A program made the translations under genes and the position numbers. The notes under the pieces were generated by a model. The model was not told the origin of the DNA and made no database searches. It worked only from the letters and a program-made list of their open reading frames with translations. Shown here piece after piece: positions 1 to 64,000 of a stretch of DNA of 64,000 bases (position 1 is the first letter of the stretch; the number at the start of each line of letters is the position of its first letter). The DNA comes from a virus. The DNA is taken from IMG/VR virus record IMGVR_UViG_3300049046_000039, positions 1-64,000 of that record; one strand, given 5' to 3'.

Positions 1-1
1 C

Positions 2-205
2 AAGATCGACTGGGCGAAGCCCCAGACGGTCGGGTCGGTGATCGACGCTGGCATCGTTCGTATGGACGATATCCGCAACGACCACGACAAGGGCTACATC
101 GTCGTCGGCGCCGAGAACATCAAGGCGCACGAAAAGGCGGCCGCCGAGGCTCACGCCAAGGCTGTCGAAGACGCCAAGAAGCTCCTGGCTTCGGTCGGCA
201 AGTAA
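2..205 (+). CDS. Partial (5'-truncated) hypothetical protein
   Basis: Open frame from the window edge, KIDWAKPQTVGSVIDAGIVRMDDIRNDHDKG...ASVGK, with TAA at 203-205 followed by a hairpin. Confidence 0.7.
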   Translation, partial: KIDWAKPQTVGSVIDAGIVRMDDIRNDHDKGYIVVGAENIKAHEKAAAEAHAKAVEDAKKLLASVGK

Positions 206-211
206 TCCATC

Positions 212-242
212 GGGCCCGGGACTAACAACCCCGGGCCCTTTC
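212..242 (+). terminator. Intrinsic terminator-like hairpin
   Basis: GGGCCCGGG/CCCGGGCCC stem followed by a short T run. Confidence 0.6.
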
Positions 243-314
243 CTGTGCCTCGAGTCTGAGACGACTGGTGACGAAAAGTCGCCACTCTCGAGGTCGATAA
301 ATCGGAGGTAAATC

Positions 315-524
315 ATGGACGATATCGACAAAGAAATATTCGAGTCGCTGAAGTCGCAGTTCGAGACTCTTCTCGGAATGTGCGTCTCGAACTACCGCGA
401 TCAGAACTTCGAGCGCGGTCACCGTCAGTACTCAGCGCTGATCAAGACCTTCAACGACGGTGTAGACTCTCGGATGAAGCTGCTGGAGCGCATCAAAGAG
501 CTGGAATTGCAGCTCGCCGAATAA
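315..524 (+). CDS. Hypothetical protein
   Basis: GGAGG RBS, 69 aa, followed by a terminator. Confidence 0.75.
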   Translation: MDDIDKEIFESLKSQFETLLGMCVSNYRDQNFERGHRQYSALIKTFNDGVDSRMKLLERIKELELQLAE

Positions 525-564
525 ATCGCTAAGTAATTCGACCAATAAATCGATTGAATAATAC

Positions 565-600
565 GAGGGTGCGCTGCATGAGCAGCGGCCCTCTTTTTTT
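565..600 (+). terminator. Intrinsic terminator
   Basis: GAGGG-CGCTGC / GCAGCG-CCCTC stem followed by a T tract. Confidence 0.75.
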
Positions 601-984
601 GCGCCGGATTCGCGAGCGCTCGCACACGAACGAACAGCGGGACGACGACTGGGTTGAGTCTCATAGGGCGTCTGAGAGCGCTGATGAGTTCTGACGAGCG
701 TCTGAGCGTACTGTCGTGCGTGACTACGCGGTGACGAGTGTTAGCACGACAGGGATTTATTTATCCATGCTCGTCGGCATTGCGCGCGCGATCGTATAAA
801 CGCTGGCTGTCAGTATTCTGTTATAGCTGATCACTTCTGTCTATTAGACGAGCTACTACAGCAAGACGTGTATCATTTATACGCGAGTAGTCTATACTCT
901 GTTATCGTGTATAGTCTATACTCTGCTGTAGATGATGATCGCTGTCTACGATTCTGATGATATTCTTCTGTTCTCAGACGAGAG

Positions 985-1407
985 TTAGTAGTCGCTGTAC
1001 GGCGTGCTACTGTCGATGAGGATGTCTTGTAGCTCTCTACTCGTGAAGACGTGCTTCGAGTAGATGACGATGTGCCACTCGAGAGACTCGCAGGAGCTGT
1101 AGTCGAAGAACTTCCGCTCGACGAGATTAAGCGACACGACTCGAACTTCGTGACCAGACTGATCGAGCTGGTTCAGCACGTCTTCGATGCTTCGAGCGCG
1201 ATCGGACGAGCCGTATTCGCGGTGTCTTATCGTCTGATAGACTCCGTTCGTGTCTAGCATCGCGTCTTCGAGGCTGGCCATCAGCTCGAGAGCTTCGGGA
1301 TCGTCGCCCTCTTCGGCGCCCCAGTTCTCCTGCAACTCGAGCAGCAGTCTCTCGAGCACGCTCTTGGACTTCTCGACTAGAGACTTACTTACGACTAGTG
1401 TCGACAC
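985..1407 (-). CDS. Hypothetical protein
   Basis: GTG start with AGGAG RBS; last ORF of the leftward early unit. Confidence 0.65.
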   Translation of the reverse strand: MSTLVVSKSLVEKSKSVLERLLLELQENWGAEEGDDPEALELMASLEDAMLDTNGVYQTIRHREYGSSDRARSIEDVLNQLDQSGHEVRVVSLNLVERKFFDYSSCESLEWHIVIYSKHVFTSRELQDILIDSSTPYSDY

Positions 1408-1551
1408 GACTGCTTCTCCTCGCTTTAATGAAGTGGGACGGTCCGTGCTGAGCTATGACGCCAGTACTCCCGCAGCCCTGACACGGCCAGTAAGTCAGTC
1501 CCAACCATCGCGTGGTGACGTGACTTCCCGAACCGCGGCAGAGCGGACATA

Positions 1552-1770
1552 TCACGACTCGTCGTCCACGATCTTCTCGAGCCTTTCGACGATGCTCGCC
1601 TCGCGCTGAGCGTACTCTTCGCGATACTTCCTGACCGGAGTGTCGCCGTCGAACCGCGGCTTGAAGATGAACGTGCTGTAGTGACGGTCGGCGTCGCTCG
1701 CGATCTTTTCGCGCACGATCTCGATCGCTTCTCGCAGCAGCTCGATCTCGTCTTCGTCTAGCGAGGTCAC
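1552..1770 (-). CDS. Hypothetical protein
   Basis: Tightly packed with its neighbours (GTGA overlap). Confidence 0.65.
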   Translation of the reverse strand: MTSLDEDEIELLREAIEIVREKIASDADRHYSTFIFKPRFDGDTPVRKYREEYAQREASIVERLEKIVDDES

Positions 1771-1973
1771 TGGTCTCTCCTCTCGAGCTCGAGGCTGGCC
1801 ATGCGCAGCTTGAAGAGCACGTCCTCGAGCGGCTCGTCGATCTTCCAGCCACCGTTGTTGTGGTGACCGTTCTCTAGCCGCACGCAGTTCTCCTGCTTGT
1901 CGACGTGTACTGAGATGCCGAGATCGGGAAAGATCACCAGCTTCTCTTTCGTCTTGAGTGTAAACTCGATCAC
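1767..1973 (-). CDS. Hypothetical protein
   Basis: RBS present; packed early ORF. Confidence 0.65.
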   Translation of the reverse strand: MIEFTLKTKEKLVIFPDLGISVHVDKQENCVRLENGHHNNGGWKIDEPLEDVLFKLRMASLELERRDQ

Positions 1974-2119
1974 GTCACTTGCTCTCCTCGGCCCAGAGGT
2001 CGACGATGTCGCCGTCGTTGGTGCAGCCCTTCAGGTCGAAGTCTCGACTCCTCTCGCCGACCGACGTCGTTACGCTGATACGCGCGAACGGGTCGCACTT
2101 CTGTAGAGCTGCAATGAGT

Positions 2120-2395
2120 TCATGCACGAGCATTCGTTCTCTCCTTACGCTTGAGGGCGATCATCAGGTTGCGGCTCTCGCGCATGTAGAGCCGCCACTC
2201 GTTCTTGAGCTCGCGAGCGATGCGCTTCTTGCTGAAGCCCATCATGCGCATCAGCGACTCGCTCTCGTTCAGGTCGACGCGCTGGTACGACATGAACCTT
2301 CGGATGTCGGTCCTCGTAGCTCGCTCGAGCGGAATGAGCTCGTCGACGTAGCCGTCCTCGCCACCGACGTAGCGTACTCGCGTGATGTTCATCAT
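2120..2395 (-). CDS. Hypothetical protein
   Basis: AGGAG RBS. Confidence 0.65.
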   Translation of the reverse strand: MMNITRVRYVGGEDGYVDELIPLERATRTDIRRFMSYQRVDLNESESLMRMMGFSKKRIARELKNEWRLYMRESRNLMIALKRKERTNARA

Positions 2396-2405
2396 GATCT
2401 GTCTC

Positions 2406-2699
2406 CTAGATGTACATCGAGGGGTGACCCATCGGGTCGGCGTAGTAGAAGCGCTCGTGATAGATGTCGTTGGCTCGAGCGATCGTCAGACCGGTCAGGA
2501 TCAAGAACCGAGCCTGGATGTACTCGTCGTCGTAGACGCGAGCCTCCTGGACTCCATTGATCGTGAACTGACCGTAGCCGAGGCCGCCCTCGCGAAGCTG
2601 GATGACTGTGCCGTCCGTCTTGGTGAACGTGATCTCGGACCACGAGTACGGATCGTGCCTCGGGCCTTCAGTGCCGGAGCGAATCGAAATTCTTGCCAT
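2406..2699 (-). CDS. Hypothetical early protein
   Basis: ATG at 2699 after AGGAGG and an early promoter. Confidence 0.7.
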   Translation of the reverse strand: MARISIRSGTEGPRHDPYSWSEITFTKTDGTVIQLREGGLGYGQFTINGVQEARVYDDEYIQARFLILTGLTIARANDIYHERFYYADPMGHPSMYI

Positions 2700-2721
2700 A
2701 ACTAACACCTCCTATTCTGTA

Positions 2722-2762
2722 ATTCTATCACAAGGTGTGGCAGTTGTAAAGGACTATGTTAT
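2722..2762 (-). promoter_or_regulatory. Early promoter
   Basis: ATAACATAGTCC-TTTACA-N17-TAGAAT; repeated at 4153, 7638 and 9248. Confidence 0.8.
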
Positions 2763-2770
2763 CGCTCGAT

Positions 2771-3139
2771 TCAGTCCATCATCGGGACGTGCTTCTCGAT
2801 GTAGTCCGCGATGTCCTCGAACGTATAGTCTCCGGAATCGTTCATCTGCATCAGAGTTCGAATATTGCTGTATCCGTAGATGAAGTGCTTCATCTCGAAG
2901 TTCTTGTCGAGCAGTGCCGTGCTTCGAAAGAACATGTATTTGTCAGACCTCGGAAAGTTAAACGTGTAGGTTAGCGACCCTCCGAGTATCTCGTTCGGCA
3001 CTTCGCATACTTCAGCCAGCACGCCGAGACAGCAGTGTCGCGTTTCGCCGTCAAAGTCGATCTGCTTGAGACACGTCTTGCCCTGCTTGTAGTCGCCGGA
3101 TCGAAGCGCTTCGACCCACTTCTTCTTGATCTCGCTCAT
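2771..3139 (-). CDS. Hypothetical protein (WVEALRSG family), paralog 1
   Basis: KWVEALRSG.Y.QG...HCCLGVL...ND.G..FE.IADYIE shared with the next ORF. Confidence 0.8.
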   Translation of the reverse strand: MSEIKKKWVEALRSGDYKQGKTCLKQIDFDGETRHCCLGVLAEVCEVPNEILGGSLTYTFNFPRSDKYMFFRSTALLDKNFEMKHFIYGYSNIRTLMQMNDSGDYTFEDIADYIEKHVPMMD

Positions 3140-3516
3140 GCTGGTTCCTTCATTCTGACCTTAGACTCGATGTAGTCGGCGATCTCTTCGAAGCTCTTTC
3201 CAGCGTCGTTGAGCTCGATCAGCTTCCACGGGTCGTTCTCGCTCGAGAAGTGCTGATTTACGAAATTGTACGGAAGCGTAGCCGTGGAGCGAGAAGTAAC
3301 GCCTCTGAACACGTAGCCGTGAATGGCCACACCCTCGTCCATGTGCATCTTGATGTGTGGAATTTCTGCGACCTCGCACAGAACACCGAGACAGCAGTGA
3401 TACGTCCTGCCGTTCTCGACCTTCCTCAGCTTTCCCTGTCCCTGTTCGTACTCACCCGATCGAAGAGCCTCGACCCACTTCCTCTTGAGTGCTGACCCAC
3501 GAAACTTTTTCGGCAT
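3136..3516 (-). CDS. Hypothetical protein (WVEALRSG family), paralog 2
   Basis: Same motifs as 2771..3139. Confidence 0.8.
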   Translation of the reverse strand: MPKKFRGSALKRKWVEALRSGEYEQGQGKLRKVENGRTYHCCLGVLCEVAEIPHIKMHMDEGVAIHGYVFRGVTSRSTATLPYNFVNQHFSSENDPWKLIELNDAGKSFEEIADYIESKVRMKEPA

Positions 3517-3631
3517 CTCTCGTCCCTAGAATATAAGCGTTAGTGCTTTCACTACTATAGCCACCAAGACCCACGATAGTAGTGCGGCGTTGAATATCAC
3601 GTAAATCTTCTCGTGATGAGTGAGTGGTCTA

Positions 3632-3823
3632 TTATCCATCGAAGTAGAACTTCTCGCTCTCCTTGTCCTGTATCACAGCGAGGCCGAAGCCGCCGTCCCA
3701 GATTCGCACGTTGTCGTACTCGTAGTGCGGCTTGTCGGCCGACCACTCGTTGTGCTTGAGATGATCTTCTGCCTCGGACGTAATGTCCTCCAGCTGGCTA
3801 TAGTCTACCGTGTAGTGAGCCAA
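3632..3823 (-). CDS. Hypothetical protein
   Basis: AGGAG RBS, TTG start. Confidence 0.55.
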   Translation of the reverse strand: MAHYTVDYSQLEDITSEAEDHLKHNEWSADKPHYEYDNVRIWDGGFGLAVIQDKESEKFYFDG

Positions 3824-3833
3824 CGCGCGTCTC

Positions 3834-4133
3834 CTATCTCAGAGGTTCTAACATGTGATTGATGCACGACTTGAAGTGCGAGAACAGCGGCTCGACGCGT
3901 CCTTCGTGCACTCGTGCAGGAACGTCCTCGTAGTACGTGTCGTAGAAGACGAGAGCGAGATTATCGTCGATAATCATGATACACGTCATGCACTTCTGGT
4001 CGCACATGTAAGACCAGCATCCGATCTCGGGATGAAACGTGAGCTCGTCGAAGATAGTCACGGTACCGAGACCAGAGTGGCTGCCTATCGACAGGTTGAC
4101 CGAGTCGATGTAGGCTTGAAGTTCTTCTCTCAT
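3834..4133 (-). CDS. Hypothetical early protein
   Basis: AGGAGG RBS directly after an early promoter. Confidence 0.65.
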   Translation of the reverse strand: MREELQAYIDSVNLSIGSHSGLGTVTIFDELTFHPEIGCWSYMCDQKCMTCIMIIDDNLALVFYDTYYEDVPARVHEGRVEPLFSHFKSCINHMLEPLR

Positions 4134-4152
4134 ACACACCTCCTATTCTCTT

Positions 4153-4192
4153 ATTCTATCATAGAGAGTGGTGGTTGTAAAGGACTATGTTA
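4153..4192 (-). promoter_or_regulatory. Early promoter
   Basis: TTTACA-N17-TAGAAT with the same upstream ATAACATAGTCC. Confidence 0.8.
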
Positions 4193-4196
4193 TAGC

Positions 4197-4376
4197 CTAG
4201 ATCGTAGTCGCCTGAATTACGGGCTTACCGTCCTTCTCGACCAGATAGCCGTGGACCATGTGACGGCTGCCGCGCGAAGGCTGGAAGTGAGCTACTGCTT
4301 TCTCCTTCGCTTCGAGCATCGAGTCCGCGCGGATTTCAGTCTTTCGACCACTGTAGAAGAACACGTAACCGTTCAC
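4197..4376 (-). CDS. Hypothetical protein
   Basis: GTG at 4376 after AAGGAG; MNGYVFFYSGRK... Confidence 0.55.
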   Translation of the reverse strand: MNGYVFFYSGRKTEIRADSMLEAKEKAVAHFQPSRGSRHMVHGYLVEKDGKPVIQATTI

Positions 4377-4588
4377 TGCTGATGCTCCTTCATTCGCAAG
4401 CCGACGTACTCGCCGTCCTCGAGCTGACCGTTGAGATAGTGCGATCCTTCGTCGCACTCGACGTAGAGGTATCCTTCGTGGTCGACGTGGACTGTCTTCT
4501 CCTCGCCTTCCTTCATGCACGTAAAGCCGCCGTCTGTGACTACGACGATGCCGGCTTTCGCTTCCTCGATGGTGAGATAGTCGCTCAT
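4373..4588 (-). CDS. Hypothetical protein
   Basis: TAATG coupling; DGGFTCM...LYVEC..GSHYL.GQ. Confidence 0.7.
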   Translation of the reverse strand: MSDYLTIEEAKAGIVVVTDGGFTCMKEGEEKTVHVDHEGYLYVECDEGSHYLNGQLEDGEYVGLRMKEHQQ

Positions 4589-4811
4589 TACAGCTCCTCG
4601 ACTACGGTCAGACTTACTCGAGCGATGCGCACACCGTATCGACTAGCGATAGCTTCGTACACGACGTCGACAGAGTCGACCATCTGATGGTCTACGGTGA
4701 TGCCACCCTGCTCGAGATACTTGTTCTTGGCGTCTCGAATGTTAGTCGAGAGTGTCTCGGCCATTATGTATCCGTCTCTAGAGACTGCGGCGTAATACTT
4801 CTGCTCCCCCA
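4588..4811 (-). CDS. Hypothetical protein (start uncertain)
   Basis: 3' part of ORF 4588..4881; the likely start lies just after the upstream gene's stop. Confidence 0.5.
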
Positions 4812-4813
4812 CG

Positions 4814-5038
4814 TCACGCTCCCCAGTAGTTGTAGTCGCCTTCGTACTCGGCGTTGGCTCGCTCGTAGATGAGTCGCTCACGCTCGCGAGTCTGCTCCTC
4901 GTCTTCGAGCTGGTCGACGCGAGACTCGGGATACATCTCCTCGAGCTCTTCGTAAGCCTTGTCGCGAGTCTCGGCTTCGAGCGACACGCCGAACTCGCAG
5001 CCAGTCTCGTCGATCATTACAGCGTGATACTTGGTCAA
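4814..5038 (-). CDS. Hypothetical protein
   Basis: AGGAG RBS; acidic small protein. Confidence 0.65.
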   Translation of the reverse strand: MTKYHAVMIDETGCEFGVSLEAETRDKAYEELEEMYPESRVDQLEDEEQTRERERLIYERANAEYEGDYNYWGA

Positions 5039-5286
5039 GACACGTACTCCTCTTCTCGAATGTCACGCACTATCGTCGCGATCTTGACGTTCTCGTACTT
5101 CTTGCCGTCCGAAGCGAAAATCTTCCACGTGGCGAGAAGCTCTGAGATTGACGAAAAGTATCCGTAGTACTCCTCGCTACAGCTGTTAGGCTCATCGTAC
5201 AAGACGACGTACCACTTCATGGGTTCGGGCTTCTTAGCGAAGACGGGACCTAGAAACCACTCGATCAAAGCTTTCATGACTTCCAC
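5035..5286 (-). CDS. Hypothetical protein
   Basis: Packed early ORF. Confidence 0.6.
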   Translation of the reverse strand: MEVMKALIEWFLGPVFAKKPEPMKWYVVLYDEPNSCSEEYYGYFSSISELLATWKIFASDGKKYENVKIATIVRDIREEEYVS

Positions 5287-5492
5287 TCCTCGCTAAACAA
5301 AAGCGTCCCGTCATCGAATCGAATGCCAAGCTGGACTTCTGATTCGCGCATCACGACTCGCTGTCCTATGCGGTTCTTTACGACGACGTGTCTGACTAGC
5401 TCAGAGTCGTCGATGTCAGAGAACGTGCAGAGAACGGGTGAGACGATGTTCTCACCTAGACCGTTCACCCACTTCGCTACGACTCTGGCCAT
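5274..5492 (-). CDS. Hypothetical protein
   Basis: TGATG coupling at 5492. Confidence 0.55.
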   Translation of the reverse strand: MARVVAKWVNGLGENIVSPVLCTFSDIDDSELVRHVVVKNRIGQRVVMRESEVQLGIRFDDGTLLFSEEWKS

Positions 5493-5676
5493 CAGGCTTT
5501 CTCGCACTTCTTGATCGTGACTTCGAAAAGCTCCTGGCCGATCCAGAGGACGAACTTGTCGGGCTCGGTGCTACCGTTGGTAAGCATTACCTCGGTGTCG
5601 TGGCTGAGGTTCTCGCCAGTGAGGAAGTTGCGAAGTTGTTCGATAAGCTGCTTGACAGACACGACTTTCTCCTGTG

Positions 5677-5907
5677 TTATACGTCTCTCTTGATGGAGAG
5701 AGACAGACCGCGCTCGAAGTTAGTGATAGAGACTTTCTTTCCCTGCTTAACGTCGTTCTTCTGACTTTCGGTCAGATCGAAGTCGCTTTCAGAGATAGAG
5801 TAGACGTAGTTCCACTGCGCGTACCAGAGTATAGCGTTAGCAAACGGCGCCTTCTTCCATTGAATAGAGCGCTTGCGAACTAGGTCGTACACTTCAACGT
5901 GGAACAT
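5677..5907 (-). CDS. Hypothetical early protein
   Basis: Follows promoter 5932-5960. Confidence 0.6.
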   Translation of the reverse strand: MFHVEVYDLVRKRSIQWKKAPFANAILWYAQWNYVYSISESDFDLTESQKNDVKQGKKVSITNFERGLSLSIKRDV

Positions 5908-5931
5908 TTTTGGTACCCTCTTTACTCTATA

Positions 5932-5960
5932 ATCTTATAACATTTTTTATCACATGTAAA
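5932..5960 (-). promoter_or_regulatory. Early promoter
   Basis: TTTACA-N17-TAAGAT. Confidence 0.65.
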
Positions 5961-5979
5961 TATTCATTTTACACGGTCG

Positions 5980-6021
5980 AAAAAAAAGTGCCCTCTCAGT
6001 TCGTGGCCGAGAGGGCACTTT
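5980..6021 (-). terminator. Intrinsic terminator
   Basis: AAAGTGCCCTCTC/GAGAGGGCACTTT stem with a T tract on the minus strand. Confidence 0.8.
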
Positions 6022-6049
6022 CGTATCTTGTCGAGTGCATTACGCCGTA

Positions 6050-6301
6050 CTACACGGGTTCGAGAGAGCACTCCAGACACTCGGCGAGAGTGAGGCAGTC
6101 AGGCTGAAGCCACTCGCCTTCGCCTGTCAGGACAAAAGCGCTGTGGACCTTCATTCCGTACTTTTCCTCGAGATCGTAGACGATCGATATCAGATCGTCA
6201 TCATCACGAACGTCAATCGGAACGCTGCTAGCGTTTGGTTCGTGGTCGTAGACTTTCACGACGTAGTGCGTCTTGGTGCCGTTCTCTGCCAGAATGTACA
6301 T
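6050..6301 (-). CDS. Hypothetical protein
   Basis: AAGGAG RBS; ends before a terminator. Confidence 0.65.
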   Translation of the reverse strand: MYILAENGTKTHYVVKVYDHEPNASSVPIDVRDDDDLISIVYDLEEKYGMKVHSAFVLTGEGEWLQPDCLTLAECLECSLEPV

Positions 6302-6305
6302 GAGT

Positions 6306-6608
6306 CTACTCCTTGTGTTCGAGGGCCTTGAGGATGGTGGTGTTGTGCTTGAAGTAGTCGCGAAGAGACGCGTCGTCCATGTCGCATATCACGGACTCGT
6401 AGTGCGCTGCCTCTTCGCAGAACCAGGCTTCGGTGCGCTCGTCTTCGATACATCCACTTGCGAGATTGACCACGTCAAACTCTGCGCTACCGGTGCAGGT
6501 CGAGTCTATCGTGGTCGCACTATCTTTGAGAACGTGCTCGAAGCCGAGGTTGATGATCGCGGCGATCGCAGACACTCTACCGATGAGCTTCTGGCGGTCA
6601 CTCGTCAT
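6306..6608 (-). CDS. Hypothetical protein
   Basis: Packed early ORF. Confidence 0.6.
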   Translation of the reverse strand: MTSDRQKLIGRVSAIAAIINLGFEHVLKDSATTIDSTCTGSAEFDVVNLASGCIEDERTEAWFCEEAAHYESVICDMDDASLRDYFKHNTTILKALEHKE

Positions 6609-6828
6609 TCATACCACCTTCGATCAAGAGCCAGCGGTCGTCTTCCTGTCTCTCGTACTTCTGCCCGAAGCCTACGCCCAGTCGACACCTGTAGGCTTCG
6701 AACGCTTCCTGGCCGATGTTACCCCACTGACCCGTGGGAAGCCGAGCGTCGTACATAACGTCGCCGAGCGGCTTGTTCGTGATCTGGCAGTGCGTGATCT
6801 TGCCGTTCCAGTACACGGGCTTACTCAT
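6598..6828 (-). CDS. Hypothetical protein
   Basis: YDARL..GQW...LGVGFGQKY motif resembling small phage proteins. Confidence 0.7.
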   Translation of the reverse strand: MSKPVYWNGKITHCQITNKPLGDVMYDARLPTGQWGNIGQEAFEAYRCRLGVGFGQKYERQEDDRWLLIEGGMNDE

Positions 6829-6927
6829 TGAAGCATCTCCGTAATGCTGATGGGTTGCGGGTTCACGTCCATGATGACGATGTCCGTCGCGTCAGGAAAC
6901 ATCTCGCGCAAGTCGACGAGAGTGCTG

Positions 6928-7209
6928 TCAAGCGAGATCAGATGCTCGGTCGGCGTGCTGCCACTTCCATACGATACGTGGATTAGGATCATATGCGTGC
7001 TCCTTGTTCGAAAATTCCGGATCGATGACTGACGTGGCTGCGTTGAATCGAGACAGACGCTGCTTCTTCGTCGCGATGACGTATGCAGCGTGGCCGATGT
7101 TCTCGTAGTGAGTCCACGGTGCTTTGCCCTTGGCAGTGACGCCCTTCTTGATCTCCAGCATGTCGCATAGCTCGTTAGCCGGAGTCAGCGTGATCGGTTC
7201 GAATCCCAT
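6928..7209 (-). CDS. Hypothetical protein
   Basis: ATG at 7209 after AGGGG. Confidence 0.55.
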   Translation of the reverse strand: MGFEPITLTPANELCDMLEIKKGVTAKGKAPWTHYENIGHAAYVIATKKQRLSRFNAATSVIDPEFSNKEHAYDPNPRIVWKWQHADRASDLA

Positions 7210-7222
7210 GTTATGCCCCCTG

Positions 7223-7627
7223 TTAGTAGTATACAACGTGAGGATGACCATCCTCGAACGCTTCGGCCGCAAGATCGCGAGTGTGAGACTGCGGCGTGAT
7301 CTTGTCCGGCGACACGAAGTAGCTATGGTCAGGCCCTTCAAGCGAATCATGATAGTCGCTCCTCCACTTCTTGAAAGCCGCGACGCTGCTGAAGCCATCC
7401 ATCACTCGCTCGGAGTAATACTTGGTGCAGTCGCAGTCCATGCCGGATCGAACGAAGCCGATCTTGCCGTCGCGCTGATTGTCGTTGAGAATGGCTCGAA
7501 GCCTGGCGTTTTCGTCGCATACCGCAGCCCGATAGTTACGGGGACCGCGCTCTTCGATAAGATCGCGCATGCCACGCCGGAAAGCCCGCTTCACTTTGTT
7601 GGTAAAGATCATTCCATACCTCCTCAT
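7223..7627 (-). CDS. Hypothetical early protein
   Basis: Downstream of an early promoter; C-terminal RDLAAEAFEDGHPHVVY. Confidence 0.7.
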   Translation of the reverse strand: MRRYGMIFTNKVKRAFRRGMRDLIEERGPRNYRAAVCDENARLRAILNDNQRDGKIGFVRSGMDCDCTKYYSERVMDGFSSVAAFKKWRSDYHDSLEGPDHSYFVSPDKITPQSHTRDLAAEAFEDGHPHVVYY

Positions 7628-7637
7628 CTGATAGCTA

Positions 7638-7678
7638 ATTCTATAACAACCAGTATCAAATGTAAAGGACTTTGTTAT
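7638..7678 (-). promoter_or_regulatory. Early promoter
   Basis: ATAACAAAGTCC-TTTACA-N17-TAGAAT. Confidence 0.8.
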
Positions 7679-8054
7679 CGTAATGATCCTACGCCAATAC
7701 GACCTGCCGAGGTTCGACCTTTTCGGTAAGAGTTACCTTCTCGTAGGTTCCACCGATAGAAGTAGAGGTTCCTGCAGCTCGAACCTCGTCGGCGTAGTCA
7801 ACGATTGCCTTACCAGAAGCGTCGCGAACACGAAAGAAAGTTGAAACAACACTCATGACGAACTCCATACTTACTGTGGTAGTGGTCTAGCCACTGTCTC
7901 GATGACTGTCTTCTTGTCGACGATGTCGAATCTCGCTACGACTGGACTGGTGTACATCCACGTCAGATTGCGATACCAACGCGTGGACTTGTATCTGCTT
8001 CCTGCCCACGTAAAGCAGTACTCTTTAACGAGGCGGCCTCGCCCGTTGTAGGCT

Positions 8055-8262
8055 TTAATCTTCAGGAACAATGAGGTCGAGCTGCGCTTGCTGTTCTTCG
8101 AGAAACTCGACTTCCTCTGAAGACAGGCCGTAGTACTCGTACGGATCGACAGCGAATCGACCACACTCGCTCTCACGAGGATAGATGATCATCGTGTCTT
8201 TCACGACGACTCCCATGCACGGATTGCCATTGCAGTCGGTTGTTGGTTGAAGTCTTGACATG
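8055..8262 (-). CDS. Hypothetical protein
   Basis: AGGAGG RBS before MSRLQP. Confidence 0.55.
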
Positions 8263-8271
8263 TTCGCCCTC

Positions 8272-8526
8272 CTAAAGTACGCCAAGATGAGTGAGATAGC
8301 TGTCGACGATGAAGTCAGTGACAGGATTCACGGACCGACCAGCGAAGTCGACGTATACGCTAGCCAACCAGGGAGACTCGTCCAGGAGATGGTCGGCGTA
8401 GTCGAGCTGCTGCTCTTCGAGCCCGAGCTTGTCGAGCGGAATGTCGTCAGGCTTGATAGCCTCGCTAGACATGAGAACTTTGTTGTGAATGTTCGAGAGA
8501 AGTTCTCGTACCTTAGCGTGCTGCAT
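8272..8526 (-). CDS. Hypothetical protein
   Basis: TAATG coupling. Confidence 0.6.
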   Translation of the reverse strand: MQHAKVRELLSNIHNKVLMSSEAIKPDDIPLDKLGLEEQQLDYADHLLDESPWLASVYVDFAGRSVNPVTDFIVDSYLTHLGVL

Positions 8527-8858
8527 TACCTACATCTTCCCCACTCTAGTGCCCTGACCGCAGCCGGGTCGAGATAGCCCTGAGGCGAAGACTCGGCGAG
8601 ATACACGACCTCCTTGACTTCTTGCTTGTCCTCGTCTTCTTCAAAGACGACCTCACCGCGATCAGCCTGGCGCTCAGCTCGCTCCTGCTCTTCCTCGGAC
8701 ATAGCTTCGAAACGTTCCCGAGTGATGACGCGCGGCTTCTCAGTCTTTACGACTTGGCCAATCGACATTTCGAGAGGCCAAGAGGGCTGATAAGCGATGC
8801 GCACTTCGAGCTCTGGGTCGAACTCTTGAAGCGCTTCGATGAGATCGCCTACTCGCAC
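8526..8858 (-). CDS. Hypothetical protein
   Basis: M.V.DLIE.LQ.FDPE.EVRIA.QPSWP motif typical of small phage proteins. Confidence 0.7.
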   Translation of the reverse strand: MRVGDLIEALQEFDPELEVRIAYQPSWPLEMSIGQVVKTEKPRVITRERFEAMSEEEQERAERQADRGEVVFEEDEDKQEVKEVVYLAESSPQGYLDPAAVRALEWGRCR

Positions 8859-9220
8859 GACACGGTCTCCTTCTGAGACTGCAGCCGCTGGCGCTCGTTG
8901 TAGTTGGCGGTCATCATCTGCGCTTCGAAGATTCGCTTCATCCAGCTGGCGCGAGTCTCGTTGCTGACGTTGGTGCGAAGGCCGACGTACTTCATGACGG
9001 TCTCAGGAGTCATGTTCCTGTTCGCGTCATCGTGAACGTTGAAGCCGCCGAGCATGTTGGCGCGAACGGCGAACTCGACGTAGTTCGCCTCGGTGATCTG
9101 GCCGATGCCGACGGCCATCGTCGTGAAGATGATGTTCTGGCACTCGACGGTCATGTAACCGTCGACGAAGCACACCTCGCTGCGGTTCTTGATCTGCGAA
9201 AGGTCATAATCGAGACTCAT
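8849..9220 (-). CDS. Hypothetical early protein
   Basis: AAGGAG RBS after an early promoter. Confidence 0.7.
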   Translation of the reverse strand: MSLDYDLSQIKNRSEVCFVDGYMTVECQNIIFTTMAVGIGQITEANYVEFAVRANMLGGFNVHDDANRNMTPETVMKYVGLRTNVSNETRASWMKRIFEAQMMTANYNERQRLQSQKETVSCE

Positions 9221-9247
9221 GATACACTCCTTCTCAATTGATAACCC

Positions 9248-9288
9248 ATTCTATAACGAGGGATATGGTATGTAAAGGACTTTGTTAT
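9248..9288 (-). promoter_or_regulatory. Early promoter
   Basis: ATAACAAAGTCC-TTTACA-N17-TAGAAT. Confidence 0.8.
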
Positions 9289-9289
9289 C

Positions 9290-9384
9290 GATGAGGGGAC
9301 GGAGCGAGGGTCGCAGTTCGCTCCGTCCCCTGGCCAGACTTGTAGGTGGGGGCAAAGTCTGGCCAATGCGATCTCTATCTATTA
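9290..9384 (-). ncRNA. Candidate two-hairpin small RNA
   Basis: TTGACA-N16-TAATAT promoter (9390-9417), then two abutting stems (9294-9331, 9331-9365); no ORF. Confidence 0.4.
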
Positions 9385-9424
9385 ACTAGATATTAAAAGG
9401 CCGAGATAAAATGTCAATCACTTT

Positions 9425-9652
9425 TTAAGCGATATGATTTTTTCCGATATAGCTGAAGACATAACCGTCTTCATTCCCGCGTCCCTTGCAGGTAGAACGG
9501 TTCGCAAGAATGATAATGATCTCGCCCATGTCTGTCTCCAGGCTTTCGCCGTCCTCCCATACCTGATAGCCCGTTACAGGCCTGCCGACGCTATCAGGTT
9601 CATCTACATTTTGATCTACAAGTATGAACAAGCGCGCAACCTCGTTACTCAT
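9425..9652 (-). CDS. Hypothetical protein
   Basis: Follows promoter TTTACA-N17-TACAAT (9678-9706). Confidence 0.55.
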   Translation of the reverse strand: MSNEVARLFILVDQNVDEPDSVGRPVTGYQVWEDGESLETDMGEIIIILANRSTCKGRGNEDGYVFSYIGKNHIA

Positions 9653-9716
9653 AAGGTGTTTTTCTCCGACCGATCCCATTGTATCACATTTTAACCACTC
9701 TGTAAACAGGCGTTTA

Positions 9717-9965
9717 TTAGAGAGGCTGCTTGTAAGTGTACACGTCCTGCTTGTTTTCTACTTCGTATGTTACTCCGTTGATTACGACGTGAGTGGCTGT
9801 CTTGCCTTCCAGCTTAATTTCGTCGAGAGTCTCTAGGCTCTCTCTGAACATGTAGCCATCGTTGTCTTGGTTGTCGAGATTCAGGATGCTGACCGTACCG
9901 TCTGGATTCTCTTTGTACGTGAGAGTCCACACTGAGTCAGCTCTTGTGAGACATGCTTTCTTCAT
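9717..9965 (-). CDS. Hypothetical protein
   Basis: 82-aa ORF within the early unit. Confidence 0.6.
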   Translation of the reverse strand: MKKACLTRADSVWTLTYKENPDGTVSILNLDNQDNDGYMFRESLETLDEIKLEGKTATHVVINGVTYEVENKQDVYTYKQPL

Positions 9966-9975
9966 TGGTGGTTGC

Positions 9976-10167
9976 TTATAGTTCGAGGATTGTTTTTGGC
10001 GGATTGTCGTTAACTGCCGAGACTCGAATGCGGCGCATCGTAGCGTACGTGGGGATGCACTCTACTAGCGATCCATTCATTAGGCCGTGAAACGGTACGG
10101 GAACGAAGGGGATGCGCACGTAATATACTGGCATTCCGTATATCATCGGGACTGGGTGTTCGGACAT
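9976..10167 (-). CDS. Hypothetical protein, possibly leaderless
   Basis: ATG 7 nt after TTGACA-N17-TATAAT (10175-10203). Confidence 0.5.
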   Translation of the reverse strand: MSEHPVPMIYGMPVYYVRIPFVPVPFHGLMNGSLVECIPTYATMRRIRVSAVNDNPPKTILEL

Positions 10168-10208
10168 ACCATGCATTATATCATTCCCGAGTAAAAATGT
10201 CAATGGAT

Positions 10209-10406
10209 TTATTTCGTAATTCCATTTCTCTGCTCGAGAACCTTTACTTCGCAGAGTCGCACTGAGTATGTCTCGTCGAAGTTTGAAGCGACTGCATTAT
10301 ACCTACGAACAGCAGCGCCATACGTGTCGCGGAAGATGCGACCGTGGCGCTTCCACTCTCCTCCGTTGCATATTTCGATGCAGTAATACAAGCAACCCTT
10401 GGCCAT
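10209..10406 (-). CDS. Hypothetical protein
   Basis: 65-aa ORF. Confidence 0.5.
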   Translation of the reverse strand: MAKGCLYYCIEICNGGEWKRHGRIFRDTYGAAVRRYNAVASNFDETYSVRLCEVKVLEQRNGITK

Positions 10407-10454
10407 GTCTATCTCACGATGTGGGGAGCGGAGGCTGTCCGCTCCCCGTGGTGG

Positions 10455-11414
10455 TCACTTGATGTCGGCGATCGCGCGGAGCGTGCCGTCTTCCTCGATC
10501 GAGAGGAGGAGGTTGTCACCCATCAGGTGCTTGTAGTAGTTGATCATCTGAATGGCGTGAACCAGACCGACCGAGTTCTTATCGATGCCGCGGTGGTGAG
10601 GAGGTCTGATTCGCGGCTGCTCGCCCATGATCTGCTCCGCGATCCTCGCGGGTTCGGGCTGAGGCGCGGGAGGCTTGGGTTCGACCCGTTCGACGGGCTT
10701 GAGCGGCTCGGCCTTGACGGGCTCAGGCTGCTTGACGGCCGGTGCGGGACTGAAGCCGGGGATCTTTTCAGGCTTCTTGAAACTCTTGGGAAGAGCGAAC
10801 GTCATGTGCCTTCCCTGATTGGAGATCAGTTCGATTTCCGTAGAGGAGAAGAACTGAACTCGCTCCTCGCCAGGAATGACTCCATTGCCAACCTGAAGGA
10901 TGTAGTTGCCGTTGTTGATGACCGATCCTCGAGCCTTGCCGCGCTCCTTCAACTTACCTTCTTCGGGCGGCGATTGTCTCGAAAGGATCAGGACGGGCTC
11001 TCCGGCGCGATCGATGCTGTATTCCATGGACCAGTAGTCCAGTGGCTTTCCGTCTTCGCCCACGAACGTCTTGAACAGGTCGTGTTCCGAGCTGATCATT
11101 AGTGCCGTGCTCTTGTCGCTGTGCGTAGCTTTGATCTTGTGCATTACGCTCATCTCCTCTTGCTTGGTCTTGGATGTGTTGCAGATAGGACATCTACACT
11201 TACCGCGTTTGAGGTCCCAACCCTGCTCGATAAGCTTCTTCCGAAATACTTCCGGCGGAAACCTACGAGCGATCTGGACGTCAGTCTTGTTCGAGCAGTC
11301 GGTGCATTCCAGATGTACCGTTACTCGACCGCCCTCTTGCATGTCGAAGTCTAGGGCGCTCTTCAGTCCGAGCTCGCTGGCTACGGACATTTCCCAGGTG
11401 CGTGGCTTGTGCAT
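10455..11414 (-). CDS. Hypothetical protein with an N-terminal CxxC...CPxC zinc-ribbon and a Pro-rich linker
   Basis: CTDC and CPIC motifs; AAGGAG RBS; downstream hairpin at about 10423-10448. Confidence 0.75.
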   Translation of the reverse strand: MHKPRTWEMSVASELGLKSALDFDMQEGGRVTVHLECTDCSNKTDVQIARRFPPEVFRKKLIEQGWDLKRGKCRCPICNTSKTKQEEMSVMHKIKATHSDKSTALMISSEHDLFKTFVGEDGKPLDYWSMEYSIDRAGEPVLILSRQSPPEEGKLKERGKARGSVINNGNYILQVGNGVIPGEERVQFFSSTEIELISNQGRHMTFALPKSFKKPEKIPGFSPAPAVKQPEPVKAEPLKPVERVEPKPPAPQPEPARIAEQIMGEQPRIRPPHHRGIDKNSVGLVHAIQMINYYKHLMGDNLLLSIEEDGTLRAIADIK

Positions 11415-11601
11415 TCATCACTCCTTCCTCCTTGGGAATTTGATTATAAAACGATCTAAAATAAAAGTAAACAGGCATGTTCTTGTAAGAAACGGTTTCC
11501 TGTTGACAATTTTATAATAGTTGATTATAATTGCTATGGCACTGAAAGATGTATCATAACTAGTATCTGCAGAGCCATTCTGGATTGCAGTAAATTCCAG
11601 A

Positions 11602-11667
11602 CAATGGGATATACCATCCAGCACGATATTCAATTCTAGATCAATCTGACAGGGCCTCAAGAAGCAA
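11602..11667. repeat. Copy A of a ~66-bp intergenic inverted repeat
   Basis: Reverse complement aligns with 14771-14837; core ATGGTATATCCCATTG is identical. Confidence 0.75.
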
Positions 11668-11716
11668 ACATGATTGAGCTGACAGGTATATACTAGTGCT
11701 CTTATTACGCACAAAC

Positions 11717-11746
11717 AAAAGGGGCTCGGATTTCTCCAAGCCCCTT
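11717..11746 (-). terminator. Intrinsic terminator
   Basis: AAGGGGCTTGGA/TCCGAGCCCCTTTT on the minus strand. Confidence 0.7.
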
Positions 11747-11770
11747 GTTAAGTTTGGTGGATGCCGAGGA

Positions 11771-12304
11771 TTAGGCCGTCGCTTCTTCCTGCTTGGCTTC
11801 TTCGGCGGCCGGCGGCGCTTCGGCCTTCGGTTCGTCCATGTAGCCCCACTTGATCAGCTCGCGATCGCGGACGCCGAGGGTGCGGAGGAAGGCGCAGCGA
11901 TCTTCACGGCTTTCGAGGGCAGCGAAGTCGGTGGCGTGGGTCTCGCCCGTGGTCGGGTTATCCATGAGGATGTGCCGACGTTCAGCATCCCAGCTGATGT
12001 CCTTGCCGCGGACGCCGTCCTTGCGGACCTGGCTGAGCGTGGTGAGGACGCCGTGCTGACCACCGGTCGAGGCCTTGTACATCTCGTAGATGCCGTGGCT
12101 GGTGGTGCCGGCGCGCTTGGGGTTGGAAGCGACAACGACGAGGTTGATCTCGACCACTTCAGCCGCGGGTGCGGTTTCGGAGGTGTTGGCGTCGGTGCCG
12201 TCTTCCGGGCGGGGCGACGGTGCGCGGCCCTTCTTGGCGGTGGCGGTGCTTTCGTTGGTGGCGGCAGCGCGGGCTGCCGAACGGGCATTCTTCAGATCGG
12301 ACAT
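11771..12304 (-). CDS. Hypothetical protein (NPKR.GT.S...D(I)xWD motif), putative nucleic-acid binding
   Basis: Strong GC3 codon bias; own promoter (12362-12390) and terminator. Confidence 0.8.
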   Translation of the reverse strand: MSDLKNARSAARAAATNESTATAKKGRAPSPRPEDGTDANTSETAPAAEVVEINLVVVASNPKRAGTTSHGIYEMYKASTGGQHGVLTTLSQVRKDGVRGKDISWDAERRHILMDNPTTGETHATDFAALESREDRCAFLRTLGVRDRELIKWGYMDEPKAEAPPAAEEAKQEEATA

Positions 12305-12607
12305 GTTACTTCTCCTTGCTGGTGCTATCTAATGGAACCCGGTGTTCCATTTGATATGCTAATACTATAACACTCCGATCATATTGTAAAGGCTTTTTTT
12401 ATCGTGCGTGAACAAAGTGCTACATGGCGCCGGAGTCACATTGCGAATGGATCACGCCTTTTAATTTCGCGTCACGCGCGCGTGTATATGGTTTTCTAGA
12501 AATGTCAACATATTTTTCAATTCCAAATCATATTTTACTTCGCCTATTTACAACGAATATAAAGCAGATTATAATTGGTAGTGTTGGATGCAGTGGAGTA
12601 GTATTAT

Positions 12608-13552
12608 ATGAATATGCCATTCGATCGAGTACCCCGTTACAACAAGGCGAAGCAGCAGAACGCGATGTCTTCGAGCAAGGACTCCAGTAATGGGCTGGTC
12701 CAGTTCTCGACCTCCTCTCCCGCTCTTCGCTACTCCAGTCTCCCGGACTTCAACTCCGAAGAGACTGACGAGATGATCATCAACAAGCTCAACGAGCGCT
12801 TTGAAGTCTTGCGGCTCATGACGCAGGATGCTATCGCCGGTGAGATTCGAGCGATGATCGTCTCCGGCCCCGGCGGCGTCGGCAAGACGTTCACCATCGA
12901 CGCCGAGCTCAAGAAGTGGGACCCAGACGGCGAGAACTACACGACGTCCTCGGGTTACATGCGCACCACCGGCCTCTACAAGATGCTCTACAAGCATCGC
13001 CGCAAGGGTGACATCATCAAGCTCGACGATATGGACTCGGTGTTCTACGACGAGAACTCTCTCAACTTTATCAAGATCGCGACTGATACTACTCAGAACC
13101 GCATCTTGACTTACGCGGCCGAGACGAAGCTGGAAGATGAAGAGACCGGCGAGCTTATTCCTCGCTCCTTCGAATACCACGGCACTATGCTGTTCATCAC
13201 CAACCTCGACTTTGACGCGATGATCGACAAGGGTAACAAGCTCTCGCCTCACCTTCAGGCACTCGTTACTCGGTCACACTACATCGACCTGATGATGAAG
13301 ACCAAGCGCGACTATCTTATTCGCGTCTTCCAGGTCGCCGAGGAAGGCTTGTTCGACAGTGTCGAAGGCGGTCTTACCGACGAGGAGATGGACGACGTCC
13401 TTAACTTCATCGACAAGTATCACCGCAACCTTCGCGAGTGCTCTCTGCGCATGGCTCTCAAGGTAGCCAATCTGCGCAAGGCGGCTCACGAGAGCGACTC
13501 GGTCAAGTGGGAGCGTAAGGCTCTCCTCACCTGCTGCAAGGGGGTTCTCTAA
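12608..13552 (+). CDS. P-loop/AAA+ ATPase
   Basis: Walker A GPGGVGKT, Walker B IKLDDMD, sensor FITN. Confidence 0.8.
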   Translation: MNMPFDRVPRYNKAKQQNAMSSSKDSSNGLVQFSTSSPALRYSSLPDFNSEETDEMIINKLNERFEVLRLMTQDAIAGEIRAMIVSGPGGVGKTFTIDAELKKWDPDGENYTTSSGYMRTTGLYKMLYKHRRKGDIIKLDDMDSVFYDENSLNFIKIATDTTQNRILTYAAETKLEDEETGELIPRSFEYHGTMLFITNLDFDAMIDKGNKLSPHLQALVTRSHYIDLMMKTKRDYLIRVFQVAEEGLFDSVEGGLTDEEMDDVLNFIDKYHRNLRECSLRMALKVANLRKAAHESDSVKWERKALLTCCKGVL

Positions 13553-13842
13553 TGGGAGCCTGTTCGTTCTGCGTCATCGGCTACGGAACTTCGGCGGAGG
13601 CTGCTTTTAGCGCTCTAAGAAAGAGCGCTAAGGAGCGGCACGCCGATCGAGGTTACACCGGCACGATTGCCGAGAAAGATCGGCTCATCAGGCTAACGCC
13701 CTCGCACCCGATCACCGAAGACTTCTACCCTTACCAGAGCGACGATCCGTGCTGGGAAGTGGTTCAAGACAAGTGGGGTCCCGCCGGATGTTTCGATCTC
13801 GGCGACGGTAAGTACATGTTCATCGGCTTCGCGCCAGAGTAG
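13552..13842 (+). CDS. Hypothetical protein
   Basis: GYTGTIAEK...DKWGPAG...FIGFA conserved-looking motifs; TAATG coupling. Confidence 0.7.
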   Translation: MGACSFCVIGYGTSAEAAFSALRKSAKERHADRGYTGTIAEKDRLIRLTPSHPITEDFYPYQSDDPCWEVVQDKWGPAGCFDLGDGKYMFIGFAPE

Positions 13843-13850
13843 GATACGTT

Positions 13851-14189
13851 ATGAGCGAATACATGAAAGAACGTTGGCCGGGTCTTCTCGCCTATCTGGT
13901 CGAATATGGTCTCGACGAGAAGCTGATCTCCAATATCGATCGAGTCAAGGGTAACTACGACTCGGGCTACTACGTCGTCGGCTCTCTTCAAGAAGACGGA
14001 ATGATCCACATGATCGACGTCTCCAACACTCCCGACGGCATGATGAACAGCTCCAAGGGTACCGACCACCAGTGGAACATGTTGAACGACGGCATGGAGC
14101 CCGTAACCGAGGCCGAGTGGAAGAAGCTCAAGCTCGATCCTTATTGCGAGACGTTTACTATCGCAGGTCACGAGTCGTACGGAGCGTAA
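13851..14189 (+). CDS. Hypothetical protein
   Basis: AGGA RBS. Confidence 0.65.
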   Translation: MSEYMKERWPGLLAYLVEYGLDEKLISNIDRVKGNYDSGYYVVGSLQEDGMIHMIDVSNTPDGMMNSSKGTDHQWNMLNDGMEPVTEAEWKKLKLDPYCETFTIAGHESYGA

Positions 14190-14190
14190 G

Positions 14191-14355
14191 ATGGACGAGC
14201 GCGAAGTGCAAATTCGACAGAGCATCGTAAACAATATCGGCGCTCTAGTCGAGAAGATCGAGACCGCTCGATCGAAAAAGAACCGCAAAGTTGGACAGAA
14301 AGACGTCGAGGCGATCAAGAAGATCGGCCGCGACATAGCGACAGGAGCACTGTAA
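14191..14355 (+). CDS. Small basic hypothetical protein (54 aa, not in ORF track)
   Basis: GGAG RBS, MDEREVQIRQ..., TAATG coupling to the next ORF. Confidence 0.6.
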   Translation: MDEREVQIRQSIVNNIGALVEKIETARSKKNRKVGQKDVEAIKKIGRDIATGAL

Positions 14356-14672
14356 TGCACATCCAAGAGAAGGAAGAAAGAGAGATCGCGATAAAGCTCA
14401 TCGACGCTATCCTAGCGGCGGGGTGCGCGATCTCGGTTCACGAAGGCGAAGACTGGGCGATCGACGAGAACGCTAAGCCAGTCATCAAGTGTAAGGATCG
14501 CAATAGGATTGGAGGCAGCCTAGCCTCAACCGACTACGACAGTCTGATGGCGTATCGTGATGGCGTGCTTCTGGGTCAGTTCGTGTTGATATACGGCAAC
14601 GGAGAAGATCTGATTTCTGACTGCACCGACAACCAGTTCTGCAACGACATACTAATGTCGATTGTGAACTAA
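14355..14672 (+). CDS. Hypothetical protein
   Basis: LIYGNGEDLISD motif; ends before a terminator. Confidence 0.7.
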   Translation: MHIQEKEEREIAIKLIDAILAAGCAISVHEGEDWAIDENAKPVIKCKDRNRIGGSLASTDYDSLMAYRDGVLLGQFVLIYGNGEDLISDCTDNQFCNDILMSIVN

Positions 14673-14698
14673 CTCCTCTAGCATCCAACACTAGAGGC

Positions 14699-14733
14699 GA
14701 AGCCCGGGAGACCCAACTCTCCCGGGCTTCTTT
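14699..14733 (+). terminator. Intrinsic terminator
   Basis: GAAGCCCGGGAGA/TCTCCCGGGCTTC followed by TTT. Confidence 0.8.
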
Positions 14734-14770
14734 GTGTGTATTGAAAATTCCACCCTCTGGATTGATTAAA

Positions 14771-14837
14771 TTGCCCTCTCTGGCCCTCTCAGATGATCCA
14801 GAATTGAATTATCGATATCCTATGGTATATCCCATTG
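14771..14837. repeat. Copy B of a ~66-bp intergenic inverted repeat
   Basis: See 11602-11667. Confidence 0.75.
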
Positions 14838-14871
14838 CCAGAGAAATATTGTCAATTCTAGAGGCAATCTA

Positions 14872-15681
14872 TTACAACCAGAACGTAGTTCGCGGCTTTC
14901 TTCGTGAGAATCCTGTAGCTACGAATGCTGCGACGTCAGATCCGCTTTCAGACGAAGCAAAAGTTCCGGTGACTGGGTCTAGAATCGGTCTTAGCGCCAG
15001 CGTTACTGCCGACCAAGAGCCAGTGTTAGTACTAGTTGAACCACCGAAAGCAGCGGGGTCGAAAGCTCCACTCACCCAGTCTGTCTTAAGAGCGCCGCCG
15101 ATGTTAGCGTCGTTTGTTGTGGTAGTGATAGTGGCAGATCTAAAGTGGTTTGTAGTGGTAGACATACCAGTCGGGTTAGTAAACACAGCACCTGCCGCAA
15201 CTGCAGCACCCGCAAATACTGCAATCCAAGCACCTGGAGTAACTGGAGTAATTGCAGCGGCGTTAGCAACACCAGTGTTAGTAGCACCAGTCACTACGGG
15301 TGTAGCGTCCATGGGTGTAGTAGCGTTGACGCCTCTGAAAACGTAGATAGCGTACGCCACACCAGCAGTAGTCGCGTTTGAAGCAGGTATGGCTACAGAA
15401 GTATCTGGCGTAGTAGGCATGAACTTACCGCTGACTAGGAAGTTAGAGTCGTTAGAGTCGTTTCTATAGTCGTCAGTATGCAGAGCAGTGTAACCACTCG
15501 GAGTAAGCTGAGCCTGAGTTCGGTCTACAGTGCTAGCTACTTCTACAGCCACTAGCACGTAGTCGCCGGCTTGCAGCGTTGGTGTCGCGCCACTAGCATT
15601 GAGTAGTGATGAAAAGTTAACAGTCTGAGCAGACGTAGCCGCATGCGTACCAACGTGACTGCCAACAAAGGTAATTGCCAT
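14872..15681 (-). CDS. Putative virion/fibre-associated beta-rich protein
   Basis: Thr/Ala/Ser-rich; MAITFVGS start; LQAGD.VLV and YVFRGV motifs; in the fibre operon. Confidence 0.65.
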   Translation of the reverse strand: MAITFVGSHVGTHAATSAQTVNFSSLLNASGATPTLQAGDYVLVAVEVASTVDRTQAQLTPSGYTALHTDDYRNDSNDSNFLVSGKFMPTTPDTSVAIPASNATTAGVAYAIYVFRGVNATTPMDATPVVTGATNTGVANAAAITPVTPGAWIAVFAGAAVAAGAVFTNPTGMSTTTNHFRSATITTTTNDANIGGALKTDWVSGAFDPAAFGGSTSTNTGSWSAVTLALRPILDPVTGTFASSESGSDVAAFVATGFSRRKPRTTFWL

Positions 15682-15693
15682 ATGTAAAGCGCC

Positions 15694-16077
15694 TTACGCT
15701 GCGTGAGTAATAGTTCCCGTCGTGAGAGTCACGACCTGTCCAACCGTTATAGAGGTGCTGTTAATGATAATGTCTGCTGCTGAAGTTCCTACAGTAAGGT
15801 TAGATACGACTACGGTGCCGGCGCTGTCTTTAATTCGCGCGGCAGCAGCAGTTCCTGTAGCGTCGGCCGCCGTGTCCGATACGTCTGGATCGAAGTCAAA
15901 GGTTAGCACGTCACCAGAAACAGTGCCGCACGGGTCAGCTAGAGTTATGATAGCCAGCACCGTACCCATGCCTGTCGTACCTATCTCAAGAGTGCCGGGA
16001 CCAGCGCCTCCGTCGATCTGGTTAATCACTGCCTGTAAGCGAGCTGTCTTAGTTGCGGTTGAATATACGAGTGACAT
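15694..16077 (-). CDS. Putative virion structural protein
   Basis: ADATGTAAAARIKDS.G..V...TVGTS.AD motif resembling phage tail-associated proteins. Confidence 0.65.
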   Translation of the reverse strand: MSLVYSTATKTARLQAVINQIDGGAGPGTLEIGTTGMGTVLAIITLADPCGTVSGDVLTFDFDPDVSDTAADATGTAAAARIKDSAGTVVVSNLTVGTSAADIIINSTSITVGQVVTLTTGTITHAA

Positions 16078-16080
16078 TTA

Positions 16081-16641
16081 TTACTCTCTGATTAAGAACG
16101 ATATGTCTGCTAGAGTAGCGTCTGGCGACGCTGGAGCTACTATGGTGATGTTGTCGTTAACTGCGACTGTAGTGGAAGTAAACGAGAAAGTTCCAACTGT
16201 AGCTGCTGCAGCAAAGGTTATAGTGCCAATTTCAGAACCAGCAATACGTATGCTGAATACAGTCGAAGCCGTCGCTGCTACTACTGCTCTAGCGGCACAG
16301 TTACCAGAAACGATAGTAAACGCGTATGGCGCTAGAGCTCCTGCCACTATTTCAGATGCTGCAGGCTTCCCGCTACAGAAGCCAGAAAGTCCTCGTATCT
16401 GCGTACCTGTCGAGCCAGTAAATCCAATCGAACCCGTGAAGCCTACAGAACCAGTGAAGCCAGTTGGTCCGGTGGCACCAGCAGAACCAGTGAAGCCAGT
16501 TGGTCCGGTCGCACCAGCAGAACCGGTGAAGCCTGTACCACTAGGCACAGACCAAGTAGGGACGCCACTTACGTTAGTCAGCACGTCGCCGTTACTAGCG
16601 CCGGTAGGATCGATCATGTATGGTGGAACGCGCTGTGTCAT
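16081..16641 (-). CDS. Short collagen-like fibre protein
   Basis: [12 protein letters not shown] Gly-X-Y repeats between small globular ends. Confidence 0.75.
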   Translation of the reverse strand: MTQRVPPYMIDPTGASNGDVLTNVSGVPTWSVPSGTGFTGSAGATGPTGFTGSAGATGPTGFTGSVGFTGSIGFTGSTGTQIRGLSGFCSGKPAASEIVAGALAPYAFTIVSGNCAARAVVAATASTVFSIRIAGSEIGTITFAAAATVGTFSFTSTTVAVNDNITIVAPASPDATLADISFLIRE

Positions 16642-16657
16642 TTATACCTCTTTTATA

Positions 16658-19600
16658 TTACGCTACGCGTATTCTAACTAAAGCAACAGACCCTGCAGCG
16701 TCAATTACCGTTCCAGCCGTGGCTGGAAGAGCGCCTCCAACAAAGGTGTAGAAGCCATTAACACCACTAGCTCCATTATAATAAAGAACCATCGAAGCAG
16801 AGTTACCTATAGTTCGCACTGTAGTAGTAACAGACGCGGTAGTTGCGATGAAATACAGAGTTCCTGCATTTAACGTGATAGAACTGAACGTTCCCACCTT
16901 ATCGCCTGTAGAATCGCCTGCGACAGAAACAGAAACCAGTCTGTTGTTTGGTTTACGGCTAGCGTTGGAGTCGTAAATACCCAGTGAAATAGTACTTCCG
17001 CCCGAACCACTGGCAGTAGTTACTTCAATAGCTAGTGCGTCGACTACAATATCGTGAGAAGGAATGAACGGAGTCCATACCGCATTTCCTGTCACGACGT
17101 CTGTAGACGTAAATGATCCATTCAGTGTCTGACTCGTGTAGAGTCCACTTGGAAGAGTTATAGGATAGTGAGCTCCAGTACTACCGTTCGCACCAGCACC
17201 GTAACGTACAATTACGATATCTGAGCCGTTAGGCTGTGTGGTTGTTAGTGTAGTTCCTGTGATACTGTACTGCGAAGCTGGCTGATGCACACCCTCAACA
17301 AACACTAGAACCTGATTAGCAGTTGCCGTCTCTGGAATAGTTATGTTTTGAGAAGCACCAGTACCTGTTGCTGTTACCGGAGCCCATCCACCATCACCGC
17401 CGACTGAACCTGTGAAACCGGTTGGACCTGTCGGACCTGCCACAGTTGACGCCGAACCAGTGAAGCCAGTTGGTCCAGTCGCGCCCGCCGAGCCTGTGAA
17501 TCCTGTTGGCCCAGTCGCACCCTGCGAACCCGTAAAGCCCGTCGGACCAGTCGCACCAGCAGAACCAGTGAAGCCAGTTGGTCCAGCTACCGTAGAAGCC
17601 GAACCTGTGAAACCAGTTGGTCCAGTCGCACCAGCAGAACCAGTGAAGCCAGTTGGACCAGTCGCGCCCGCCGAGCCTGTGAATCCTGTTGGCCCAGTCG
17701 CACCAGCAGAACCTGTGAAGCCAACAGAGCCGTTGAAGCCAGTAGGACCAGTCGCGCCCTGCGAACCAGTAAAGCCGACGTCACCTGTTCTAGCAAAGCT
17801 TAAAACTAGTGAAGTGCCGTTAGTTGGAAGCGTTCCAGATACATATGATACGGTTAGAGTTCTGTAACCAGTGCTATTGACTACTGCGCCAGTGATCGTG
17901 AATATTATTGGCAGGCCAGTAGTAGAATTCTGAAATACTAACTTGCCGCGATTTGCAGTGTTCGTAGAAGTACCAAACGTATCGATCCACGCACTTACGT
18001 TAACACCAGTTGCGTCTAAGTCATCAATGTATATAGAGCTGACTGAAGCTATAGTAGCGTTGTTAAAGCGCACGGTGCCGGCACCAGGGTCTGCAGCAGT
18101 CGTGGTAGTACTAAACGTATACTGCACACCTCCGCGAATACCTTGCGAACCAGTGAATCCTGTCGTACCTTGAGAACCAGTGAAGCCAACAGAGCCGTTG
18201 AAGCCAGTCGGACCAGTAGCGCCTTGAGAGCCAGTAAATCCAACAGATCCGTTAAAGCCAGTTGGTCCAGTTGGACCAGTCGCACCCTGAGAACCAGTGA
18301 ACCCCGTCGGACCCGTTGGTCCAGTAGCACCCTGCGAACCAGTGAAGCCAGTTGGTCCAGCTACCGTAGAAGCCGAACCTGTGAAACCAGTTGGCCCAGT
18401 CGCACCAGCAGAACCTGTGAAGCCAACAGAGCCGTTAAAGCCAGTTGGTCCGGTTGGACCTGTTGCGCCCTGAGAGCCTGTAAAGCCAGTCGGACCTGCT
18501 ACTGTAGAAGCCGAACCTGTGAAACCAGTCGGACCTGTTGGTCCAGTTGGTCCAGTTGTACCTGCCGAGCCAGTAAATCCAGTCGGACCTACGGCGCCCT
18601 GAGAACCAGTAAATCCAGTCGGACCTACAGCGCCCTGAGAGCCAGTGAAGCCTGTCGGACCAGCTACTGTCGAAGCAGAGCCGGTAAAACCAGTCGAACC
18701 TGTAAAGCCCGTTGGTCCTGTCGCTCCAGCCGATCCGGTGAAGCCAGTCGGACCAGCTACAGTAGAAGCAGAACCCGTGAAGCCTGTAGGTCCTATCGGT
18801 CCAGTTGGTCCGGTAGCGCCTTGAGAACCAGTAAAGCCTGTCGAACCGTTAAATCCAGTCGGTCCTACAGCGCCCTGAGAGCCAGTAAATCCGGTAGGAC
18901 CAGTCGCACCCTGAGAACCAGTGAAGCCAGTCGCACCAGCCGGACCCTGAATGCTACCTACGTCCTGCCATGCAGAGCCGTTCCACACCCATAGGTTACC
19001 GCTAATTAAGTACGCGTCGCCAGAACTTCCTGTTGGCGGTAGTAAGCCAGGATTTGCTAGCTCACCGATGATGTTGATACCCTGACCGATCGAACCTGTA
19101 AATCCGACAGGTCCTGTCGCACCCTGCGAACCAGTTAGACCAGTCGGTCCAGTCGCACCCTGCGAACCAGTTAGACCTGTAGGACCAATAGGACCGGTAG
19201 CACCCTGCGAACCGGTGAAGCCACGAGAGCCAGTTAGACCAGTTGGTCCGGTCGCGCCGATAGAGCCGTTAAATCCTGTAGGACCAATAGCACCCTGCGA
19301 ACCTGTAAAGCCGATAGGACCGATTGCGCCTTGAGAGCCAGTAAGACCAACTACACCCTGCGAACCAGTTAGACCAGTAGGTCCTACTACACCTTGAGAG
19401 CCCGTGAAGCCGGTCGCACCAGTCGATCCCTGCGAACCCGTAAAGCCAATCGAACCAGTAAAGCCGGTTGGACCTACAGCAGTAGAAGCTGAACCAGTGA
19501 AGCCAGTCTCGCCCTGAGAGCCAGTGTAGCCAATCGAACCAGTGAAGCCGGTTGGACCTACAGCAGTAGAAGCAGAACCAGTGAAACCGGCCGAACCAGT

Positions 19601-19834
19601 GAAACCTATCGATCCAGTGTAACCAACAGAGCCGGTATAGCCGTCTCGACCGATAACACCGTCCTGACCAGCCGACCCAGTATAGCCTCGCATAGCAGCC
19701 ATAGCTCTTATCGCAAGATCTTCGCTGTACTCTTCGTAAGTTACTCTTGTCGTTGCCGCCGCCTCAGACACGACAACCTGCGTAGGAACCTGTCCTATCG
19801 TGTTTAGAACAGTAACTTTTATGTTATATGTCAT
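16658..19834 (-). CDS. Long collagen-like (Gly-X-Y) tail fibre/whisker protein
   Basis: Hundreds of residues of [12 protein letters not shown] triplets interrupted by globular knobs. Confidence 0.85.
17402..19690 (-). repeat. Degenerate coding repeats (Gly-X-Y triplets)
   Basis: gaaccagtgaagccagttggtccagtcgcacc-type units. Confidence 0.85.
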
Positions 19835-20144
19835 TTGCTACGTTCACCGGTATCTTGCTTCTGATGACTACAGTTCCGTCAGTCTTTTCGACTGTAGTAA
19901 CTAAAACGTATCCAGAGCCTCTAGAGTCTAATGACTCAGTTTGTTCGGACGTGAGCTCCACGATGTAACCGTTACCAGACGCTAATGAAGAAACAACGAA
20001 TGGCGACGGACCGACTTCGGTCTGCCACCTCAGCTGTATATCAGTCGTCCACGAACCATCGTTAAGATTGAGTGCCGTGTTGGCTTGAGTAGCCTCCACA
20101 AAGAGGCTGAATGGATAGCCTTTTACTATTCGAATGTTGCTCAT
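19824..20144 (-). CDS. Putative fibre attachment/baseplate-upper-like protein
   Basis: First gene after late-like promoter AATAAATA (20164-20171); VELTSEQT..L motif. Confidence 0.5.
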
Positions 20145-20184
20145 GCATTACCTCTCTTTACATTATTTATTAGACTGCAGCCTA

Positions 20185-20213
20185 TTGACATTTTTATAAG
20201 CCTATGATATAAT
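20185..20213 (+). promoter_or_regulatory. Sigma70-type promoter
   Basis: TTGACA-N17-TATAAT with an extended TG. Confidence 0.85.
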
Positions 20214-20235
20214 CTGATATCGGCTGAAAATAAGG

Positions 20236-21387
20236 ATGATTATGACCGTAGTAACACGTGAGACTATCTATAAGCGCACCAAGACTGGTAAGGTTCAGAT
20301 CTGGTACGGACAGTTAGAAGGTAACAAGTATCGAACTATCTCTGGTCAGGAAGACGGCAAGAAAACCGAGTCGGAATGGACAGTATGCGAGGGTAAGAAC
20401 TTAGGTCGCTCTAACGAGACTACGCCTAGACAACAGGCAGCTTTCGAACTCGACGCGATGTACAAGAAGAAGCTCGAAAGAGAGTATCACCGAACTAAGG
20501 ACACCATCGACGTAGAGCGCTACGTAAAGCCGATGAAGTCTATCAAGTGGTACGACGACTTCAAGAAGCGTCCTTCTGCTAACGTTCAGATCGCTCTTCA
20601 GCCCAAGCTGGACGGAATGAGATGCATCGCTACCGAAGATGGAATGAAGTCTCAGGACGGCAAGATCATTCCTGGTGCGGTGTTTCTTAACGAAGCTCTC
20701 AAGGAGCTGATGCAAGAGTATATCGGTCTGGCTCTCGACGGCGAGCTCTACAATCACGAATACTGTGACGACTTCGAAGGACTGATGAGCCTGCTAAAGA
20801 AAGAGACCAGAACGGTCGCCGAAGACGAAGAGATCAAGCAGAAAGTACAGTTCCACATCTACGACTTGGCTTCCAGTGCTGGCAACTACCAGGTAAGATA
20901 CGATCTGCTCGAAGGCACTATTATGCCGAAGCTTCAGCAGCACGGTTCGATGTTTCAACTAACGTACACCGAATTTCATATTCCTTCTTCAGTCGCAGAA
21001 AGAGACCAGACTGTCGAGGACTTCAACCAGGCCTGTCTCAACGCTCACTACGAAGGATCGATGGTACGAATCGTAAGTGGCAAGTACAAGAACGGTCGCA
21101 CTAACGACATGTTCAAGGTCAAGAAGTTCCAGGACGACGAGTTTCTTATCTTGGACGTGCACGAGGGTAAGGGTAACTGGACTGGATGCGCTAAAGCTCT
21201 CGTGGTAAGAGTTCCTAACGGTGAGTCCTGTAAGGCTACCGTAAAGGGAGACATGGAGTACTGCCGAGACCTCTGGAATCGTCGTGAAGAAGTTAAGGGT
21301 AAGATGGCGACAATTAACTTTCTTCGCTACTCCAAGAAGGGAATGCTTAATCTTCCGGTCGTTAAGACTATCAGATGGGATGTGTAA
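20236..21387 (+). CDS. ATP-dependent DNA ligase with an N-terminal extension
   Basis: Motif I QPKLDGMR, LDGELY, FHIYD, EGSMVR, KVKKFQDDE, OB-fold tail. Confidence 0.9.
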   Translation: MIMTVVTRETIYKRTKTGKVQIWYGQLEGNKYRTISGQEDGKKTESEWTVCEGKNLGRSNETTPRQQAAFELDAMYKKKLEREYHRTKDTIDVERYVKPMKSIKWYDDFKKRPSANVQIALQPKLDGMRCIATEDGMKSQDGKIIPGAVFLNEALKELMQEYIGLALDGELYNHEYCDDFEGLMSLLKKETRTVAEDEEIKQKVQFHIYDLASSAGNYQVRYDLLEGTIMPKLQQHGSMFQLTYTEFHIPSSVAERDQTVEDFNQACLNAHYEGSMVRIVSGKYKNGRTNDMFKVKKFQDDEFLILDVHEGKGNWTGCAKALVVRVPNGESCKATVKGDMEYCRDLWNRREEVKGKMATINFLRYSKKGMLNLPVVKTIRWDV

Positions 21388-21752
21388 TGCATATATTTCT
21401 AGACGACGAGAGAGTGCCCGGCCACGTTAGTTGGGTAGCTATTCCTAGAGCGAACTGGACTATCGTAAGAAGTTACGAAGAGTTTGTCGAGCTCATCAAG
21501 TCTGCCGAACATATCGAGTTCGTGTCTTTCGATCACGATCTTGGATACGAACACTACGGGCACGGTCTTAACGGTGACATCATTCCGTACGACTCGTACG
21601 CCGAGAAGACTGGAATGCACTGCGCTAAAGCTCTCATAGACTGGTGCCTCGACCGAGGTAAGCTCTTACCTGAGTTTGAGGTGCACTCGCTAAATCCTGT
21701 TGGGCGAGACAATATTAGAAACATACTTAACAGGTTTAGATCTACGCAGTAA
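21387..21752 (+). CDS. Cyclic-phosphate-processing receiver-like domain protein
   Basis: IFLDDER, SFDHDLG, TG, VHSLNPVG motifs; TAATG-coupled to the ligase. Confidence 0.75.
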   Translation: MHIFLDDERVPGHVSWVAIPRANWTIVRSYEEFVELIKSAEHIEFVSFDHDLGYEHYGHGLNGDIIPYDSYAEKTGMHCAKALIDWCLDRGKLLPEFEVHSLNPVGRDNIRNILNRFRSTQ

Positions 21753-21786
21753 CTTTGTAGTTTACAATTGTTTTAACTTGGTATAT

Positions 21787-21837
21787 AAGCCCTAGTACTA
21801 GTATGGTAATCAGGCCATATAGTACTAGGGCTTTTTT
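21787..21837 (+). terminator. Hairpin/terminator overlapping an early promoter (TTTACA 21761, TATAAG 21784)
   Basis: 14-bp stem AAGCCCTAGTACTA/TAGTACTAGGGCTT followed by a T tract. Confidence 0.7.
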
Positions 21838-21840
21838 GTT

Positions 21841-22668
21841 ATGCAGCTTAGTGACGTTATCGATCATTTCATTACCAAAGAAGGTTCGTATCTCGACGAC
21901 AAGTGTCGCGTTGATAACGGCAAGTTCTACTACCTGGGCAATCTGGTAGCGATCAAGAGTAAGAGTGGAGTTCTTATCTCCAGCGGCGTCAATCAGGAGC
22001 TCAGCGATGCCCTGATCTACGGCCTCGCCAAGAACGGTCTGAGTCTGCAGCGGGTCAATCTCGGCAGCCTGACCAACTACACGGCAAGAATCAGCGATCT
22101 CGAAGGTGGAAAGATCGAGAGCTTCAAGCAGATCGCCGATCTCTACGGGATGGAGTACACCGAAGAAGAGGTCAACTCTTTCGCTACGGCGACGGCGTTC
22201 AAGGAGCGCGTCAAGGAGTTCTTCGAGAGAGTACACCAGCAAGAAGCTGAAGAGAGGCGCAAGGCCGAAGCCGCGGCTATGGACGCTATCACTCGCAAGG
22301 CTATCGAAGAGTGGGATCTCGGCAAGGGCAGCGCTCGCGACAGCCGAGTCAAGGGTGAGGGTGGTGGTCTCCGTCTTCGCCGGCACGACTCTGGTTCGAA
22401 GAATTACGTCTATACCAGCCAGGGTGAGAAGACTACTCTCAGCGTCGTTAGGAAGGCGTGGAACTTCGCGTGTCAGCACTGGTATCTCGGTAAGGAACTG
22501 CAGTACGGTGAAGCCACCAAGTCAGTTTCAAGCGGCAGCTATTACAGCTCTGGTCGATCTGCTACTGTAACCAAGGACACTATCGCTATCGGGTGTCAGA
22601 AGGTTACGAAGGCTGAAGCTGAGCGCTTCGCTGCTCTGCAGGGCTGGAACAAGGAAGGCACCAACTGA
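21841..22668 (+). CDS. Hypothetical protein
   Basis: 275-aa ORF with phage-like codon usage. Confidence 0.75.
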
Positions 22669-23090
22669 TGAAGAGCGCTCGCGAACATGGTGAAGATCTG
22701 CTGAAACAGCTCAACTGGTTTCATCGCCTTCTTCACAATTTTGGCGGGCTGCTCACACTGTACGCTCTTACTGTCTGCTTGTCGGCAGGTCTCTACTCGT
22801 ACTTCGAGAGCAAGACCTTCTTCGACTCAGTATGGTGGGCTATGGTGACTGGCACTACGGTGGGATACGGTGACATGTATCCCACCACTGTCGGTGGCAG
22901 GCTAGTCGGAATGTTTCAGATGCACGTAGTTCCGTTCTTTATCGTGCCGTTCATCGTTGCCAAGATCCTCAACACTATGATGATCGACGAGCACGAGTTC
23001 AATCACGAAGAGCAGGAACTGATGAAGAAGGACGTTAGAGAAATCAAGGACTCTCTTAACGCACTCGTCTCAGGACAGTCGAAAAGCTGA
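22668..23090 (+). CDS. KcsA-like two-TM potassium channel
   Basis: TM helix, pore helix [17 protein letters not shown], second TM helix. Confidence 0.9.
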
Positions 23091-23478
23091 AGTTCTGGCT
23101 CTGATCGTTAACTAAGGCGAGCAGGATGTTTACTATGTAAGTGTCCTGCGTGCCGTTATAAGTCACGCTTATATCTCTTAGAGCAGCACGTGGTTCGTGC
23201 TGCTCTATTGTTGTTTGTATTGCAGACTTAAGAAGCTCTTCTGAGATAGAGTCGGCTGGTTCGAACAGTATTCTCTTGATGTTGCTGCCAATGCTAGAGT
23301 CAAACAGTCTCTCACCACGGTTAGTAAGAAGTAGGTTACGAATAGATCGAATCACGGCTTTCTCGTTAGACACGCGAGCTAGCTCGCCGCTGATAGGATT
23401 CCTGTCAAAGTTCATCAGGAAGTCTGCATAGTACTCAGACTTCTTCGACGTAACCGTTATTTTATCTGCTCTACTCAT
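23056..23478 (-). CDS. gp25: Baseplate wedge subunit gp25
   Basis: [25 protein letters not shown]...LFEP...IEQHEPR. Confidence 0.9.
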
Positions 23479-24074
23479 TATAGACCTCTTACGATATTAA
23501 CCGACGCACCGCGAATAGTAACATCCGAGTCTGCTTTTATTCTTACGCTGGAAGCTTCCATGTCGATGCTTCCTCCGCCTACTATAGAAGTGTCGCCCTT
23601 TACGTCTATTTCGGCGTCCTTCTCGACTTTTACGTTCAGGTTGCTGTCAACCTTGGCAGTCATAGAACCCTCGACTTTAGTAACAGCATCGCCGCCTATC
23701 ATCTGGACTGAGTCACCGAGTGTAGCGACCGTAGAGTCGCCAGAGACTACAGTGTTCATGTTACCGTAGACTTCGGCCTGCACGTCACCCTCCACTACCA
23801 GCCTCAGGTTACCCGCAATCTTAATGTCGCCATTGTTCTCGACAGTAAGAGTTAGACCGCCCTTAACGTACTTATAGTCGTCTCCAACGACCAGCTCGAC
23901 TTTACGACCGTCAGCACTTACCTCAAAGAACGTTCCAGACTTGTGAGCCTGTCTCAGTCTTTCGTGACCTGGTGTGTCGTCGACGTGAAACTCGTGTCCA
24001 GACCTACTCACCGTGACGGCGTTGAATGGATACTGCGCGTTAAATGTAGACGCTGGTAGTCTGTTGTTAGCCAT
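23478..24074 (-). CDS. gp5: Baseplate spike gp5, C-terminal beta-helix part
   Basis: YPFN.V..SRSGHEFHVDDTPGHERL...HKSGTF.E followed by VxG repeats. Confidence 0.85.
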   Translation of the reverse strand: MANNRLPASTFNAQYPFNAVTVSRSGHEFHVDDTPGHERLRQAHKSGTFFEVSADGRKVELVVGDDYKYVKGGLTLTVENNGDIKIAGNLRLVVEGDVQAEVYGNMNTVVSGDSTVATLGDSVQMIGGDAVTKVEGSMTAKVDSNLNVKVEKDAEIDVKGDTSIVGGGSIDMEASSVRIKADSDVTIRGASVNIVRGL

Positions 24075-25008
24075 TGTTCTTTCTTCTAGCTGCTCTCTTA
24101 ATCTGGTCGAAAGTTCTCTCGACAGATCTGACTCTAGTCGTCATAGTAAACGCTAGACCAGATACTCTATTTACAGCATCCTGAGACGAGCCTATACTCT
24201 TCTTTGATAGTCTCTCACTAATCGATCCGACTAAGTGATTGGCTCTGTCGAACTCTACGCCGTCGATGTTAGTGACTATGCCGATAGTATCGCTTACTGT
24301 TGGAGGAACTATCTCACCGCGTCCTGTTATCGCACCGAAGATAGAACCACCCACCCCAGTCACTAGCTGAGGATTTACGTTTAAGTCGTCTAGACCCTCT
24401 TCTATAGTGCTGTCAATGGCATTAGTCAGGTCACTAGTAAATCCCGAGATAATACTATTAAGCTGCTCAACTGGCGCATCAATCAGTGTTGATCTAAGGG
24501 ATTGAATCTGTTGTGATATTTGACGCATACTTTGGATCGCGTTGGAAAACTGGCCATTTTCAATAAAACCCACCATATCCTCAATATTTTGGCCAGTATA
24601 CTCAATAGATCCTATAGTTTTGCTTTCTATGAACTTGAGCTCTGAAGTCGCTACGTTAAAGATGCTGTCTTCGAGAACTTCGTTAAAGTCCTCACCCGCG
24701 TTTGCTTTTGGAAAGTCTCTGACCGTGTCCGAGTTTCTACCAAGAGTACCCTCGACAATAGGAATCTGACGTATGTCGCCGTCAGCAAACGTACCTACTA
24801 CGACCGTGCCTACCACGACTCCAGTGATAGGTCCAGCGATGCCAGAGCTAACTGGATTCGTTACTGGATATATACACCTAGCCCAAGGAAGCATGTTGTC
24901 TGGAACGCTCTGCTCGTCGTCGTGCATTCCAAATATTCTGATTCGTAGACGACCTGCCTGCTCTGGATCGTTTACGTCTACGACTCGAGCTATAAATCTA
25001 CCGTTCAT
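24067..25008 (-). CDS. gp5: Baseplate spike gp5, N-terminal OB-fold part
   Basis: VVDVNDPEQAGRLRIRIFG.H...LPWA...V.GTFADG...Q.P...GT. Confidence 0.85.
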   Translation of the reverse strand: MNGRFIARVVDVNDPEQAGRLRIRIFGMHDDEQSVPDNMLPWARCIYPVTNPVSSGIAGPITGVVVGTVVVGTFADGDIRQIPIVEGTLGRNSDTVRDFPKANAGEDFNEVLEDSIFNVATSELKFIESKTIGSIEYTGQNIEDMVGFIENGQFSNAIQSMRQISQQIQSLRSTLIDAPVEQLNSIISGFTSDLTNAIDSTIEEGLDDLNVNPQLVTGVGGSIFGAITGRGEIVPPTVSDTIGIVTNIDGVEFDRANHLVGSISERLSKKSIGSSQDAVNRVSGLAFTMTTRVRSVERTFDQIKRAARRKNNG

Positions 25009-26231
25009 CTTCTAACGTCCTTATAAGCGCCCTTGATGCACTCCATCGAGCACGTGTATCTCGGGTTGTTGCCAGAAGGACCTATCTCGTGTCTTATAGA
25101 TCCGATTATGTACTTACCGCTCATCTGAGCGTGTAGTTCTGGCGCTCTAGTTGCGGTCGATGTCTCGACGATATTAGCCTCAAGACCGATTCCCGCAGTG
25201 AGCTCAGAATCCCCAAAAGTATTTAACCATAGGATACCTTGCCTATACAGGCTTGTCCCACTCGAGAGGGCTCCAGATCCATCTGAGATAAACGTATCTG
25301 GATTGCCTGAGTCATGGGCTATCCATGCATTGGAACCGGCAGTTCTACCATAGTTAACTCTAGTGAGTTCGTAATCTGGATCTGTAGAATTACCGTCGGC
25401 GCTGGCAAAGTCTTCGGGATTAAACGTCGATAGCTTCGCGGTGTACTCTAGAGTCTTGTAGTCGAACTTCTGTATCTCTTTGGCTAGACCACCCTTGTGT
25501 AGTCTGTCAACCATGTCGAACTGCTTGGACTGCGAGTAAGCCAGGATATTTCTGAAGACTGGTCTAGATATGTCTACGTTACTCGTAGGATTGTTGAAGA
25601 ACACTCTGTCTCCGACCTGGATGTTCTTCAACATGTTCTCGATAGTCTTGTAGTGTATTCCCTCTTGGTTCTCGAAGAATACGTAAGAAGAAGACATGTC
25701 TTCGCTAGAAGTCGATCTCTGTCTAAGAAGCTTAATAGCCTTGAATGGTCTTACGTTAGGCAGCACTACGTTCTGTATTCCGCGCGTTGGCTGAACCATC
25801 ACCTTCTTTCTAGTTCGTAGATACTGCTTGATTACGTCTTCTATGATGTTAGACACCGTGGTGTTGTACGCTTTAGAAACTCTGATAGTCTTGTTCTTAA
25901 GAACCTCTGGAGTCGTGGCGTATATCTTGTACACCTTAGATCGCATGTTCTCGCCAGGCTCTGCTTCCTGAATAGAAGTCACTCTTAGGTCGTATATCGC
26001 GGTCTTTCTACCTGGCGCGGTAAACTCGATATACAGTCGTTCCGTTCCTAAGATAGGAAGTAGAGAAGCTAGGTTCATCGTATCCCATACGACTAGCTCG
26101 GCTATAGTTCCAGGCATGAAGATAGACTCTTCGACCATCAGTCCCTGAACGTGCTCTACTAAGTTAAGCACACCCCTGTTAGTGTAGAGACTTATAGTGT
26201 TGATCACTACCTCTCCGGCTACGGTGTTCAT
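25005..26231 (-). CDS. Baseplate hub/tail protein (gp27-like)
   Basis: Position between gp53 and gp5; YVFFEN..G.HYKTIE and SGKYII..IRH motifs. Confidence 0.6.
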   Translation of the reverse strand: MNTVAGEVVINTISLYTNRGVLNLVEHVQGLMVEESIFMPGTIAELVVWDTMNLASLLPILGTERLYIEFTAPGRKTAIYDLRVTSIQEAEPGENMRSKVYKIYATTPEVLKNKTIRVSKAYNTTVSNIIEDVIKQYLRTRKKVMVQPTRGIQNVVLPNVRPFKAIKLLRQRSTSSEDMSSSYVFFENQEGIHYKTIENMLKNIQVGDRVFFNNPTSNVDISRPVFRNILAYSQSKQFDMVDRLHKGGLAKEIQKFDYKTLEYTAKLSTFNPEDFASADGNSTDPDYELTRVNYGRTAGSNAWIAHDSGNPDTFISDGSGALSSGTSLYRQGILWLNTFGDSELTAGIGLEANIVETSTATRAPELHAQMSGKYIIGSIRHEIGPSGNNPRYTCSMECIKGAYKDVRR

Positions 26232-26232
26232 C

Positions 26233-26886
26233 TTAATCTCTTAATAGTTGTCTGAGGTTAGAAGCTGCAGTTTCGGCTAGCCTGTTGTCCAGCAGACGAA
26301 TGTGCGCTTTGTCTGCGTTTCTCTCTTCTTCCATGTCGTATGCTGTTACAGGAGACCAGTAAGACTGCTCTTCGACTGGAACCGACAAAGTGACGTTTCC
26401 TTCGTCATCTTTAGCGACAGCCTCGTAGTCTATCTTCTTGCGCTCGTAGACCATTGGAAGATTATTGCTGTCAAACGCTGGAGTCCAGTACTTCTTTGCG
26501 TAGGCTGGAAGATTGTTGTACTGAGTGTTGTTTAGCTTCGTAGTATCCTCGTACCAGTTAACTCGATACGACACTATCTTGGCTCTGGCCTGCTCCATAG
26601 AGCCGTACTTGTCTCGTATGTAGTCGTTAAAAGTCATGCTGTCCATAGGCCACTCGTAGTAAGGATCTACGATGTTGTTGCTCATGTAGACGAGCCACAC
26701 AAAGTCAGTGCTGCCGTAGTATCTCTCTGCAACCTGATCTGGACGAATGCCGTCCTTTACCTGATACGGATAGAACGCTAGACGATTACCAAATATGCTG
26801 TTGAGGATTGCAACTCGCTTGGTTATATCTATCGCTATAGATCCATTGTAGTTTATAGTCGAAAAGTTTTGAAAGTATCTACTCAT
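26233..26886 (-). CDS. gp53: Baseplate wedge subunit gp53
   Basis: YF.NF..I.Y; RPDQVAERYYG...WLV...NNIVDPYYEWP; YDMEE..N..K..I. Confidence 0.9.
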   Translation of the reverse strand: MSRYFQNFSTINYNGSIAIDITKRVAILNSIFGNRLAFYPYQVKDGIRPDQVAERYYGSTDFVWLVYMSNNIVDPYYEWPMDSMTFNDYIRDKYGSMEQARAKIVSYRVNWYEDTTKLNNTQYNNLPAYAKKYWTPAFDSNNLPMVYERKKIDYEAVAKDDEGNVTLSVPVEEQSYWSPVTAYDMEEERNADKAHIRLLDNRLAETAASNLRQLLRD

Positions 26887-27968
26887 AGGCCACCTCCTCC
26901 TACGTTTCCAAGATCTATTACTCTTGGAGAAGCTATGTCGTTAAAGTCTCCGTTACCAACTGTAGGAAGCTTTCCATCTAGAAGAGAGTCGTTATCGCCA
27001 TTTCTCCATAGTTCTATTTCATTTAGACTTATAGAGAAAGATATGTTTACAGGTGCCTTAGTTCTACCGAAGAATCCAGGCACTTTCTGAGGAGCGTAGT
27101 CTACGTCTATTCCAGATATAACGCATGGCTTGAATCTATATAAGTTTTCAGCAATTTCAGTCGGACCAAAGTTTGGTATAACTATCATCGGATACTTGTA
27201 AAAGCCACCAGCACCAAGCTCCATAAGTTCAGGATATGCTGCTTTCTTAAACGTGTTTATGATAGTCTTAACTATCGATGATTCGTCTTCGTTGTTTGGT
27301 GAAAAGTTCCAAGTGAACTGATGCGTCTTGAGTTCAGGACCTTTAAACACAACAGTTGAGAACGGGTTCTCTGCTATACCAGCCGCGCTAAGCGCTCCAT
27401 CTACTATATCGTTTCCTGCTATGCCTCTTGCTGCAGATAGAGTTGCACCTATACCAGCAGCGCCAGCACCCTGAAGTATATTAGTAAGACCTTCAGTCGA
27501 AAGTACTCTCTTCTTAAGAGAGTCGATTAAGCCGTCTGCGTTTGTAGCGCTAGCTTCAGTCGATCTAATTAGATTAGCTAGAGCTTCACCAAGAACACCA
27601 CCCTTTGCTATGCCGTAGTCTAGCTTACTAGAGTCTACTAGGTTGCTTGGTATAGGAAGAGAGATGTAGTTCTTTATTCCGTCAGTCTTTAAAGGCTCGA
27701 ACTGACTCGGTCTCTTATACTCCATAAAGGCGAAAGAAACGTATACCAGAGGAAAGTCTGTCGGATACTTTATAGCGTACTTGTTTGCAATGTATGAAGG
27801 ATCGCTGTCATCAATATACTTTCCAGGGTCTTCACTCTGGTCGAATCTAGCTCGCGTTCTGTCTGGCTCTCGATTGTCTAAAAACTCATTGATAGCAGAA
27901 GTCGCCCCCTGCACAGACGAAGGGATTCCATTGACTATTGCTGGCAGTAGAAATGGATTGATAGCCAT
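26883..27968 (-). CDS. gp48: Baseplate tail-tube cap gp48
   Basis: ISLPIPSNL.D; NPF..VVFKGPE.K...F.W.F.P; PCVI..I.VDY.P; late promoter upstream. Confidence 0.8.
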   Translation of the reverse strand: MAINPFLLPAIVNGIPSSVQGATSAINEFLDNREPDRTRARFDQSEDPGKYIDDSDPSYIANKYAIKYPTDFPLVYVSFAFMEYKRPSQFEPLKTDGIKNYISLPIPSNLVDSSKLDYGIAKGGVLGEALANLIRSTEASATNADGLIDSLKKRVLSTEGLTNILQGAGAAGIGATLSAARGIAGNDIVDGALSAAGIAENPFSTVVFKGPELKTHQFTWNFSPNNEDESSIVKTIINTFKKAAYPELMELGAGGFYKYPMIVIPNFGPTEIAENLYRFKPCVISGIDVDYAPQKVPGFFGRTKAPVNISFSISLNEIELWRNGDNDSLLDGKLPTVGNGDFNDIASPRVIDLGNVGGGGL

Positions 27969-27997
27969 TTGCGATCCTATAATTATAGCGTATGAGT

Positions 27998-28005
27998 TAT
28001 TTATA
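27998..28005 (-). promoter_or_regulatory. T4-type late promoter TATAAATA
   Basis: Exact consensus upstream of gp48. Confidence 0.75.
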
Positions 28006-28014
28006 GGTGCTACC

Positions 28015-28455
28015 ATGGCTTACAAAGGATTGTTCAAGCCAATAAACCCCCACAAATACAGAGGCGACGTTAACAACATCGTATATCGATCTAGATGGGA
28101 GTCTAGGTTCATGTCGTTCTGCGACACTAATCCTGACATAGTCGAGTGGTCTAGCGAAGAGTTCTTCATTCCGTATCGCTGCAAGACAGACGGTAGAATA
28201 CATCGGTACTTTCCAGACTTTAAGGTAAAGTGGCGTAAGAAAGACGGCACGACTGTAATTCAGGTCGTAGAGATAAAGCCACACCATCAGACAATTCCTC
28301 CGAGCAAGCCTCCTAGAATGAGTAAGCGTTACCTCAACGAGGCTATGACTTACGCTAAGAATAAGTCTAAGTGGGAGTATGCTCGAGAGTGGTGCGCTAA
28401 TAGAAACTACCAGTTTCTGATACTAACCGAAAAGAGTCTAGGCCTTCGCTTTTAA
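28015..28455 (+). CDS. gp4: Head completion nuclease gp4
   Basis: MAYKG.FKP.NP.KY.GD...IVYRSRWE...WSSEE..IPY...HRYFPDF...EIKP. Confidence 0.92.
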   Translation: MAYKGLFKPINPHKYRGDVNNIVYRSRWESRFMSFCDTNPDIVEWSSEEFFIPYRCKTDGRIHRYFPDFKVKWRKKDGTTVIQVVEIKPHHQTIPPSKPPRMSKRYLNEAMTYAKNKSKWEYAREWCANRNYQFLILTEKSLGLRF

Positions 28456-28470
28456 CACATAAATAATTGT

Positions 28471-29118
28471 ATGAAGAGAACTGAAGGTAAACTAAGCTAC
28501 ATATTCCAGCGCTTAGCGCAAGGTAAGCCTGACTCACTGAACTTAAATCAGCGAGGACAGCGTCAGGCTGCTCGAGACTGGTACAGAAAAGTAGCTTCTG
28601 AAATACAGTCTGTTAACGTTCCAAATCTGTTTCGTGGAAATGAAAGAGATCGTGTAGTAAAGACTATCAGCTACGACAACATCGGTCAGATGATAACTTT
28701 TAACTACGACGCTAAGTTAAAGGATAAGCTTCCGTACTGGGATAGAGTTCCACTCATATTCCCGATTGAAGTGTACGCCGACGGATTTCTTGGAATCAAC
28801 CTGCACTACCTTCCACCAATGTACAGAGCTAAGCTGATGGACGCTCTGTACACGACTATGAACAACGACAAGTACGACGCGACTACTAAGTTGCAGATAT
28901 CGTACAGCATAATGAAGGGTGTTCAGAAGTTTAGATACTTCGAACCATGCATTAAGAGATACCTAAACAGCCACGTTCAGTCTCAATTTGTACGCATCAA
29001 TCCTGACGAGTGGGACATGGCTCTAATGCTACCTACAGAAAGATTCGTCAAGAAGAGAAAAGAGTTCGTCTGGTCTGAAAGTGTTAAGAGACTAGGAAGA
29101 AGAAGGAAGCCTCGATAA
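28471..29118 (+). CDS. gp2: DNA end protector gp2
   Basis: YDAK.KD.LPYWD..PLIF...GFLGINLHYLPP..R...IKRYL..HV.S; CATAAATA upstream. Confidence 0.92.
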   Translation: MKRTEGKLSYIFQRLAQGKPDSLNLNQRGQRQAARDWYRKVASEIQSVNVPNLFRGNERDRVVKTISYDNIGQMITFNYDAKLKDKLPYWDRVPLIFPIEVYADGFLGINLHYLPPMYRAKLMDALYTTMNNDKYDATTKLQISYSIMKGVQKFRYFEPCIKRYLNSHVQSQFVRINPDEWDMALMLPTERFVKKRKEFVWSESVKRLGRRRKPR

Positions 29119-29849
29119 TGGCCAACAAGGGCTTTAATGTTCAGGAGTTTAAGTCTGTTATCGACAGAGGTGGTGGCCTTAAGCTGGGCAGCCGCTTCCT
29201 AGTGGAGTTTCCCGTTCCTGAGTATCTCGAAAGAAACAGACGAGTTAAGAACAACGTCGGAGGTAGAGCAGGCAAGCTGTCTTTCTATTGTAAGGCTGCT
29301 GCAATTCCGGGTATTGGTGTCATGTCTGCAGACGTCTATAGATATGGATACGGTCCTATTGAGCGTAAGCCATACGGCACCGTGTTTAACGACGTCATGA
29401 TGATGTTCTACATCGACGGTGAAGGACAAGTAGACGAGTGGATGTACGAGTGGGTACGTTCTATCATCAACTTCAACATGGCTAACGGAATCGGCGGCGA
29501 GTTCTACAACATGGATCCTAGCGCTGAATTCGTAAGAGGAGCAGGTCCAGACGTAGAGCCTTACTTCTTCAGATACAAGAAGGAGTACGCAGTAGACCTT
29601 AAGATCACGACGTTCGATCCCGAAGGTCGCTTCGAGAAAGCAATAGTTCTTTCGGAGTGCTATCCAAACTACATCGGCGACAAGCAGGTAGACTGGGATG
29701 AGAAGAACCAGCTCACCATGCTTCCAGTGTCGTTTACGTTTAAAGACTGGTATCCCGAGAGATATCAGACCGGCCCTAGAATCGAGTTCACGGACGACCC
29801 CAACGCAAATCAATCAACACCAGTACCAGATAGTAGTGATACTAAATAA
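29118..29849 (+). CDS. Tail tube initiator (gp54/gp19-like)
   Basis: C..A.IPG...YG..ER.PY...F.D...FY.D; L.ECYP.......W...V.F.F. Confidence 0.65.
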   Translation: MANKGFNVQEFKSVIDRGGGLKLGSRFLVEFPVPEYLERNRRVKNNVGGRAGKLSFYCKAAAIPGIGVMSADVYRYGYGPIERKPYGTVFNDVMMMFYIDGEGQVDEWMYEWVRSIINFNMANGIGGEFYNMDPSAEFVRGAGPDVEPYFFRYKKEYAVDLKITTFDPEGRFEKAIVLSECYPNYIGDKQVDWDEKNQLTMLPVSFTFKDWYPERYQTGPRIEFTDDPNANQSTPVPDSSDTK

Positions 29850-29861
29850 GGAAATATCGTA

Positions 29862-30566
29862 ATGCCACTACCAAAGACATCTCACCCTCTGTTTGAGATG
29901 ACAATGCCATCTACAGGTAAGAACGTACTATACAGACAGATGCTAGTCAAGGATGAGAAGATCCTTCTTATGGCCAAGGCCAGTGAAGACGAAGCTGATA
30001 TCTACCGAGCAGTAAAGCAGGTCGTTAACAACTGCCTTATAGAAGTAGACGTAGACTCTCTTACTACTTTCGACATCGAGTACGTATTCCTTAAGATAAG
30101 AAGCATCTCTATTGGAGATCAAGTAAGTCTCTCTTTCCGAGATATGGAAGACGAAGAGAAGTACGACTTTGTCGTAGATCTAGACGACGTAGAGATTCTA
30201 TATCCAGAAGACGCCGACAGCGTCGTAAAAGTTAGCGATGAAGTATCGATTAAGCTTAGGTATCCACCAGCAAAGTTGTTCGATGATGCTAAGGCAATTA
30301 AGGACACCGAAGAAGCTTACGAGTGGATCGCTTCGAAGTGTATCGAGACTATATTTGAAGGCGACGACGTTTATCTTGCAGAAGACTACAATGACGAAGA
30401 GCTGCTAGAGTACGTTCTAAACTTAGACACTAAGTCGTACTCTAAGGTCAAGAAATTCATCGGAAGCATGCCTCGCCTAAACTACGTGATCGAGTACACC
30501 AACTCCAAGGGGACTCCTCGAAAGATTAGTCTGACTACGTTAACTGATTTTTTTACGTTGCGCTAA
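29862..30566 (+). CDS. gp26: Baseplate hub assembly protein gp26
   Basis: MPLPK...P.F....PSTGK...YR..LVK.EKILL.A; FDIEY.FLKIRS.S.G; ends TDFF. Confidence 0.88.
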   Translation: MPLPKTSHPLFEMTMPSTGKNVLYRQMLVKDEKILLMAKASEDEADIYRAVKQVVNNCLIEVDVDSLTTFDIEYVFLKIRSISIGDQVSLSFRDMEDEEKYDFVVDLDDVEILYPEDADSVVKVSDEVSIKLRYPPAKLFDDAKAIKDTEEAYEWIASKCIETIFEGDDVYLAEDYNDEELLEYVLNLDTKSYSKVKKFIGSMPRLNYVIEYTNSKGTPRKISLTTLTDFFTLR

Positions 30567-30733
30567 GTCATAATACCCTTGAAGATCACCTCCAGTTGAT
30601 GTTCGCACTTGAACAGCATCATAAATACTTGACAAGCGAGGTTGAGAATTGGATAGTCTTCGAGAAAGACATTAAAGTCGACATGTTGATACAACTTCTA
30701 GAAAAGCAGAGAAATGATGAAAGAGGAGTTTAA
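30548..30733 (+). CDS. gp51: gp51-like baseplate hub catalyst segment, in the -1 frame relative to gp26
   Basis: LSHNTLEDHLQLMFALEQHHKY..SEVENWIVFEKDI...L; entered at T_TTT_TTT; not in ORF track. Confidence 0.75.
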   Translation, partial: FFYVALSHNTLEDHLQLMFALEQHHKYLTSEVENWIVFEKDIKVDMLIQLLEKQRNDERGV

Positions 30734-30738
30734 GCATC

Positions 30739-31065
30739 ATGGAAGACGATCACATCGAGGATATAAGCTTTAACGAGCACTCTCAACACACGCACCCCGC
30801 GCCTCCACCACCTACCACACTGTCACCAGTAGACTCTCGCTTAGATTCTAAGCAGGTCGAAGAGATATGGGATGGGCGTAGAAGAATAGCGTGGATCGCT
30901 CTATTCGCGATGATAATTCCAACGTTCTACATCATTGGATTCGTAACCTCTGTTCCTCTTATAACTCAGTTCGCCGAGCTTCTAACTTGGTTCTACCTAG
31001 CCATGGCTTCTATAGTTTGCGCTTTCTTCGGATTCAGCAGCTGGGCTAACATGAAGGGTAAGTAA
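30739..31065 (+). CDS. Two-TM membrane protein
   Basis: RRIAWIALFAM... and FYLAMASIVCAFFGF hydrophobic helices. Confidence 0.7.
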   Translation: MEDDHIEDISFNEHSQHTHPAPPPPTTLSPVDSRLDSKQVEEIWDGRRRIAWIALFAMIIPTFYIIGFVTSVPLITQFAELLTWFYLAMASIVCAFFGFSSWANMKGK

Positions 31066-33044
31066 TGTTTCCTACGATATCAGATCTAAATAAGCCGACA
31101 AACGATAACGACGGTGTAGTTATTAGAGCAGCTAATGACTCATACCTCGAGAAGTCGATGTCTTCAACTTTAGATCGAGTCATAACCAAGCACAATCTAC
31201 ATACCGATAAGAAGTTAAACGCCGTCAACGATAAAGTGGACGCCATAGTTTCTACTATGGGTAAGCTTATCGACAAGTTTAACTACAACGCTGGAGCTCC
31301 TAGATGGATCGAGCGTCGAAATGGTATCAATGACAACGACGTAGTTCCTGACGCTCTTGGATCTGTTACAGATCAGACTGGTATTGTAAGTCGAACCATG
31401 GATAGAATCATGGACCGACACAACTATCACGACTACAGTAAGAACAAGGCTAACGACAACTATCGCGACGTTCTTGGCGACTACCTCTTTATGCCAGAAG
31501 AGCTACCTGAGTTTGCTAACGACTGGAAGTCAGGTAAGAAGAAGCCTGACATCTACGGTCATACGTCTAGACTAAAGCCAGCCACCGCTCAGAGAGCAAA
31601 GTCTTCGAGAAGAAAGTCTGAAGACTCTGACAATTATTCTAATGAAGAGATGATAGATGTTCTACACAGCATTGAGGCCAACACGGCCGAGACTGCTTCT
31701 CTTCTTACTATGTTAGTTGGCTCTTTTGACGAGGCGGGTATAGACAATCTAAGAAGACAAGAGTATGAGAGAGAAGAGGCACTAAACTCTAAAGCAAGCT
31801 CGGCTGTCTCTACTGAAAATGGTAGCGAAAGAGAAGACAAGAAGGAAGAGTCTCAAAGCTGGCTTAAGACTGGAATAATGGCAGCTCTAGGTGGCGCTGG
31901 GATACTAACAACAGGTGCCGAAGACGCTCTAAACAATCTCCCAGAAAACGCTACACCAGAACAAAAGGCAAAAGCACTACAGAGTGGATTAGCTGGTGGT
32001 ATTGGTGCCGCGCTTGGTGTTAAGCCTGAATATATTGCTGATCTTCAGTCGCAGATTACCGGTGGTGGAAAAGACGTTGGTCCTACTGTTACTGGTAATT
32101 TTACAGGTAGAGAAGCTGCGTTTATCGACATGATCTCTAGAAGAGAGGGTGCTGGATACGACACGGAATTTGATAACGGTAATTACGGTAGCGCTGAAAA
32201 GATGTTTGGTAAGAAGCTGTCCGAGCTTACTATAGAAGAAGCTCAGCAACTACAAAAACAAATAAACAAGAACACTAGAGCGGCTGGTATAGGACGAAAC
32301 TCTAGAGGCCAGATAGTGGGAACTAGCGCTATAGGTAAGGGTCAGTGGATTTCTGGAACTATGGTTGAAACACTAGAGGGTATGGGCTACACTAAAGATC
32401 AGTTTAGCACTCTTAAGTTTACACCAGAGCTACAAGACAGAATGATACTAAGTACTGCTATTAAGAAGAGAGGTCTCGATCCAAACAAGATCGACCAGTG
32501 GTCTAACAGCGATCTAGTAAAGCTCGGTCTTGAGTGGGAATCTTTAGACGTATCTAAAGGTAAGATAAGCATGGGCGACCTAAAAGAAGAAATTAAGAAG
32601 ATAGCTTCAGCATCTACAGCACGCCGTGCTGGTGGAGTCACTCCACTGACACCTAAGAGTGAAGTTGAGAGCGAGTCTAGCTTCTTAGGTGGTCTATTTA
32701 AGACTAAGAGAACTAAAGACAAGGGCGACAGCTGGGCTGACACGGCCTTTCAGTTCACGTCAAAGATTATGCAAGTATATGATGACGTGACTGATAATGG
32801 GTTGTTTGTTATTAAGAAAGACTCACCTACAGCTAGAAAGCTTGAGAGCACTATAGCTCCTAGAGGTAAGGCTCTAAATCAAACATCTCAGGCAGCTCAA
32901 GGCTCTAAGAAAGACAAACCTGTAGTCATAAACAACACGACTAACGTTGCTGCCGGCGGTAAAGCTACGTCAGCTCCAAAAGGAAAGCCCGCGACTCAAC
33001 CAAAGCCTTCGCTCTGGGAGCAGTTTACTGACTGGTTTGACTAA
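31065..33044 (+). CDS. Tape-measure/hub-like virion protein with a lysozyme-like (lambda-R/GH104-type) domain
   Basis: Follows gp26/51; AFIDMISRREG.GYD, TSAIGKGQ, FTPELQD, L..EWESL; VVINNTTNV tail. Confidence 0.65.
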   Translation: MFPTISDLNKPTNDNDGVVIRAANDSYLEKSMSSTLDRVITKHNLHTDKKLNAVNDKVDAIVSTMGKLIDKFNYNAGAPRWIERRNGINDNDVVPDALGSVTDQTGIVSRTMDRIMDRHNYHDYSKNKANDNYRDVLGDYLFMPEELPEFANDWKSGKKKPDIYGHTSRLKPATAQRAKSSRRKSEDSDNYSNEEMIDVLHSIEANTAETASLLTMLVGSFDEAGIDNLRRQEYEREEALNSKASSAVSTENGSEREDKKEESQSWLKTGIMAALGGAGILTTGAEDALNNLPENATPEQKAKALQSGLAGGIGAALGVKPEYIADLQSQITGGGKDVGPTVTGNFTGREAAFIDMISRREGAGYDTEFDNGNYGSAEKMFGKKLSELTIEEAQQLQKQINKNTRAAGIGRNSRGQIVGTSAIGKGQWISGTMVETLEGMGYTKDQFSTLKFTPELQDRMILSTAIKKRGLDPNKIDQWSNSDLVKLGLEWESLDVSKGKISMGDLKEEIKKIASASTARRAGGVTPLTPKSEVESESSFLGGLFKTKRTKDKGDSWADTAFQFTSKIMQVYDDVTDNGLFVIKKDSPTARKLESTIAPRGKALNQTSQAAQGSKKDKPVVINNTTNVAAGGKATSAPKGKPATQPKPSLWEQFTDWFD

Positions 33045-33420
33045 TACCTTCCACGTCTCGCGAGTAGTCTTTAACAAATCTCGCGAGCTCTTGCTGAGTG
33101 GGTATCATTCTTAGATCGTATTCTTCGATCAAGTTGGCCTGCTCTTCAGTAAAACGAAAGCCTTGATCCTTGTACGTTCTAGCGATCTGAAAGTATGTCT
33201 CTTTCAAATGGCAGTCGCTCTGCGATCCATCTTGACACGCAAGAACTGAAGAATAAGTTAGTGCGGCTAGGCCTACAGGAGTCACTTCAGTCAGAGCTTG
33301 ATCTAACGAAGGATTGACTATACCCTTTACTTCGTCTTCTGTTGAAGACGTAACAACGTCTTCCTGAACGCTACATCCTGCTACTAATAGAGCTACGGCA
33401 GCGATTACAAACTTATTCAT
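33025..33420 (-). CDS. Lipoprotein, paralog 1
   Basis: Signal peptide with lipobox VAGC. Confidence 0.8.
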   Translation of the reverse strand: MNKFVIAAVALLVAGCSVQEDVVTSSTEDEVKGIVNPSLDQALTEVTPVGLAALTYSSVLACQDGSQSDCHLKETYFQIARTYKDQGFRFTEEQANLIEEYDLRMIPTQQELARFVKDYSRDVEGISQTSQ

Positions 33421-33442
33421 AAATTCACCTCAGCAAATAAGA

Positions 33443-33805
33443 TTAAGGATTGTTAGCCTCTATCTCTCTTCCCTTGTCGACGTAGTCTTCAAGTTCGTCG
33501 AGTGACGGCAAGACTCGAAGTCCATGCCTATTGAAGAACTGCATTTGTTGGTCGCTAAACTGATAATCCTGCTGCTTGTACGTCTCGTATATCTGAAGAT
33601 ACAGCATCTTCATCTCGCAGTCCTGCTCCAAGCCGCGATTGCAGCGCTGGTGCATACCATAAGAAATGGCTAGCAAACCATCGGCCGTGACTTCAGTCAT
33701 AGCCTTCTCATAGTCTGGGTTGTCCATGTCCATAGCCGACTCGCCCTGTTGGACATTACAAGCCGACATTAGTAGACTTGCTGTCGCAATCAAAAATATG
33801 CGCAT
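33443..33805 (-). CDS. Lipoprotein, paralog 2
   Basis: Lipobox MSAC; promoter GTTTACA-N17-TATAAT at 33827-33856. Confidence 0.8.
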   Translation of the reverse strand: MRIFLIATASLLMSACNVQQGESAMDMDNPDYEKAMTEVTADGLLAISYGMHQRCNRGLEQDCEMKMLYLQIYETYKQQDYQFSDQQMQFFNRHGLRVLPSLDELEDYVDKGREIEANNP

Positions 33806-33878
33806 AGTTAAATTCCTTCCATTCCCATTATATCACGATTTAGAATATTTGTAAACATATTTTATATCGTTTGAATAC

Positions 33879-33910
33879 AAAAAAGGGGAGCGCTTGGAGG
33901 CGCTCCCCTT
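33879..33910 (-). terminator. Intrinsic terminator after gp32
   Basis: AAGGGGAGCGC/GCGCTCCCCTT followed by a T tract. Confidence 0.85.
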
Positions 33911-33931
33911 AGTACGAGGTACTTATTGTTC

Positions 33932-34876
33932 TTAGTCAGCCGCGAGATTCTTGAAGAAGTCGAGGCCGTCGTCATCGTCAGAACCAGTGTTCCAAGGAAG
34001 ATCGTCGTCAGAGCTCGAAGAAGGAAGAGCTGTAGCTTCCATAGAAGGAGCTACGTCATCCTCGTCCTCGATAGTTCTACGAGAGTTAGCCGCTGCACGC
34101 TGATGAGCGGCAGTGTTCTGATCACCCAGGCCTAGAACCATCTCAAGCTTACGCTTAAGTTCGTCATAGCTCTTGAACTGGTCAGGAGCGATAACTGCCT
34201 CGAGGCTGTGGCAAGACTTCCAGATAGCTTCGAGAGCGTCGTCGTCACCGGCGATCGCACTTGGCTCGTCGAACTCAGACTTATCGTAGTTACGATAGCC
34301 TTCGACCTGACGAATCTTAAGCTTGAAGTCCGCACCTTCCCAGAGGTCGAACGGGTTCATCGGCGTTTCATCTTCAAACTCAGGGTTCATCTTCTCGTTG
34401 AGCTTATTGAAGATCTTCTTACCGTACTTGTACTTGAAGACCTTACCCTCGTTCTCGGGATTAGCCGAGTCCTTAATGACGAGAATGTTAGATATGAAGT
34501 GGAGGCGGCGCTTCTGGTTACGAGCCTGCTTACGTTCAGGAGAGTTATCGTCCTGAGAAGCGTTCCAGAGCTTGCCGTTGAATTGGGCGACAGGGTCTTC
34601 CTGTCCGATAGAGGTCAGACTCTTCTCGATGTACCACTTACCGGTCGGGCCTTGGAAGCCATGGTCCCAGTAGCGTACGTAAGGGGCAGATTCGCCCGGA
34701 GGAGCTGGAAGGAATCGAATAACAGCGTAACCATTACCAGCCTTATCGACGGTGGGTGCCCAGAAGCTCTCGTCCTTGGAGCGTTCATTACCCTTGGTTA
34801 GCTTTTCGAGATCGGCTGCGAGAGAAGCAGCGCTAGACTTACGGTTCTTTTTTAGATCAGCAAAACTTGATGCCAT
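33932..34876 (-). CDS. gp32: Single-stranded DNA-binding protein gp32
   Basis: DKAGNGYAVIRFLP, HGFQGP.GKWYIE, GADFKLKIRQVEGYRNYDKSEF, acidic tail. Confidence 0.97.
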   Translation of the reverse strand: MASSFADLKKNRKSSAASLAADLEKLTKGNERSKDESFWAPTVDKAGNGYAVIRFLPAPPGESAPYVRYWDHGFQGPTGKWYIEKSLTSIGQEDPVAQFNGKLWNASQDDNSPERKQARNQKRRLHFISNILVIKDSANPENEGKVFKYKYGKKIFNKLNEKMNPEFEDETPMNPFDLWEGADFKLKIRQVEGYRNYDKSEFDEPSAIAGDDDALEAIWKSCHSLEAVIAPDQFKSYDELKRKLEMVLGLGDQNTAAHQRAAANSRRTIEDEDDVAPSMEATALPSSSSDDDLPWNTGSDDDDGLDFFKNLAAD

Positions 34877-34996
34877 TGTATTTTCCTGTATGATTTGTAT
34901 GTTGTTGTATATGATTTGTATAGCATGTCACTTCACCATAATGTAAATGCAGCAAGAGTTTGCTCCCTCGTGGGCCAGCCTTATCTTGCTGCATTG

Positions 34997-35027
34997 TATT
35001 TATATCACAGTAATGCAAGAATGTCAA
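34997..35027 (-). promoter_or_regulatory. Overlapping sigma70-like and late promoter for gp32
   Basis: TTGACA-N17-TATAAATA. Confidence 0.75.
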
Positions 35028-36397
35028 CCATTTTTTGCATTATTTCTCACTTGCTCAAACGTGACTTGATTTTGAAGAGCTCCGTTTCTGAAGCGAGTCT
35101 TCAATAGAGAAGGACCGACTGGAGCTCCAGTCTCTAACTTGATTGTTCTATACTCGTCACCTACTTTAATAAGGTCGAGCATTCCGCGCTTAGACTTCTT
35201 GCCCGGGTCGGTAATCGGGTCCTTATATACGTCTCTCCATTCGCCGTCGACGCAGATCGCCGAGCACTTCATTGCAAACTTCAGAGTATCACGATTGACC
35301 TGCTGAAGCAGGGCGCCACCTTGACCAAAGGTAACATTGTCTGCACTATAGTTAGCCATCTCGAGAGAGTACAGAATAGACCTGATGCTAGAGTGGTCGA
35401 TTCCGTCGCCTTGGATGACTCTTACATTATTGAGGACTCTAAACCCTTTATCATTGACAGTGTGACCGAAGTACTTGTCAAGGATTTGAACGCACTTGGT
35501 AACGACCGCAGCCGGGTCGCCCGAGTCGGGACGGACTACCAAAGTAGCCCCGCTCTTAAGCACCTGGTCCTTAAGGATGGTGCCCCACATCTTGCACGCT
35601 TCGAAGATACTGTAGCTGTCGCTAACACATGCGACCAAGCCACCTGGTTTTGCGTGCTTCTGTAAGATGTTGCTGTAGGCTCTAGCCTCGTTCTCTCGAC
35701 CCCAGCTAGTGATGGTAGAGTGCTCTGAAGCAGGAATGCTGAAGCCTACGATGTCTTTAGTATTGTAGTACTTTCTCGCGAAGAGAAGAGATTCGACTGT
35801 GTCGGTTCCCATAAAGTTGATGAGGTGAGCCAGGCCGCCGATGCCGGCAGACTCTAGACTCGAAACACCTCGAGCGCCGAAGTCGTGAAGCTTGAAGTCG
35901 ATTAGAGAAGGATCGCCGGTTCTCTCGAGAGCGTTGAGGATGATCTTCTTGCTATAGTAGCTGTTAGTGGCTACGGTGGTAGGATACCAGATAGCTCTGA
36001 GCAGCGCTGTCTCGAGAAAAGATACTAACCACCAGCACTTCGGGTCGGTGTTCCAGATGTCTACGAGAACATTGCTGGTTGGGAGAATAGTTCCCTCGTC
36101 TACACCCCGGATGTTGACTGGCAGGAATCCGTCGTGTTCATAGACGATGTACTCCCAGCCTTCGCGATAGAAGGGAAGTCCGTGTGCTGTAATGACTGCT
36201 TCGGCTTCGTCGATCATTTCCATTGTGACCTGGTGTGACAGATACTCCTTGAGGAACATCTGAAGTCCGAAGTATACGGTATCGTCGTACTTACCGCCGC
36301 GCGACTCAATGTAAGAGTAGACGTACTCCGTCTTGTCGGGATACTGATTCCACTGACTGTACTTGTACGAGTCGCTGTTAAGAATGATGTTTTGCAT
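35024..36397 (-). CDS. nadV: Nicotinamide phosphoribosyltransferase
   Basis: DSYKYS, WYPTTVAT, KLHDFGARG, GTDT, SEHSTITSW, VRPDSGDP, QGDG, KDPITDPGKKSK.G. Confidence 0.95.
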   Translation of the reverse strand: MQNIILNSDSYKYSQWNQYPDKTEYVYSYIESRGGKYDDTVYFGLQMFLKEYLSHQVTMEMIDEAEAVITAHGLPFYREGWEYIVYEHDGFLPVNIRGVDEGTILPTSNVLVDIWNTDPKCWWLVSFLETALLRAIWYPTTVATNSYYSKKIILNALERTGDPSLIDFKLHDFGARGVSSLESAGIGGLAHLINFMGTDTVESLLFARKYYNTKDIVGFSIPASEHSTITSWGRENEARAYSNILQKHAKPGGLVACVSDSYSIFEACKMWGTILKDQVLKSGATLVVRPDSGDPAAVVTKCVQILDKYFGHTVNDKGFRVLNNVRVIQGDGIDHSSIRSILYSLEMANYSADNVTFGQGGALLQQVNRDTLKFAMKCSAICVDGEWRDVYKDPITDPGKKSKRGMLDLIKVGDEYRTIKLETGAPVGPSLLKTRFRNGALQNQVTFEQVRNNAKNG

Positions 36398-36440
36398 TGT
36401 AAAACTCCTTTACAAGATGTAGCTAAGCGTCTATCGCTTA
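36395..36440 (-). promoter_or_regulatory. Two-hairpin cis-regulatory RNA motif before nadV
   Basis: TAAGCG-ATAGA-CGCTTA ... TTGTAAA-GGAGT-TTTACAA(TG). Confidence 0.7.
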
Positions 36441-37496
36441 ACCTTTAATAGCTGGGATGAAGTGTTGAATGATGTCGAAGTGATCGTCGAACAGAAAGTC
36501 TCGCTTGATCTGCGAGATGGGGAACCACTTAGCCTTCTCGGCGTCGTCACTTCCTCTCACTCTCGGCAAGTTCCACTCACCGTCACTCAGACGGATGAAA
36601 CCAGCGAATGTTACAGACCTACCTAGAAGCGATCGACCTGGAGCAGCGAAGTGCTGAACTCTGTCGAGAGAACCACGAAGAACCTTATCTGGAACGTCGA
36701 TCTTGGTCTCTTCTCGAAGCTCTCGGAATATGCCGTCGACAGGATCGCGGTCTCTGTTAGCGTCGAAGTATCCACCAGGAAGAGCCCACAGACCCTTACC
36801 AGGAATCGACCTGCGCCTGATAAGAAGAACGTGTCCGGCCTGAACTACTACAGCGTCGCAGGTAACTCCTACGATGGGATACTCGTAGACTTCCTTCTTC
36901 TTTATGTAGTTGTCGATGAACTTCTTCTCTTCGACGATAGAGTCGTAGGTGTCCGCATCGAACTCGTCGAGGAACTCCATTACGGCTCCTGGAACGACGC
37001 CAGCGATAAAGCCGCGGTGCATGTTTGGATTGAAGTACATCTCGCGAATCTTAGTCGCGTCGAGGATGTCAGTGTGAGTGGTGTTATGGCGAGCCCACTG
37101 AGGAAACATGTTGAGGTAGCGACTGGTGTCGCCGTCTTTGGAGTATCCTATTAGGACGATCTCGCTGTCTTCTTTACAGTAGTTGGAGACGATAGACTGA
37201 ACTCGTTCTATCCACGCGTTGTCGTCGTAGATAGTGTCGATGTTAGGCTCGATCGTGACTCTGATTAGCTCACTGTTCTCTTCTTGCTTGCGCAAGTCCG
37301 CGATCGAGTACATTATCATGCACCGACGCTCTTCAAACGTAAACGGATTCTTGTGAGTTCTTGGTTGGTCTGCCGAACCGACTATGACCAGAACGCGATC
37401 TGCGATCTTAGAAGCTTCTACAATGGTCTTGAGGTGCGCATTATGTAGTGGCTGAAAGCGGCCAATGTACACCGCTAGCTTGTACTTTTTACTCAT
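36438..37496 (-). CDS. nadM: Bifunctional NMN adenylyltransferase / Nudix hydrolase
   Basis: IGRFQPLHNAH, KNPFTFEER; Nudix box WALPGG...RELREET; GSDDAEKAKW. Confidence 0.95.
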   Translation of the reverse strand: MSKKYKLAVYIGRFQPLHNAHLKTIVEASKIADRVLVIVGSADQPRTHKNPFTFEERRCMIMYSIADLRKQEENSELIRVTIEPNIDTIYDDNAWIERVQSIVSNYCKEDSEIVLIGYSKDGDTSRYLNMFPQWARHNTTHTDILDATKIREMYFNPNMHRGFIAGVVPGAVMEFLDEFDADTYDSIVEEKKFIDNYIKKKEVYEYPIVGVTCDAVVVQAGHVLLIRRRSIPGKGLWALPGGYFDANRDRDPVDGIFRELREETKIDVPDKVLRGSLDRVQHFAAPGRSLLGRSVTFAGFIRLSDGEWNLPRVRGSDDAEKAKWFPISQIKRDFLFDDHFDIIQHFIPAIKG

Positions 37497-37543
37497 ACAG
37501 CAAAACTCCTTTGCTTATCTTAAGGGCAAGTCTTTCTCGCCCT
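37494..37543 (-). promoter_or_regulatory. Two-hairpin cis-regulatory RNA motif before nadM-nudix
   Basis: AGGGCGAG-AAAGA-CTTGCCCT ... AGCAAA-GGAGT-TTTGCT; promoter TTGACA-N17-TATAGT at 37552-37580. Confidence 0.7.
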
Positions 37544-37560
37544 GTTACATTACTATATAT

Positions 37561-38148
37561 CTAATCACCATAAATGTCAATAACTATGTCGCGTAACTTT
37601 TTTGCGTCATATTGCATGAATGGATGATACTTACGTATCTTAAGAGCTACCTCCTGCCAGACTGGATCGAAGTCCATCTTGCGATTCCAGTAGTTGTAGC
37701 AACCGCTAAGGTGAACTAGAATTACTAAGGTTTCAAGACTGATCGACTGACGTAAGTATTCGCGGAGAAGGGGTGGATGCCTTCCGTCTCCAGCCCTAAA
37801 CATCTCGTCGAAGGACTGATAGGTCTCACTGAGCTTATTGACTTCCTCCTTGAACGTATAAGAAAGAGATTGGTTCCGTTTGGCCCAACTTCGATATACA
37901 GTCTCGGCGTTGTCGTTAGTCGTAAGTTCTCCGACCCATACTTTAGGATCGACAAGAAGGTTTGCAAGCATGAAGCCGAAGGGGTCTCTCTTCTTTGCCA
38001 GCTTCTCAAAATGGTATCTGTCGCGACGGGTATCAAATGACTTGGCACTGGCGGAAACTTTCCCTGCATACTTGTGGTAGTCATATGATTCTTTCGTTAG
38101 ATGATTCTTGAGTGCTAGGTAGGTCTTATAAACGTCGAATGGCTTCAT
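37561..38148 (-). CDS. gp59: Helicase loader gp59
   Basis: FDVYKTYLALKNH.T...YDY.KY.GK...F..R.DRY.FEKL; HPPLL..YL...ISLETL. Confidence 0.88.
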   Translation of the reverse strand: MKPFDVYKTYLALKNHLTKESYDYHKYAGKVSASAKSFDTRRDRYHFEKLAKKRDPFGFMLANLLVDPKVWVGELTTNDNAETVYRSWAKRNQSLSYTFKEEVNKLSETYQSFDEMFRAGDGRHPPLLREYLRQSISLETLVILVHLSGCYNYWNRKMDFDPVWQEVALKIRKYHPFMQYDAKKLRDIVIDIYGD

Positions 38149-38335
38149 CGTATGGCCCGTTATCGCACTTAGCACAAGTGCCCTTATAACGGCACGTGCC
38201 TGTTAAACATCTTATCTTTTCGAAAATTGTGGTTGGAATATACCACAGAGGGACTGGCGAGGTCTTACACTCGCACCATCTTCCCGTCTCAGTCATTTGA
38301 GTGTGTTGTTGGCAGCGTCCACAGAACCACTTCAT
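38126..38335 (-). CDS. Small Cys-rich hypothetical protein
   Basis: ATGA-coupled to gp33; multiple CxxC. Confidence 0.45.
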   Translation of the reverse strand: MKWFCGRCQQHTQMTETGRWCECKTSPVPLWYIPTTIFEKIRCLTGTCRYKGTCAKCDNGPYDEAIRRL

Positions 38336-38589
38336 ATGGGTAGCTTAGCCGACGATGGAATGATGTTGAGCTCTTCAGCTTCGTTCTGAATCTTAGCTCT
38401 TAGGACAGGGTCTTTCTTTATGAGCGCCGCTGCAGTCTCTACGTCTACGTTATTCTCTTCGCACCAGTGACATATCGCGTCGATAATGTCTCCAGCATTA
38501 TTCTTGGTTAGTCGATCTACTTCTTTGTTTAGATCGACGTTAAACTTACTACTTGACATCTTCAATCTTTCCATTAATGAGTCTATCAT
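38332..38589 (-). CDS. gp33: Late transcription coactivator gp33
   Basis: IDAICHWCEENNVDVE.AA.LI....L.AKI..EAEELN; synteny with gp59 and gp32. Confidence 0.85.
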   Translation of the reverse strand: MIDSLMERLKMSSSKFNVDLNKEVDRLTKNNAGDIIDAICHWCEENNVDVETAAALIKKDPVLRAKIQNEAEELNIIPSSAKLPI

Positions 38590-38827
38590 GCCTCATTATA
38601 AACCAAGTTAGCATGAAAGTAAAGGAAAAACCGTACATGAACTTACCAAATAGCAGAGGTGCGTACATGGTAGATAGCGTGGTAGTAACTAGAAGAACGA
38701 CTAAAGTCAGTGTGTAGAGATCGAATCTCTTGTAAGGTGAAGCGGTCGATAGAAATATCGTGATTGCCGCGACCATCGCGCAAATGTAGCCTAGTATGCT
38801 ACTGATCAATATTACGAAATACAACAT
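38549..38827 (-). CDS. Small membrane protein
   Basis: Three hydrophobic segments. Confidence 0.55.
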   Translation of the reverse strand: MLYFVILISSILGYICAMVAAITIFLSTASPYKRFDLYTLTLVVLLVTTTLSTMYAPLLFGKFMYGFSFTFMLTWFIMRHDRLINGKIEDVK

Positions 38828-39033
38828 TATCTAGTTAGACTATCTTTCGCTTTCTTCGGGTCGGCATCCATCATCTTAATAACGTACTCACATTGCCTAG
38901 TGTATTCGATTAGGATTAGTAGATCCTCACCGCTAACAGTTACGTTCTTCTGCTTTGCGGGCGTTTTAAGAACAGCCAGCTCAAGATCGTCTATCAACGC
39001 TTCCATGAGCCCGTGCTTACTAAGATGTGCCAT
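38827..39033 (-). CDS. Hypothetical protein
   Basis: AAGGAG RBS. Confidence 0.6.
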   Translation of the reverse strand: MAHLSKHGLMEALIDDLELAVLKTPAKQKNVTVSGEDLLILIEYTRQCEYVIKMMDADPKKAKDSLTR

Positions 39034-39246
39034 AGGGTACTCCTTGTTTGTACCCTATATTTAGGCCGAAGATAGTCTTAAACGCCCGCAAAAGTTAAGA
39101 TTGGCTAACTACAGGCCCCGCTGTGATGTAAGATTCGATTGTAGTTGCAATGGTAATGAGGTCGTTTATGTCTGTATAGTTGTTGGTGGAGGCGACGAAA
39201 CGAATGGCTTCGTCGATACAGTACATTCTTAGTTCTCTGTCTGACA

Positions 39247-39528
39247 TTACGTAGTGTATCCCTGATTAGCTAACTCGTAGCCATACATCATCATGCGGCA
39301 CTGAAGAGCGAAGTCTCGAACCTTACGATTAGTATCTAGCTTGTAAGCAGTTATAACTTCGTTAGACTGTAGCTCGTCAGTGGCTAGGCTGGCACAGACG
39401 AGAGCTCGCTGTGCTAACTCAGTGTCGGTAATATCCTGATCGTCATTAGGAACGATCAGTTGTTGCTGAGCATACAGCGCGGCCGGAACGCACACTAAGG
39501 CTGCAGCAGCTAAAAGCAGCTTCTTCAT
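39247..39528 (-). CDS. Secreted hypothetical protein
   Basis: Signal peptide MKKLLLAAAALV. Confidence 0.65.
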   Translation of the reverse strand: MKKLLLAAAALVCVPAALYAQQQLIVPNDDQDITDTELAQRALVCASLATDELQSNEVITAYKLDTNRKVRDFALQCRMMMYGYELANQGYTT

Positions 39529-39546
39529 ACAAATTTTCCTTGAAAA

Positions 39547-39874
39547 GTGGTGGGATTCTGTTGCTAGGTTCCCACCGGACCCCAGGACTCACTGCTTAGG
39601 CAGCGAGCGCAAGGACATTGTTGTCGTTTGCGGTTATTTTGTGTGGGCCTTAGCGTGGACCCAAACGATCTTCTCAGTCTAGCCTTCAGCGACCATCGAT
39701 CCTAGTTCGGCCCCATCAGAAGCAGTGGTTGGAAGTCTCTTCATACCAACTTTCATTAAGATCGTCTATAGCCAACCTTAAGACCGTCACTGCTTCTGGT
39801 GGAGCCGCCGGGTACTGCCCCCGGGTCTGATCTCCTATCGTTCAACTTCTGGCATATCTCTATGCCGCGAAGAT
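39547..39874 (-). ncRNA. ssrA: Two-piece (circularly permuted) tmRNA, alphaproteobacterial type; ends approximate
   Basis: T-arm and CGGCTCC-A-CCA (39797) precede the 5' GGGGCCG (39714); G3:U70 pair; tag ORF ANDNNVLALAA* at 39596-39631; promoter TTGACA-N17-TATAAATA. Confidence 0.92.
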
Positions 39875-39905
39875 AGAGTATTTATAACATAGCTTGACTA
39901 AAATG

Positions 39906-40217
39906 TCAAGGCCTTTTTTTGCGTCTCTTAATCATAGTCAAGAGCTTGTTCTCAACCTTAGACTTCTTGTTGTTGCAACCTGCGCAGATAAGCTGCCAGT
40001 TGTCTTCTTCGTCTGGTCCACCAAGACACTGAGCCACCATGTGGTCTACACTAGCCTGAAGCGCCCAAGGCTTCTCTTCGGAGTGCTCGATGTGCATCTC
40101 CTGCTCGCATATCCAGCAAGTCTTGTTCTTACGCCATTGGGTCATCTTCCACTGAAACTGTGGATACATCTTTTGCATACGCCTAGCGTGGCCGGCGTTC
40201 TCGTATACGATAGGCAT
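39906..40217 (-). CDS. HNH endonuclease
   Basis: CWIC...SVDH.....GG.....NWQLICAGCN..K. Confidence 0.85.
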   Translation of the reverse strand: MPIVYENAGHARRMQKMYPQFQWKMTQWRKNKTCWICEQEMHIEHSEEKPWALQASVDHMVAQCLGGPDEEDNWQLICAGCNNKKSKVENKLLTMIKRRKKRP

Positions 40218-41383
40218 TACTTCTTAACAACCCTTACTAAGACAGTGTTCTCGTTCATTCGTTGCTGAAGCTTCTGGTCTGAACCGTTAACGGTGTCCAT
40301 AAACTTTCGCAATGATACTTTGCCTGCGGCTTGCAGTTCTCTTAGAACGCCGTCGACTCTATTGGCTCTGATCTTCTTGGTTACAGAAGAGCTCTCGTCA
40401 TAATTGATGATCGCTGTTCGATGCACGCTCAGACCCTTGATAGGATCGCTAGCTCTGAACACTGTAAGCTGATTGTACTTACAGTTGAACGTCCACAGCT
40501 CTAGAGCACCGACGACTTCTGAAGGATAGACCGACTGTATCTTGAAGACGTTATCGAACTCCTTATACTTAAAGTCCTTGAGGAGCTTTTCGGTAGTCAT
40601 CGTCTTCGGCTTGCGAGGCTTACGAGTCTTCTTCTTGTTGTTCTGATACTGCTCGATATCTTCGACCAGCATTACGTAGAATCCGTACAGCTTCTCGAGG
40701 TGATCTTTGGTGTAACCCTCGTAACCCTCGACCTTACCGTGATAGGCCAACTCGATGTCTTCGAGTTCTGGGTTGTACTTGTCGTGAAGCTGCTTAGCGA
40801 TCTGCTGAGATACTTCGTTAGCCTGAAGGAAGTCGAACATGCTGAATTCCGACTTCCAGTTGTCTAGGAAGTCGTCAATCTTAACTTCGACCTGACAAGC
40901 CAGGTGATCGTAGAGCGCGGCCATTCGATCCTGTACGGTGGGCTTTTTGGGCTCATTGCCCATACCATCCTCAGGCTCGGGTTGCTCATTCTCGGCCCTT
41001 CTCTGGCCATCTGAGATGGCTTCCTGAAGGCGGGTCTCAAAGTAATTCTTGGTCTTGTCTGGAAGAATAGCGCCTTGAGACCGCATCCTAGCGATCCAGC
41101 ATATCGTAGACGGAATGAACTTGTCTGGAATCGCTCGTACAGCACGAAGATCGGCAGTGCGATTTGTGTTCTTGAGATACTCGACAAGGAACTCTTTCGC
41201 TTCCTTGGTCTCGCACATGTAGTTGTACCAGTTGTATGCCTGAGTCAGCTGACTGGCATTCAGTTCTTTGCTGGTGTAGACTGGTTCTCCGCCGTAAGCT
41301 TTGCTGTTTACTAAAAACTGTTCTTGCTTAGACTTCGTCTTCTTCTTTGACTTGAGCTTGATAAGTGCTGGGCGCTTTGCCAT
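40217..41383 (-). CDS. Conserved T4-like hypothetical protein
   Basis: AYNWYNY; P..VVGA.ELW.FN.KY..L; R.NE.T.L..V. Confidence 0.75.
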   Translation of the reverse strand: MAKRPALIKLKSKKKTKSKQEQFLVNSKAYGGEPVYTSKELNASQLTQAYNWYNYMCETKEAKEFLVEYLKNTNRTADLRAVRAIPDKFIPSTICWIARMRSQGAILPDKTKNYFETRLQEAISDGQRRAENEQPEPEDGMGNEPKKPTVQDRMAALYDHLACQVEVKIDDFLDNWKSEFSMFDFLQANEVSQQIAKQLHDKYNPELEDIELAYHGKVEGYEGYTKDHLEKLYGFYVMLVEDIEQYQNNKKKTRKPRKPKTMTTEKLLKDFKYKEFDNVFKIQSVYPSEVVGALELWTFNCKYNQLTVFRASDPIKGLSVHRTAIINYDESSSVTKKIRANRVDGVLRELQAAGKVSLRKFMDTVNGSDQKLQQRMNENTVLVRVVKK

Positions 41384-41453
41384 GTAATACTCGCACGTGT
41401 AGTGTTGAAACTTTATTTGGAGGGATTATATATCTAAGTAAAGCGAAAGTAAA

Positions 41454-41687
41454 CTACTTTTTTCTCAGCTTTACAAGTTCGCGCGAGCTTACGACAACAG
41501 CTCCAGCAGCGACGGCGAGCTCGAACTCGTGCTCGCGAAGATCGTAGTGATCTCGATCGAACCAACAGCGTTTGCAGCCGATTCTAGCTGCAAACGCGTG
41601 TAGTTCGTCCAAAGTATCTGCCATGAGATGACAGTACTTCTTTCGTTTGTGGAAGAAAGCTCTAGGCTTGTCTACGTAGACTGTCAC
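41454..41687 (-). CDS. DUF4031-like protein
   Basis: VYVD...CHLMADT.DELH.FA..IG..R.WF..DHYDL...A...GA. Confidence 0.8.
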   Translation of the reverse strand: MTVYVDKPRAFFHKRKKYCHLMADTLDELHAFAARIGCKRCWFDRDHYDLREHEFELAVAAGAVVVSSRELVKLRKK

Positions 41688-42757
41688 AGAACCTTCGAGA
41701 TGTCGAATGTTCCATTGATCTTCGTCTTGATAGTAACCTCAGTACCCTCGACGTCTCTGTAGCAGATTCTACCCTGCTGAGCGTCGTACTGATACATGTC
41801 GTCGATGGACATAACGATCACGTCGTCTTCCATGGCGACTTCGATGCTCGAAGCTCGGAAAGGATTGAGATACAGCGAGTTGGTCTCGACGTCCTTAGTT
41901 ACGTCCTTGCCGTTGATGACGACCTTTTCGATAGTCCAGTATTGATAGCCAGGGCCGTCGTTTTCGGGCTTGACGTTGAGATACTTCACTGCGTCGAGGG
42001 GATCGCATCCATAGCGATTGATCTCTTCGACGATAGTCTGAAGCATGTCGAAGTTGAACGCCTTGAAGAGGCCGCTGATCTTGACGATCTCGTCGGTAAA
42101 CTTTTCGTGCTTGAGGTTTTCGCTAAGAAACTCTCGAATGAACTCTTCTTCAAGACCGACATAGTCGATCATGTAGTAGATTCGACTGGGTCTGTTGCGG
42201 AGGTGAGTGTCGATCTTGTACTTGTCGTTGCAGGTAAAGATGAAGAGCTTGTTGCTCGCGAAGAGCCCGTCGAGCAGAGTCAGAATCGACTGCTGATCTT
42301 CGTAATTGTCGTACATCTTCTCGAACTCGTCGAACAGAATTACCGACGGAGTGTCGATAGTCGACATAAACTTCAAGAAGCCGTCCTTGATCGTCTTGTT
42401 GTGTTCAGTGTTCGTAAACGCCGTGTTGACGATGATCGTCGGCATGTTATCGTTTACGCGAAGATCGTGTGAGATGAGCTTGGCGAGAAGAGTCTTACCA
42501 GAGCCCTTTTCGCCGGTAAGCATAACACCCGTAGACTGCGAGCGCATCTTGAAAGTGTTGATGATTCGCTCGGCTCTCTTCCTCGTATCGCCGTAGTAGC
42601 GAGGAATGAGGTTAAAGTCGACCGACTTCGTGAGATAGAAGTCTCCGGCGTCGTCTCTCTGAACGACGTAAGTGCCGACAGGAAGACTACTGCCGAGATC
42701 GATAGACTCCGAAGAGCGAACGTAGATTGCGTCTCCATACTTAATGTAGTGTGTCAT
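41684..42757 (-). CDS. AAA ATPase
   Basis: GEKGSGKT, LFDEFEK, LLDG, NRPSRI. Confidence 0.88.
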   Translation of the reverse strand: MTHYIKYGDAIYVRSSESIDLGSSLPVGTYVVQRDDAGDFYLTKSVDFNLIPRYYGDTRKRAERIINTFKMRSQSTGVMLTGEKGSGKTLLAKLISHDLRVNDNMPTIIVNTAFTNTEHNKTIKDGFLKFMSTIDTPSVILFDEFEKMYDNYEDQQSILTLLDGLFASNKLFIFTCNDKYKIDTHLRNRPSRIYYMIDYVGLEEEFIREFLSENLKHEKFTDEIVKISGLFKAFNFDMLQTIVEEINRYGCDPLDAVKYLNVKPENDGPGYQYWTIEKVVINGKDVTKDVETNSLYLNPFRASSIEVAMEDDVIVMSIDDMYQYDAQQGRICYRDVEGTEVTIKTKINGTFDISKVL

Positions 42758-43026
42758 GCGTATTCCATATCGTTAGAGTATTGCCACGTATTTTGGTAGT
42801 CCCATATGTATCTGTGCATCTCCCGCTGCATGTCATTGTCGACTATCTCTCGAGCCAAGTCCATGTGCTTGCACGGCCCTCTGGCGTAGCAACTGCACGA
42901 AACAGATCTAGGCTTTACTATAAGAGTGTAGGTGTCTACAGGTTCTTTTTCGCTGCTCCACTTAGAGCACTCGAACATAAATCTACCACCGTACTCAGAC
43001 AGCAGTCTAAACGTGTAGACACTCAT
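42754..43026 (-). CDS. Hypothetical protein with a SWIM-like zinc finger
   Basis: CSC.....CKH. Confidence 0.6.
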   Translation of the reverse strand: MSVYTFRLLSEYGGRFMFECSKWSSEKEPVDTYTLIVKPRSVSCSCYARGPCKHMDLAREIVDNDMQREMHRYIWDYQNTWQYSNDMEYA

Positions 43027-43571
43027 ACCAGGCGAGGATCGTATGCCCAGTGAAGAATAGCTTGGCGCTGCTTGCGGCGGCAGTTCATGTCGCCGACTTT
43101 GCAGTTAGCTCTGATCTGACCGAGATGGCGAGCCATAGCCTTCCAGCGGCCGATCTGGCGATTGTCGTCTGGATGACGACGACCGAGGTAGTAGCGACAG
43201 TACCACTGGAACCAGCCGCGCGGATCGTCTGGATGTATCCATCCCTTTTCACGCCAGACTGACAGTGGCTGAGATGCGTCGACTCTCATGAAGTTTAGAC
43301 GTACATCGGGCTTGGTACCCTTAGCGAACTTGGCATTTTCGAACCAAGACGCTGGAAACTCGTTAACGCAGTCGCGCATGTATATGCCACCGAATACGCC
43401 CATGCTGAGCATTTCAGCCGGTGTTAATTGTGGCGTAAAGTCATAGCGAAAGTTCTTGCCGGCGGGTTCGACCAGCTCGTAGCTGTAGCCATCCTGCATC
43501 TTGTCTCGAACAGAGATAATTCTACCGACTCTTTCCACGTCTCGACGATGTCCTGTTGATATGTGTGCCAT
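43023..43571 (-). CDS. Conserved hypothetical protein (DPRGWFQWYCRYY family); open frame extends upstream to 43874
   Basis: LTP.EML.MGVFGG.Y; KGWI...DPRGWFQWYCRYY.GRR..DD.RQI.RW; promoter immediately 5' of ATG 43571. Confidence 0.75.
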   Translation of the reverse strand: MAHISTGHRRDVERVGRIISVRDKMQDGYSYELVEPAGKNFRYDFTPQLTPAEMLSMGVFGGIYMRDCVNEFPASWFENAKFAKGTKPDVRLNFMRVDASQPLSVWREKGWIHPDDPRGWFQWYCRYYLGRRHPDDNRQIGRWKAMARHLGQIRANCKVGDMNCRRKQRQAILHWAYDPRLV

Positions 43572-43976
43572 AATGTATATCCTATCACGATTTAACACAA
43601 TGTCAACCACTATCTTCTTGTTCGAGTTCGTGCTCAGGGCGAGGCCACTGACCATCAACTCTTCCACAGTCCAGACACAATCCAGACACAATCCAAAGTA
43701 GAGGTAGTCACCGTCTCCGATTCCAAGGCCAGAAGGAACGTATCCAACGCTCTCTCTTCCCTTTATCTCGACGCAGCACATGTCAGAACACTTAGCGTTA
43801 ACGTTAAGGATTCTGGTGCTTAAACACTTAGAGCAGAATGACGCCATGTGTGCTTCTCGCCTGGCCTTTACCATTTTCTATTATAAACATTTAATCTAAA
43901 ATGTAAAGGCATTTTATACCACGCACAAAGAGAGGGAGATCAGCTCTCCCTCTCTTCGCCGTCCTGTTGTGGACAA

Positions 43977-44630
43977 TTAGGCCATCGCGTGCGTGCGATT
44001 CTGAGCCAAGCGTCCGTCCCAGTGATTCTTCACTCGTCCGGGCCGGCCCTTCATTCGACCAGAAGGATTCTCGTCCTCGTGGCCGTCATGCACGGTCGGC
44101 TTGCGAGCGACCCTGGCTTTCGGGCTGGACTGCGTCGATCTGGTCATCGGAACGACGTTTGACTTGTCATCGGAAGCTCTGGGCTTCAGGTTCGATACCT
44201 GAGCTTCGATGATGAGAGGGTTCTCACCGCTCTCGATGCCATCCATGATTGGATCGATCGTGCTGACGCTCACCGAAGGGAGCTCTTCGTTCAGCAGGGC
44301 CGCTTCGATGATGATGTCGAAGACCTCGCCCTCGTCGTTACGGCACCAACCGCGAGTCGAGAAGTGCTGCTGCATTCCAGTCGTGGTCGGAACTTCAACG
44401 ATGTCGAGCTCGACGTGATCCTGGTTCTGTATCTTCAGACCAGACATCATGATCGCTCGGATGGCGAGTTCCCGATACGAATCGATCGGACGTTGGGATT
44501 GAAAGATCATCGCGTCGATCGCCGCCTCGCCCTTGGGCCAGACGAACACTCTTGATCGATTGCGACGGATCGTCTCGTTATCTTCCGGACTGACCAGAAG
44601 AATACGCGAGATGCGTGCTTCAGTATTCAT
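43977..44630 (-). CDS. Hypothetical early protein
   Basis: AAGGA RBS before MNTEAR; TTTACA promoter at about 44696. Confidence 0.65.
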   Translation of the reverse strand: MNTEARISRILLVSPEDNETIRRNRSRVFVWPKGEAAIDAMIFQSQRPIDSYRELAIRAIMMSGLKIQNQDHVELDIVEVPTTTGMQQHFSTRGWCRNDEGEVFDIIIEAALLNEELPSVSVSTIDPIMDGIESGENPLIIEAQVSNLKPRASDDKSNVVPMTRSTQSSPKARVARKPTVHDGHEDENPSGRMKGRPGRVKNHWDGRLAQNRTHAMA

Positions 44631-44750
44631 AACATTCCTTCCTTGCTGCCGGTTATTCTTACCAGCAAGGACCTTATAATACACGTGTTAAACAATGTAA
44701 ACAGGTATTTTGCACCACGATTAGCGAAGCAAATACCTGTTTACAGTTGC

Positions 44751-45284
44751 TTACAAGCGCCTTAAGAGATCGGAATGATCGGACACCGCGTGGTCCTTCT
44801 CGATGAAGCGAGAGTAGAGCCCGACTTCTCGACCGTAAGCGTCGACTTCCCACGGGTAATCGTAGTAGTCCATGCTGTCGTATGCGATGTGATTTCCGTA
44901 CCACACGACGCCGTCTCCATGAGGAGACCATCTGGCGATGCCGGTAGAATATTGCCTGACGTGAGCGAACTCGTGTGCGAGAGTACACAGAGTCGCTTTC
45001 CTGTCTAGGTGAGCGTCTATTTCTACTACAAAGCTTCGCGGGTCTGCGTGACCGTCAATGTACGAGGTGTATGCGTCACACCGATGACTGTGCTTGAGGC
45101 CTACAACGTTATCGATCCTAACGCTTAGGTTATTGATCGTGTCCAGTTCCTGTTGAGTTATAAACAGCAGCTGACCGTAGAATCGGCAAGCCTCGCGAAT
45201 GAGCTCGTGGTTTACGTCTCTGTGGTGATGTCTTCCGCATACTTTTATTCTCATTGACCCCTCATCATCAGATCCCCACGCCAA
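44751..45284 (-). CDS. Zinc metallopeptidase-like protein (HExxH)
   Basis: TLAHEFAHVRQY...Y...PWEVDAY..E. Confidence 0.8.
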   Translation of the reverse strand: MAWGSDDEGSMRIKVCGRHHHRDVNHELIREACRFYGQLLFITQQELDTINNLSVRIDNVVGLKHSHRCDAYTSYIDGHADPRSFVVEIDAHLDRKATLCTLAHEFAHVRQYSTGIARWSPHGDGVVWYGNHIAYDSMDYYDYPWEVDAYGREVGLYSRFIEKDHAVSDHSDLLRRL

Positions 45285-45349
45285 CGTGAAACTAATCCCA
45301 TTGACTGGATTAAAATATAAACATGCCAGCCTGCATTGTAAATATTAAA

Positions 45350-46015
45350 TTATTGCGCAGAGATAATTTTATTTTCTTCGAGCATGTCGTTGATCTTGTC
45401 GATGTAGTCTTCTTTTTTCTTTACGAAGACTTGAGGATCTTCATTGTCTACGCCAATGATCACTACGATCTGAGGAATTTGAACTCCAGTAATTTCCTCT
45501 ACCATGAGAGCGTACAGAGTACACTGGAGGAAGTAGTTTAGAATGTCTTCTTCGTTCTTAATGTACTTAGAAGTCTTAAAGTCTACAATAGACTTAGCGT
45601 CGTCCCATAGCGCGAGCATGTCAGCTCGTCCGGCTATCTTCATAGAGTCGGACCACAGACCTATCTCGAGTCCGTAAACAGCTCTCACTCTTTGAAGTAG
45701 AACTTTACGAATAGACTCGGCCATCATTAGGTTGTTGGGCATCTGGCCCCTAGAGTACTGAGGGTTGTTGAGAACCATCTGCTCTAGTATGTTGTGAACT
45801 GCAGTTCCGCGTCTTGAAGCTTGAACTGAGACTCTCTTTGCAGTCTCTTCGCCTACTCTCTCGATCCAGTCGTCTAGCCACTGATGGTCGCTAAACTTAG
45901 AGAGAAACGTGGTGACGCTCTGATACTTGTCACCCTTCGGTGTAGTATAGAATCTTCCGTTTGACGTATCTTCGGAATATATCTTAGGTAAGTCGATTAG
46001 TTTTAGATTAAACAT
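45350..46015 (-). CDS. PD-(D/E)xK (Cas4/RecB-like) exonuclease
   Basis: RFY.TP.G..Y.SVTT; RGTAVH; AGRAD; VDFKTS; YFLQ...YA. Confidence 0.88.
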   Translation of the reverse strand: MFNLKLIDLPKIYSEDTSNGRFYTTPKGDKYQSVTTFLSKFSDHQWLDDWIERVGEETAKRVSVQASRRGTAVHNILEQMVLNNPQYSRGQMPNNLMMAESIRKVLLQRVRAVYGLEIGLWSDSMKIAGRADMLALWDDAKSIVDFKTSKYIKNEEDILNYFLQCTLYALMVEEITGVQIPQIVVIIGVDNEDPQVFVKKKEDYIDKINDMLEENKIISAQ

Positions 46016-46076
46016 GATGTTCTTCTATTGTGGCTACAGCGCATTATACACTGTAGCCACAGAAATGTCAACTAAT

Positions 46077-46823
46077 TTAGACGGTAATCCTGAGCTCATC
46101 CTTCTGGATGATGTACTCTTTAACCAGGGACGACCTGACGATGTCTTGTCTCTGAAAGTCTACGAACTCGAATGACTTCATCGACTTAACGATGTTCATG
46201 AACTTACCTAGTCCGTTTCTTTCCTGCTCGTTAGTAAAGTCGGACTGTCTGAAGTCTCCTGCGAACACGATTCGAGTGTTCTTACCTACTCGAGTGATGA
46301 TACTGTCTAGTTCGTGGAGGTTGCAGTTCTGCATCTCGTCTACTAGAACGATAGCGTCATTGAAGGTGACGCCGCGCACGAAGCTGGTCGAGATGAACTG
46401 GATGATGCCCTTGTTCTCTAGTAGAGTGTAGGCGTCTCTTCGACCGAACAGCTCTTCGCATATAGCCACGTAGGGAGCCTTGTAGACCGCTTCCTTCTCC
46501 TTGGTCGTACCAGGAAGGAAGCCCATGTCTCTAGTTGGAACGACTGATCTTACGATGACCAGTCGAGTCTTAGTGGATAGACCTGAAAATATCTCACGTA
46601 GTGCGAAATACATACCAAGGAACGACTTACCAGTACCTGCGATGCCGTGAAGCATCAGGTTATGATCAGCATCATAAGCTTTAAACGCGTTATTTTGATT
46701 AATCGTTAGTGGCTTAATGACTTTGAGCTGAAGTCCAAAGTTTGGCTGTTCACTTTCTAACCTAGTCTGCTCTCTTAGCAGTCTACGTTCTCTCTTAGTA
46801 AGTCTTTTATTCTGGTGAGTCAT
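46077..46823 (-). CDS. phoH: PhoH-family ATPase
   Basis: GIAGTGKS, MGFLPG, SFVRGVT, VDEMQN, ITRVG, GDFRQSD, DIVRS.LV. Confidence 0.95.
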   Translation of the reverse strand: MTHQNKRLTKRERRLLREQTRLESEQPNFGLQLKVIKPLTINQNNAFKAYDADHNLMLHGIAGTGKSFLGMYFALREIFSGLSTKTRLVIVRSVVPTRDMGFLPGTTKEKEAVYKAPYVAICEELFGRRDAYTLLENKGIIQFISTSFVRGVTFNDAIVLVDEMQNCNLHELDSIITRVGKNTRIVFAGDFRQSDFTNEQERNGLGKFMNIVKSMKSFEFVDFQRQDIVRSSLVKEYIIQKDELRITV

Positions 46824-46849
46824 CTATGCTCTCTTGTGTTATGAGACGA

Positions 46850-47074
46850 CTAAAATGTATTGATGTTACTCCTAGGACTATTTCTCTTAATGTCCCTCAG
46901 AATATCACGAAAGCTATCATCTGGTTTCTTAGCGTCGTTGTAGCTAATGCTAGAAGATGTCACTTTCCTACGCACATGAGTGTTCTCTTTCAAGAACTCT
47001 TCTACCTTGGAGTGAGGCATGAGCTCTTCGAACTCTTCATTTGTCTCGATGTTAACGAAAGTGTATAAAGGCAT
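46850..47074 (-). CDS. FmdB-like small regulatory protein
   Basis: MPLYTF.N..T.E.FE; KPDD.FRD.L..IK. Confidence 0.65.
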   Translation of the reverse strand: MPLYTFVNIETNEEFEELMPHSKVEEFLKENTHVRRKVTSSSISYNDAKKPDDSFRDILRDIKRNSPRSNINTF

Positions 47075-47220
47075 TAGTAGTCCTCGTCGTCGTCGCAGTG
47101 ATCTAAAAGGTAGTTGATATCTCGCGTCTTAAGAGCTCGTTGGAACTTCTTATTCTTTGGTTTACGCTTTTGAGATACTTCTTCCTCTTCTTCCCAGTTA
47201 TTCTTCCGAAACTTTTTCAT
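47074..47220 (-). CDS. Small charged hypothetical protein (48 aa, not in ORF track)
   Basis: MKKFRKNNWEEEEE...DDDEDY; TAATG coupling. Confidence 0.55.
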   Translation of the reverse strand: MKKFRKNNWEEEEEVSQKRKPKNKKFQRALKTRDINYLLDHCDDDEDY

Positions 47221-47638
47221 CAGCTTCACTCGGAATAAGACCAGGCCACACTTCTTGGACTAGAGCGGGTGTTATACCTTTAGGTAGTTTTCTGTCCTTG
47301 ACCAGCAGAAGTAGTTCTGCATCTTTAGGCGCAATGGACTCAAGAATCTGAACAAAAATCTGCTCTAGTCGAGCCGGCTTAAGATTAGAGCCGTTCTTGT
47401 TCACGAATAGTGATAGCTTACGCATCTGCGTGTACAGCATATTCTCTTGGTCGAGAAAATCAGTAGGCTTGTAGGGAGGAGCGCCTTCTGGGAGGTCCCA
47501 GACTATAGCAGGATGCAGAGCGTATTGGATTAAGTCTTGTAAAGATCGACTATCGTTCTTCTGTAGATATTCTATCTTTTCTTTGCGACTCTTCAGTTTA
47601 GAAGCATTTTCTAGAATTTCGGCAAGACCGAGTTTCAT
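47198..47638 (-). CDS. Conserved T4-like hypothetical protein
   Basis: LPEG.PPYKP; E..F.Q.LE...P.DA.LL...KD; late promoter TATAAATA at 47688-47695. Confidence 0.75.
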   Translation of the reverse strand: MKLGLAEILENASKLKSRKEKIEYLQKNDSRSLQDLIQYALHPAIVWDLPEGAPPYKPTDFLDQENMLYTQMRKLSLFVNKNGSNLKPARLEQIFVQILESIAPKDAELLLLVKDRKLPKGITPALVQEVWPGLIPSEADEKVSEE

Positions 47639-47713
47639 TAATCTATCCTTGGTTGTTATTGTCAAAGGCTAAAAGCCATTCACGACTTATTTATACCTTT
47701 GACAATAGCAACA

Positions 47714-48043
47714 TCACTTCTCAACCCAGATTTCTGCTTTACGGACTGGCACGAATCTAGGAACTTTCTTACCGTCTACTTCGACTTGATCCTTCCACTC
47801 GCGGAAAGGACGAGAGTAGACTACTTCTCCCTCTTTAAAGTACTCGAAGTTAGGCCCGTCGATTCTCATGTACGAGATCATCAACTCGCCAGTGTCGGTA
47901 TTGAATCCGAAAGGGTGCTTCATTTCGGTGAGTACTCGGTAGATTCCGCCCTTGTAGTGCTTCCACTCCTTACCCTTCGAGCTAAAAAACATCCATGCTA
48001 AGGATAGCTCTTCATTCATTTGTTCTGTTGTCTTATGTGGCAT
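47714..48043 (-). CDS. DUF1653-like protein
   Basis: WKHYKGG.Y.V ... YSRP...W...V...G..VPRF. Confidence 0.65.
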   Translation of the reverse strand: MPHKTTEQMNEELSLAWMFFSSKGKEWKHYKGGIYRVLTEMKHPFGFNTDTGELMISYMRIDGPNFEYFKEGEVVYSRPFREWKDQVEVDGKKVPRFVPVRKAEIWVEK

Positions 48044-48925
48044 TCAAAACTCGTTGATGTGTTCCATTAGGTGTTTCATTCGATTGTTGATAAGATAGTT
48101 GAAGATCTTATCGCGAGACTTACCAGCCTCGGCTTCGTACGCTTCGAAGATCTTATTCTTAACGTCTTCAGGAATTTGGCTAAGATCGATCATCTGCTTG
48201 TTGCGAAGATAGTTTCTGTGAGCCATCGACAGCTTAGGGTCTCTTAAGATCTCGCTCCAGTCTCCGCTCTTTACTGCTTTTGTAAGAGTTGCTAGTCTAG
48301 GCTTAGTCATCGTTGACTGTCTAATGCCAAGAACGATAGCATTGTCGGCCGAAAGAACGTTAGGAACGCCGTCTCCTCTGTCACCCTTGAGGACGTGCTC
48401 GATCAGGTATTCTTCTGGGTTGTTCTCAGTGATCTTCTTAGAGCGAACTGGATCGTACTGCTCTACATTCATGTATGACTGAAGCTGCTTGAAGTCCTTG
48501 TCGCCCGAGATAATCAGTATCTGTTCGCCGCCTGGAAGGTTAGAACCGTACTTATGGCATAACGCACCGATGATGTCATCGGCCTCGGCACCATCTACTT
48601 CCACTACTCTGTAGGGAAAATTATGCTTAAGATCGCTCCTAACTTCTCTAAGAGCATTGTGGATGCCCTCCCAGTCGAGAGTGGACGCATCTCGATCTTT
48701 TATGCGACTGGCCTTGTAGTATGGAAAGACTTCTCTACGCCACGACCTGCCAGTGTCGGTAGCGATAACAAGTTCACCGTACTTAGACCTGAACTTATTT
48801 CGATATGAGCGAAGAGAGTTGAGAACCATGTGCTTGAACATGTTGGTCTCGATAGTGCCGCCAGAGTTACCCATCTGCATCATGATAGATGCGATCATAA
48901 CCTGCTGTAAGTCTACAATAATCAA
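48044..48925 (-). CDS. rnh: T4-type RNase H / 5'-3' exonuclease
   Basis: IIVD; WRR..FPYYK..R; GAEADDII; ISGDKDF.QL; GDRGDGVPN. Confidence 0.93.
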   Translation of the reverse strand: MIIVDLQQVMIASIMMQMGNSGGTIETNMFKHMVLNSLRSYRNKFRSKYGELVIATDTGRSWRREVFPYYKASRIKDRDASTLDWEGIHNALREVRSDLKHNFPYRVVEVDGAEADDIIGALCHKYGSNLPGGEQILIISGDKDFKQLQSYMNVEQYDPVRSKKITENNPEEYLIEHVLKGDRGDGVPNVLSADNAIVLGIRQSTMTKPRLATLTKAVKSGDWSEILRDPKLSMAHRNYLRNKQMIDLSQIPEDVKNKIFEAYEAEAGKSRDKIFNYLINNRMKHLMEHINEF

Positions 48926-49254
48926 GTTTCGTCACTTTCGTCTTTAAAGTCTACGTATATGCCAGGCTCGATGAAGAGCATGTCGCCCTTGAACGTAAAC
49001 AAGTTTTCTGACACGTCTTGTACAGGATGGTATCTCTCTTGCAGCTTCATGAGATAAGATCGTATTGACTCATTAATGAGTGCCAGATCCTTAGTATATA
49101 CCATCTCACCTAAATTGTCAAAGCCTTCATCACGCATCCACTCGAAAAGTGATTCCGTAAGACTTTCGACAAGTACGTCTAGTAGGTCTTCTTTGTAGGG
49201 TTCTGCCGAATACGATACGGAGTTAACCCACGGTCCGATAATAACTTCACCCAT
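48922..49254 (-). CDS. Hypothetical protein
   Basis: Packed between rnh and the glycosyltransferase; ESIRS.L......HP.Q. Confidence 0.65.
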   Translation of the reverse strand: MGEVIIGPWVNSVSYSAEPYKEDLLDVLVESLTESLFEWMRDEGFDNLGEMVYTKDLALINESIRSYLMKLQERYHPVQDVSENLFTFKGDMLFIEPGIYVDFKDESDET

Positions 49255-49255
49255 A

Positions 49256-50257
49256 TTAAGCTCTATACGTAAAGCCAGCCTTGGGTAGCGCTTTGTCGGG
49301 ATTGCGCATGGTTATTTCTGTTAGAAGCCCAGTCCACTGACTAGACTTGATGAACCAGTTAAATCTGTAGTCAGCGTTAGTCTTCGCCAGCTTGATGATT
49401 GCTCCTGTCGAATCGTCGCTGTAGTGAGTGACGCATCCCTTTAGCAGATGATAGAGCTTAGTAGCGTGAGCGTTCTCGTCTTCATGGTACTGGTACATGT
49501 GAGTGTGACCGCCCGAAGTGTCTGACAGTGCGCCGAAGTTAGAGTGAACGCACATGAGTCCGGCCGACATCGCCTCGATCAAGCATAAGCAGCTCGTCTC
49601 TGGCCACTTAGAAGGATACGCGAAGATGTGTCCCTCGTTGGCTAGATAGTGTCTGATCTCGTCGTTAGACTTAGTGCCGTGATAGTTAACCTGAGGATGT
49701 TCTCGTAGAGCTTCAAATAGTTCCTTGTAGCTCTCGTCTCTCTGCTCCCATCCGTAGAGCTTAAACGAAGAGAAGACGTCTAGTACTATGTCGTCTCGCT
49801 CTTTTGCCAGAGCCTCGAATGCGGCGAATAGAATGTTTAGTCCGCGATGAGGCGTTGGGGTGTAGCAGATTCTGATAGGACCGTCGCCTACTGGCTTATG
49901 CTCTCCATCGACGATCGGTATAATCGAGTTCTCGATAACTTCGCAGTGAGACCACGGTATGTTGTAGTACGAAACGTAAGCCTGCATCTGCCAGTTACTT
50001 ACGAACACTATCTTGTGGAACTTTCTCCACCCTCCATTGTGGAGGAACTCAGACTCTGGATCGCCAGGCAGATCGTGCGCATAGAAAATACGGAACCTAG
50101 ACTCATCCAGGTCCCGTACTCTAGAAAACACGATCTGAAATTGCTCTAGTAGTTCTCGAGGAACGCGGCCGTCGTATAGCCGTTCTTGCAGAAGCTCCGT
50201 TCCGCCTCTAGAGTTCTTGTTTGTTTCGTTACGCTCAATTAGATCGATATTTGTCAT
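49256..50257 (-). CDS. GT-B glycosyltransferase
   Basis: GGTE; FVS.WQ; YTPTPHRGL; FAYPS.WPETSC...IEAMSAG. Confidence 0.88.
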   Translation of the reverse strand: MTNIDLIERNETNKNSRGGTELLQERLYDGRVPRELLEQFQIVFSRVRDLDESRFRIFYAHDLPGDPESEFLHNGGWRKFHKIVFVSNWQMQAYVSYYNIPWSHCEVIENSIIPIVDGEHKPVGDGPIRICYTPTPHRGLNILFAAFEALAKERDDIVLDVFSSFKLYGWEQRDESYKELFEALREHPQVNYHGTKSNDEIRHYLANEGHIFAYPSKWPETSCLCLIEAMSAGLMCVHSNFGALSDTSGGHTHMYQYHEDENAHATKLYHLLKGCVTHYSDDSTGAIIKLAKTNADYRFNWFIKSSQWTGLLTEITMRNPDKALPKAGFTYRA

Positions 50258-50523
50258 TTACTACCATACATTTCCTCGGCAGCTATTCTCTGTTCTCGTC
50301 GTCTGCATTCAGCAAACAGAGCGTCGTCTGGAATGCTGCTGAGGAGTTCTTTCTGTTGTTCGGTGAGGTGAGTGCAATAGTATCCATAGTCTTCTGGATT
50401 CTTACCGAGCACGTTCTTGATGTAGTTGTACGTGCTGTCGGGATGCTCGGGATGGAGAGAGTCTCGAAGAACTCGAATTCCGAGTCCAGAAGTCCAAACT
50501 GGAACTTGTATTTCATCACTCAT
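50254..50523 (-). CDS. Hypothetical protein
   Basis: ATGA-coupled to the glycosyltransferase. Confidence 0.5.
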   Translation of the reverse strand: MSDEIQVPVWTSGLGIRVLRDSLHPEHPDSTYNYIKNVLGKNPEDYGYYCTHLTEQQKELLSSIPDDALFAECRRREQRIAAEEMYGSK

Positions 50524-50553
50524 TATATATCACCTCAGTCAGAATGTCAAGGC

Positions 50554-51180
50554 TTAATCACACTTGATAGTTCTCTCGATCTTCTGCAGTCGCATGATGT
50601 CAGCTGCCAAGTCGTGAATGCAGTTATGCTCTTCGAAGTGCTGAGCCCAGAGAGCCTCGTCGTCAATAGGACAGAATCCGTTCTTTACGTTAGGATTGAA
50701 GTCGAACTGCGTGTCGATGTAGGTTCTAGTATCGCGAACTAGCCAGAACTTCATAACCTCGTCCATCTTATCGCGGCCGATGCTCTCGTTAAAGAGGCGA
50801 GCCATGATGACAGGATCGAAGGTGTTAGCTCTCGACCACCACCGAAAGAGCTTTGGCTGACTCTTAAGATAGTTGTAGATGATGGTGCAGAACTCTTCTA
50901 CACTAACGTCTTCGGGAGACGGCTTAAGCTGGTTCTGAACCTTAGGTGGAAGTGACATCCACCAGTCGATATCGCGCTTGTTATACTTACATCCAGCAGC
51001 CAGCTGAGACTTGATGTCGAGCTTGGCGAACTGAATATTGCTTACTAGCTCGTTAAACGTATAGGGCTTGTCGGACGTAAATCGGTCCCAGTCGAAGACG
51101 TAGTACGCGCAGTTGACTACTGGAATCTTGAATACATCCTGTCCAATAGTCTCAAAGTCAAAGATAAAGTGATTATTCAT
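50554..51180 (-). CDS. DEDD 3'-5' exonuclease (DexA-like)
   Basis: FDFETIG; W.R...FD; RDTRT; H.C.HD...D. Confidence 0.8.
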   Translation of the reverse strand: MNNHFIFDFETIGQDVFKIPVVNCAYYVFDWDRFTSDKPYTFNELVSNIQFAKLDIKSQLAAGCKYNKRDIDWWMSLPPKVQNQLKPSPEDVSVEEFCTIIYNYLKSQPKLFRWWSRANTFDPVIMARLFNESIGRDKMDEVMKFWLVRDTRTYIDTQFDFNPNVKNGFCPIDDEALWAQHFEEHNCIHDLAADIMRLQKIERTIKCD

Positions 51181-51249
51181 GGATAATGTTATGGCTCAGA
51201 TGGCCAGAAAATGGCCTAGAAATGGAAACACTAGTAATACATGGTATGC

Positions 51250-51480
51250 CTACCATGGCTGGTCTGGCATTGACATGTTATCATCTAGAGGGTACAGTAT
51301 TGGCTCGTTAGTGAGGTATTCTGATGGAAGATCGTCACCGCACGAGTAGTCAGACATGTTAACGTTTATGCCGACTTGAAATGTTTGATTGGCTGTAGTT
51401 CGAGGATGAAAGCACGGACGAACAGGTCCTGTTACGCATCCAGAAAGCAGAAGTGCGGCGATGAGAACACTAGCCCTCAT
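51250..51480 (-). CDS. Small lipoprotein
   Basis: MRASVLIAALLLSGC lipobox. Confidence 0.6.
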   Translation of the reverse strand: MRASVLIAALLLSGCVTGPVRPCFHPRTTANQTFQVGINVNMSDYSCGDDLPSEYLTNEPILYPLDDNMSMPDQPW

Positions 51481-52030
51481 CGCCGTCTTTTCCAAAGACT
51501 TCATTAAAGTCACTGTAGCCTTCAGGAAGAGGGTCGCCTTCCTTATAGTCGGCAAAGTCGCGCTGGACCTGTTCTGCCATGTCTATAAGACTGTCTCTCT
51601 TCTCTTCCATAGTTTCGGGCCAGCCGAACCAAGTCATCTCGTAGTAGATGTGAGCTGCAAGTTCGTTAGTCGAGAGGTTCTTGTTAGTCTCGTCCTCGAC
51701 TTCCATCTCTTTCCAGACACCCCAGTCAGTCATGCTAAGACTGTAGACTTGCTTCGGGTCTAGAACCCTTCTAGCGCCAACGTGGAAGTACTGGTCGTGG
51801 TACTTGTCGTTATTAGGCCCGCCCCACTTTTGGTCGACCCACTCGATGACGACCTTACACTGGTCGTCACCTTCGTTAATGCCGATAGTAAAGTTAATGC
51901 GTTCGCGAAAGCGATCAAAGACTTCGGGCGACCCCCATCCGTCGTTACGCTCTCCGCTGTTGTAGGTCTCGTTATAGATACGAGCTACTTCAGAAGCATC
52001 AGCTTGATTAATAAGCTGGCCGACTTTCAT
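51470..52030 (-). CDS. Hypothetical protein
   Basis: YSLS...W..W; AH..YEMTWFG. Confidence 0.7.
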   Translation of the reverse strand: MKVGQLINQADASEVARIYNETYNSGERNDGWGSPEVFDRFRERINFTIGINEGDDQCKVVIEWVDQKWGGPNNDKYHDQYFHVGARRVLDPKQVYSLSMTDWGVWKEMEVEDETNKNLSTNELAAHIYYEMTWFGWPETMEEKRDSLIDMAEQVQRDFADYKEGDPLPEGYSDFNEVFGKDGDEG

Positions 52031-52509
52031 TATATAACTCCTAGTTCTCTCAGTTGTCTGATGCTGTTTTCAGCCGAAGTGTGGTGGATGAATACGTCAC
52101 CGTTCTCCTCCCAAGCGTCCTTATACTTAGTCCAGTCGTCGACTAGAACGTTAGTAACGCTAGGGTCCTTAGCTAGCTTCTTGTCCTTCGAAGCGCAGCA
52201 GGTCATCGGAAGATCGGGATAGTTATCCATCCTCCACGTCAGCTTCTCTTTGATAGCCCACGAACCGTTAGGTATGCCAGTAAGGATAGTGGGACGAGTA
52301 TGTCTAACAGCTTCAACGAGATTATCAGCATCTGGCATCTTCTTTAGTTGGTTGAAGAACCCTCCCTTAGCATGAGAGATGATCTTCCAGAACGGACCAG
52401 TTCCATGGCGCTCTTCGTAGCTGCGCGGATTGTGTCCAGTCAGTTCTTCGAAGTGTCTGTCAAAGTCAGCCAGAACACCGTCACAGTCTAAAAAGAGCTT
52501 AAACGTCAT
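52030..52509 (-). CDS. HAD-family 5'(3')-deoxyribonucleotidase-like protein
   Basis: FLDCDGVLADF; ILTG; LVDD; W...G..FI.H. Confidence 0.85.
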   Translation of the reverse strand: MTFKLFLDCDGVLADFDRHFEELTGHNPRSYEERHGTGPFWKIISHAKGGFFNQLKKMPDADNLVEAVRHTRPTILTGIPNGSWAIKEKLTWRMDNYPDLPMTCCASKDKKLAKDPSVTNVLVDDWTKYKDAWEENGDVFIHHTSAENSIRQLRELGVI

Positions 52510-52838
52510 AATACTTCCATATCTACTCTAGCTACTCCTCGATTGAGGATGCCTATCGCTCTCGCCGCGCCTCGAGACAAGTCTATCTCTCGATGCTTAT
52601 TAAACGGACCGCGATCATTGATGGTCACTACTACAGACTTATGGTTAGAGATGTTCGTCACTCTAACTTTAGTACCGAACGGAAGAGTTCGGTGTGCGGC
52701 CGTCAGGCCGTCTGGTTTGAATCTCTCACCACTGGCTGTAGTATGTCCGTGGTGATAGTAAGATGCTACAACTTCCTTAGCTGCAGTTGGGAATGCAGCT
52801 AAAGTAATAGCTGCTGCGATGATACACACTTTGCGCAT
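52506..52838 (-). CDS. rlpA: RlpA-family lytic transglycosylase (DPBB)
   Basis: ASYY...TASGE.F....LTAAHRTLPFGT.V.VTN...INDRGPF...R.IDLS..AA. Confidence 0.92.
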   Translation of the reverse strand: MRKVCIIAAAITLAAFPTAAKEVVASYYHHGHTTASGERFKPDGLTAAHRTLPFGTKVRVTNISNHKSVVVTINDRGPFNKHREIDLSRGAARAIGILNRGVARVDMEVL

Positions 52839-52888
52839 CGTTGGTCCTTTCCTTGTTTAAGGGATTGGTCAACGGCCTTAGGTTGTAC

Positions 52889-53158
52889 TCAGGGAGCAGG
52901 ATTAAAGACGTGGTTGACTCGGTCTAACCGGAAAGCTCTCCAGTCGGACTTATCCATGTCCCAGACAGAAACAGAAAGATCGCTGTCATTAGCAGACCTC
53001 TGTTCGTATGCTGGGGTGTATGTTTCCATTTCCTTTTCGAGAATGGTTGGGTTTAGGGTGCAGCGCATGTCGCGCTTGCTACCGTCGGCTTTTGTAAAGT
53101 TTACGAGGATAACACCCTGGCGGAGTTCATTAAGCATTTCTTCACGATTTAGTAACAT
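52889..53158 (-). CDS. SH3/WYL-like beta-barrel protein
   Basis: V.FTKADGS.R.MRCTL; VWD..K.DWR.FR.D. Confidence 0.75.
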   Translation of the reverse strand: MLLNREEMLNELRQGVILVNFTKADGSKRDMRCTLNPTILEKEMETYTPAYEQRSANDSDLSVSVWDMDKSDWRAFRLDRVNHVFNPAP

Positions 53159-53382
53159 TATTTTAAGTGCTCTCTCAATTCAGTAAATCCTCCGATGTAA
53201 GTTCCATCTTCGGTTTCAATTTGCGGAAAAGTTTTCGCGTCGGGAAACTTTTCCAGAAGCTCTTCACGAGTAAAGTCTTCGTCTAGACTCTTGTACTCGT
53301 AAGTGTGTCCAGCGCTCTTTATAGCGATAATCGCTCTAGTGCAGAACTGACACTGTGGTTTACCATAAACAACGTATTGCAT
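53158..53382 (-). CDS. Glutaredoxin
   Basis: CQFC; TFPQI; YIGGFTEL. Confidence 0.9.
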   Translation of the reverse strand: MQYVVYGKPQCQFCTRAIIAIKSAGHTYEYKSLDEDFTREELLEKFPDAKTFPQIETEDGTYIGGFTELREHLK

Positions 53383-53432
53383 GTGTTCTCTAACATTAAG
53401 GGGCGCCAGACAAACTAGCGCCCCTGAAGGTA

Positions 53433-53506
53433 TGGTGCTTTCTAACAGAATCGAACTGTTGATCCCGGGTTACAAAGCCGGTGTTATACCACTTAACTAA
53501 GAAAGC
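53433..53506 (-). tRNA. tRNA-Thr(UGU)
   Basis: Full cloverleaf, anticodon loop TT-TGT-AA, encoded CCA; late promoter TATAAATA at 53515-53522. Confidence 0.9.
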
Positions 53507-53523
53507 GTGTCGGTTATTTATAC

Positions 53524-54129
53524 TCAGAGATTGTGAGTATACTGACCGAAGTTCGGATGGCCGTATTGCTCTCGACGAGCCTTGATCTTGGCGCGAAGCT
53601 CGCTGAGCTCGATAGGACGATAGTCGATCTGCTCGACAGAGACGTTCATGTACAGAGGATCTGGCCAGTATGTGTACTCATTGTCGAATGAGTTAAAGTC
53701 TCGCTTCATTACTTCATTAGCGTGAAGGTGACCGTGAACGTTAACGTTCCAGCGCTGAGTTACCGACTCGGGGTGAAGTGGGACGTGCGAGAGGACCATG
53801 TCTTCCAGAACACGAACGCCATAGACTTCCTTGAAGTACTTCAAGTAGTCTTTGATCTTTCCATTGTCGTGGTTGCCACGAATCAGACGCTTAGAACCGT
53901 TAAGTCTCTCGAGAGTCGAGAGAAACTTAAGATTGATCACTACGTCTCCGAGGTGGTAGACCTTATCCTGCTCTCGTACCACCTCGTTCCAGCGACGCAC
54001 CATCTCTTCGTCCATCTCCTGAGCATTAGCGAAGGGACGAAGTGGCGAACCATCTTTGCGCTTGAACGTCGTGCAACACTTTTCGTGGCCGAAGTGAGTG
54101 TCAGAAATAAAGAAGATGTTCGCCGACAT
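53524..54129 (-). CDS. Calcineurin-like metallophosphoesterase
   Basis: SDTHFGH, LGD, GNHD, SH.P, HGHLH. Confidence 0.92.
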   Translation of the reverse strand: MSANIFFISDTHFGHEKCCTTFKRKDGSPLRPFANAQEMDEEMVRRWNEVVREQDKVYHLGDVVINLKFLSTLERLNGSKRLIRGNHDNGKIKDYLKYFKEVYGVRVLEDMVLSHVPLHPESVTQRWNVNVHGHLHANEVMKRDFNSFDNEYTYWPDPLYMNVSVEQIDYRPIELSELRAKIKARREQYGHPNFGQYTHNL

Positions 54130-54233
54130 AGTTACGTTCTCAGATGTTTTCTAAAAGCTTTGCGGCAGCAAAACCGATAATGCCGCCAATGATTAGCCCA
54201 GTGATCATAGTATATACTCTTTTCTTGGAAATG

Positions 54234-55391
54234 TCAAACAATAATGTGAGGAACGAATTTTGCAGTATTGCTAGTAATGAGGCCGTCCTCACGAATGCCC
54301 ATACCTACTGCAGCACCGTCGACCGACCAGACGCCGAGTACGGGATACTTACCACTGAACTCAGGAAGAGAGTAGCGCTCTTGATAGACGTAGCCGTCAG
54401 AACCGTACTCGCCACCGGTCGCGCTAAGAGTCTTACCGAACTGGTCCTTGACAAGGATGTTCGAACCTTCGCGAGCCAGAATAGGCTTCGAGACGTATCC
54501 GCTGGAGAAGTCACGATTGTTGACCGGAACTTCGAAGCTTGCGGCAAGGAGGTTCTTATGATTTGGGAACATCTTCCACAGAATCGGAAGAATCGCCTTG
54601 TTAGACCAGATCATCTTCCAGACAGGTTCGATCCACGTGGTGATGTCGGCTGAAGCGAGAATGTTGTTAGCGAACTTCTCGTTGACCATCCACTCCCAAG
54701 GATAGAGATGCTGAATCGTCGACATATGGTAATTGTCGAGATCAACGAAAGCTTCGCCATCCCAACCGATGTCGTTGATCAGAATACCGTGACTGATGAT
54801 GCCGGCTTCTTCTGCCATATCTCGCATGTAGGAGACATTGACGGCATCTTCACCGGCACCATCGTCGGCGTGAGTAAACCAGACGTGCTTCTCAGGAAGC
54901 AGAGGAGCGATGTACTTCCAGCGCTCGACGATAGCTTCGTGAATGCCATTGAACTGATCCACGCCCTCGCCGAACATGTCGTTCTTCCAGTGCCATTGGA
55001 CTACCGAAGCTTCGAGAAGACTGGTCGGAGTGTCGCAGTTGAACTCGAACATCTTGGGGTCGGTGCGACCGTCATAACCAAAGTCGAAGCGACCGTAGTT
55101 AAGAGCCGGTGGCTCGCTATCCCAAGTGTCGATAATGTACTGGTGGAAGTGAGGAGGAATCCCAAACTGGTTGAGGATGTGGTAGTTAGAGACGATATAG
55201 TCTCCAGCTACAATCATCATCTTGTAGCAGTTGTTAGCCGCTTCCTCAATTCTCTCGATGTCTGAAGACGAGAATGCGTAGTATGCGTCCTCGTTCCAGT
55301 AAGGTTCGGCCGAAGCACTGTGCCAGAGAAGACCCTGACCCTCGACGATCGCCTTCCAATTGTGGCGAGGAGTTGAAGAGTGACGCAGCAT
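54234..55391 (-). CDS. Glutathionylspermidine-synthase-family ATP-grasp protein (YgiC-like)
   Basis: YW.E..YY; GRFDF; FEFNCDTPTSLLEAS; LYPWEW; EP.WK...SNKA; KP...REG.N; GIRED. Confidence 0.9.
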   Translation of the reverse strand: MLRHSSTPRHNWKAIVEGQGLLWHSASAEPYWNEDAYYAFSSSDIERIEEAANNCYKMMIVAGDYIVSNYHILNQFGIPPHFHQYIIDTWDSEPPALNYGRFDFGYDGRTDPKMFEFNCDTPTSLLEASVVQWHWKNDMFGEGVDQFNGIHEAIVERWKYIAPLLPEKHVWFTHADDGAGEDAVNVSYMRDMAEEAGIISHGILINDIGWDGEAFVDLDNYHMSTIQHLYPWEWMVNEKFANNILASADITTWIEPVWKMIWSNKAILPILWKMFPNHKNLLAASFEVPVNNRDFSSGYVSKPILAREGSNILVKDQFGKTLSATGGEYGSDGYVYQERYSLPEFSGKYPVLGVWSVDGAAVGMGIREDGLITSNTAKFVPHIIV

Positions 55392-55768
55392 TACGAAGAC
55401 GCCGAACCGTACGAGCTGGCCGAAGAGCCGAAGCCGCCGCGCTGGACGGTGCTGTTGCTCTTGGTGTAGCTGGTAGAGGAAGGCTTGTTGTATGTGCCAT
55501 AGCTGCGAGGAATGGTAGAGCCGTACGCAGGAACTCGCTGGCCATTGTTCATGAAGAACATGCCGTAGTATCCGCCGCCACCACCCGAAGAACCACGGCA
55601 GTAGCTGTCAGCTACACGCTTGTTAGTGCGCTTGTCGACACATGCGGCGTTGCGACGCTTATCGTCATCATCGTCGTCGTAGTAGTCCGTACGAGGCTGA
55701 CCACATCCAGCAACGGTCACTGCGAGAGCGGTAGCGACCGCCGTGGTAATATTCAGAGTCTTCTTCAT
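55391..55768 (-). CDS. YgiB-like lipoprotein
   Basis: Lipobox VAGC; C-terminal TVQRGGFGSS; coupled to the YgiC-like gene. Confidence 0.75.
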   Translation of the reverse strand: MKKTLNITTAVATALAVTVAGCGQPRTDYYDDDDDDKRRNAACVDKRTNKRVADSYCRGSSGGGGGYYGMFFMNNGQRVPAYGSTIPRSYGTYNKPSSTSYTKSNSTVQRGGFGSSASSYGSASS

Positions 55769-55823
55769 AATATCTCCTATTGTGGAGTGGCGATTACTAC
55801 CACCACTCCCATTTAGAATTCAC

Positions 55824-56507
55824 TTAGTACTGGTCGAACTTAAGCAAATTATATCCTCTTAGCAAGCCGCGCTTATGTTCTTCCAGAGGATATACTCCAA
55901 TCGAAGTCTTTTGATTTCCGATGTCCGGTTCTCTAAACACTACGTATGGAACTTTCATGCTCCCCAGAACTTTCTCTACTTCTTCGAGCTCGTACGCGTT
56001 ACGTACTCCGCAGCAAGTAAAGTGTAAGCCCTTAACGAGTTCTGGAGACTTTTGAGCGATGAGTGCGCCAAGTTCGAGAGCAGCGTGAGACGTCTGAACC
56101 AGCTGATACTCGTCGAAGATGTCTTGACGAGTGAAGAAGTAGGAGTACCTCCTGATCAGGAGCGCTCTATTTACGCTTAATCTAAGCGCGTGAAGCTCGG
56201 CGTGCTCTTCTTCGGTCAGAACTTCAGCAGCGTTTTGACCTAGAACAAAGTTCTTCAGACCAATGAGCATGCCGTTGTAGTTGTTGGTGATTGCGTCGAA
56301 TGGAACTCTACCGTTCGCCAGCTTGGACACCTTACTGACCGGAGGAAATGCTCGACGGAGAAGGTGAATGGCGATGTCTCTCTTATCGTCGAGAGATTCT
56401 GCACGGGAGTTGATAGCCTTTAGAAGACAGTAGTCGATCATGTCTCGCGTAGTGTTCTTCTTTTGAGAGGCGAGAGTCTTCCAGGCGGTTTTGTAATCAA
56501 AGTTCAT
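55824..56507 (-). CDS. Protein with a C-terminal peptidyl-tRNA hydrolase type 2 (PTH2)-like domain
   Basis: Y.F.RQDI....Q.VQ..HA; F.EPDIG...T.I...P; AAGGA RBS before ATG 56507. Confidence 0.7.
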   Translation of the reverse strand: MNFDYKTAWKTLASQKKNTTRDMIDYCLLKAINSRAESLDDKRDIAIHLLRRAFPPVSKVSKLANGRVPFDAITNNYNGMLIGLKNFVLGQNAAEVLTEEEHAELHALRLSVNRALLIRRYSYFFTRQDIFDEYQLVQTSHAALELGALIAQKSPELVKGLHFTCCGVRNAYELEEVEKVLGSMKVPYVVFREPDIGNQKTSIGVYPLEEHKRGLLRGYNLLKFDQY

Positions 56508-56578
56508 TATTGAATTCCTTAATCTTGAGTAATATAACACGTAATAAAACAAATGTAAATAACATTTTTACGGTAAGA

Positions 56579-56608
56579 TTAAGGCGGGCCGGTTGAGTTC
56601 TAACGCAT
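56579..56608 (-). CDS. Leader mini-ORF M-R-(TAG)-N-S-T-G-P-P-stop
   Basis: AGGAG RBS and TAATG coupling; ATG CGT TAG AAC TCA ACC GGC CCG CCT TAA. Confidence 0.65.
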
Positions 56609-56859
56609 TACTCTTCTCCTGATATTGTTGCGACACCGTCAACAATTTCTACCGAGCACTTCTTGAGCTTGATAGAGCCTTTGGTGTGTGAGTTGTCTGG
56701 AGTTTCTTTTGTAGAGAAGCCGATGTTACAGTCGACATGGTCTACGTAAAACGTCTGCCCTTTTAGTTTAAGAACCCACATGGGAATCTTAGGATCGGCT
56801 AGGTGACCCTTATTGAAGTGAAATACTACTTCTTTACAGTTCTAAAAAGTCTGCTTCAT
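56608..56859 (-). CDS. Conserved-looking phage protein with an in-frame amber at codon 6 (83 aa on readthrough)
   Basis: AAGGA RBS; MKQTF*NCKEVVFHFNKGHLADPKIPMWVLK...STKETPDNSHTKGSIK...; missed by the ORF track. Confidence 0.75.
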
Positions 56860-56863
56860 TTTG

Positions 56864-57328
56864 TTATTCCTTAAATTCGCTAGTAACATTTACCAACTCT
56901 GTTGGCAGATAGAATACTTCAAAATCTTCAACTACTCTCCAGTATTCGCCGTCAGCCCACGATCCTACTAGTTCTGTTACAGCATCGCGAAGAATGTCTT
57001 CTACGTACTTAGAGTCTTCCTCAGAAAGAATGTGATAGTCGAATTCTTTTGGAACTGACACGTTATTCTGGTTATATGAGTCTACAATCTTCTTAAGATC
57101 TGGAACAAGCTCCGAGTCATTTTCACGACCCTCGTAGTCGCTATGTCTATCGACATTTCCATACTTACCACCATCGTAAGTCGACCTAAACATAAGAGCG
57201 ACGTCGACGTAGAACTTAACATGGTCTACTTCCAGACCAGTGAATTCTTTAGTCATGTAGTTGTCGGCGTCATTTTCCCAAGTGGTCAGCTTAAGAATGT
57301 ATCCAGGCTTAATGTTTGTCATAATCAC
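56864..57328 (-). CDS. Hypothetical protein
   Basis: I.PGY.L..TTWENDADNY.T motif. Confidence 0.75.
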   Translation of the reverse strand: MIMTNIKPGYILKLTTWENDADNYMTKEFTGLEVDHVKFYVDVALMFRSTYDGGKYGNVDRHSDYEGRENDSELVPDLKKIVDSYNQNNVSVPKEFDYHILSEEDSKYVEDILRDAVTELVGSWADGEYWRVVEDFEVFYLPTELVNVTSEFKE

Positions 57329-57336
57329 CTTAGTAA

Positions 57337-57413
57337 TGGTGCGCGTGACGGGACTCGAACCCGTGACGTCATGATTTTAGAGATCACCGCTCTTCCAACT
57401 GAGCTACACGCAC
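57337..57413 (-). tRNA. Amber suppressor tRNA (anticodon CUA)
   Basis: GTGCGTG-TA-GCTC..GAGC-G-GTGAT-CT[CTA]AA-ATCAT-GACGTC-ACGGG-TTCGAGT-CCCGT-CACGCGC-A-CCA. Confidence 0.9.
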
Positions 57414-57652
57414 ATATTGTTTCTTATGTATGATGCTACCGAACTTGGCGTCATCACGTTTACAGAACATTCATCGTCTGGATATCGGAACTCCGAAGTT
57501 TCGAGTTCTACCGCGTCCACTAACTTCTTAGTGCCAGTCTCTGAGTTTACTATCTCGACGTAAGAGCTACCACGATAGTAGTAATAGTCAGTGCCGTCGA
57601 CGTTAATCGTTCTAGCACCCTTGCGCTTATTTGTCTTGCTCGGTTTACTCAT
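57404..57652 (-). CDS. Hypothetical protein
   Basis: GAGG RBS before MSKPSK; its TAG stop lies inside the suppressor tRNA 5' end. Confidence 0.6.
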   Translation of the reverse strand: MSKPSKTNKRKGARTINVDGTDYYYYRGSSYVEIVNSETGTKKLVDAVELETSEFRYPDDECSVNVMTPSSVASYIRNNMCV

Positions 57653-57669
57653 GACTGCCTCTTTAATAG

Positions 57670-57761
57670 CGGGTTGCCGTGTTTTCCACCATTGGAAAAC
57701 GCCTGTTTTGGCGGCGTTTATTGGAATCGAACCAATTAGTACGGTTTGCTGTAAGCAACCC
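57670..57761 (-). ncRNA. CAGCAA-stem RNA with a permuted T/acceptor/D tRNA-like module
   Basis: GGGTTGC-TTACAGCAAAC...GCAACCC-G; T arm ATTGG-TTCGATT-CCAAT; AAACGCC-GCCA-AAACA-GGCGTTT. Confidence 0.8.
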
Positions 57762-57770
57762 ATTTTTTTA

Positions 57771-57878
57771 CAGGATCAACTTGGTTTGTTGCCTTTACCG
57801 TTTGGCTATTCGTCGAAGTCGACAAAATGGGAATCGAACCCATAATACACAAATTGTGTGATTTGCTGAACTGATCCT
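57771..57878 (-). ncRNA. CAGCAA-stem RNA with a YrlA-like T/acceptor/D module
   Basis: AGGATCAG-TTCAGCAAAT...TTGATCCT-G; T arm, closed acceptor TTTGTCG-ACTT-CGACGAA, D arm TAGCCAAACGGTAAAGGC. Confidence 0.8.
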
Positions 57879-57887
57879 AAATTAGTA

Positions 57888-57984
57888 CAGGCTTCAGATT
57901 TAGGTGGGAATCGAACCCACACAGATCGATTAGAAGTCGATTGCTCTACCTTTGAGCTACTGAAAGGTTTGCTGTAAGAAGCCT
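57888..57984 (-). ncRNA. CAGCAA-stem RNA containing the D, anticodon (UCU, Arg) and T arms of a tRNA
   Basis: AGGCTTC-TTACAGCAAAC...GAAGCCT-G; promoter TTGACA-N17-TATAAT at 57994-58022. Confidence 0.8.
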
Positions 57985-58035
57985 TATAACCTAATTATAT
58001 AACTTTTGTCTAAGAATGTCAACTAGTTTTTTGCG

Positions 58036-58539
58036 TTAGCTAGTCGGCAGCTTAAGAGATTTTAGAGCAGCGATGCTCAGCGAGTTCTCGATCTTAAAGA
58101 TTCGATTGAGCTGAAGCGTAGAGCGTCTCCAGTGTGGAACCTTAAAGCTCTCGTACTCGTCCTTAATCTTTGATATGAAGTCTTGGCGAGCTACACCAGC
58201 AGCTCGATACTTATCCATCGCTTCTTTGTATTCTGGAGTTCCGGCCGGTGCCAGAGCCGCGTAGTCGGCCCACTTAGGATAGGCGTAGTCTTTAATGCGC
58301 TTATCGCTGTAGTAGTTCGGCACTTCAATACCAGTCTCGACGTGACGCCACTTAGTAGTGGGTTCGTACATCATTACTGTTACTGACTTACTGGTTCCAG
58401 TGGTAACAAATCCAGCGTAGACTGCAACTCTGGTATTGACATTGTGAGCGTATCCAGTGGTTACTGCTAGAACTTCTTCACCGACGTTAATAGTCTGCCC
58501 GATACTGTTAGTAAAGGGTTCACGAATTAACTTCTTCAT
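58036..58539 (-). CDS. Hypothetical protein
   Basis: AGGA RBS; sits between two ncRNA clusters. Confidence 0.7.
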   Translation of the reverse strand: MKKLIREPFTNSIGQTINVGEEVLAVTTGYAHNVNTRVAVYAGFVTTGTSKSVTVMMYEPTTKWRHVETGIEVPNYYSDKRIKDYAYPKWADYAALAPAGTPEYKEAMDKYRAAGVARQDFISKIKDEYESFKVPHWRRSTLQLNRIFKIENSLSIAALKSLKLPTS

Positions 58540-58556
58540 AATGATCCTATTGTTAG

Positions 58557-58684
58557 CAGGCTAGCTTTTGTGCTTTACGCGCTCTATCCAGCTGAGCTAC
58601 TCTCCCGCATGGTGGGAGAGGTGGGATTCGAACCACACGACCTCGTCCTTCTAATGGAATGCAATGAGTTGCTGAAACTAACCT
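58557..58684 (-). ncRNA. CAGCAA-stem RNA with a circularly permuted tRNA (degenerate anticodon arm)
   Basis: AGGTTAG-TTTCAGCAAC...CTAGCCT-G; T arm, CTCTCCC-A-CCA-TGC-GGGAGAG, TAGCTCAGCTGGATAGAGC. Confidence 0.85.
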
Positions 58685-58692
58685 AAAGTTAA

Positions 58693-58818
58693 CAGATTCG
58701 CTTTTTTATCTAACGTGCTACTATTACACCACACCCCGATAGATGGCCGGGGTGCCAGGAATTGCACCTGGACCTTTCCTTTAACAGAGGAATGATAGAG
58801 AGTTGCTGAAACGAATCT
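58693..58818 (-). ncRNA. CAGCAA-stem RNA with a complete circularly permuted tRNA-Asn(GUU)
   Basis: AGATTCG-TTTCAGCAAC...CGAATCT-G; anticodon arm, T arm, CACCCCG-G-CCA-TCTAT-CGGGGTG, D arm. Confidence 0.85.
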
Positions 58819-58821
58819 AAA

Positions 58822-58941
58822 TCACAGTGACCAGACGTCGGCGTCGTCTAAGCCGTCATCGTAGCCTTTTCGGTTTGTTGGATCGATAGCTGCGGCCAGA
58901 ACTATGAGGCCGAAAGAAACCAAGATAATGGTAGCAATCAT
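58822..58941 (-). CDS. Small single-TM protein (39 aa, not in ORF track)
   Basis: GGAGG RBS; MIATIILVSFGLIVLAAAIDP... Confidence 0.55.
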   Translation of the reverse strand: MIATIILVSFGLIVLAAAIDPTNRKGYDDGLDDADVWSL

Positions 58942-59051
58942 ACTATTAACCCTCCAAAACTCGTGTTAGCACTATAAGTGCAGCGTTGAACTGCTTTCCC
59001 TTATTGTGTCGAATATCGTGAGCGAACCAAGGTTTGCCCTCGGCGTCGTAT

Positions 59052-59088
59052 TGATCAGCCAGGAGGTTTCGTGCCTCCTGGCTGATCA
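59052..59088. terminator. Strong 15-bp hairpin after the DUF2828 gene (no U tract)
   Basis: TGATCAGCCAGGAGG/CCTCCTGGCTGATCA. Confidence 0.5.
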
Positions 59089-59096
59089 GAGATGAC

Positions 59097-60548
59097 TTAC
59101 CTGAAGTCATACTTAGACTGCATGACAGTCTTACGCATGATACCTTCGGGAGTCATGTCGTCGTAGTTAGCGCCGAGAACGGCCTTCATGATCGCTGGCG
59201 AGAAGCCAGAGACGAGGGCAGTTCCAGTCTCGTCGAATGAAACCGGCACGTTACCGTGAGAGTTGAGGTTCCAGAAGACTACTGCCGGAGCTTCGTAACC
59301 AGCACGACGGTACTCGTTACGGATCATCTCGATTGCTCGAGGGTCGTGAGCTTTCGCGCTAGAGCTCCAGCCGCCGCCACCAGTGCCTACGCACTGGTTG
59401 AACTGCATGTCAGACATGATTAGGAGCATCGTTGGCATTTCTGCCGCAGGCACCTTACCCTTGACTGCAGTATCGAGGATGCGATGGAGCGCCTTCTCGA
59501 GGTCGGTAGACATGTTCCAAGACGATCTCGCCATGGCGTTGTATCGCTGAGACAGCGTACCCTTGACGGTCACGAACTCAGGCTCACTGGAGAAGGTAAG
59601 GAACATGTCCTTGAACTTACCAGTGTTCTTGCTCGCGCAATAGAGACCTAGAGAGATCGCTACGTCGAGACAGGTGACATCCACGCCCTTCGTACCACCG
59701 CCGGCGCGGCAGCCCATAGAACCTGAAACGTCTACCAGAGGCAGAACGTTAGCGTCGCCGATAAAGTTAGGTAGAGCGTCCCACTGAGCGTTAGCCACGG
59801 TAGAGTCACCGTATCTCACGGTCTTGATGATGTCGTAAGGGTATACGGCACCAGCGTTGACCTTGACACCCTTGTCGCCACGCTTGAGAGCTTCCTTGTA
59901 TGCAGTGAACTGCGTAGGAGCCTTCTTAGCGAAAGCCTTGGTGTAGCGAGACATAGCCAGAGAAGGAACGTGGTTGAAGTTGATAGCTTCAAACTCACGG
60001 TTACACATCTGAGTCTCGACAACTCTCGTGAGGTTCACGAGCAGCTTGCGGTACTGCTTTGGAGACATTGCCATGAAGTTGCGCAGCTCTACAGCCTTAG
60101 CGCCCTTACGTGGCATCCACTTAGCGGCCAGACCATTACCGTTCTGGAGGTTCTCCTGAATGAGAGAGAACGCTACAGACTTCACTTCCTCGGTGTTGAA
60201 CACGAGAAGGTCGTCGAAGCGGCCCAGATCAGGAACACGCGACAGAAGGTTAGTCTTGGTGAGGTAGTCAGGGTTGACTTTCTCGAGATGGAGAAGGATG
60301 TCGCGGAAGAGCTTACGCTCACCGGCGCCGCCGCGGATGTCGCGAGCCCAGAGGGCGATACGGATAGCCAGTTCGCTGTCTTCTACCAGCGCCTTGTTGA
60401 AGAGGCCGGTAACGTCCTTGCCACGCATAGCGCCGATCTGACCAAAGAGGTCTACGTTGGCGCGCATGGTTGACTTGTATGCAGCCATGCCATTCGTGGT
60501 CTTGGTTTTTACAGGAGTGTTGTTTACTGCATTCGCAAAAGTATTCAT
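59097..60548 (-). CDS. DUF2828-family helical plus vWA protein (Ro60/TROVE-like architecture)
   Basis: T.NG; ARDIRGG.GER; AAKW.PR; VETQMC; VPS.AM.RY..AF; QW..L; MIDAS DVSGS; SDMQF; VFWNL; SGFSP. Confidence 0.88.
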   Translation of the reverse strand: MNTFANAVNNTPVKTKTTNGMAAYKSTMRANVDLFGQIGAMRGKDVTGLFNKALVEDSELAIRIALWARDIRGGAGERKLFRDILLHLEKVNPDYLTKTNLLSRVPDLGRFDDLLVFNTEEVKSVAFSLIQENLQNGNGLAAKWMPRKGAKAVELRNFMAMSPKQYRKLLVNLTRVVETQMCNREFEAINFNHVPSLAMSRYTKAFAKKAPTQFTAYKEALKRGDKGVKVNAGAVYPYDIIKTVRYGDSTVANAQWDALPNFIGDANVLPLVDVSGSMGCRAGGGTKGVDVTCLDVAISLGLYCASKNTGKFKDMFLTFSSEPEFVTVKGTLSQRYNAMARSSWNMSTDLEKALHRILDTAVKGKVPAAEMPTMLLIMSDMQFNQCVGTGGGGWSSSAKAHDPRAIEMIRNEYRRAGYEAPAVVFWNLNSHGNVPVSFDETGTALVSGFSPAIMKAVLGANYDDMTPEGIMRKTVMQSKYDFR

Positions 60549-60567
60549 GTTGTATTCTCCTAATTCA

Positions 60568-60622
60568 CGGGCTCAGTTTGGTTTGCTGTTTTCCGAAAGC
60601 TATGAGTTGCGGAATTGAGCCC
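60568..60622 (-). ncRNA. Minimal C(C/A)GCAA-stem element in the 5' UTR of the DUF2828 gene
   Basis: GGGCTCA-ATTCCGCAAC...TGAGCCC-G, about 20 nt before the ATG. Confidence 0.7.
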
Positions 60623-60630
60623 TAATAAAA

Positions 60631-60816
60631 CGGGATGCGCGGCTTGCTTACTGCCTGCTGAACTAGCCACACGTCGCAGTGACCTCGATCTCTTATTCGG
60701 AGGAGCACCTACACCGTTTATGCTCATGAAACGGTACAATTGGGACGGCGGCCGAAGCCCCGCCGATCGCTAGAAGACCTCGTTAGAGGCCGGTCAGTTT
60801 TTGCTGAAGTCATCCC
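60631..60816 (-). ncRNA. Large CAGCAA-stem RNA with multi-hairpin, non-tRNA cargo
   Basis: GGGATG-ACTTCAGCAAAA...CATCCC-G; internal TAAC- and TTCG-capped hairpins. Confidence 0.7.
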
Positions 60817-60824
60817 ATGACTTG

Positions 60825-60898
60825 TGGAGCGGATAGCGAGACTCGAACTCGCCTCATCTGGTTGGAAGCCAGGTGCTTTACCTCTAAGCTATACCCGC
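60825..60898 (-). tRNA. tRNA-Gly(UCC)
   Basis: Full cloverleaf GCGGGTA...CT-TCC-AA...TATCCGC-T-CCA. Confidence 0.92.
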
Positions 60899-60967
60899 CC
60901 TATTGGATTATGTGCTAATATATATACCCGTTCCAAATAAATGTCAACAGGTTTTTAACATTTTTTC

Positions 60968-61522
60968 TTAATCGTGATCGTAATCACTGACTTCGATGCC
61001 GTTAGCTCGAGTGATCATTACAGTAACGTGATCGCCGAACATAGCGCGCATAATGTCTTCGTTATTAGACACCAGACCGTTAAACCTACGCATGGCTTCT
61101 CTCTCGGACTCAGGAATGGCCATGTCCTTCTTAAGTCGATCGATCGCGTCCTGCCAGTACTGAGAGTCTCGATCCTGATTGAGGTACCCCTCGTATCGCT
61201 TTACTTCAGACTCACTGGCGTCGAAGTTAATATGAACGCCGTAGTAGCGGTCTGCGTAGCTCTCGTCTTCATCTTCACTGAAGAGATCCTCTTCTCGAAC
61301 AAAATAGAGAGTGTTTACGCTAAATACGCACTCCTCACCGTCATTGAAGTAGGGTGTGTACTGCGTCCAAGTAACTGCTGCTACTGTCGGAGCTTCATTG
61401 AAGAATGCTTCAACGACAGACTTAAACTTTTCTTGAACAGAAGCCTGAAATGCTTCGGCCTGAGCCTGAAGCGTGGCCTGATGCGCGCTGATGGCGTCGG
61501 TAATTTGCTTAAGCTCACTCAA
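60968..61522 (-). CDS. Hypothetical protein
   Basis: WTQYTPYFNDGEECVFSV; FGDH..V..T..G..V..YDHD. Confidence 0.75.
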   Translation of the reverse strand: MSELKQITDAISAHQATLQAQAEAFQASVQEKFKSVVEAFFNEAPTVAAVTWTQYTPYFNDGEECVFSVNTLYFVREEDLFSEDEDESYADRYYGVHINFDASESEVKRYEGYLNQDRDSQYWQDAIDRLKKDMAIPESEREAMRRFNGLVSNNEDIMRAMFGDHVTVMITRANGIEVSDYDHD

Positions 61523-61886
61523 CTTTCTTACCCTTTTCCTCAGGCGTCTTATGCGCCATCTTATGCTTCATTGTTCCAGACATCCAACCCTCGATTGGCA
61601 TGGTGCCTAACCACTTCTCGACTGTTGGAATGAAGCCCAAGTCCTCGATGATGTGCTCTTCGGCGATGTCTCGAGTACTGACTTCCTTACCGTCGAGATT
61701 GATGATAGTCTTACCGAACACTTGCTCTACGAGATAGCATCCGAAAGACGAGTGAAGAATAGCTCTATGCCGAATGTCTGGCATAGCGATCTTCGTCTGA
61801 TCGATAAAGTCGTGAATCGGCATGTAGTCAGAAGGAGTTCCACCCCATCGCTTTACGCTAATTCTCGCGTGAAGAAAGGGCTTCAT
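61515..61886 (-). CDS. DUF6915-like protein
   Basis: P..HA..S...WGG...DY..IH.F.D..K....D.RHR..LH..FG....E..FG; R.IAE.H..ED.G.IP. Confidence 0.75.
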   Translation of the reverse strand: MKPFLHARISVKRWGGTPSDYMPIHDFIDQTKIAMPDIRHRAILHSSFGCYLVEQVFGKTIINLDGKEVSTRDIAEEHIIEDLGFIPTVEKWLGTMPIEGWMSGTMKHKMAHKTPEEKGKKVE

Positions 61887-62272
61887 TACCAGTCTCCGCT
61901 AGAGCCGCCACCGCCAAAGTCTCCACCGCCGCCAGAGAAGCTACTCGAAGAGTCTGAGGAACTAGAAGAGTCCGAAGAACTCCATCCGTAGTCGCTCGAA
62001 GAGTCTGAGCTGCCAGATGATCCACCAAAGATCATAGCGCTGGAAGTGGGTGTGTAGTCGTCGTCAGATCTACGCGAGTAGCTCGATCCGTAAGTAGAAG
62101 TCTTTCTCTTCGGCTTTGACTTGTAAGAGTCTAGGCGAAGCCGAGCCGCATTGATGCTGTCGCGAAGCTGCTCTTTGCTCTCGAGAGTCTTAGCGACTTC
62201 AGAAGTAGAGTAGACGCGCTCTGACTTATTGCGCTTAAACAAGCGCTTGAGGAAACACATATTGTTCTCCAA
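61886..62272 (-). CDS. Hypothetical protein with a Ser/Gly-rich tail
   Basis: Ends FSGGGGDFGGGGSSGDW; the likely start is ATG 62260. Confidence 0.7.
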   Translation of the reverse strand: MENNMCFLKRLFKRNKSERVYSTSEVAKTLESKEQLRDSINAARLRLDSYKSKPKRKTSTYGSSYSRRSDDDYTPTSSAMIFGGSSGSSDSSSDYGWSSSDSSSSSDSSSSFSGGGGDFGGGGSSGDW

Positions 62273-62404
62273 AAAAGAAGGTGGGGCATCACTCTCGCGT
62301 TAAGAGAAGGAGAAAACGCAGCAAGGAGGTGATTAGAGTGATGCCCCGTTTAGCCGTGCCTGCCAGCACCGGCTAAACTCGTTATCAAGCCATCTAGTCT
62401 TGAT
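62271..62404 (-). ncRNA. Candidate sRNA/leader with an anti-Shine-Dalgarno loop
   Basis: TTGACA-N17-TATAAT (62411-62439), three hairpins, loop ATCACCTCCTT, terminal T tract. Confidence 0.6.
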
Positions 62405-62537
62405 GGAGTGATTATACTATAGTCACGGGAAAATGTCAACAGGTTTTTAGCGACTATTCAATATTTGCTTTCGTATTTCGTTCACTATATGTTCCGTTTT
62501 GGAGGTTTCCGACCGGTTTTACGGGCACTCAACAATA

Positions 62538-62795
62538 CTAGAAATATTCGCTAGCGCGAAGCAGCGCGTCCTCACAATCTTCCAGTTCAGACTCGGATAT
62601 GCGCTTCCACATAGCGTCGGTGATGGGATGATCGGAAAGAAACGCGATGTCGTCTATCTCGGGTGTTGGATAGTCTACGCCCACGTCTGGCTCGGGTGGA
62701 TGAACTCGACCGTACACTAGTACCGGAAGACCACCTAATATTCTAGCTTCGGCTTCTACAGTGTTGTAGTAGATTCTGCGGTGCTTCTTCTTCAC
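62538..62795 (-). CDS. Hypothetical protein
   Basis: P.EPDVG motif. Confidence 0.6.
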   Translation of the reverse strand: MKKKHRRIYYNTVEAEARILGGLPVLVYGRVHPPEPDVGVDYPTPEIDDIAFLSDHPITDAMWKRISESELEDCEDALLRASEYF

Positions 62796-62796
62796 G

Positions 62797-63066
62797 CTAC
62801 TTACCGAACGTGTTCTTGAACGGACTGGGCATAGTGGACTGCTTCTTGGGAGTAGCGTCCTGCCACTCCTGGTAGTAGTCCTCCAGCTTCTTCCACTCCT
62901 TGTCGAAGTCTTTCTTGCCGTTCGAGCTGAGAGTCTCTTTGTAGGCGGCGATCCACTCTTCGGCCTCGATCCAGAAGCGGATGTTCTTACCGTTGATTCT
63001 GTTCGCCTCGTCCATCTGGACCGCTCGGCGATACCTCTCCCAGAAGAACCTTACTATATCCTGCAC
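62797..63066 (-). CDS. Hypothetical protein
   Basis: GGAGG RBS, GTG start. Confidence 0.6.
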   Translation of the reverse strand: MQDIVRFFWERYRRAVQMDEANRINGKNIRFWIEAEEWIAAYKETLSSNGKKDFDKEWKKLEDYYQEWQDATPKKQSTMPSPFKNTFGK

Positions 63067-63067
63067 G

Positions 63068-63385
63068 CTAACCTCCCGTGTATCCCCAAGTCTTAGTGAT
63101 GTCGTTTACTGTAGACGAGTACTTGATGTCGTCTAGAAGCAGAGTGCAGAACGCAAGAAGAACTAGCGAGTCTCGATCTTCTACTCCGTCTATCTGAAAG
63201 TGCCTCGCTTCGACGCCACACCGCATCATTCGTTCTTGAATTGCTGGAGTCAAGCTGTCCATGCTCGGAGAAGCTGGAGTGTTGTTAAACGTCTCAGTCC
63301 AGCGAGACTTTACGTCTTTAACCCAGCTACGAAATTCAGCCTTCTTGCTTACCGACGATGCTATATCCGGCATACGGACCTCCAA
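63068..63385 (-). CDS. Hypothetical protein
   Basis: GGAGG RBS before MPDIAS. Confidence 0.6.
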   Translation of the reverse strand: MEVRMPDIASSVSKKAEFRSWVKDVKSRWTETFNNTPASPSMDSLTPAIQERMMRCGVEARHFQIDGVEDRDSLVLLAFCTLLLDDIKYSSTVNDITKTWGYTGG

Positions 63386-63580
63386 AATGACATCTTGACG
63401 AACCCTTCTCGCGATAGCACTTATCGCACACCGGGCAACTGCACTCTTCGTACTCTGGCTCTACTCGCTTCTTACTCATCGTCTTCTCCTGGCCAGTAGA
63501 CCGGATGTCCCGGCGGTAAGTGGAAAGCGTTAGAGCAGAACTGGCCGCCCTCGTAAGGCTCGCCGCAGGTAGGGCACACT

Positions 63581-64000
63581 TTACTCTCCATGGTAGAAGT
63601 ACAGTATCTCTGAGAAGCCCTCGCTCTCGTGCGGCGGCTGCATTCTCTTTCTCATGTTCTCTACCACTTCGTGTGAGACCACCTTCTCGGGTCGTCTCGC
63701 TCTGCGATGGAGTAGGACTTCGTACTCGACGTCGTGAAACACTGCCACTACGTCGTATCCAGCTTTCCTAAGCGGAGTAATGAGCGCGGCTCTGGCATCT
63801 CTACTCAAGTTTGTACGATCGATTACTAAATTCTTATCGGTCTCGATAGCTCGATCTATGTCTCTGTTGAAGACTCGGTTAGCGAACTGGATGAGATCGT
63901 GAAACACTTCGTTGTAGCCAAAGTCGTACTTCGAGGATACGAAGTCTATGACGTGATCGCTAGAAGCTGCTATATAACTGCCATCGTGGAAAGCATTGTT
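63581..64000 (-). CDS. Partial polynucleotide-kinase-like (AAA_33) P-loop protein
   Basis: ASSDHVI; VIDRTNL....R; R..R..K.V...V...M; P...EGF. Confidence 0.7.
   Translation of the reverse strand, partial: NNAFHDGSYIAASSDHVIDFVSSKYDFGYNEVFHDLIQFANRVFNRDIDRAIETDKNLVIDRTNLSRDARAALITPLRKAGYDVVAVFHDVEYEVLLHRRARRPEKVVSHEVVENMRKRMQPPHESEGFSEILYFYHGE

What the first reader, a model, noticed from the sequence alone, without database searches (positions are those of the whole stretch)
58693..58818. Complete circularly permuted tRNA-Asn(GUU) with an internal CCA
Read 5'-3': anticodon arm TTCCT-CT[GTT]AA-AGGAA, variable AGGT, T arm CCAGG-TGCAATT-CCTGG, acceptor 3' strand CACCCCG, discriminator G, CCA, linker TCTAT, acceptor 5' strand CGGGGTG, TG, D arm GTGT-AATAGTA-GCAC. 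Every tRNA element is present but opened between the D and anticodon arms, where the CAGCAA handle is inserted. GUU with G73 matches Asn identity. Permuted tRNA genes are known in some algae and an archaeon. Inference: removing the 5-nt linker would give a chargeable two-piece tRNA, as happens for two-piece tmRNA.
Basis: partly seen in the sequence, partly recalled or inferred. Interest (0 to 1): 0.85.

Follow-up and report, generated by a model that had tools for sequence, protein, structure and literature searches.

The report
Permuted tRNA mimic on Ro60-like handle
This 126-base phage gene does encode every part of an asparagine-type tRNA in rotated order, but it is most likely a tRNA-shaped partner RNA (a Y RNA) of the Ro60-like ring protein encoded 280 bases upstream, not a working tRNA.

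Summary
On the minus strand of 58693-58818 every tRNA element is present in the order anticodon arm, T arm, closed acceptor hairpin, D arm. Joining the halves the normal way gives a cloverleaf that ARAGORN calls tRNA-Asn(GUU).

The unit is one of seven cassettes in the window, nine in the 115.8-kb virus record. All share a 7-8 bp closing stem followed by U(U/A)C(A/C)GCAA. They flank a DUF2828/DUF7788 protein whose predicted fold is Ro60/TROVE. Relatives of this protein lie in 507 IMG/VR stretches and 710 deposited phage records.

Across 13 units the closing stem, T, acceptor and D helices covary strongly, and tertiary pairs 15:48 and 18:55 covary too. The closest known kind is YrlA, a Ro60-bound Y RNA already described as a circularly permuted tRNA.

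What is new here is a self-closed anticodon-like hairpin and an encoded N-CCA in the acceptor loop. N-CCA occurs in 9 of 18 units (binomial 1e-11). That fits RNase P nicking, as shown for M. smegmatis YrlA.

Decoding is unlikely. The record has a normal tRNA-Asn(GUU), the anticodon differs in every ortholog, one ortholog lacks CCA, and E has G55/A18 where all 34 working tRNAs have U55/GG.

This scan has noted the same family in at least 209 other genomes.

The parts
58812..58818 (-). Closing stem, 5' strand (AGATTCG)
   Evidence: Pairs with 58694-58700. The same stem position pairs in 13 of 13 aligned units, with changes on both sides in 5 of 7 pairs. G2 and U5 are invariant.
58803..58810 (-). 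Handle UUCAGCAA, single-stranded, directly after the closing stem
   Evidence: It sits at the same offset (bases 9-16) in all seven cassettes of the window and in units of related phages. Positions C11, G13, C14 and A15 are invariant. It stands where YrlA has its Ro60-contact motif GNCGAAN0-1G (PMC4201824).
58776..58792 (-). Anticodon-like arm TTCCT-CUGUUAA-AGGAA (GUU at 58783-58785)
   Evidence: A 5-bp stem with a 7-nt loop carrying U33 and A37. In relatives the hairpin and the U33/R37 pattern persist in 8 of 9 units, but the triplet varies.
58755..58771 (-). T arm CCAGG-UGCAAUU-CCUGG, with G at position 55
   Evidence: The stem covaries. G55 is always found with A18 in the D loop: 3 of 3 units, plus 2 in G001.
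58732..58754 (-). Acceptor hairpin: 3' strand CACCCCG, loop G-CCA-UCUAU, 5' strand CGGGGUG
   Evidence: A 7-bp stem. All 7 pairs show changes on both sides across 13 units, with 98.9% of cells paired. N-CCA opens the loop in 9 of 18 units. The CCA lies at 58744-58746.
58715..58729 (-). D arm GUGU-AAUAGUA-GCAC, with A14 and A15, and A where G18 usually stands
   Evidence: The stem is 98% paired with 3 of 4 pairs covarying. A15 goes with U48, the last base of AGGU; across units the 15:48 pair is A:U in 9 and G:C in 6 of 18.
58693..58714 (-). G26, A-rich tail (UUAGAUAAAAAAG), closing stem 3' strand CGAAUCU and a final G
   Evidence: The A-rich stretch before the 3' strand and the G after it recur in all cassettes.
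59097..60548 (-). Gene for the 483-aa Ro60-like protein (DUF2828 + DUF7788; PHROG 850 'RNA-binding protein'), the proposed partner
   Evidence: Pfam hits at E 2e-43 and 3.7e-25. PHROG 850 at 6.5e-148. AlphaFold model with pLDDT 77. The top 13 Foldseek PDB matches are all Ro60/TROVE, best E 7e-9 and TM 0.6.
58557..58684 (-). Neighbouring unit D: same frame, permuted tRNA-like body with A-CCA in the acceptor loop
   Evidence: Sub-threshold match to Rfam YrlA (31.4 bits, E 4.4e-4). Un-permuted it is called tRNA-Leu(tag).

Best explanation
Unit E is a Y-RNA-like small RNA of a phage Ro60-like ribonucleoprotein, and its cargo is a complete tRNA mimic.

Proposed steps:
1. It is transcribed on the minus strand, probably together with the Ro60-like gene and unit D. 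Tandem cassettes are separated by about 9 A/U-rich bases, where they could be cut apart (inferred).
2. The 5' and 3' ends pair into a 7-8 bp closing stem. The stem, the unpaired UUCAGCAA and the opposite A-rich strand form the docking site of the Ro60-like ring protein (inferred from co-occurrence, conservation and analogy with Ro60/Y RNA).
3. The rest folds into a tRNA L-shape, with the closing stem leaving the body between positions 26 and 27 (shown by helix and tertiary-pair covariation).
4. The 7-bp acceptor hairpin with G-CCA, a 5-nt linker and U at -1 is probably nicked by host RNase P and trimmed back to CCA. That would give a two-piece RNA held together by the acceptor and closing stems (inferred; shown experimentally only for M. 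smegmatis YrlA).
5. The tRNA-shaped module then presents a tRNA look-alike to tRNA-binding factors while tethered to the Ro60-like protein. The factors could be processing or modifying enzymes, synthetases, or host tRNA-cutting defence nucleases.

It does not serve as the phage's decoding tRNA-Asn.

My odds for the steps:
- Ro60-like partner RNA: 0.75
- L-shaped fold: 0.85
- Nicking to a free CCA end: 0.5
- Aminoacylation: 0.15
- Ribosomal decoding: under 0.05
For: Shared frame: seven cassettes in the window share the frame, and their closing stems differ in sequence but always pair. Two more lie in the record's main tRNA array.

Protein partner: the adjacent protein has the Ro60/TROVE fold. 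The frame recurs on the protein's strand next to its homologs in IMG/VR contigs and in cultured Ralstonia phage RSP15.

Covariation on 13 units: 90.6% of cells are paired against 65% in shuffles, the covariation score is 0.737 against 0.226, and 0 of 500 shuffles reach it. Slid controls give 35-48% paired.

Tertiary pairs: 15:48 is A:U in 9 and G:C in 6 of 18 units. G55 goes with A18 in 3 of 3 units, and U55 with GG in 14 of 15.

Relation to YrlA: units D and B give sub-threshold hits to Rfam YrlA.

The other permutation: a 283-kb phage (G001) carries the same RNA in tRNA order. It is open at an A-CCA acceptor end, and the handle stem is capped by a loop between the D and anticodon arms.

CCA signal: N-CCA occurs in 9 of 18 units, binomial 1e-11. 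It is present in 9 of 11 long loops and 0 of 7 short ones.

Literature: YrlA RNAs lie within 4 kb of Ro60 on the same strand. M. smegmatis YrlA is cut by RNase P and carries CCA (PMC4201824). YrlA has been called a circularly permuted tRNA (10.1101/312249). Phage Ro60 binds phage Y-like RNAs (PMC12135203).

Against decoding:
- The record has a canonical tRNA-Asn(gtt) at 100455-100531.
- All 34 canonical tRNAs have a TTC T loop and a GG D loop, which E lacks.
- The triplet differs in every ortholog.
Against: - No experiment or RNA read bears on this locus, so binding to the Ro60-like protein is inferred only.
- E gives no hit to Rfam YrlA even at E <= 10.
- The handle is not the published GNCGAAN0-1G motif.
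- The units were collected by a scan that demanded paired T, acceptor and D stems. The percentage paired in those helices is therefore partly built in. The covariation and the strand and shuffle controls are not.
- Retention of a tRNA-grade anticodon loop (U33, R37) and of N-CCA is more than a pure elbow mimic would need. This leaves room for charging or for recognition at the anticodon.
- GUU with G73 does fit AsnRS identity rules (established knowledge, not tested here).
Confidence: 0.7

Rival explanations
1. E is a true two-piece tRNA-Asn. RNase P and 3' trimming remove the 5-nt linker, AsnRS charges the CCA end, and the nicked RNA decodes AAC/AAU on the ribosome, as two-piece tmRNA works in trans-translation.
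For: ARAGORN accepts the un-permuted cloverleaf. It has a canonical anticodon loop CUGUUAA, G73 and an encoded CCA. All 34 tRNA genes of this phage also encode CCA. N-CCA is statistically retained in the family. M. smegmatis YrlA is nicked and CCA-tailed. The same phage has a permuted two-piece tmRNA gene.
Against: A normal tRNA-Asn(gtt) is present. The four closest orthologs carry TAG, TGG, ATC and TTC instead of GTT, and one lacks CCA. E has G55 and A18 instead of the U55 and G18 found in 34 of 34 working tRNAs here. About 45 extra nucleotides with a protein-docking frame leave the body at the 26/27 hinge. The same frame carries non-tRNA cargo in cassettes F and G.
Confidence: 0.06
2. E is a permuted pre-tRNA of the algal kind. 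The closing stem and handle are cut out, the ends at 26/27 are ligated into a circle, and the acceptor loop is then opened to give an ordinary one-piece tRNA.
For: The topology is that of Cyanidioschyzon permuted tRNA genes. Wang et al. raised this possibility for YrlA (10.1101/312249). The tRNA-ordered relatives in G001 would then carry the handle hairpin as an intron-like insert.
Against: The junction is a stem with a large asymmetric internal loop, not a bulge-helix-bulge motif (sequence). No splicing endonuclease is known in bacteria. The handle and both strands of its loop are conserved far better than an excised spacer would need to be. The arguments against a fixed decoding role also apply.
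Confidence: 0.04
3. E is a stand-alone decoy: a tRNA look-alike that soaks up host tRNA-targeting defence nucleases or anticodon-modifying enzymes. The Ro60-like protein is only a stabiliser or is unrelated.
For: The anticodon-loop shape (7 nt, U33, R37) is kept while the triplet changes quickly between close relatives. That is the pattern expected in an arms race. UGU in the loop of E and of L179 is the motif shared by Asn, Asp, His and Tyr tRNAs (established knowledge). The phage invests heavily in tRNA supply: 34 tRNAs and a tmRNA.
Against: Nothing here identifies a host nuclease. The strict linkage of the frame to the Ro60-like gene argues that the protein is part of the function. A free-drifting triplet is explained equally well by lack of constraint.
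Confidence: 0.12
4. E is a decaying by-product of tandem duplication in a tRNA array, with no function of its own.
For: Its non-canonical T and D loops could be read as decay. One ortholog has lost CCA.
Against: All five helices are intact. Compensatory changes occur across phages whose Ro60-like proteins are only 49-73% identical. The unusual G55/A18 pair is itself conserved and covaries. Controls on the opposite strand and on shuffles are near zero.
Confidence: 0.04

Closest known systems
YrlA Y RNAs bound by bacterial and mycobacteriophage Ro60/Rsr (Rfam RF02553; Chen et al. 2014, PMC4201824; Wang et al. 2018, 10.1101/312249)
   Same: Both are encoded next to, and on the strand of, a Ro60-type protein gene. 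The 5' and 3' ends pair. A short conserved single-stranded motif follows the 5' strand. The tRNA-like body runs in the order T arm, closed acceptor stem, D arm, with 15:48 and elbow contacts. The published description is 'circularly permuted tRNA with a closed acceptor'. M. smegmatis YrlA, with a 7-bp acceptor stem, is cut by RNase P and gains CCA.
   Different: - E has its own closed anticodon-like stem-loop, whereas YrlA 'lacks the anticodon loop'.
- In E the terminal stem leaves at the 26/27 junction instead of continuing the anticodon stem.
- The full N-CCA is encoded in the loop.
- The motif is UUCAGCAA, not GNCGAAN0-1G.
- The protein falls in Pfam DUF2828/DUF7788, not the TROVE model.
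- E does not score against RF02553.
- The RNAs come in arrays of up to seven with varied cargo.
Thermus phage phiLo Ro60 with Yrl1/Yrl2 (PMC12135203; PDB 9KOP, 9L5Y)
   Same: It is a phage-encoded Ro60-fold protein, and its structures are the two best structural matches to the protein here. It has Y-like RNAs encoded beside the gene, each a terminal stem flanking a bulge with a short motif.
   Different: Its motif is CGAA. No tRNA-like module is reported for Yrl1 or Yrl2 in the passages I read.
Circularly permuted tRNA genes of Cyanidioschyzon merolae and Thermofilum
   Same: The 3' half precedes the 5' half, and the acceptor ends are joined by a short linker that must be opened.
   Different: Those mature through a bulge-helix-bulge cut and ligation into a circle, and end as ordinary decoding tRNAs. 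Here there is no such motif, the joining element is conserved as a protein handle, and the anticodon is not conserved.
Two-piece (permuted) tmRNA of Alphaproteobacteria, present in this window at 39505-39889
   Same: It is a permuted gene whose product works as two base-paired pieces with a free CCA end. It is precedent that nicked tRNA-like RNAs can be charged.
   Different: tmRNA has a tag reading frame and pseudoknots and no anticodon arm. E has none of the tmRNA-specific parts.
Deinococcus radiodurans Yrn1 (Chen et al. 2014)
   Same: It is a Ro60-bound Y RNA modelled with a T arm and a possible 5-bp 'anticodon arm'.
   Different: Its loop has 6 nt, not 7. No clear D arm or variable region is present, and the orientation of the arms differs.

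Membership tests
YrlA-class Y RNA (Rfam RF02553; Chen et al. 2014) | Encoded within about 4 kb of a Ro60 ortholog and on the same strand | tested here: met
   E ends 279 nt downstream of the 483-aa gene on the same strand. The protein has a Ro60/TROVE fold: top 13 PDB matches, best E 7e-9.
YrlA-class Y RNA (Rfam RF02553; Chen et al. 2014) | Terminal 5'/3' stem with the conserved motif GNCGAAN0-1G near the 5' end | tested here: not met
   The terminal stem is present and covaries. The motif, however, is U(U/A)C(A/C)GCAA in all cassettes. It has the same place and a different sequence.
YrlA-class Y RNA (Rfam RF02553; Chen et al. 2014) | tRNA-like domain in the order T arm, closed acceptor stem, D arm, with tRNA tertiary pairs | tested here: met
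   The 15:48 and 18:55 pairs covary.
YrlA-class Y RNA (Rfam RF02553; Chen et al. 2014) | Anticodon-stem equivalent runs on into the Ro60-binding stem, with no anticodon loop | tested here: not met
   E closes its anticodon-like stem with a 7-nt loop, and the terminal stem leaves between G26 and U27. Some relatives (B, L169, L191) do use the YrlA arrangement.
YrlA-class Y RNA (Rfam RF02553; Chen et al. 2014) | Score at or above the Rfam gathering threshold (69 bits) | tested here: not met
   E gives no hit at E <= 10. Neighbour D scores 31.4 bits and B scores 24.5 bits.
YrlA-class Y RNA (Rfam RF02553; Chen et al. 2014) | Physically bound by the Ro60 ortholog | not testable with these tools
   Needs co-immunoprecipitation or a gel-shift assay.
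Working elongator tRNA (tRNA-Asn) | Cloverleaf with 7-bp acceptor, D, anticodon and T arms, discriminator and CCA | tested here: met
   This holds only after un-permuting. ARAGORN then calls tRNA-Asn(gtt).
Working elongator tRNA (tRNA-Asn) | Near-universal U55 in the T loop and G18 in the D loop | tested here: not met
   E has G55 and A18. All 34 canonical tRNAs of the same record have TTC and GG.
Working elongator tRNA (tRNA-Asn) | Anticodon conserved among orthologs | tested here: not met
   The orthologous units carry TAG (L143), TGG (L141), ATC (L140) and TTC (L142).
Working elongator tRNA (tRNA-Asn) | Aminoacylation and use on the ribosome | not testable with these tools
   Needs an acid-urea northern blot, AsnRS charging and ribosome association.
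Permuted tRNA genes of the algal/archaeal kind | 3' half upstream of 5' half, joined through the acceptor ends | tested here: met
Permuted tRNA genes of the algal/archaeal kind | Bulge-helix-bulge motif formed by leader and trailer, for endonuclease cutting and circularisation | tested here: not met
   Leader and trailer form a 7-8 bp stem followed by a large internal loop, with UUCAGCAAC... opposite ...AAAAAAG. There is no pair of 3-nt bulges around a 4-bp helix.

The most novel reading that the evidence does not exclude
The Ro60-like particle of these phages carries a genuinely tRNA-active RNA. E would be nicked by RNase P, expose its encoded CCA and be aminoacylated. The particle would then be coupled to a synthetase, to EF-Tu or to the ribosome, or would offer a charged bait to host anticodon nucleases. 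The fast-changing anticodon would be the specificity-determining part.
Probability: 0.15. Interest if true: 0.8.

Novelty: new variant of a known kind. Interest (0 to 1): 0.55.

Why it matters
What the tRNA-like half of bacterial Y RNAs is for has been an open question since 2014. This phage branch offers new handles on it. The mimic here is complete: it has an anticodon-type loop and an encoded CCA. It exists in both circular permutations and comes in arrays with different cargo. It also sits beside a protein family found in hundreds of deposited phages, where it is annotated only as 'RNA-binding protein' or hypothetical. Those phages include cultured ones such as Ralstonia phage RSP15. That makes the questions directly testable: is the RNA nicked, is it charged, and what does it recruit? 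For genome annotation, such units should not be called tRNA genes or pseudogenes.

Tried and rejected
- blastn of 58000-59200 against deposited phages gave no match.
- Sequencing runs: no RNA holder is listed. The holders are Logan contigs of DNA metagenomes, so I did not lay reads and there is no evidence on expression or RNA ends.
- RNA ligase search: RtcB, Rnl2-type and T4 Rnl1-type ligases gave no match in the virus record, which is 64% complete. The Rnl1 control rang nowhere, so that search is uninformative.
- An exact-pattern scan of IMG/VR for E's T arm gave at least 116 stretches, almost all chance palindromes. Only L095 (the L003 contig) and L074 (G001) were relevant.
- I tested whether E is a recent copy of the phage's own tRNA-Asn. 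It is not: global alignment score 6, and its best match is an unrelated tRNA-Leu.
- MAFFT could not align the anticodon-like hairpin across the family (54.7% paired). I analysed that hairpin unit by unit instead.
- phmmer of the protein against PDB sequences found nothing useful. Only the fold comparison showed Ro60.
- A literature search for DUF2828 found only plant and genome-survey mentions. A search for 'permuted tRNA' plus bacteriophage found no phage case.
- KVP40's homologous gene has no cassette with this frame within 3 kb.

Full report
**1. Observation**

The window is the first 64 kb of a 115.8-kb IMG/VR virus record. Read on the minus strand, 58818-58693 holds the following, in order:
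- a 7-nt strand AGATTCG
- UUCAGCAA and a 10-nt spacer
- a 5-bp hairpin with the loop CUGUUAA
- AGGU
- a T arm CCAGG-UGCAAUU-CCUGG
- CACCCCG, G, CCA, UCUAU, CGGGGUG
- UG
- a D arm GUGU-AAUAGUA-GCAC
- G, an A-rich tail, CGAAUCU and G

ARAGORN and Rfam see nothing at this spot in the native order. When the two halves are joined in tRNA order, ARAGORN calls tRNA-Asn(gtt). RNAfold recovers the closing stem and all four arms by itself (z = -2.81).

**2. Context changes the reading**

E is one of seven minus-strand cassettes in the window (A to G, 57670-60816). All are built alike. Each has a 7-8 bp closing stem whose sequence differs from copy to copy but always pairs. U(U/A)C(A/C)GCAA follows at bases 9-16, then a variable module, then an A-rich strand, the 3' strand and a G. 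The modules differ:
- A and B carry T-acceptor-D mimics.
- C carries a tRNA-ordered Arg(UCU)-like body that scores 55 bits on the Rfam tRNA model.
- D and E carry whole permuted tRNAs.
- F is a bare hairpin.
- G is a 186-nt structured RNA.

Two more small cassettes lie in the record's main tRNA array.

The cassettes flank a 483-aa gene (59097-60548, minus strand). It matches Pfam DUF2828 and DUF7788 and PHROG 850 'RNA-binding protein'. Its AlphaFold model has mean pLDDT 77. The 13 best Foldseek matches to that model in the PDB are exclusively Ro60/TROVE structures. They are led by the Ro60 of Thermus phage phiLo, followed by Deinococcus Rsr and Xenopus and human Ro60.

Units D and B also give sub-threshold matches to Rfam YrlA (31.4 and 24.5 bits).

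**3. Relatives**

The protein has relatives in 507 IMG/VR stretches and 710 deposited phage records. These include 95 Mycobacterium phage records, Vibrio phage KVP40 and Ralstonia phage RSP15.

I scanned 99 loci around these genes for the architecture 'frame + T arm + 7-bp hairpin + D arm'. It gave 17 distinct units on the gene's strand, 1 on the opposite strand and 0 in shuffled sequence.

On an alignment of 13 units:

| Helix | Cells paired | Pairs changed on both sides |
|---|---|---|
| Closing stem | 100% | 5 of 7 |
| Acceptor stem | 98.9% | 7 of 7 |
| D stem | 98% | 3 of 4 |
| T stem (inner 4 pairs) | 96% | 2 of 4 |

No shuffle out of 500 reached the observed covariation score, and sliding the partners drops pairing to 35-48%. 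The units were picked by a scan that required paired T, acceptor and D stems. Their percentage paired is therefore partly built in. The covariation and the strand and shuffle controls are not.

Tertiary contacts covary as well. Position 15 with 48 is A:U in 9 units and G:C in 6 of 18. The odd G55 of E's T loop always comes with A in place of G18: 3 of 3 units, plus two in G001. U55 comes with GG in 14 of 15. L141 and L143 are almost identical elsewhere but differ in exactly this pair. The body therefore folds as a tRNA L-shape.

**4. The permutation is real and goes both ways**

A 283-kb phage contig (G001) has two tandem RNAs just upstream of its own homologous gene. They have E's T arm (CCAGG-UGCAAGU or UGCAAAU-CCUGG) and D arm, but in normal tRNA order. 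The acceptor is open and ends in A-CCA. The handle stem is capped by a loop and inserted between the D arm and the anticodon-like hairpin. With the insert removed, ARAGORN calls them tRNA-Val(tac) and tRNA-Pro(tgg).

E is the same RNA opened at the other helix. A tandem pair of tRNA-ordered units is an obvious source for E: N-CCA, a ~5-nt spacer and then the next +1 (inference).

**5. Is the acceptor loop opened?**

N-CCA starts the acceptor loop in 9 of 18 distinct units, all with different acceptor stems. The binomial probability is 1e-11 at a chance rate of 0.019. It is present in 9 of 11 loops of 7 nt or more and in 0 of 7 shorter loops. The base before +1 is U in 6 of those 9, the base bacterial RNase P favours (established knowledge).

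So there are two forms: tightly closed mimics, and units built like a pre-tRNA 3' end joined to a short 5' leader.

The literature gives direct precedent. M. smegmatis YrlA has a 7-bp acceptor stem. It is cut at that site by RNase P in vitro, and in vivo it exists as two Rsr-bound halves, the 5' one ending in CCA (PMC4201824; 10.1101/312249).

I put it at about 0.5 for E. Its ortholog in L140 has lost the CCA, so the feature is not indispensable.

**6. Is it a working tRNA-Asn?**

Probably not, for these reasons:
- The record has 34 canonical tRNAs, including tRNA-Asn(gtt) at 100455-100531. E is not a close copy of it.
- All 34 have a TTC T loop and GG in the D loop. E has neither.
- The units at the same position in the four closest relatives (proteins 69-73% identical) read TAG, TGG, ATC and TTC. 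More distant ones read GTA and TGA.
- What is kept is the shape. Of the nine units whose hairpin has at least 3 bp and a 7-nt loop, 8 have U33 and a purine at 37.
- The frame that interrupts the body at 26/27 is conserved in sequence on both strands and is shared with non-tRNA cargo. I take it to be the part under primary selection.

No RNA ligase was found in the record that could support an algal-type cut-and-join maturation. The record is incomplete, so this is recorded only as tried.

**7. Comparison with what is known**

The closest known kind is YrlA. It is a Ro60-bound Y RNA encoded beside the Ro60 gene. [quoted passage not shown]

E works like a YrlA but fails several membership tests:
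- It has a different handle motif.
- It does not score against the Rfam model.
- It has an anticodon-type stem-loop of its own.
- Its terminal stem leaves at 26/27 rather than continuing the anticodon stem.
- It has a fully encoded N-CCA.
- Its protein falls outside the Pfam TROVE model.

I found no paper on DUF2828 proteins in phages or on permuted tRNAs in phages. [quoted passage not shown]

I therefore class E as a new variant of a known kind. This scan's own index shows that other agents have described the same handle family, in both permutations, in at least 209 other genomes. My analysis was done independently of those notes and agrees with them.

**8. Verdict**

The best explanation, at confidence 0.7, is a tRNA-shaped Y-like RNA of a phage Ro60-like particle. 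Interest is 0.55. The concept is published, but this variant carries the two tRNA features that YrlA lacks and sits in a large, uncharacterised phage family with cultured members. That makes the long-open question of what the tRNA mimic does experimentally approachable.

Noticed in passing
window 57994-58022 (minus strand): A perfect sigma-70 consensus promoter (TTGACA, 17 nt, TATAAT; 12 of 12) lies 10 nt upstream of cassette C. Cassettes C, B and A may form their own strongly transcribed unit.
   Followed up: no
window 57888-57984 (minus strand): Cassette C carries a tRNA-ordered Arg(UCU)-like body that scores 55.2 bits on Rfam tRNA. Only 4 of 7 acceptor pairs form, and the closing stem extends the acceptor end. 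This is a third way of joining the frame to a tRNA body.
   Followed up: partly
G000:C1:92575-92638 and 93040-93104 (minus strand, outside the window): Two further small cassettes with the same frame and a plain hairpin cargo sit inside the record's main tRNA array, 32 kb from the Ro60-like gene.
   Followed up: partly
L138 (G001:C1:70500-75500), minus strand about 2330-2584 of the reverse complement: Two tandem tRNA-ordered, A-CCA-ended RNAs lie upstream of a homologous Ro60-like gene in a 283-kb phage. The handle is a loop-capped arm between the D and anticodon arms.
   Followed up: partly
L219:5278-5405 and 5415-5468 (Ralstonia phage RSP15, NC_030948.1 about 86516-86706): A cultured, deposited phage has an unannotated permuted tRNA unit with G-CCA and a 12-nt linker, plus a small hairpin cassette. 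Both lie about 1 kb downstream of its 'RNA-binding protein' gene inside the tRNA array.
   Followed up: partly
window 39505-39889 (minus strand): A permuted two-piece tmRNA gene of the alphaproteobacterial type (130.8 bits, tag ANDNNVLALAA). It hints at an alphaproteobacterial host.
   Followed up: no
window 57337-57413 (minus strand): An intact tRNA with anticodon CUA, an amber suppressor by sequence, lies just downstream of cassette A. Other first-reader notes link it to TAG-interrupted ORFs. I did not test that.
   Followed up: no
window 54234-55391 (minus strand): A 385-aa ORF matches PHROG 6215, glutathionylspermidine synthase (E 9e-112). This is an unusual auxiliary gene for a phage.
   Followed up: no
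L218 about 2870-2900 (Vibrio phage KVP40, upstream of KVP40.0300): KVP40's homolog of the Ro60-like gene has no cassette with this frame nearby. A T-arm-like hairpin (ACACGGGTTCAAATCCGTGT) sits just upstream of the gene.
   Followed up: no

Follow-up and report, generated by a model that had tools for sequence, protein, structure and literature searches.

The intergenic element at 62271-62439 on the minus strand is tentatively assigned as a highly structured 5' leader that lies next to the promoter of an early phage operon and carries anti-Shine-Dalgarno (anti-SD) motifs predicted to pair with Shine-Dalgarno (SD) sequences, a reading whose probability we place a little below an even chance. 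The window analyzed here is the whole 64,000-nt stretch, taken from a 115.8-kb virus record. Within it, the element occupies a gap of 265 bp between an 85-aa ORF (p85, stop at 62538) and a 124-aa ORF (p124, ATG at 62260), both on the minus strand, which is also the strand of all genes flanking the element. Read along that strand, the gap comprises TTGACA, a 17-nt spacer, TATAAT, a predicted start at about A62404, three hairpins, ACCUUCUUUUUU, GGAG, 6 nt, and the ATG. The individual features are collected in Table 1.

Table 1. Features of the leader and of the operon that it heads
Feature	Position	Strand	Basis
-35 hexamer TTGACA	62439-62434	minus	promoter scoring
-10 hexamer TATAAT, preceded by a 17-nt spacer	62416-62411	minus	promoter scoring
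Hairpin 1, AUCAAGAC-UAGAU-GGCUUGAU, beginning at the predicted 5' end	62384-62404	minus	fold
Hairpin 2, 9 + 4 bp, UGGC loop, without CU motif	62348-62378	minus	fold
Hairpin 3, 13-bp outer stem, 14-nt bulge, 6-bp inner stem, 13-nt apical loop	62283-62347	minus	fold
5' bulge of hairpin 3, AAUCACCUCCUUGC, 14 nt	62334-62321	minus	fold
Apical loop of hairpin 3, UUCUCCUUCUCUU, 13 nt, second anti-SD motif	62314-62302	minus	fold
Single-stranded U-rich tract, ACCUUC + UUUUUU, the Us 6 nt off the stem	62271-62282	minus	sequence, tail score
Shine-Dalgarno GGAG, 6 nt ahead of the ATG	62270-62267	minus	sequence
First cistron p124, 124 aa	61886-62260	minus	ORF map
Rest of inferred operon: DUF6915, p184, tRNA-Gly, two CAGCAA-handle RNAs, TROVE/DUF2828 RNA-binding protein	59097-61886	minus	annotation

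The consensus promoter of the original prediction was borne out on the minus strand, where the sigma-70 promoter at 62439-62411 scored 12 of 12, having the TTGACA and TATAAT hexamers at a spacing of 17 nt. Seven exact instances of TTGACA-N16-18-TATAAT were found in the 64,000-nt window, as compared to 0.04 expected, and 13 near-perfect copies across the whole 115.8-kb virus record, most of them with TTGACATTTT in common. This family (TTGACATTTT...TATAAT) spans 10175-62439 in the window and extends up to 103996 in the coordinates of the whole record. Judged by these sequence counts, the family clearly appears to be the phage's set of strong promoters for the host polymerase, and the promoter at 62439-62411 is strong and almost certainly real. 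Transcription is predicted to start near A62404, from the usual 7-nt distance after the -10 hexamer.

The distance from the -10 hexamer to the start codon is 150 nt for the promoter of the element, as compared to 4-6 nt for three genes, which are leaderless, and 22-49 nt for the remaining consensus promoters of protein-coding genes. The leader is therefore an outlier in length, and this speaks for a purpose behind the additional RNA. Long RNAs behind other such promoters, in this phage and in its closest relative (L002), are RNA genes co-transcribed with ORFs, for example the tRNA/Y-like arrays at 58022 and 102029. The leaders behind the promoters at 10203 and 11503 are not comparably structured, with z = -0.5 and -2.2, respectively. 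Leaderless early mRNAs are implied at three places in whole-record coordinates, where an ATG lies 4-6 nt past the -10 hexamers ending at 98956, 103968, and 50522.

Folding of the RNA from 62405 to 62255 (151 nt) gave three hairpins with a minimum free energy (MFE) of -57 kcal/mol and z = -4.98, a value equaled by none of 200 shuffled sequences and in keeping with the original prediction of about 130 nt having three hairpins. Hairpin 1, as modeled, is probably a 5'-terminal stabilizer. The outer stem of hairpin 3 is a perfect inverted repeat, GGGGCATCACTCT/AGAGTGATGCCCC, of 13 bp with eight G-C pairs and 39 nt between the arms. The 13-bp stem and the match to the 16S rRNA tail were thus present as first described for the last hairpin, but the single loop was not, since the 39 nt are subdivided into the bulge, the 6-bp inner stem that stacks onto the outer stem, and the apical loop. 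The bulge and apical loop had unpaired probabilities of 0.85-1.00 in the partition function, and the second anti-SD motif that had been claimed was recovered in the apical loop, UUCUCCUUCUCUU, where it is predicted, like the motif in the bulge, to be more than 90% unpaired. A 26-codon minus-strand ORF running across hairpin 3, VLAGTAKRGITLITSLLRFLLLLTRE*, was considered and rejected, as it has no SD and its GTG start falls within hairpin 2.

The stretch ATCACCTCCTT (62333-62323), located in the bulge, is identical to the 3' tail of 16S rRNA at 11 of 11 positions. It occurs once in the 115.8-kb genome, as compared to 0.057 times expected from composition on both strands, and no real ribosome-binding site (RBS) of this phage reaches 11 nt. 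Masking of an SD would need less than this length, a hint of a different role or of coincidence. The possibility that the stretch is a captured fragment of 16S rRNA was rejected, as the identity ends at 11 nt. The CU motifs of hairpin 3 are CACCUCCUU and UUCUCCUUCU, and hairpins 1 and 2 carry none. Stretches of 39 nt containing no fewer than four anti-SD 5-mers were found at two minus-strand places in the 115.8 kb, the second of which is coding, and hairpin 3 is the sole intergenic cluster of these 5-mers on the sense strand. On the plus strand, clusters of these motifs are the RBSs of minus-strand genes, and a plus-strand RBS within the element therefore had to be weighed as well.

Several further ideas about these segments were discarded. 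The UUGCUG of the bulge (62321-62326) is fully complementary to CAGCAA, the handle of the Y-like cassettes found in this region, but the flanks have no further complementarity and the link is probably due to chance. An antiterminator formed with a 5' AUCACUC repeat was rejected because that repeat lies upstream of the predicted start. No second copy of the element, as a MITE or other repeat, was present in the genome, and its reading as a repeat element was rejected on that ground.

Hairpin 3 has the GC-rich stem of an intrinsic terminator, but not a U tract beginning 0-2 nt after the stem. Its position-weighted tail score was 1.94, close to the median of 1.81 for random 15-mers, whereas nine canonical terminators of the same phage scored 4.07-5.22 and had zero gap between stem and U tract. 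The formula for the score follows the d'Aubenton-Carafa/TransTermHP tail score, and the difference is wide enough not to depend on the precise weights. Nor was hairpin 3 listed by the terminator scan of the window. The hairpin followed by a T tract, as originally described, is therefore correct as to the presence of U6 but not as to its adjacency, as ACCTTC intervenes and the tail score is low. Together, the detached U tract and the low score argue for read-through.

Only 22 nt separate hairpin 3 from the ATG of p124, which leaves no room for another promoter. The RNA runs directly into the RBS and ATG of the promoterless p124 gene and is therefore primarily a 5' leader. The stand-alone small RNA (sRNA) of the original prediction survives in its promoter, its structure, and its unpaired anti-SD motifs, but it lacks a proper terminator and continues into p124. 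The additional 130 nt have the look of an RNA module with a purpose, placed as a first "cistron," and any release of it would be through processing, not termination. From its sequence, the U-rich tract just upstream of the SD may be a site for RNase E or S1.

The first cistron of the operon, p124, has a tail rich in Ser, Gly, and Asp (...GGGGDFGGGGSSGDW). It was without a relative in IMG/VR, and a search among 5.8 billion proteins returned only weak partial matches, the best covering 19%. Neither a consensus promoter nor a canonical terminator was found between p124 and the TROVE/DUF2828 gene (59097-60548), so that the promoter at 62439-62411 must feed the genes from p124 through the Ro-like gene.

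The surroundings of this operon are rich in RNA genes. Seven cassettes, each with a closing stem followed by TT/TA-CAGCAA, lie on the minus strand at 57670-57984, 58557-58818, and 60568-60816, and flank the TROVE/DUF2828 "RNA-binding protein." Several of them have tRNA-like T arms, and Rfam reports a tRNA at 57896-57966. By sequence, the TROVE/DUF2828 gene with its CAGCAA cassettes looks like a phage Ro/Y-RNA-like module. A perfect 15-bp hairpin at 59052-59088 (UGAUCAGCCAGGAGG / CCUCCUGGCUGAUCA), with a 7-nt loop and without a U tract, begins 9 nt past the TROVE-like stop and pairs an SD-like AGGAGG with CCUCCU. Elsewhere on the minus strand, a two-piece alpha-type tmRNA is encoded at 39546-39913 (Rfam alpha_tmRNA, 130.8 bits; tag ANDNNVLALAA), and this phage-borne alpha_tmRNA suggests that the host is probably an alphaproteobacterium. 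A minus-strand tRNA with a CUA anticodon at 57337-57413, called "Pyl" by ARAGORN, is likely an amber suppressor.

The UUCUCC of the apical loop is the exact complement of the downstream p124 SD, GGAGAA, over 6 bp with an energy of -8.2 kcal/mol, whereas the contact of that SD with the 16S tail is limited to the 4 bp of GGAG:CUCC. As the loop:SD contact is the longer of the two, it would hold back the translation of p124, the first cistron. The p124 SD is free in the MFE fold, and its contact with the loop would be a predicted pseudoknot across the 13 + 6 bp stem; a 6-bp match of this kind is what any anti-SD motif would yield. A target search within the phage revealed no translation-initiation region that pairs with the element beyond a generic SD, and the best real initiation regions were ordinary GAGAAGGAG sites. 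The best duplex overall, at -29.3 kcal/mol with 54541 on the plus strand, was rejected as a target because it is antisense inside a 385-aa minus-strand gene. The silencing originally proposed was either of host or phage mRNAs in trans or of the adjacent GGAG in cis, and between these the modeled anatomy favors pairing in cis.

The mechanism that we tentatively favor would begin with the host sigma-70 RNA polymerase, which would transcribe a leader of about 144 nt from 62404 to the ATG at 62260 and then p124, DUF6915, p184, tRNA-Gly, the Y-RNA-like cassettes, and the Ro/TROVE-like protein, in that order. Hairpin 1 would cap the 5' end of the leader, and hairpin 3 would present its two pyrimidine-rich anti-SD motifs in single-stranded form. 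These motifs would base-pair with SDs, the nearest partner being that of the leader itself. The UUCUCC of the apical loop would form 6 bp with the GGAGAA located 32-47 nt farther downstream, at about -8 kcal/mol, thereby damping the translation of p124. As hairpin 3 is not a canonical terminator, most transcripts would read through it. If a free RNA of some 130 nt is formed at all, it would come from weak termination or from RNase cleavage in the U-rich linker, and the freed leader could mask other SDs in trans. Transcription, the loop:SD pairing, and the translational effect are what we infer from this arrangement, and the favored reading is limited in that the motifs of the element are represented by a single sequence.

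Relatives of the element were sought by pattern, sequence, and neighborhood. The exact stem-and-loop pattern had no match in IMG/VR, and both stems with any loop had no match in metagenomes. Comparison to GenBank phages by blastn at E <= 10 gave a 20-nt chance match as the sole result. A single-sequence covariance model of the element (R1), searched against its own record and four related virus records, matched itself alone. A pattern of the consensus promoter with ATCACCTCCTT 62-92 nt later gave two matches in IMG/VR, both set aside, as they lie in unrelated AT-rich or other contexts and are probably opposite-strand RBSs. A cmscan of 60000-64000 against Rfam at E <= 10 returned only the tRNA-Gly and two chance matches elsewhere, and an Rfam scan of the whole window at the gathering threshold returned nothing at the element.

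The search anchored on p85 gave no relative in metagenomes. That anchored on DUF6915 gave 22 loci, which had no more in common than DUF6915 and p184, with p483 added in L002, and from which the leader was absent. L002, the closest relative, is truly syntenic over DUF6915, p184, tRNA-Gly, and p483, with 69-74% identity, and retains the DUF6915-p184-tRNA-Gly-TROVE block without p124 and without the leader. At 1040-1201 of L002, a tRNA-like RNA of 99 nt (Rfam tRNA, 38 bits; missed by ARAGORN) comes after a homologous consensus promoter and is itself succeeded by ORFs. This locus and the element agree in architecture, with an RNA next to the promoter and an operon after it, but their RNAs differ.

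Hairpins at the 5' terminus and U-rich tracts ahead of an SD are common features that stabilize or enhance mRNAs. The element might then be a purely structural leader, acting in 5'-end protection, as a processing site, or in weak attenuation, with the anti-SD letters a by-product of a pyrimidine-rich loop. We consider this unlikely, if credible. Its case is helped by the lack of conservation support for the motifs and by the hairpin at 59052-59088 of the same operon, which also has CCUCCU/AGGAGG, although there in paired form. A by-product fits poorly, however, with an 11/11 match to the 16S tail that is expected 0.057 times per genome, with a second CU motif in the same hairpin and the placement of both precisely in unpaired parts, and with the status of hairpin 3 as the sole intergenic anti-SD cluster on the sense strand. 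Alternatively, the RNA could stand alone as a trans-acting sRNA, about 130 nt long, that ends at hairpin 3 and the U tract, its bulge and loop blocking host or phage RBSs, with the downstream genes reached only by read-through. Here ACCUUC displaces the U tract, and the tail score of 1.94 is about that of random sequence as compared to at least 4.07 in nine of nine canonical terminators; in addition, the downstream operon is without a promoter of its own, the best extended phage "target" is antisense in a gene rather than in a translation-initiation region, and no relative of the element was found in the collections searched. We judge the stand-alone sRNA unlikely on this balance, even with its strong promoter, 13-bp GC-rich stem, U6 run, and hairpin at the 5' end, with two exposed CU-rich sites like those of LhrC (PMC4132741) and cuckoo RNAs (PMC4615179), and with an apical loop that matches some phage RBSs over 9 bp, such as those of the genes ending at 9220 and 8858.

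The remaining alternatives make more particular use of the 16S-like letters. It is very unlikely, in our estimate, that the element is a deliberate copy of the 16S tail, produced abundantly from its consensus promoter early in infection, that either soaks up SD-led host mRNAs in general, sparing the leaderless early messages of the phage, or serves as a decoy for a reader of GAUCACCUCC such as Era. Were that so, the element would be a phage device reprogramming translation or ribosome biogenesis by mimicry of the rRNA tail. A decoy for protein, in which the helix with its AAUCACCUCCUU bulge mimics 16S helix 45 and the tail and titrates, for example, the KH domain of Era or a 3'-end processing nuclease, is argued entirely by inference; it has an A in place of the conserved G of GAUCA and no h45-like hairpin sequence, and we hold it to be extremely unlikely even though the match (AUCACCUCC and beyond) includes the AUCA and CCUCC contacts described for Era (PMC10582724) and is longer than SD masking requires. 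The bulge also emerges 3' of the helix strand, as in 16S rRNA, and the phage is rich in mimics of host RNAs, including tmRNA, tRNA-like, and Y-like RNAs. Finally, AAGGAGGTGAT (62323-62333) on the plus strand could be the RBS of a 12-codon ORF, VMPRLAVPASTG* (62338-62376), and an ORF of 11-12 codons does exist there as first noted. The SD is perfect, the distance from GGAGG to GTG is 8 nt, and such clusters elsewhere in the genome are RBSs of the opposite strand. We give this reading next to no weight, however, as the ORF is nothing more than an in-frame reading of hairpin 2, with its start codons buried in the 13-bp stem, the plus strand has no promoter-like site upstream and no terminator after it, and the neighboring genes are all on the minus strand.

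The favored reading of a structured leader with anti-SD motifs invites comparison with leaders that act in cis. Anti-SD elements in 5' UTRs are known from leaders that sequester the SD, such as thermosensors and the expression platforms of riboswitches. As in these, the anti-SD stretch of the element is complementary to the SD of its own gene, but it is found in the loop and bulge of a stable hairpin, so that masking needs a pseudoknot-type contact instead of an alternative hairpin. Unlike in thermosensors and riboswitches, no switch responding to ligand or temperature is evident in the element. In phage lambda, the PR' promoter produces the 6S leader RNA, with tR' as an efficient terminator that is overcome by Q. 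The element resembles this arrangement in its strong phage promoter, short structured leader, and hairpin with Us ahead of an operon, but its terminator tail is weak, and no antiterminator or qut-like site was identified.

Among sRNAs, the cuckoo/CcsR (RSs0680a-d)/alpha-r14 family is defined by two to four hairpins in a row, all of whose loops contain CCUCCUCCC or a slight variation on it (PMC4615179). The element has in common with this family a likely alphaproteobacterial host, chained hairpins, and a single-stranded, anti-SD-like pyrimidine motif, and co-transcription with a neighboring gene is possible in both. It differs in having CU motifs in the third hairpin only, loops 1 and 2 being UAGAU and UGGC, and in being phage-borne and situated 5' of its gene. 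The likeness to AbcR and cuckoo sRNAs that had been drawn originally does not extend to membership, as the CU motif is present in one of three hairpins, CCUCCUCCC is missing, and Rfam gave no match at E <= 10. In LhrC1-5 of Listeria monocytogenes, binding of targets by the terminator loop has been proven (PMC4132741). LhrC and the element are alike in the redundancy of their CU-rich sites and in the placement of one such site in the last hairpin's loop, with SD pairing shown for LhrC and predicted for the element. LhrC, in contrast, is a stand-alone sRNA of Firmicutes with a true terminator and a UCCC motif, and there is no similarity in sequence or in Rfam between the two.

To our knowledge, anti-SD riboregulation has so far been documented mainly for cellular sRNAs, such as cuckoo/CcsR, LhrC, and RNAIII. 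The operon behind the element is itself unusual in combining a Ro/TROVE-like protein with Y-RNA-like and tRNA-like RNAs, and the design of the element is compact. If its exposed copy of the 16S tail is functional, anti-SD riboregulation would be shown to operate at the start of an early operon in lytic phages of Alphaproteobacteria.
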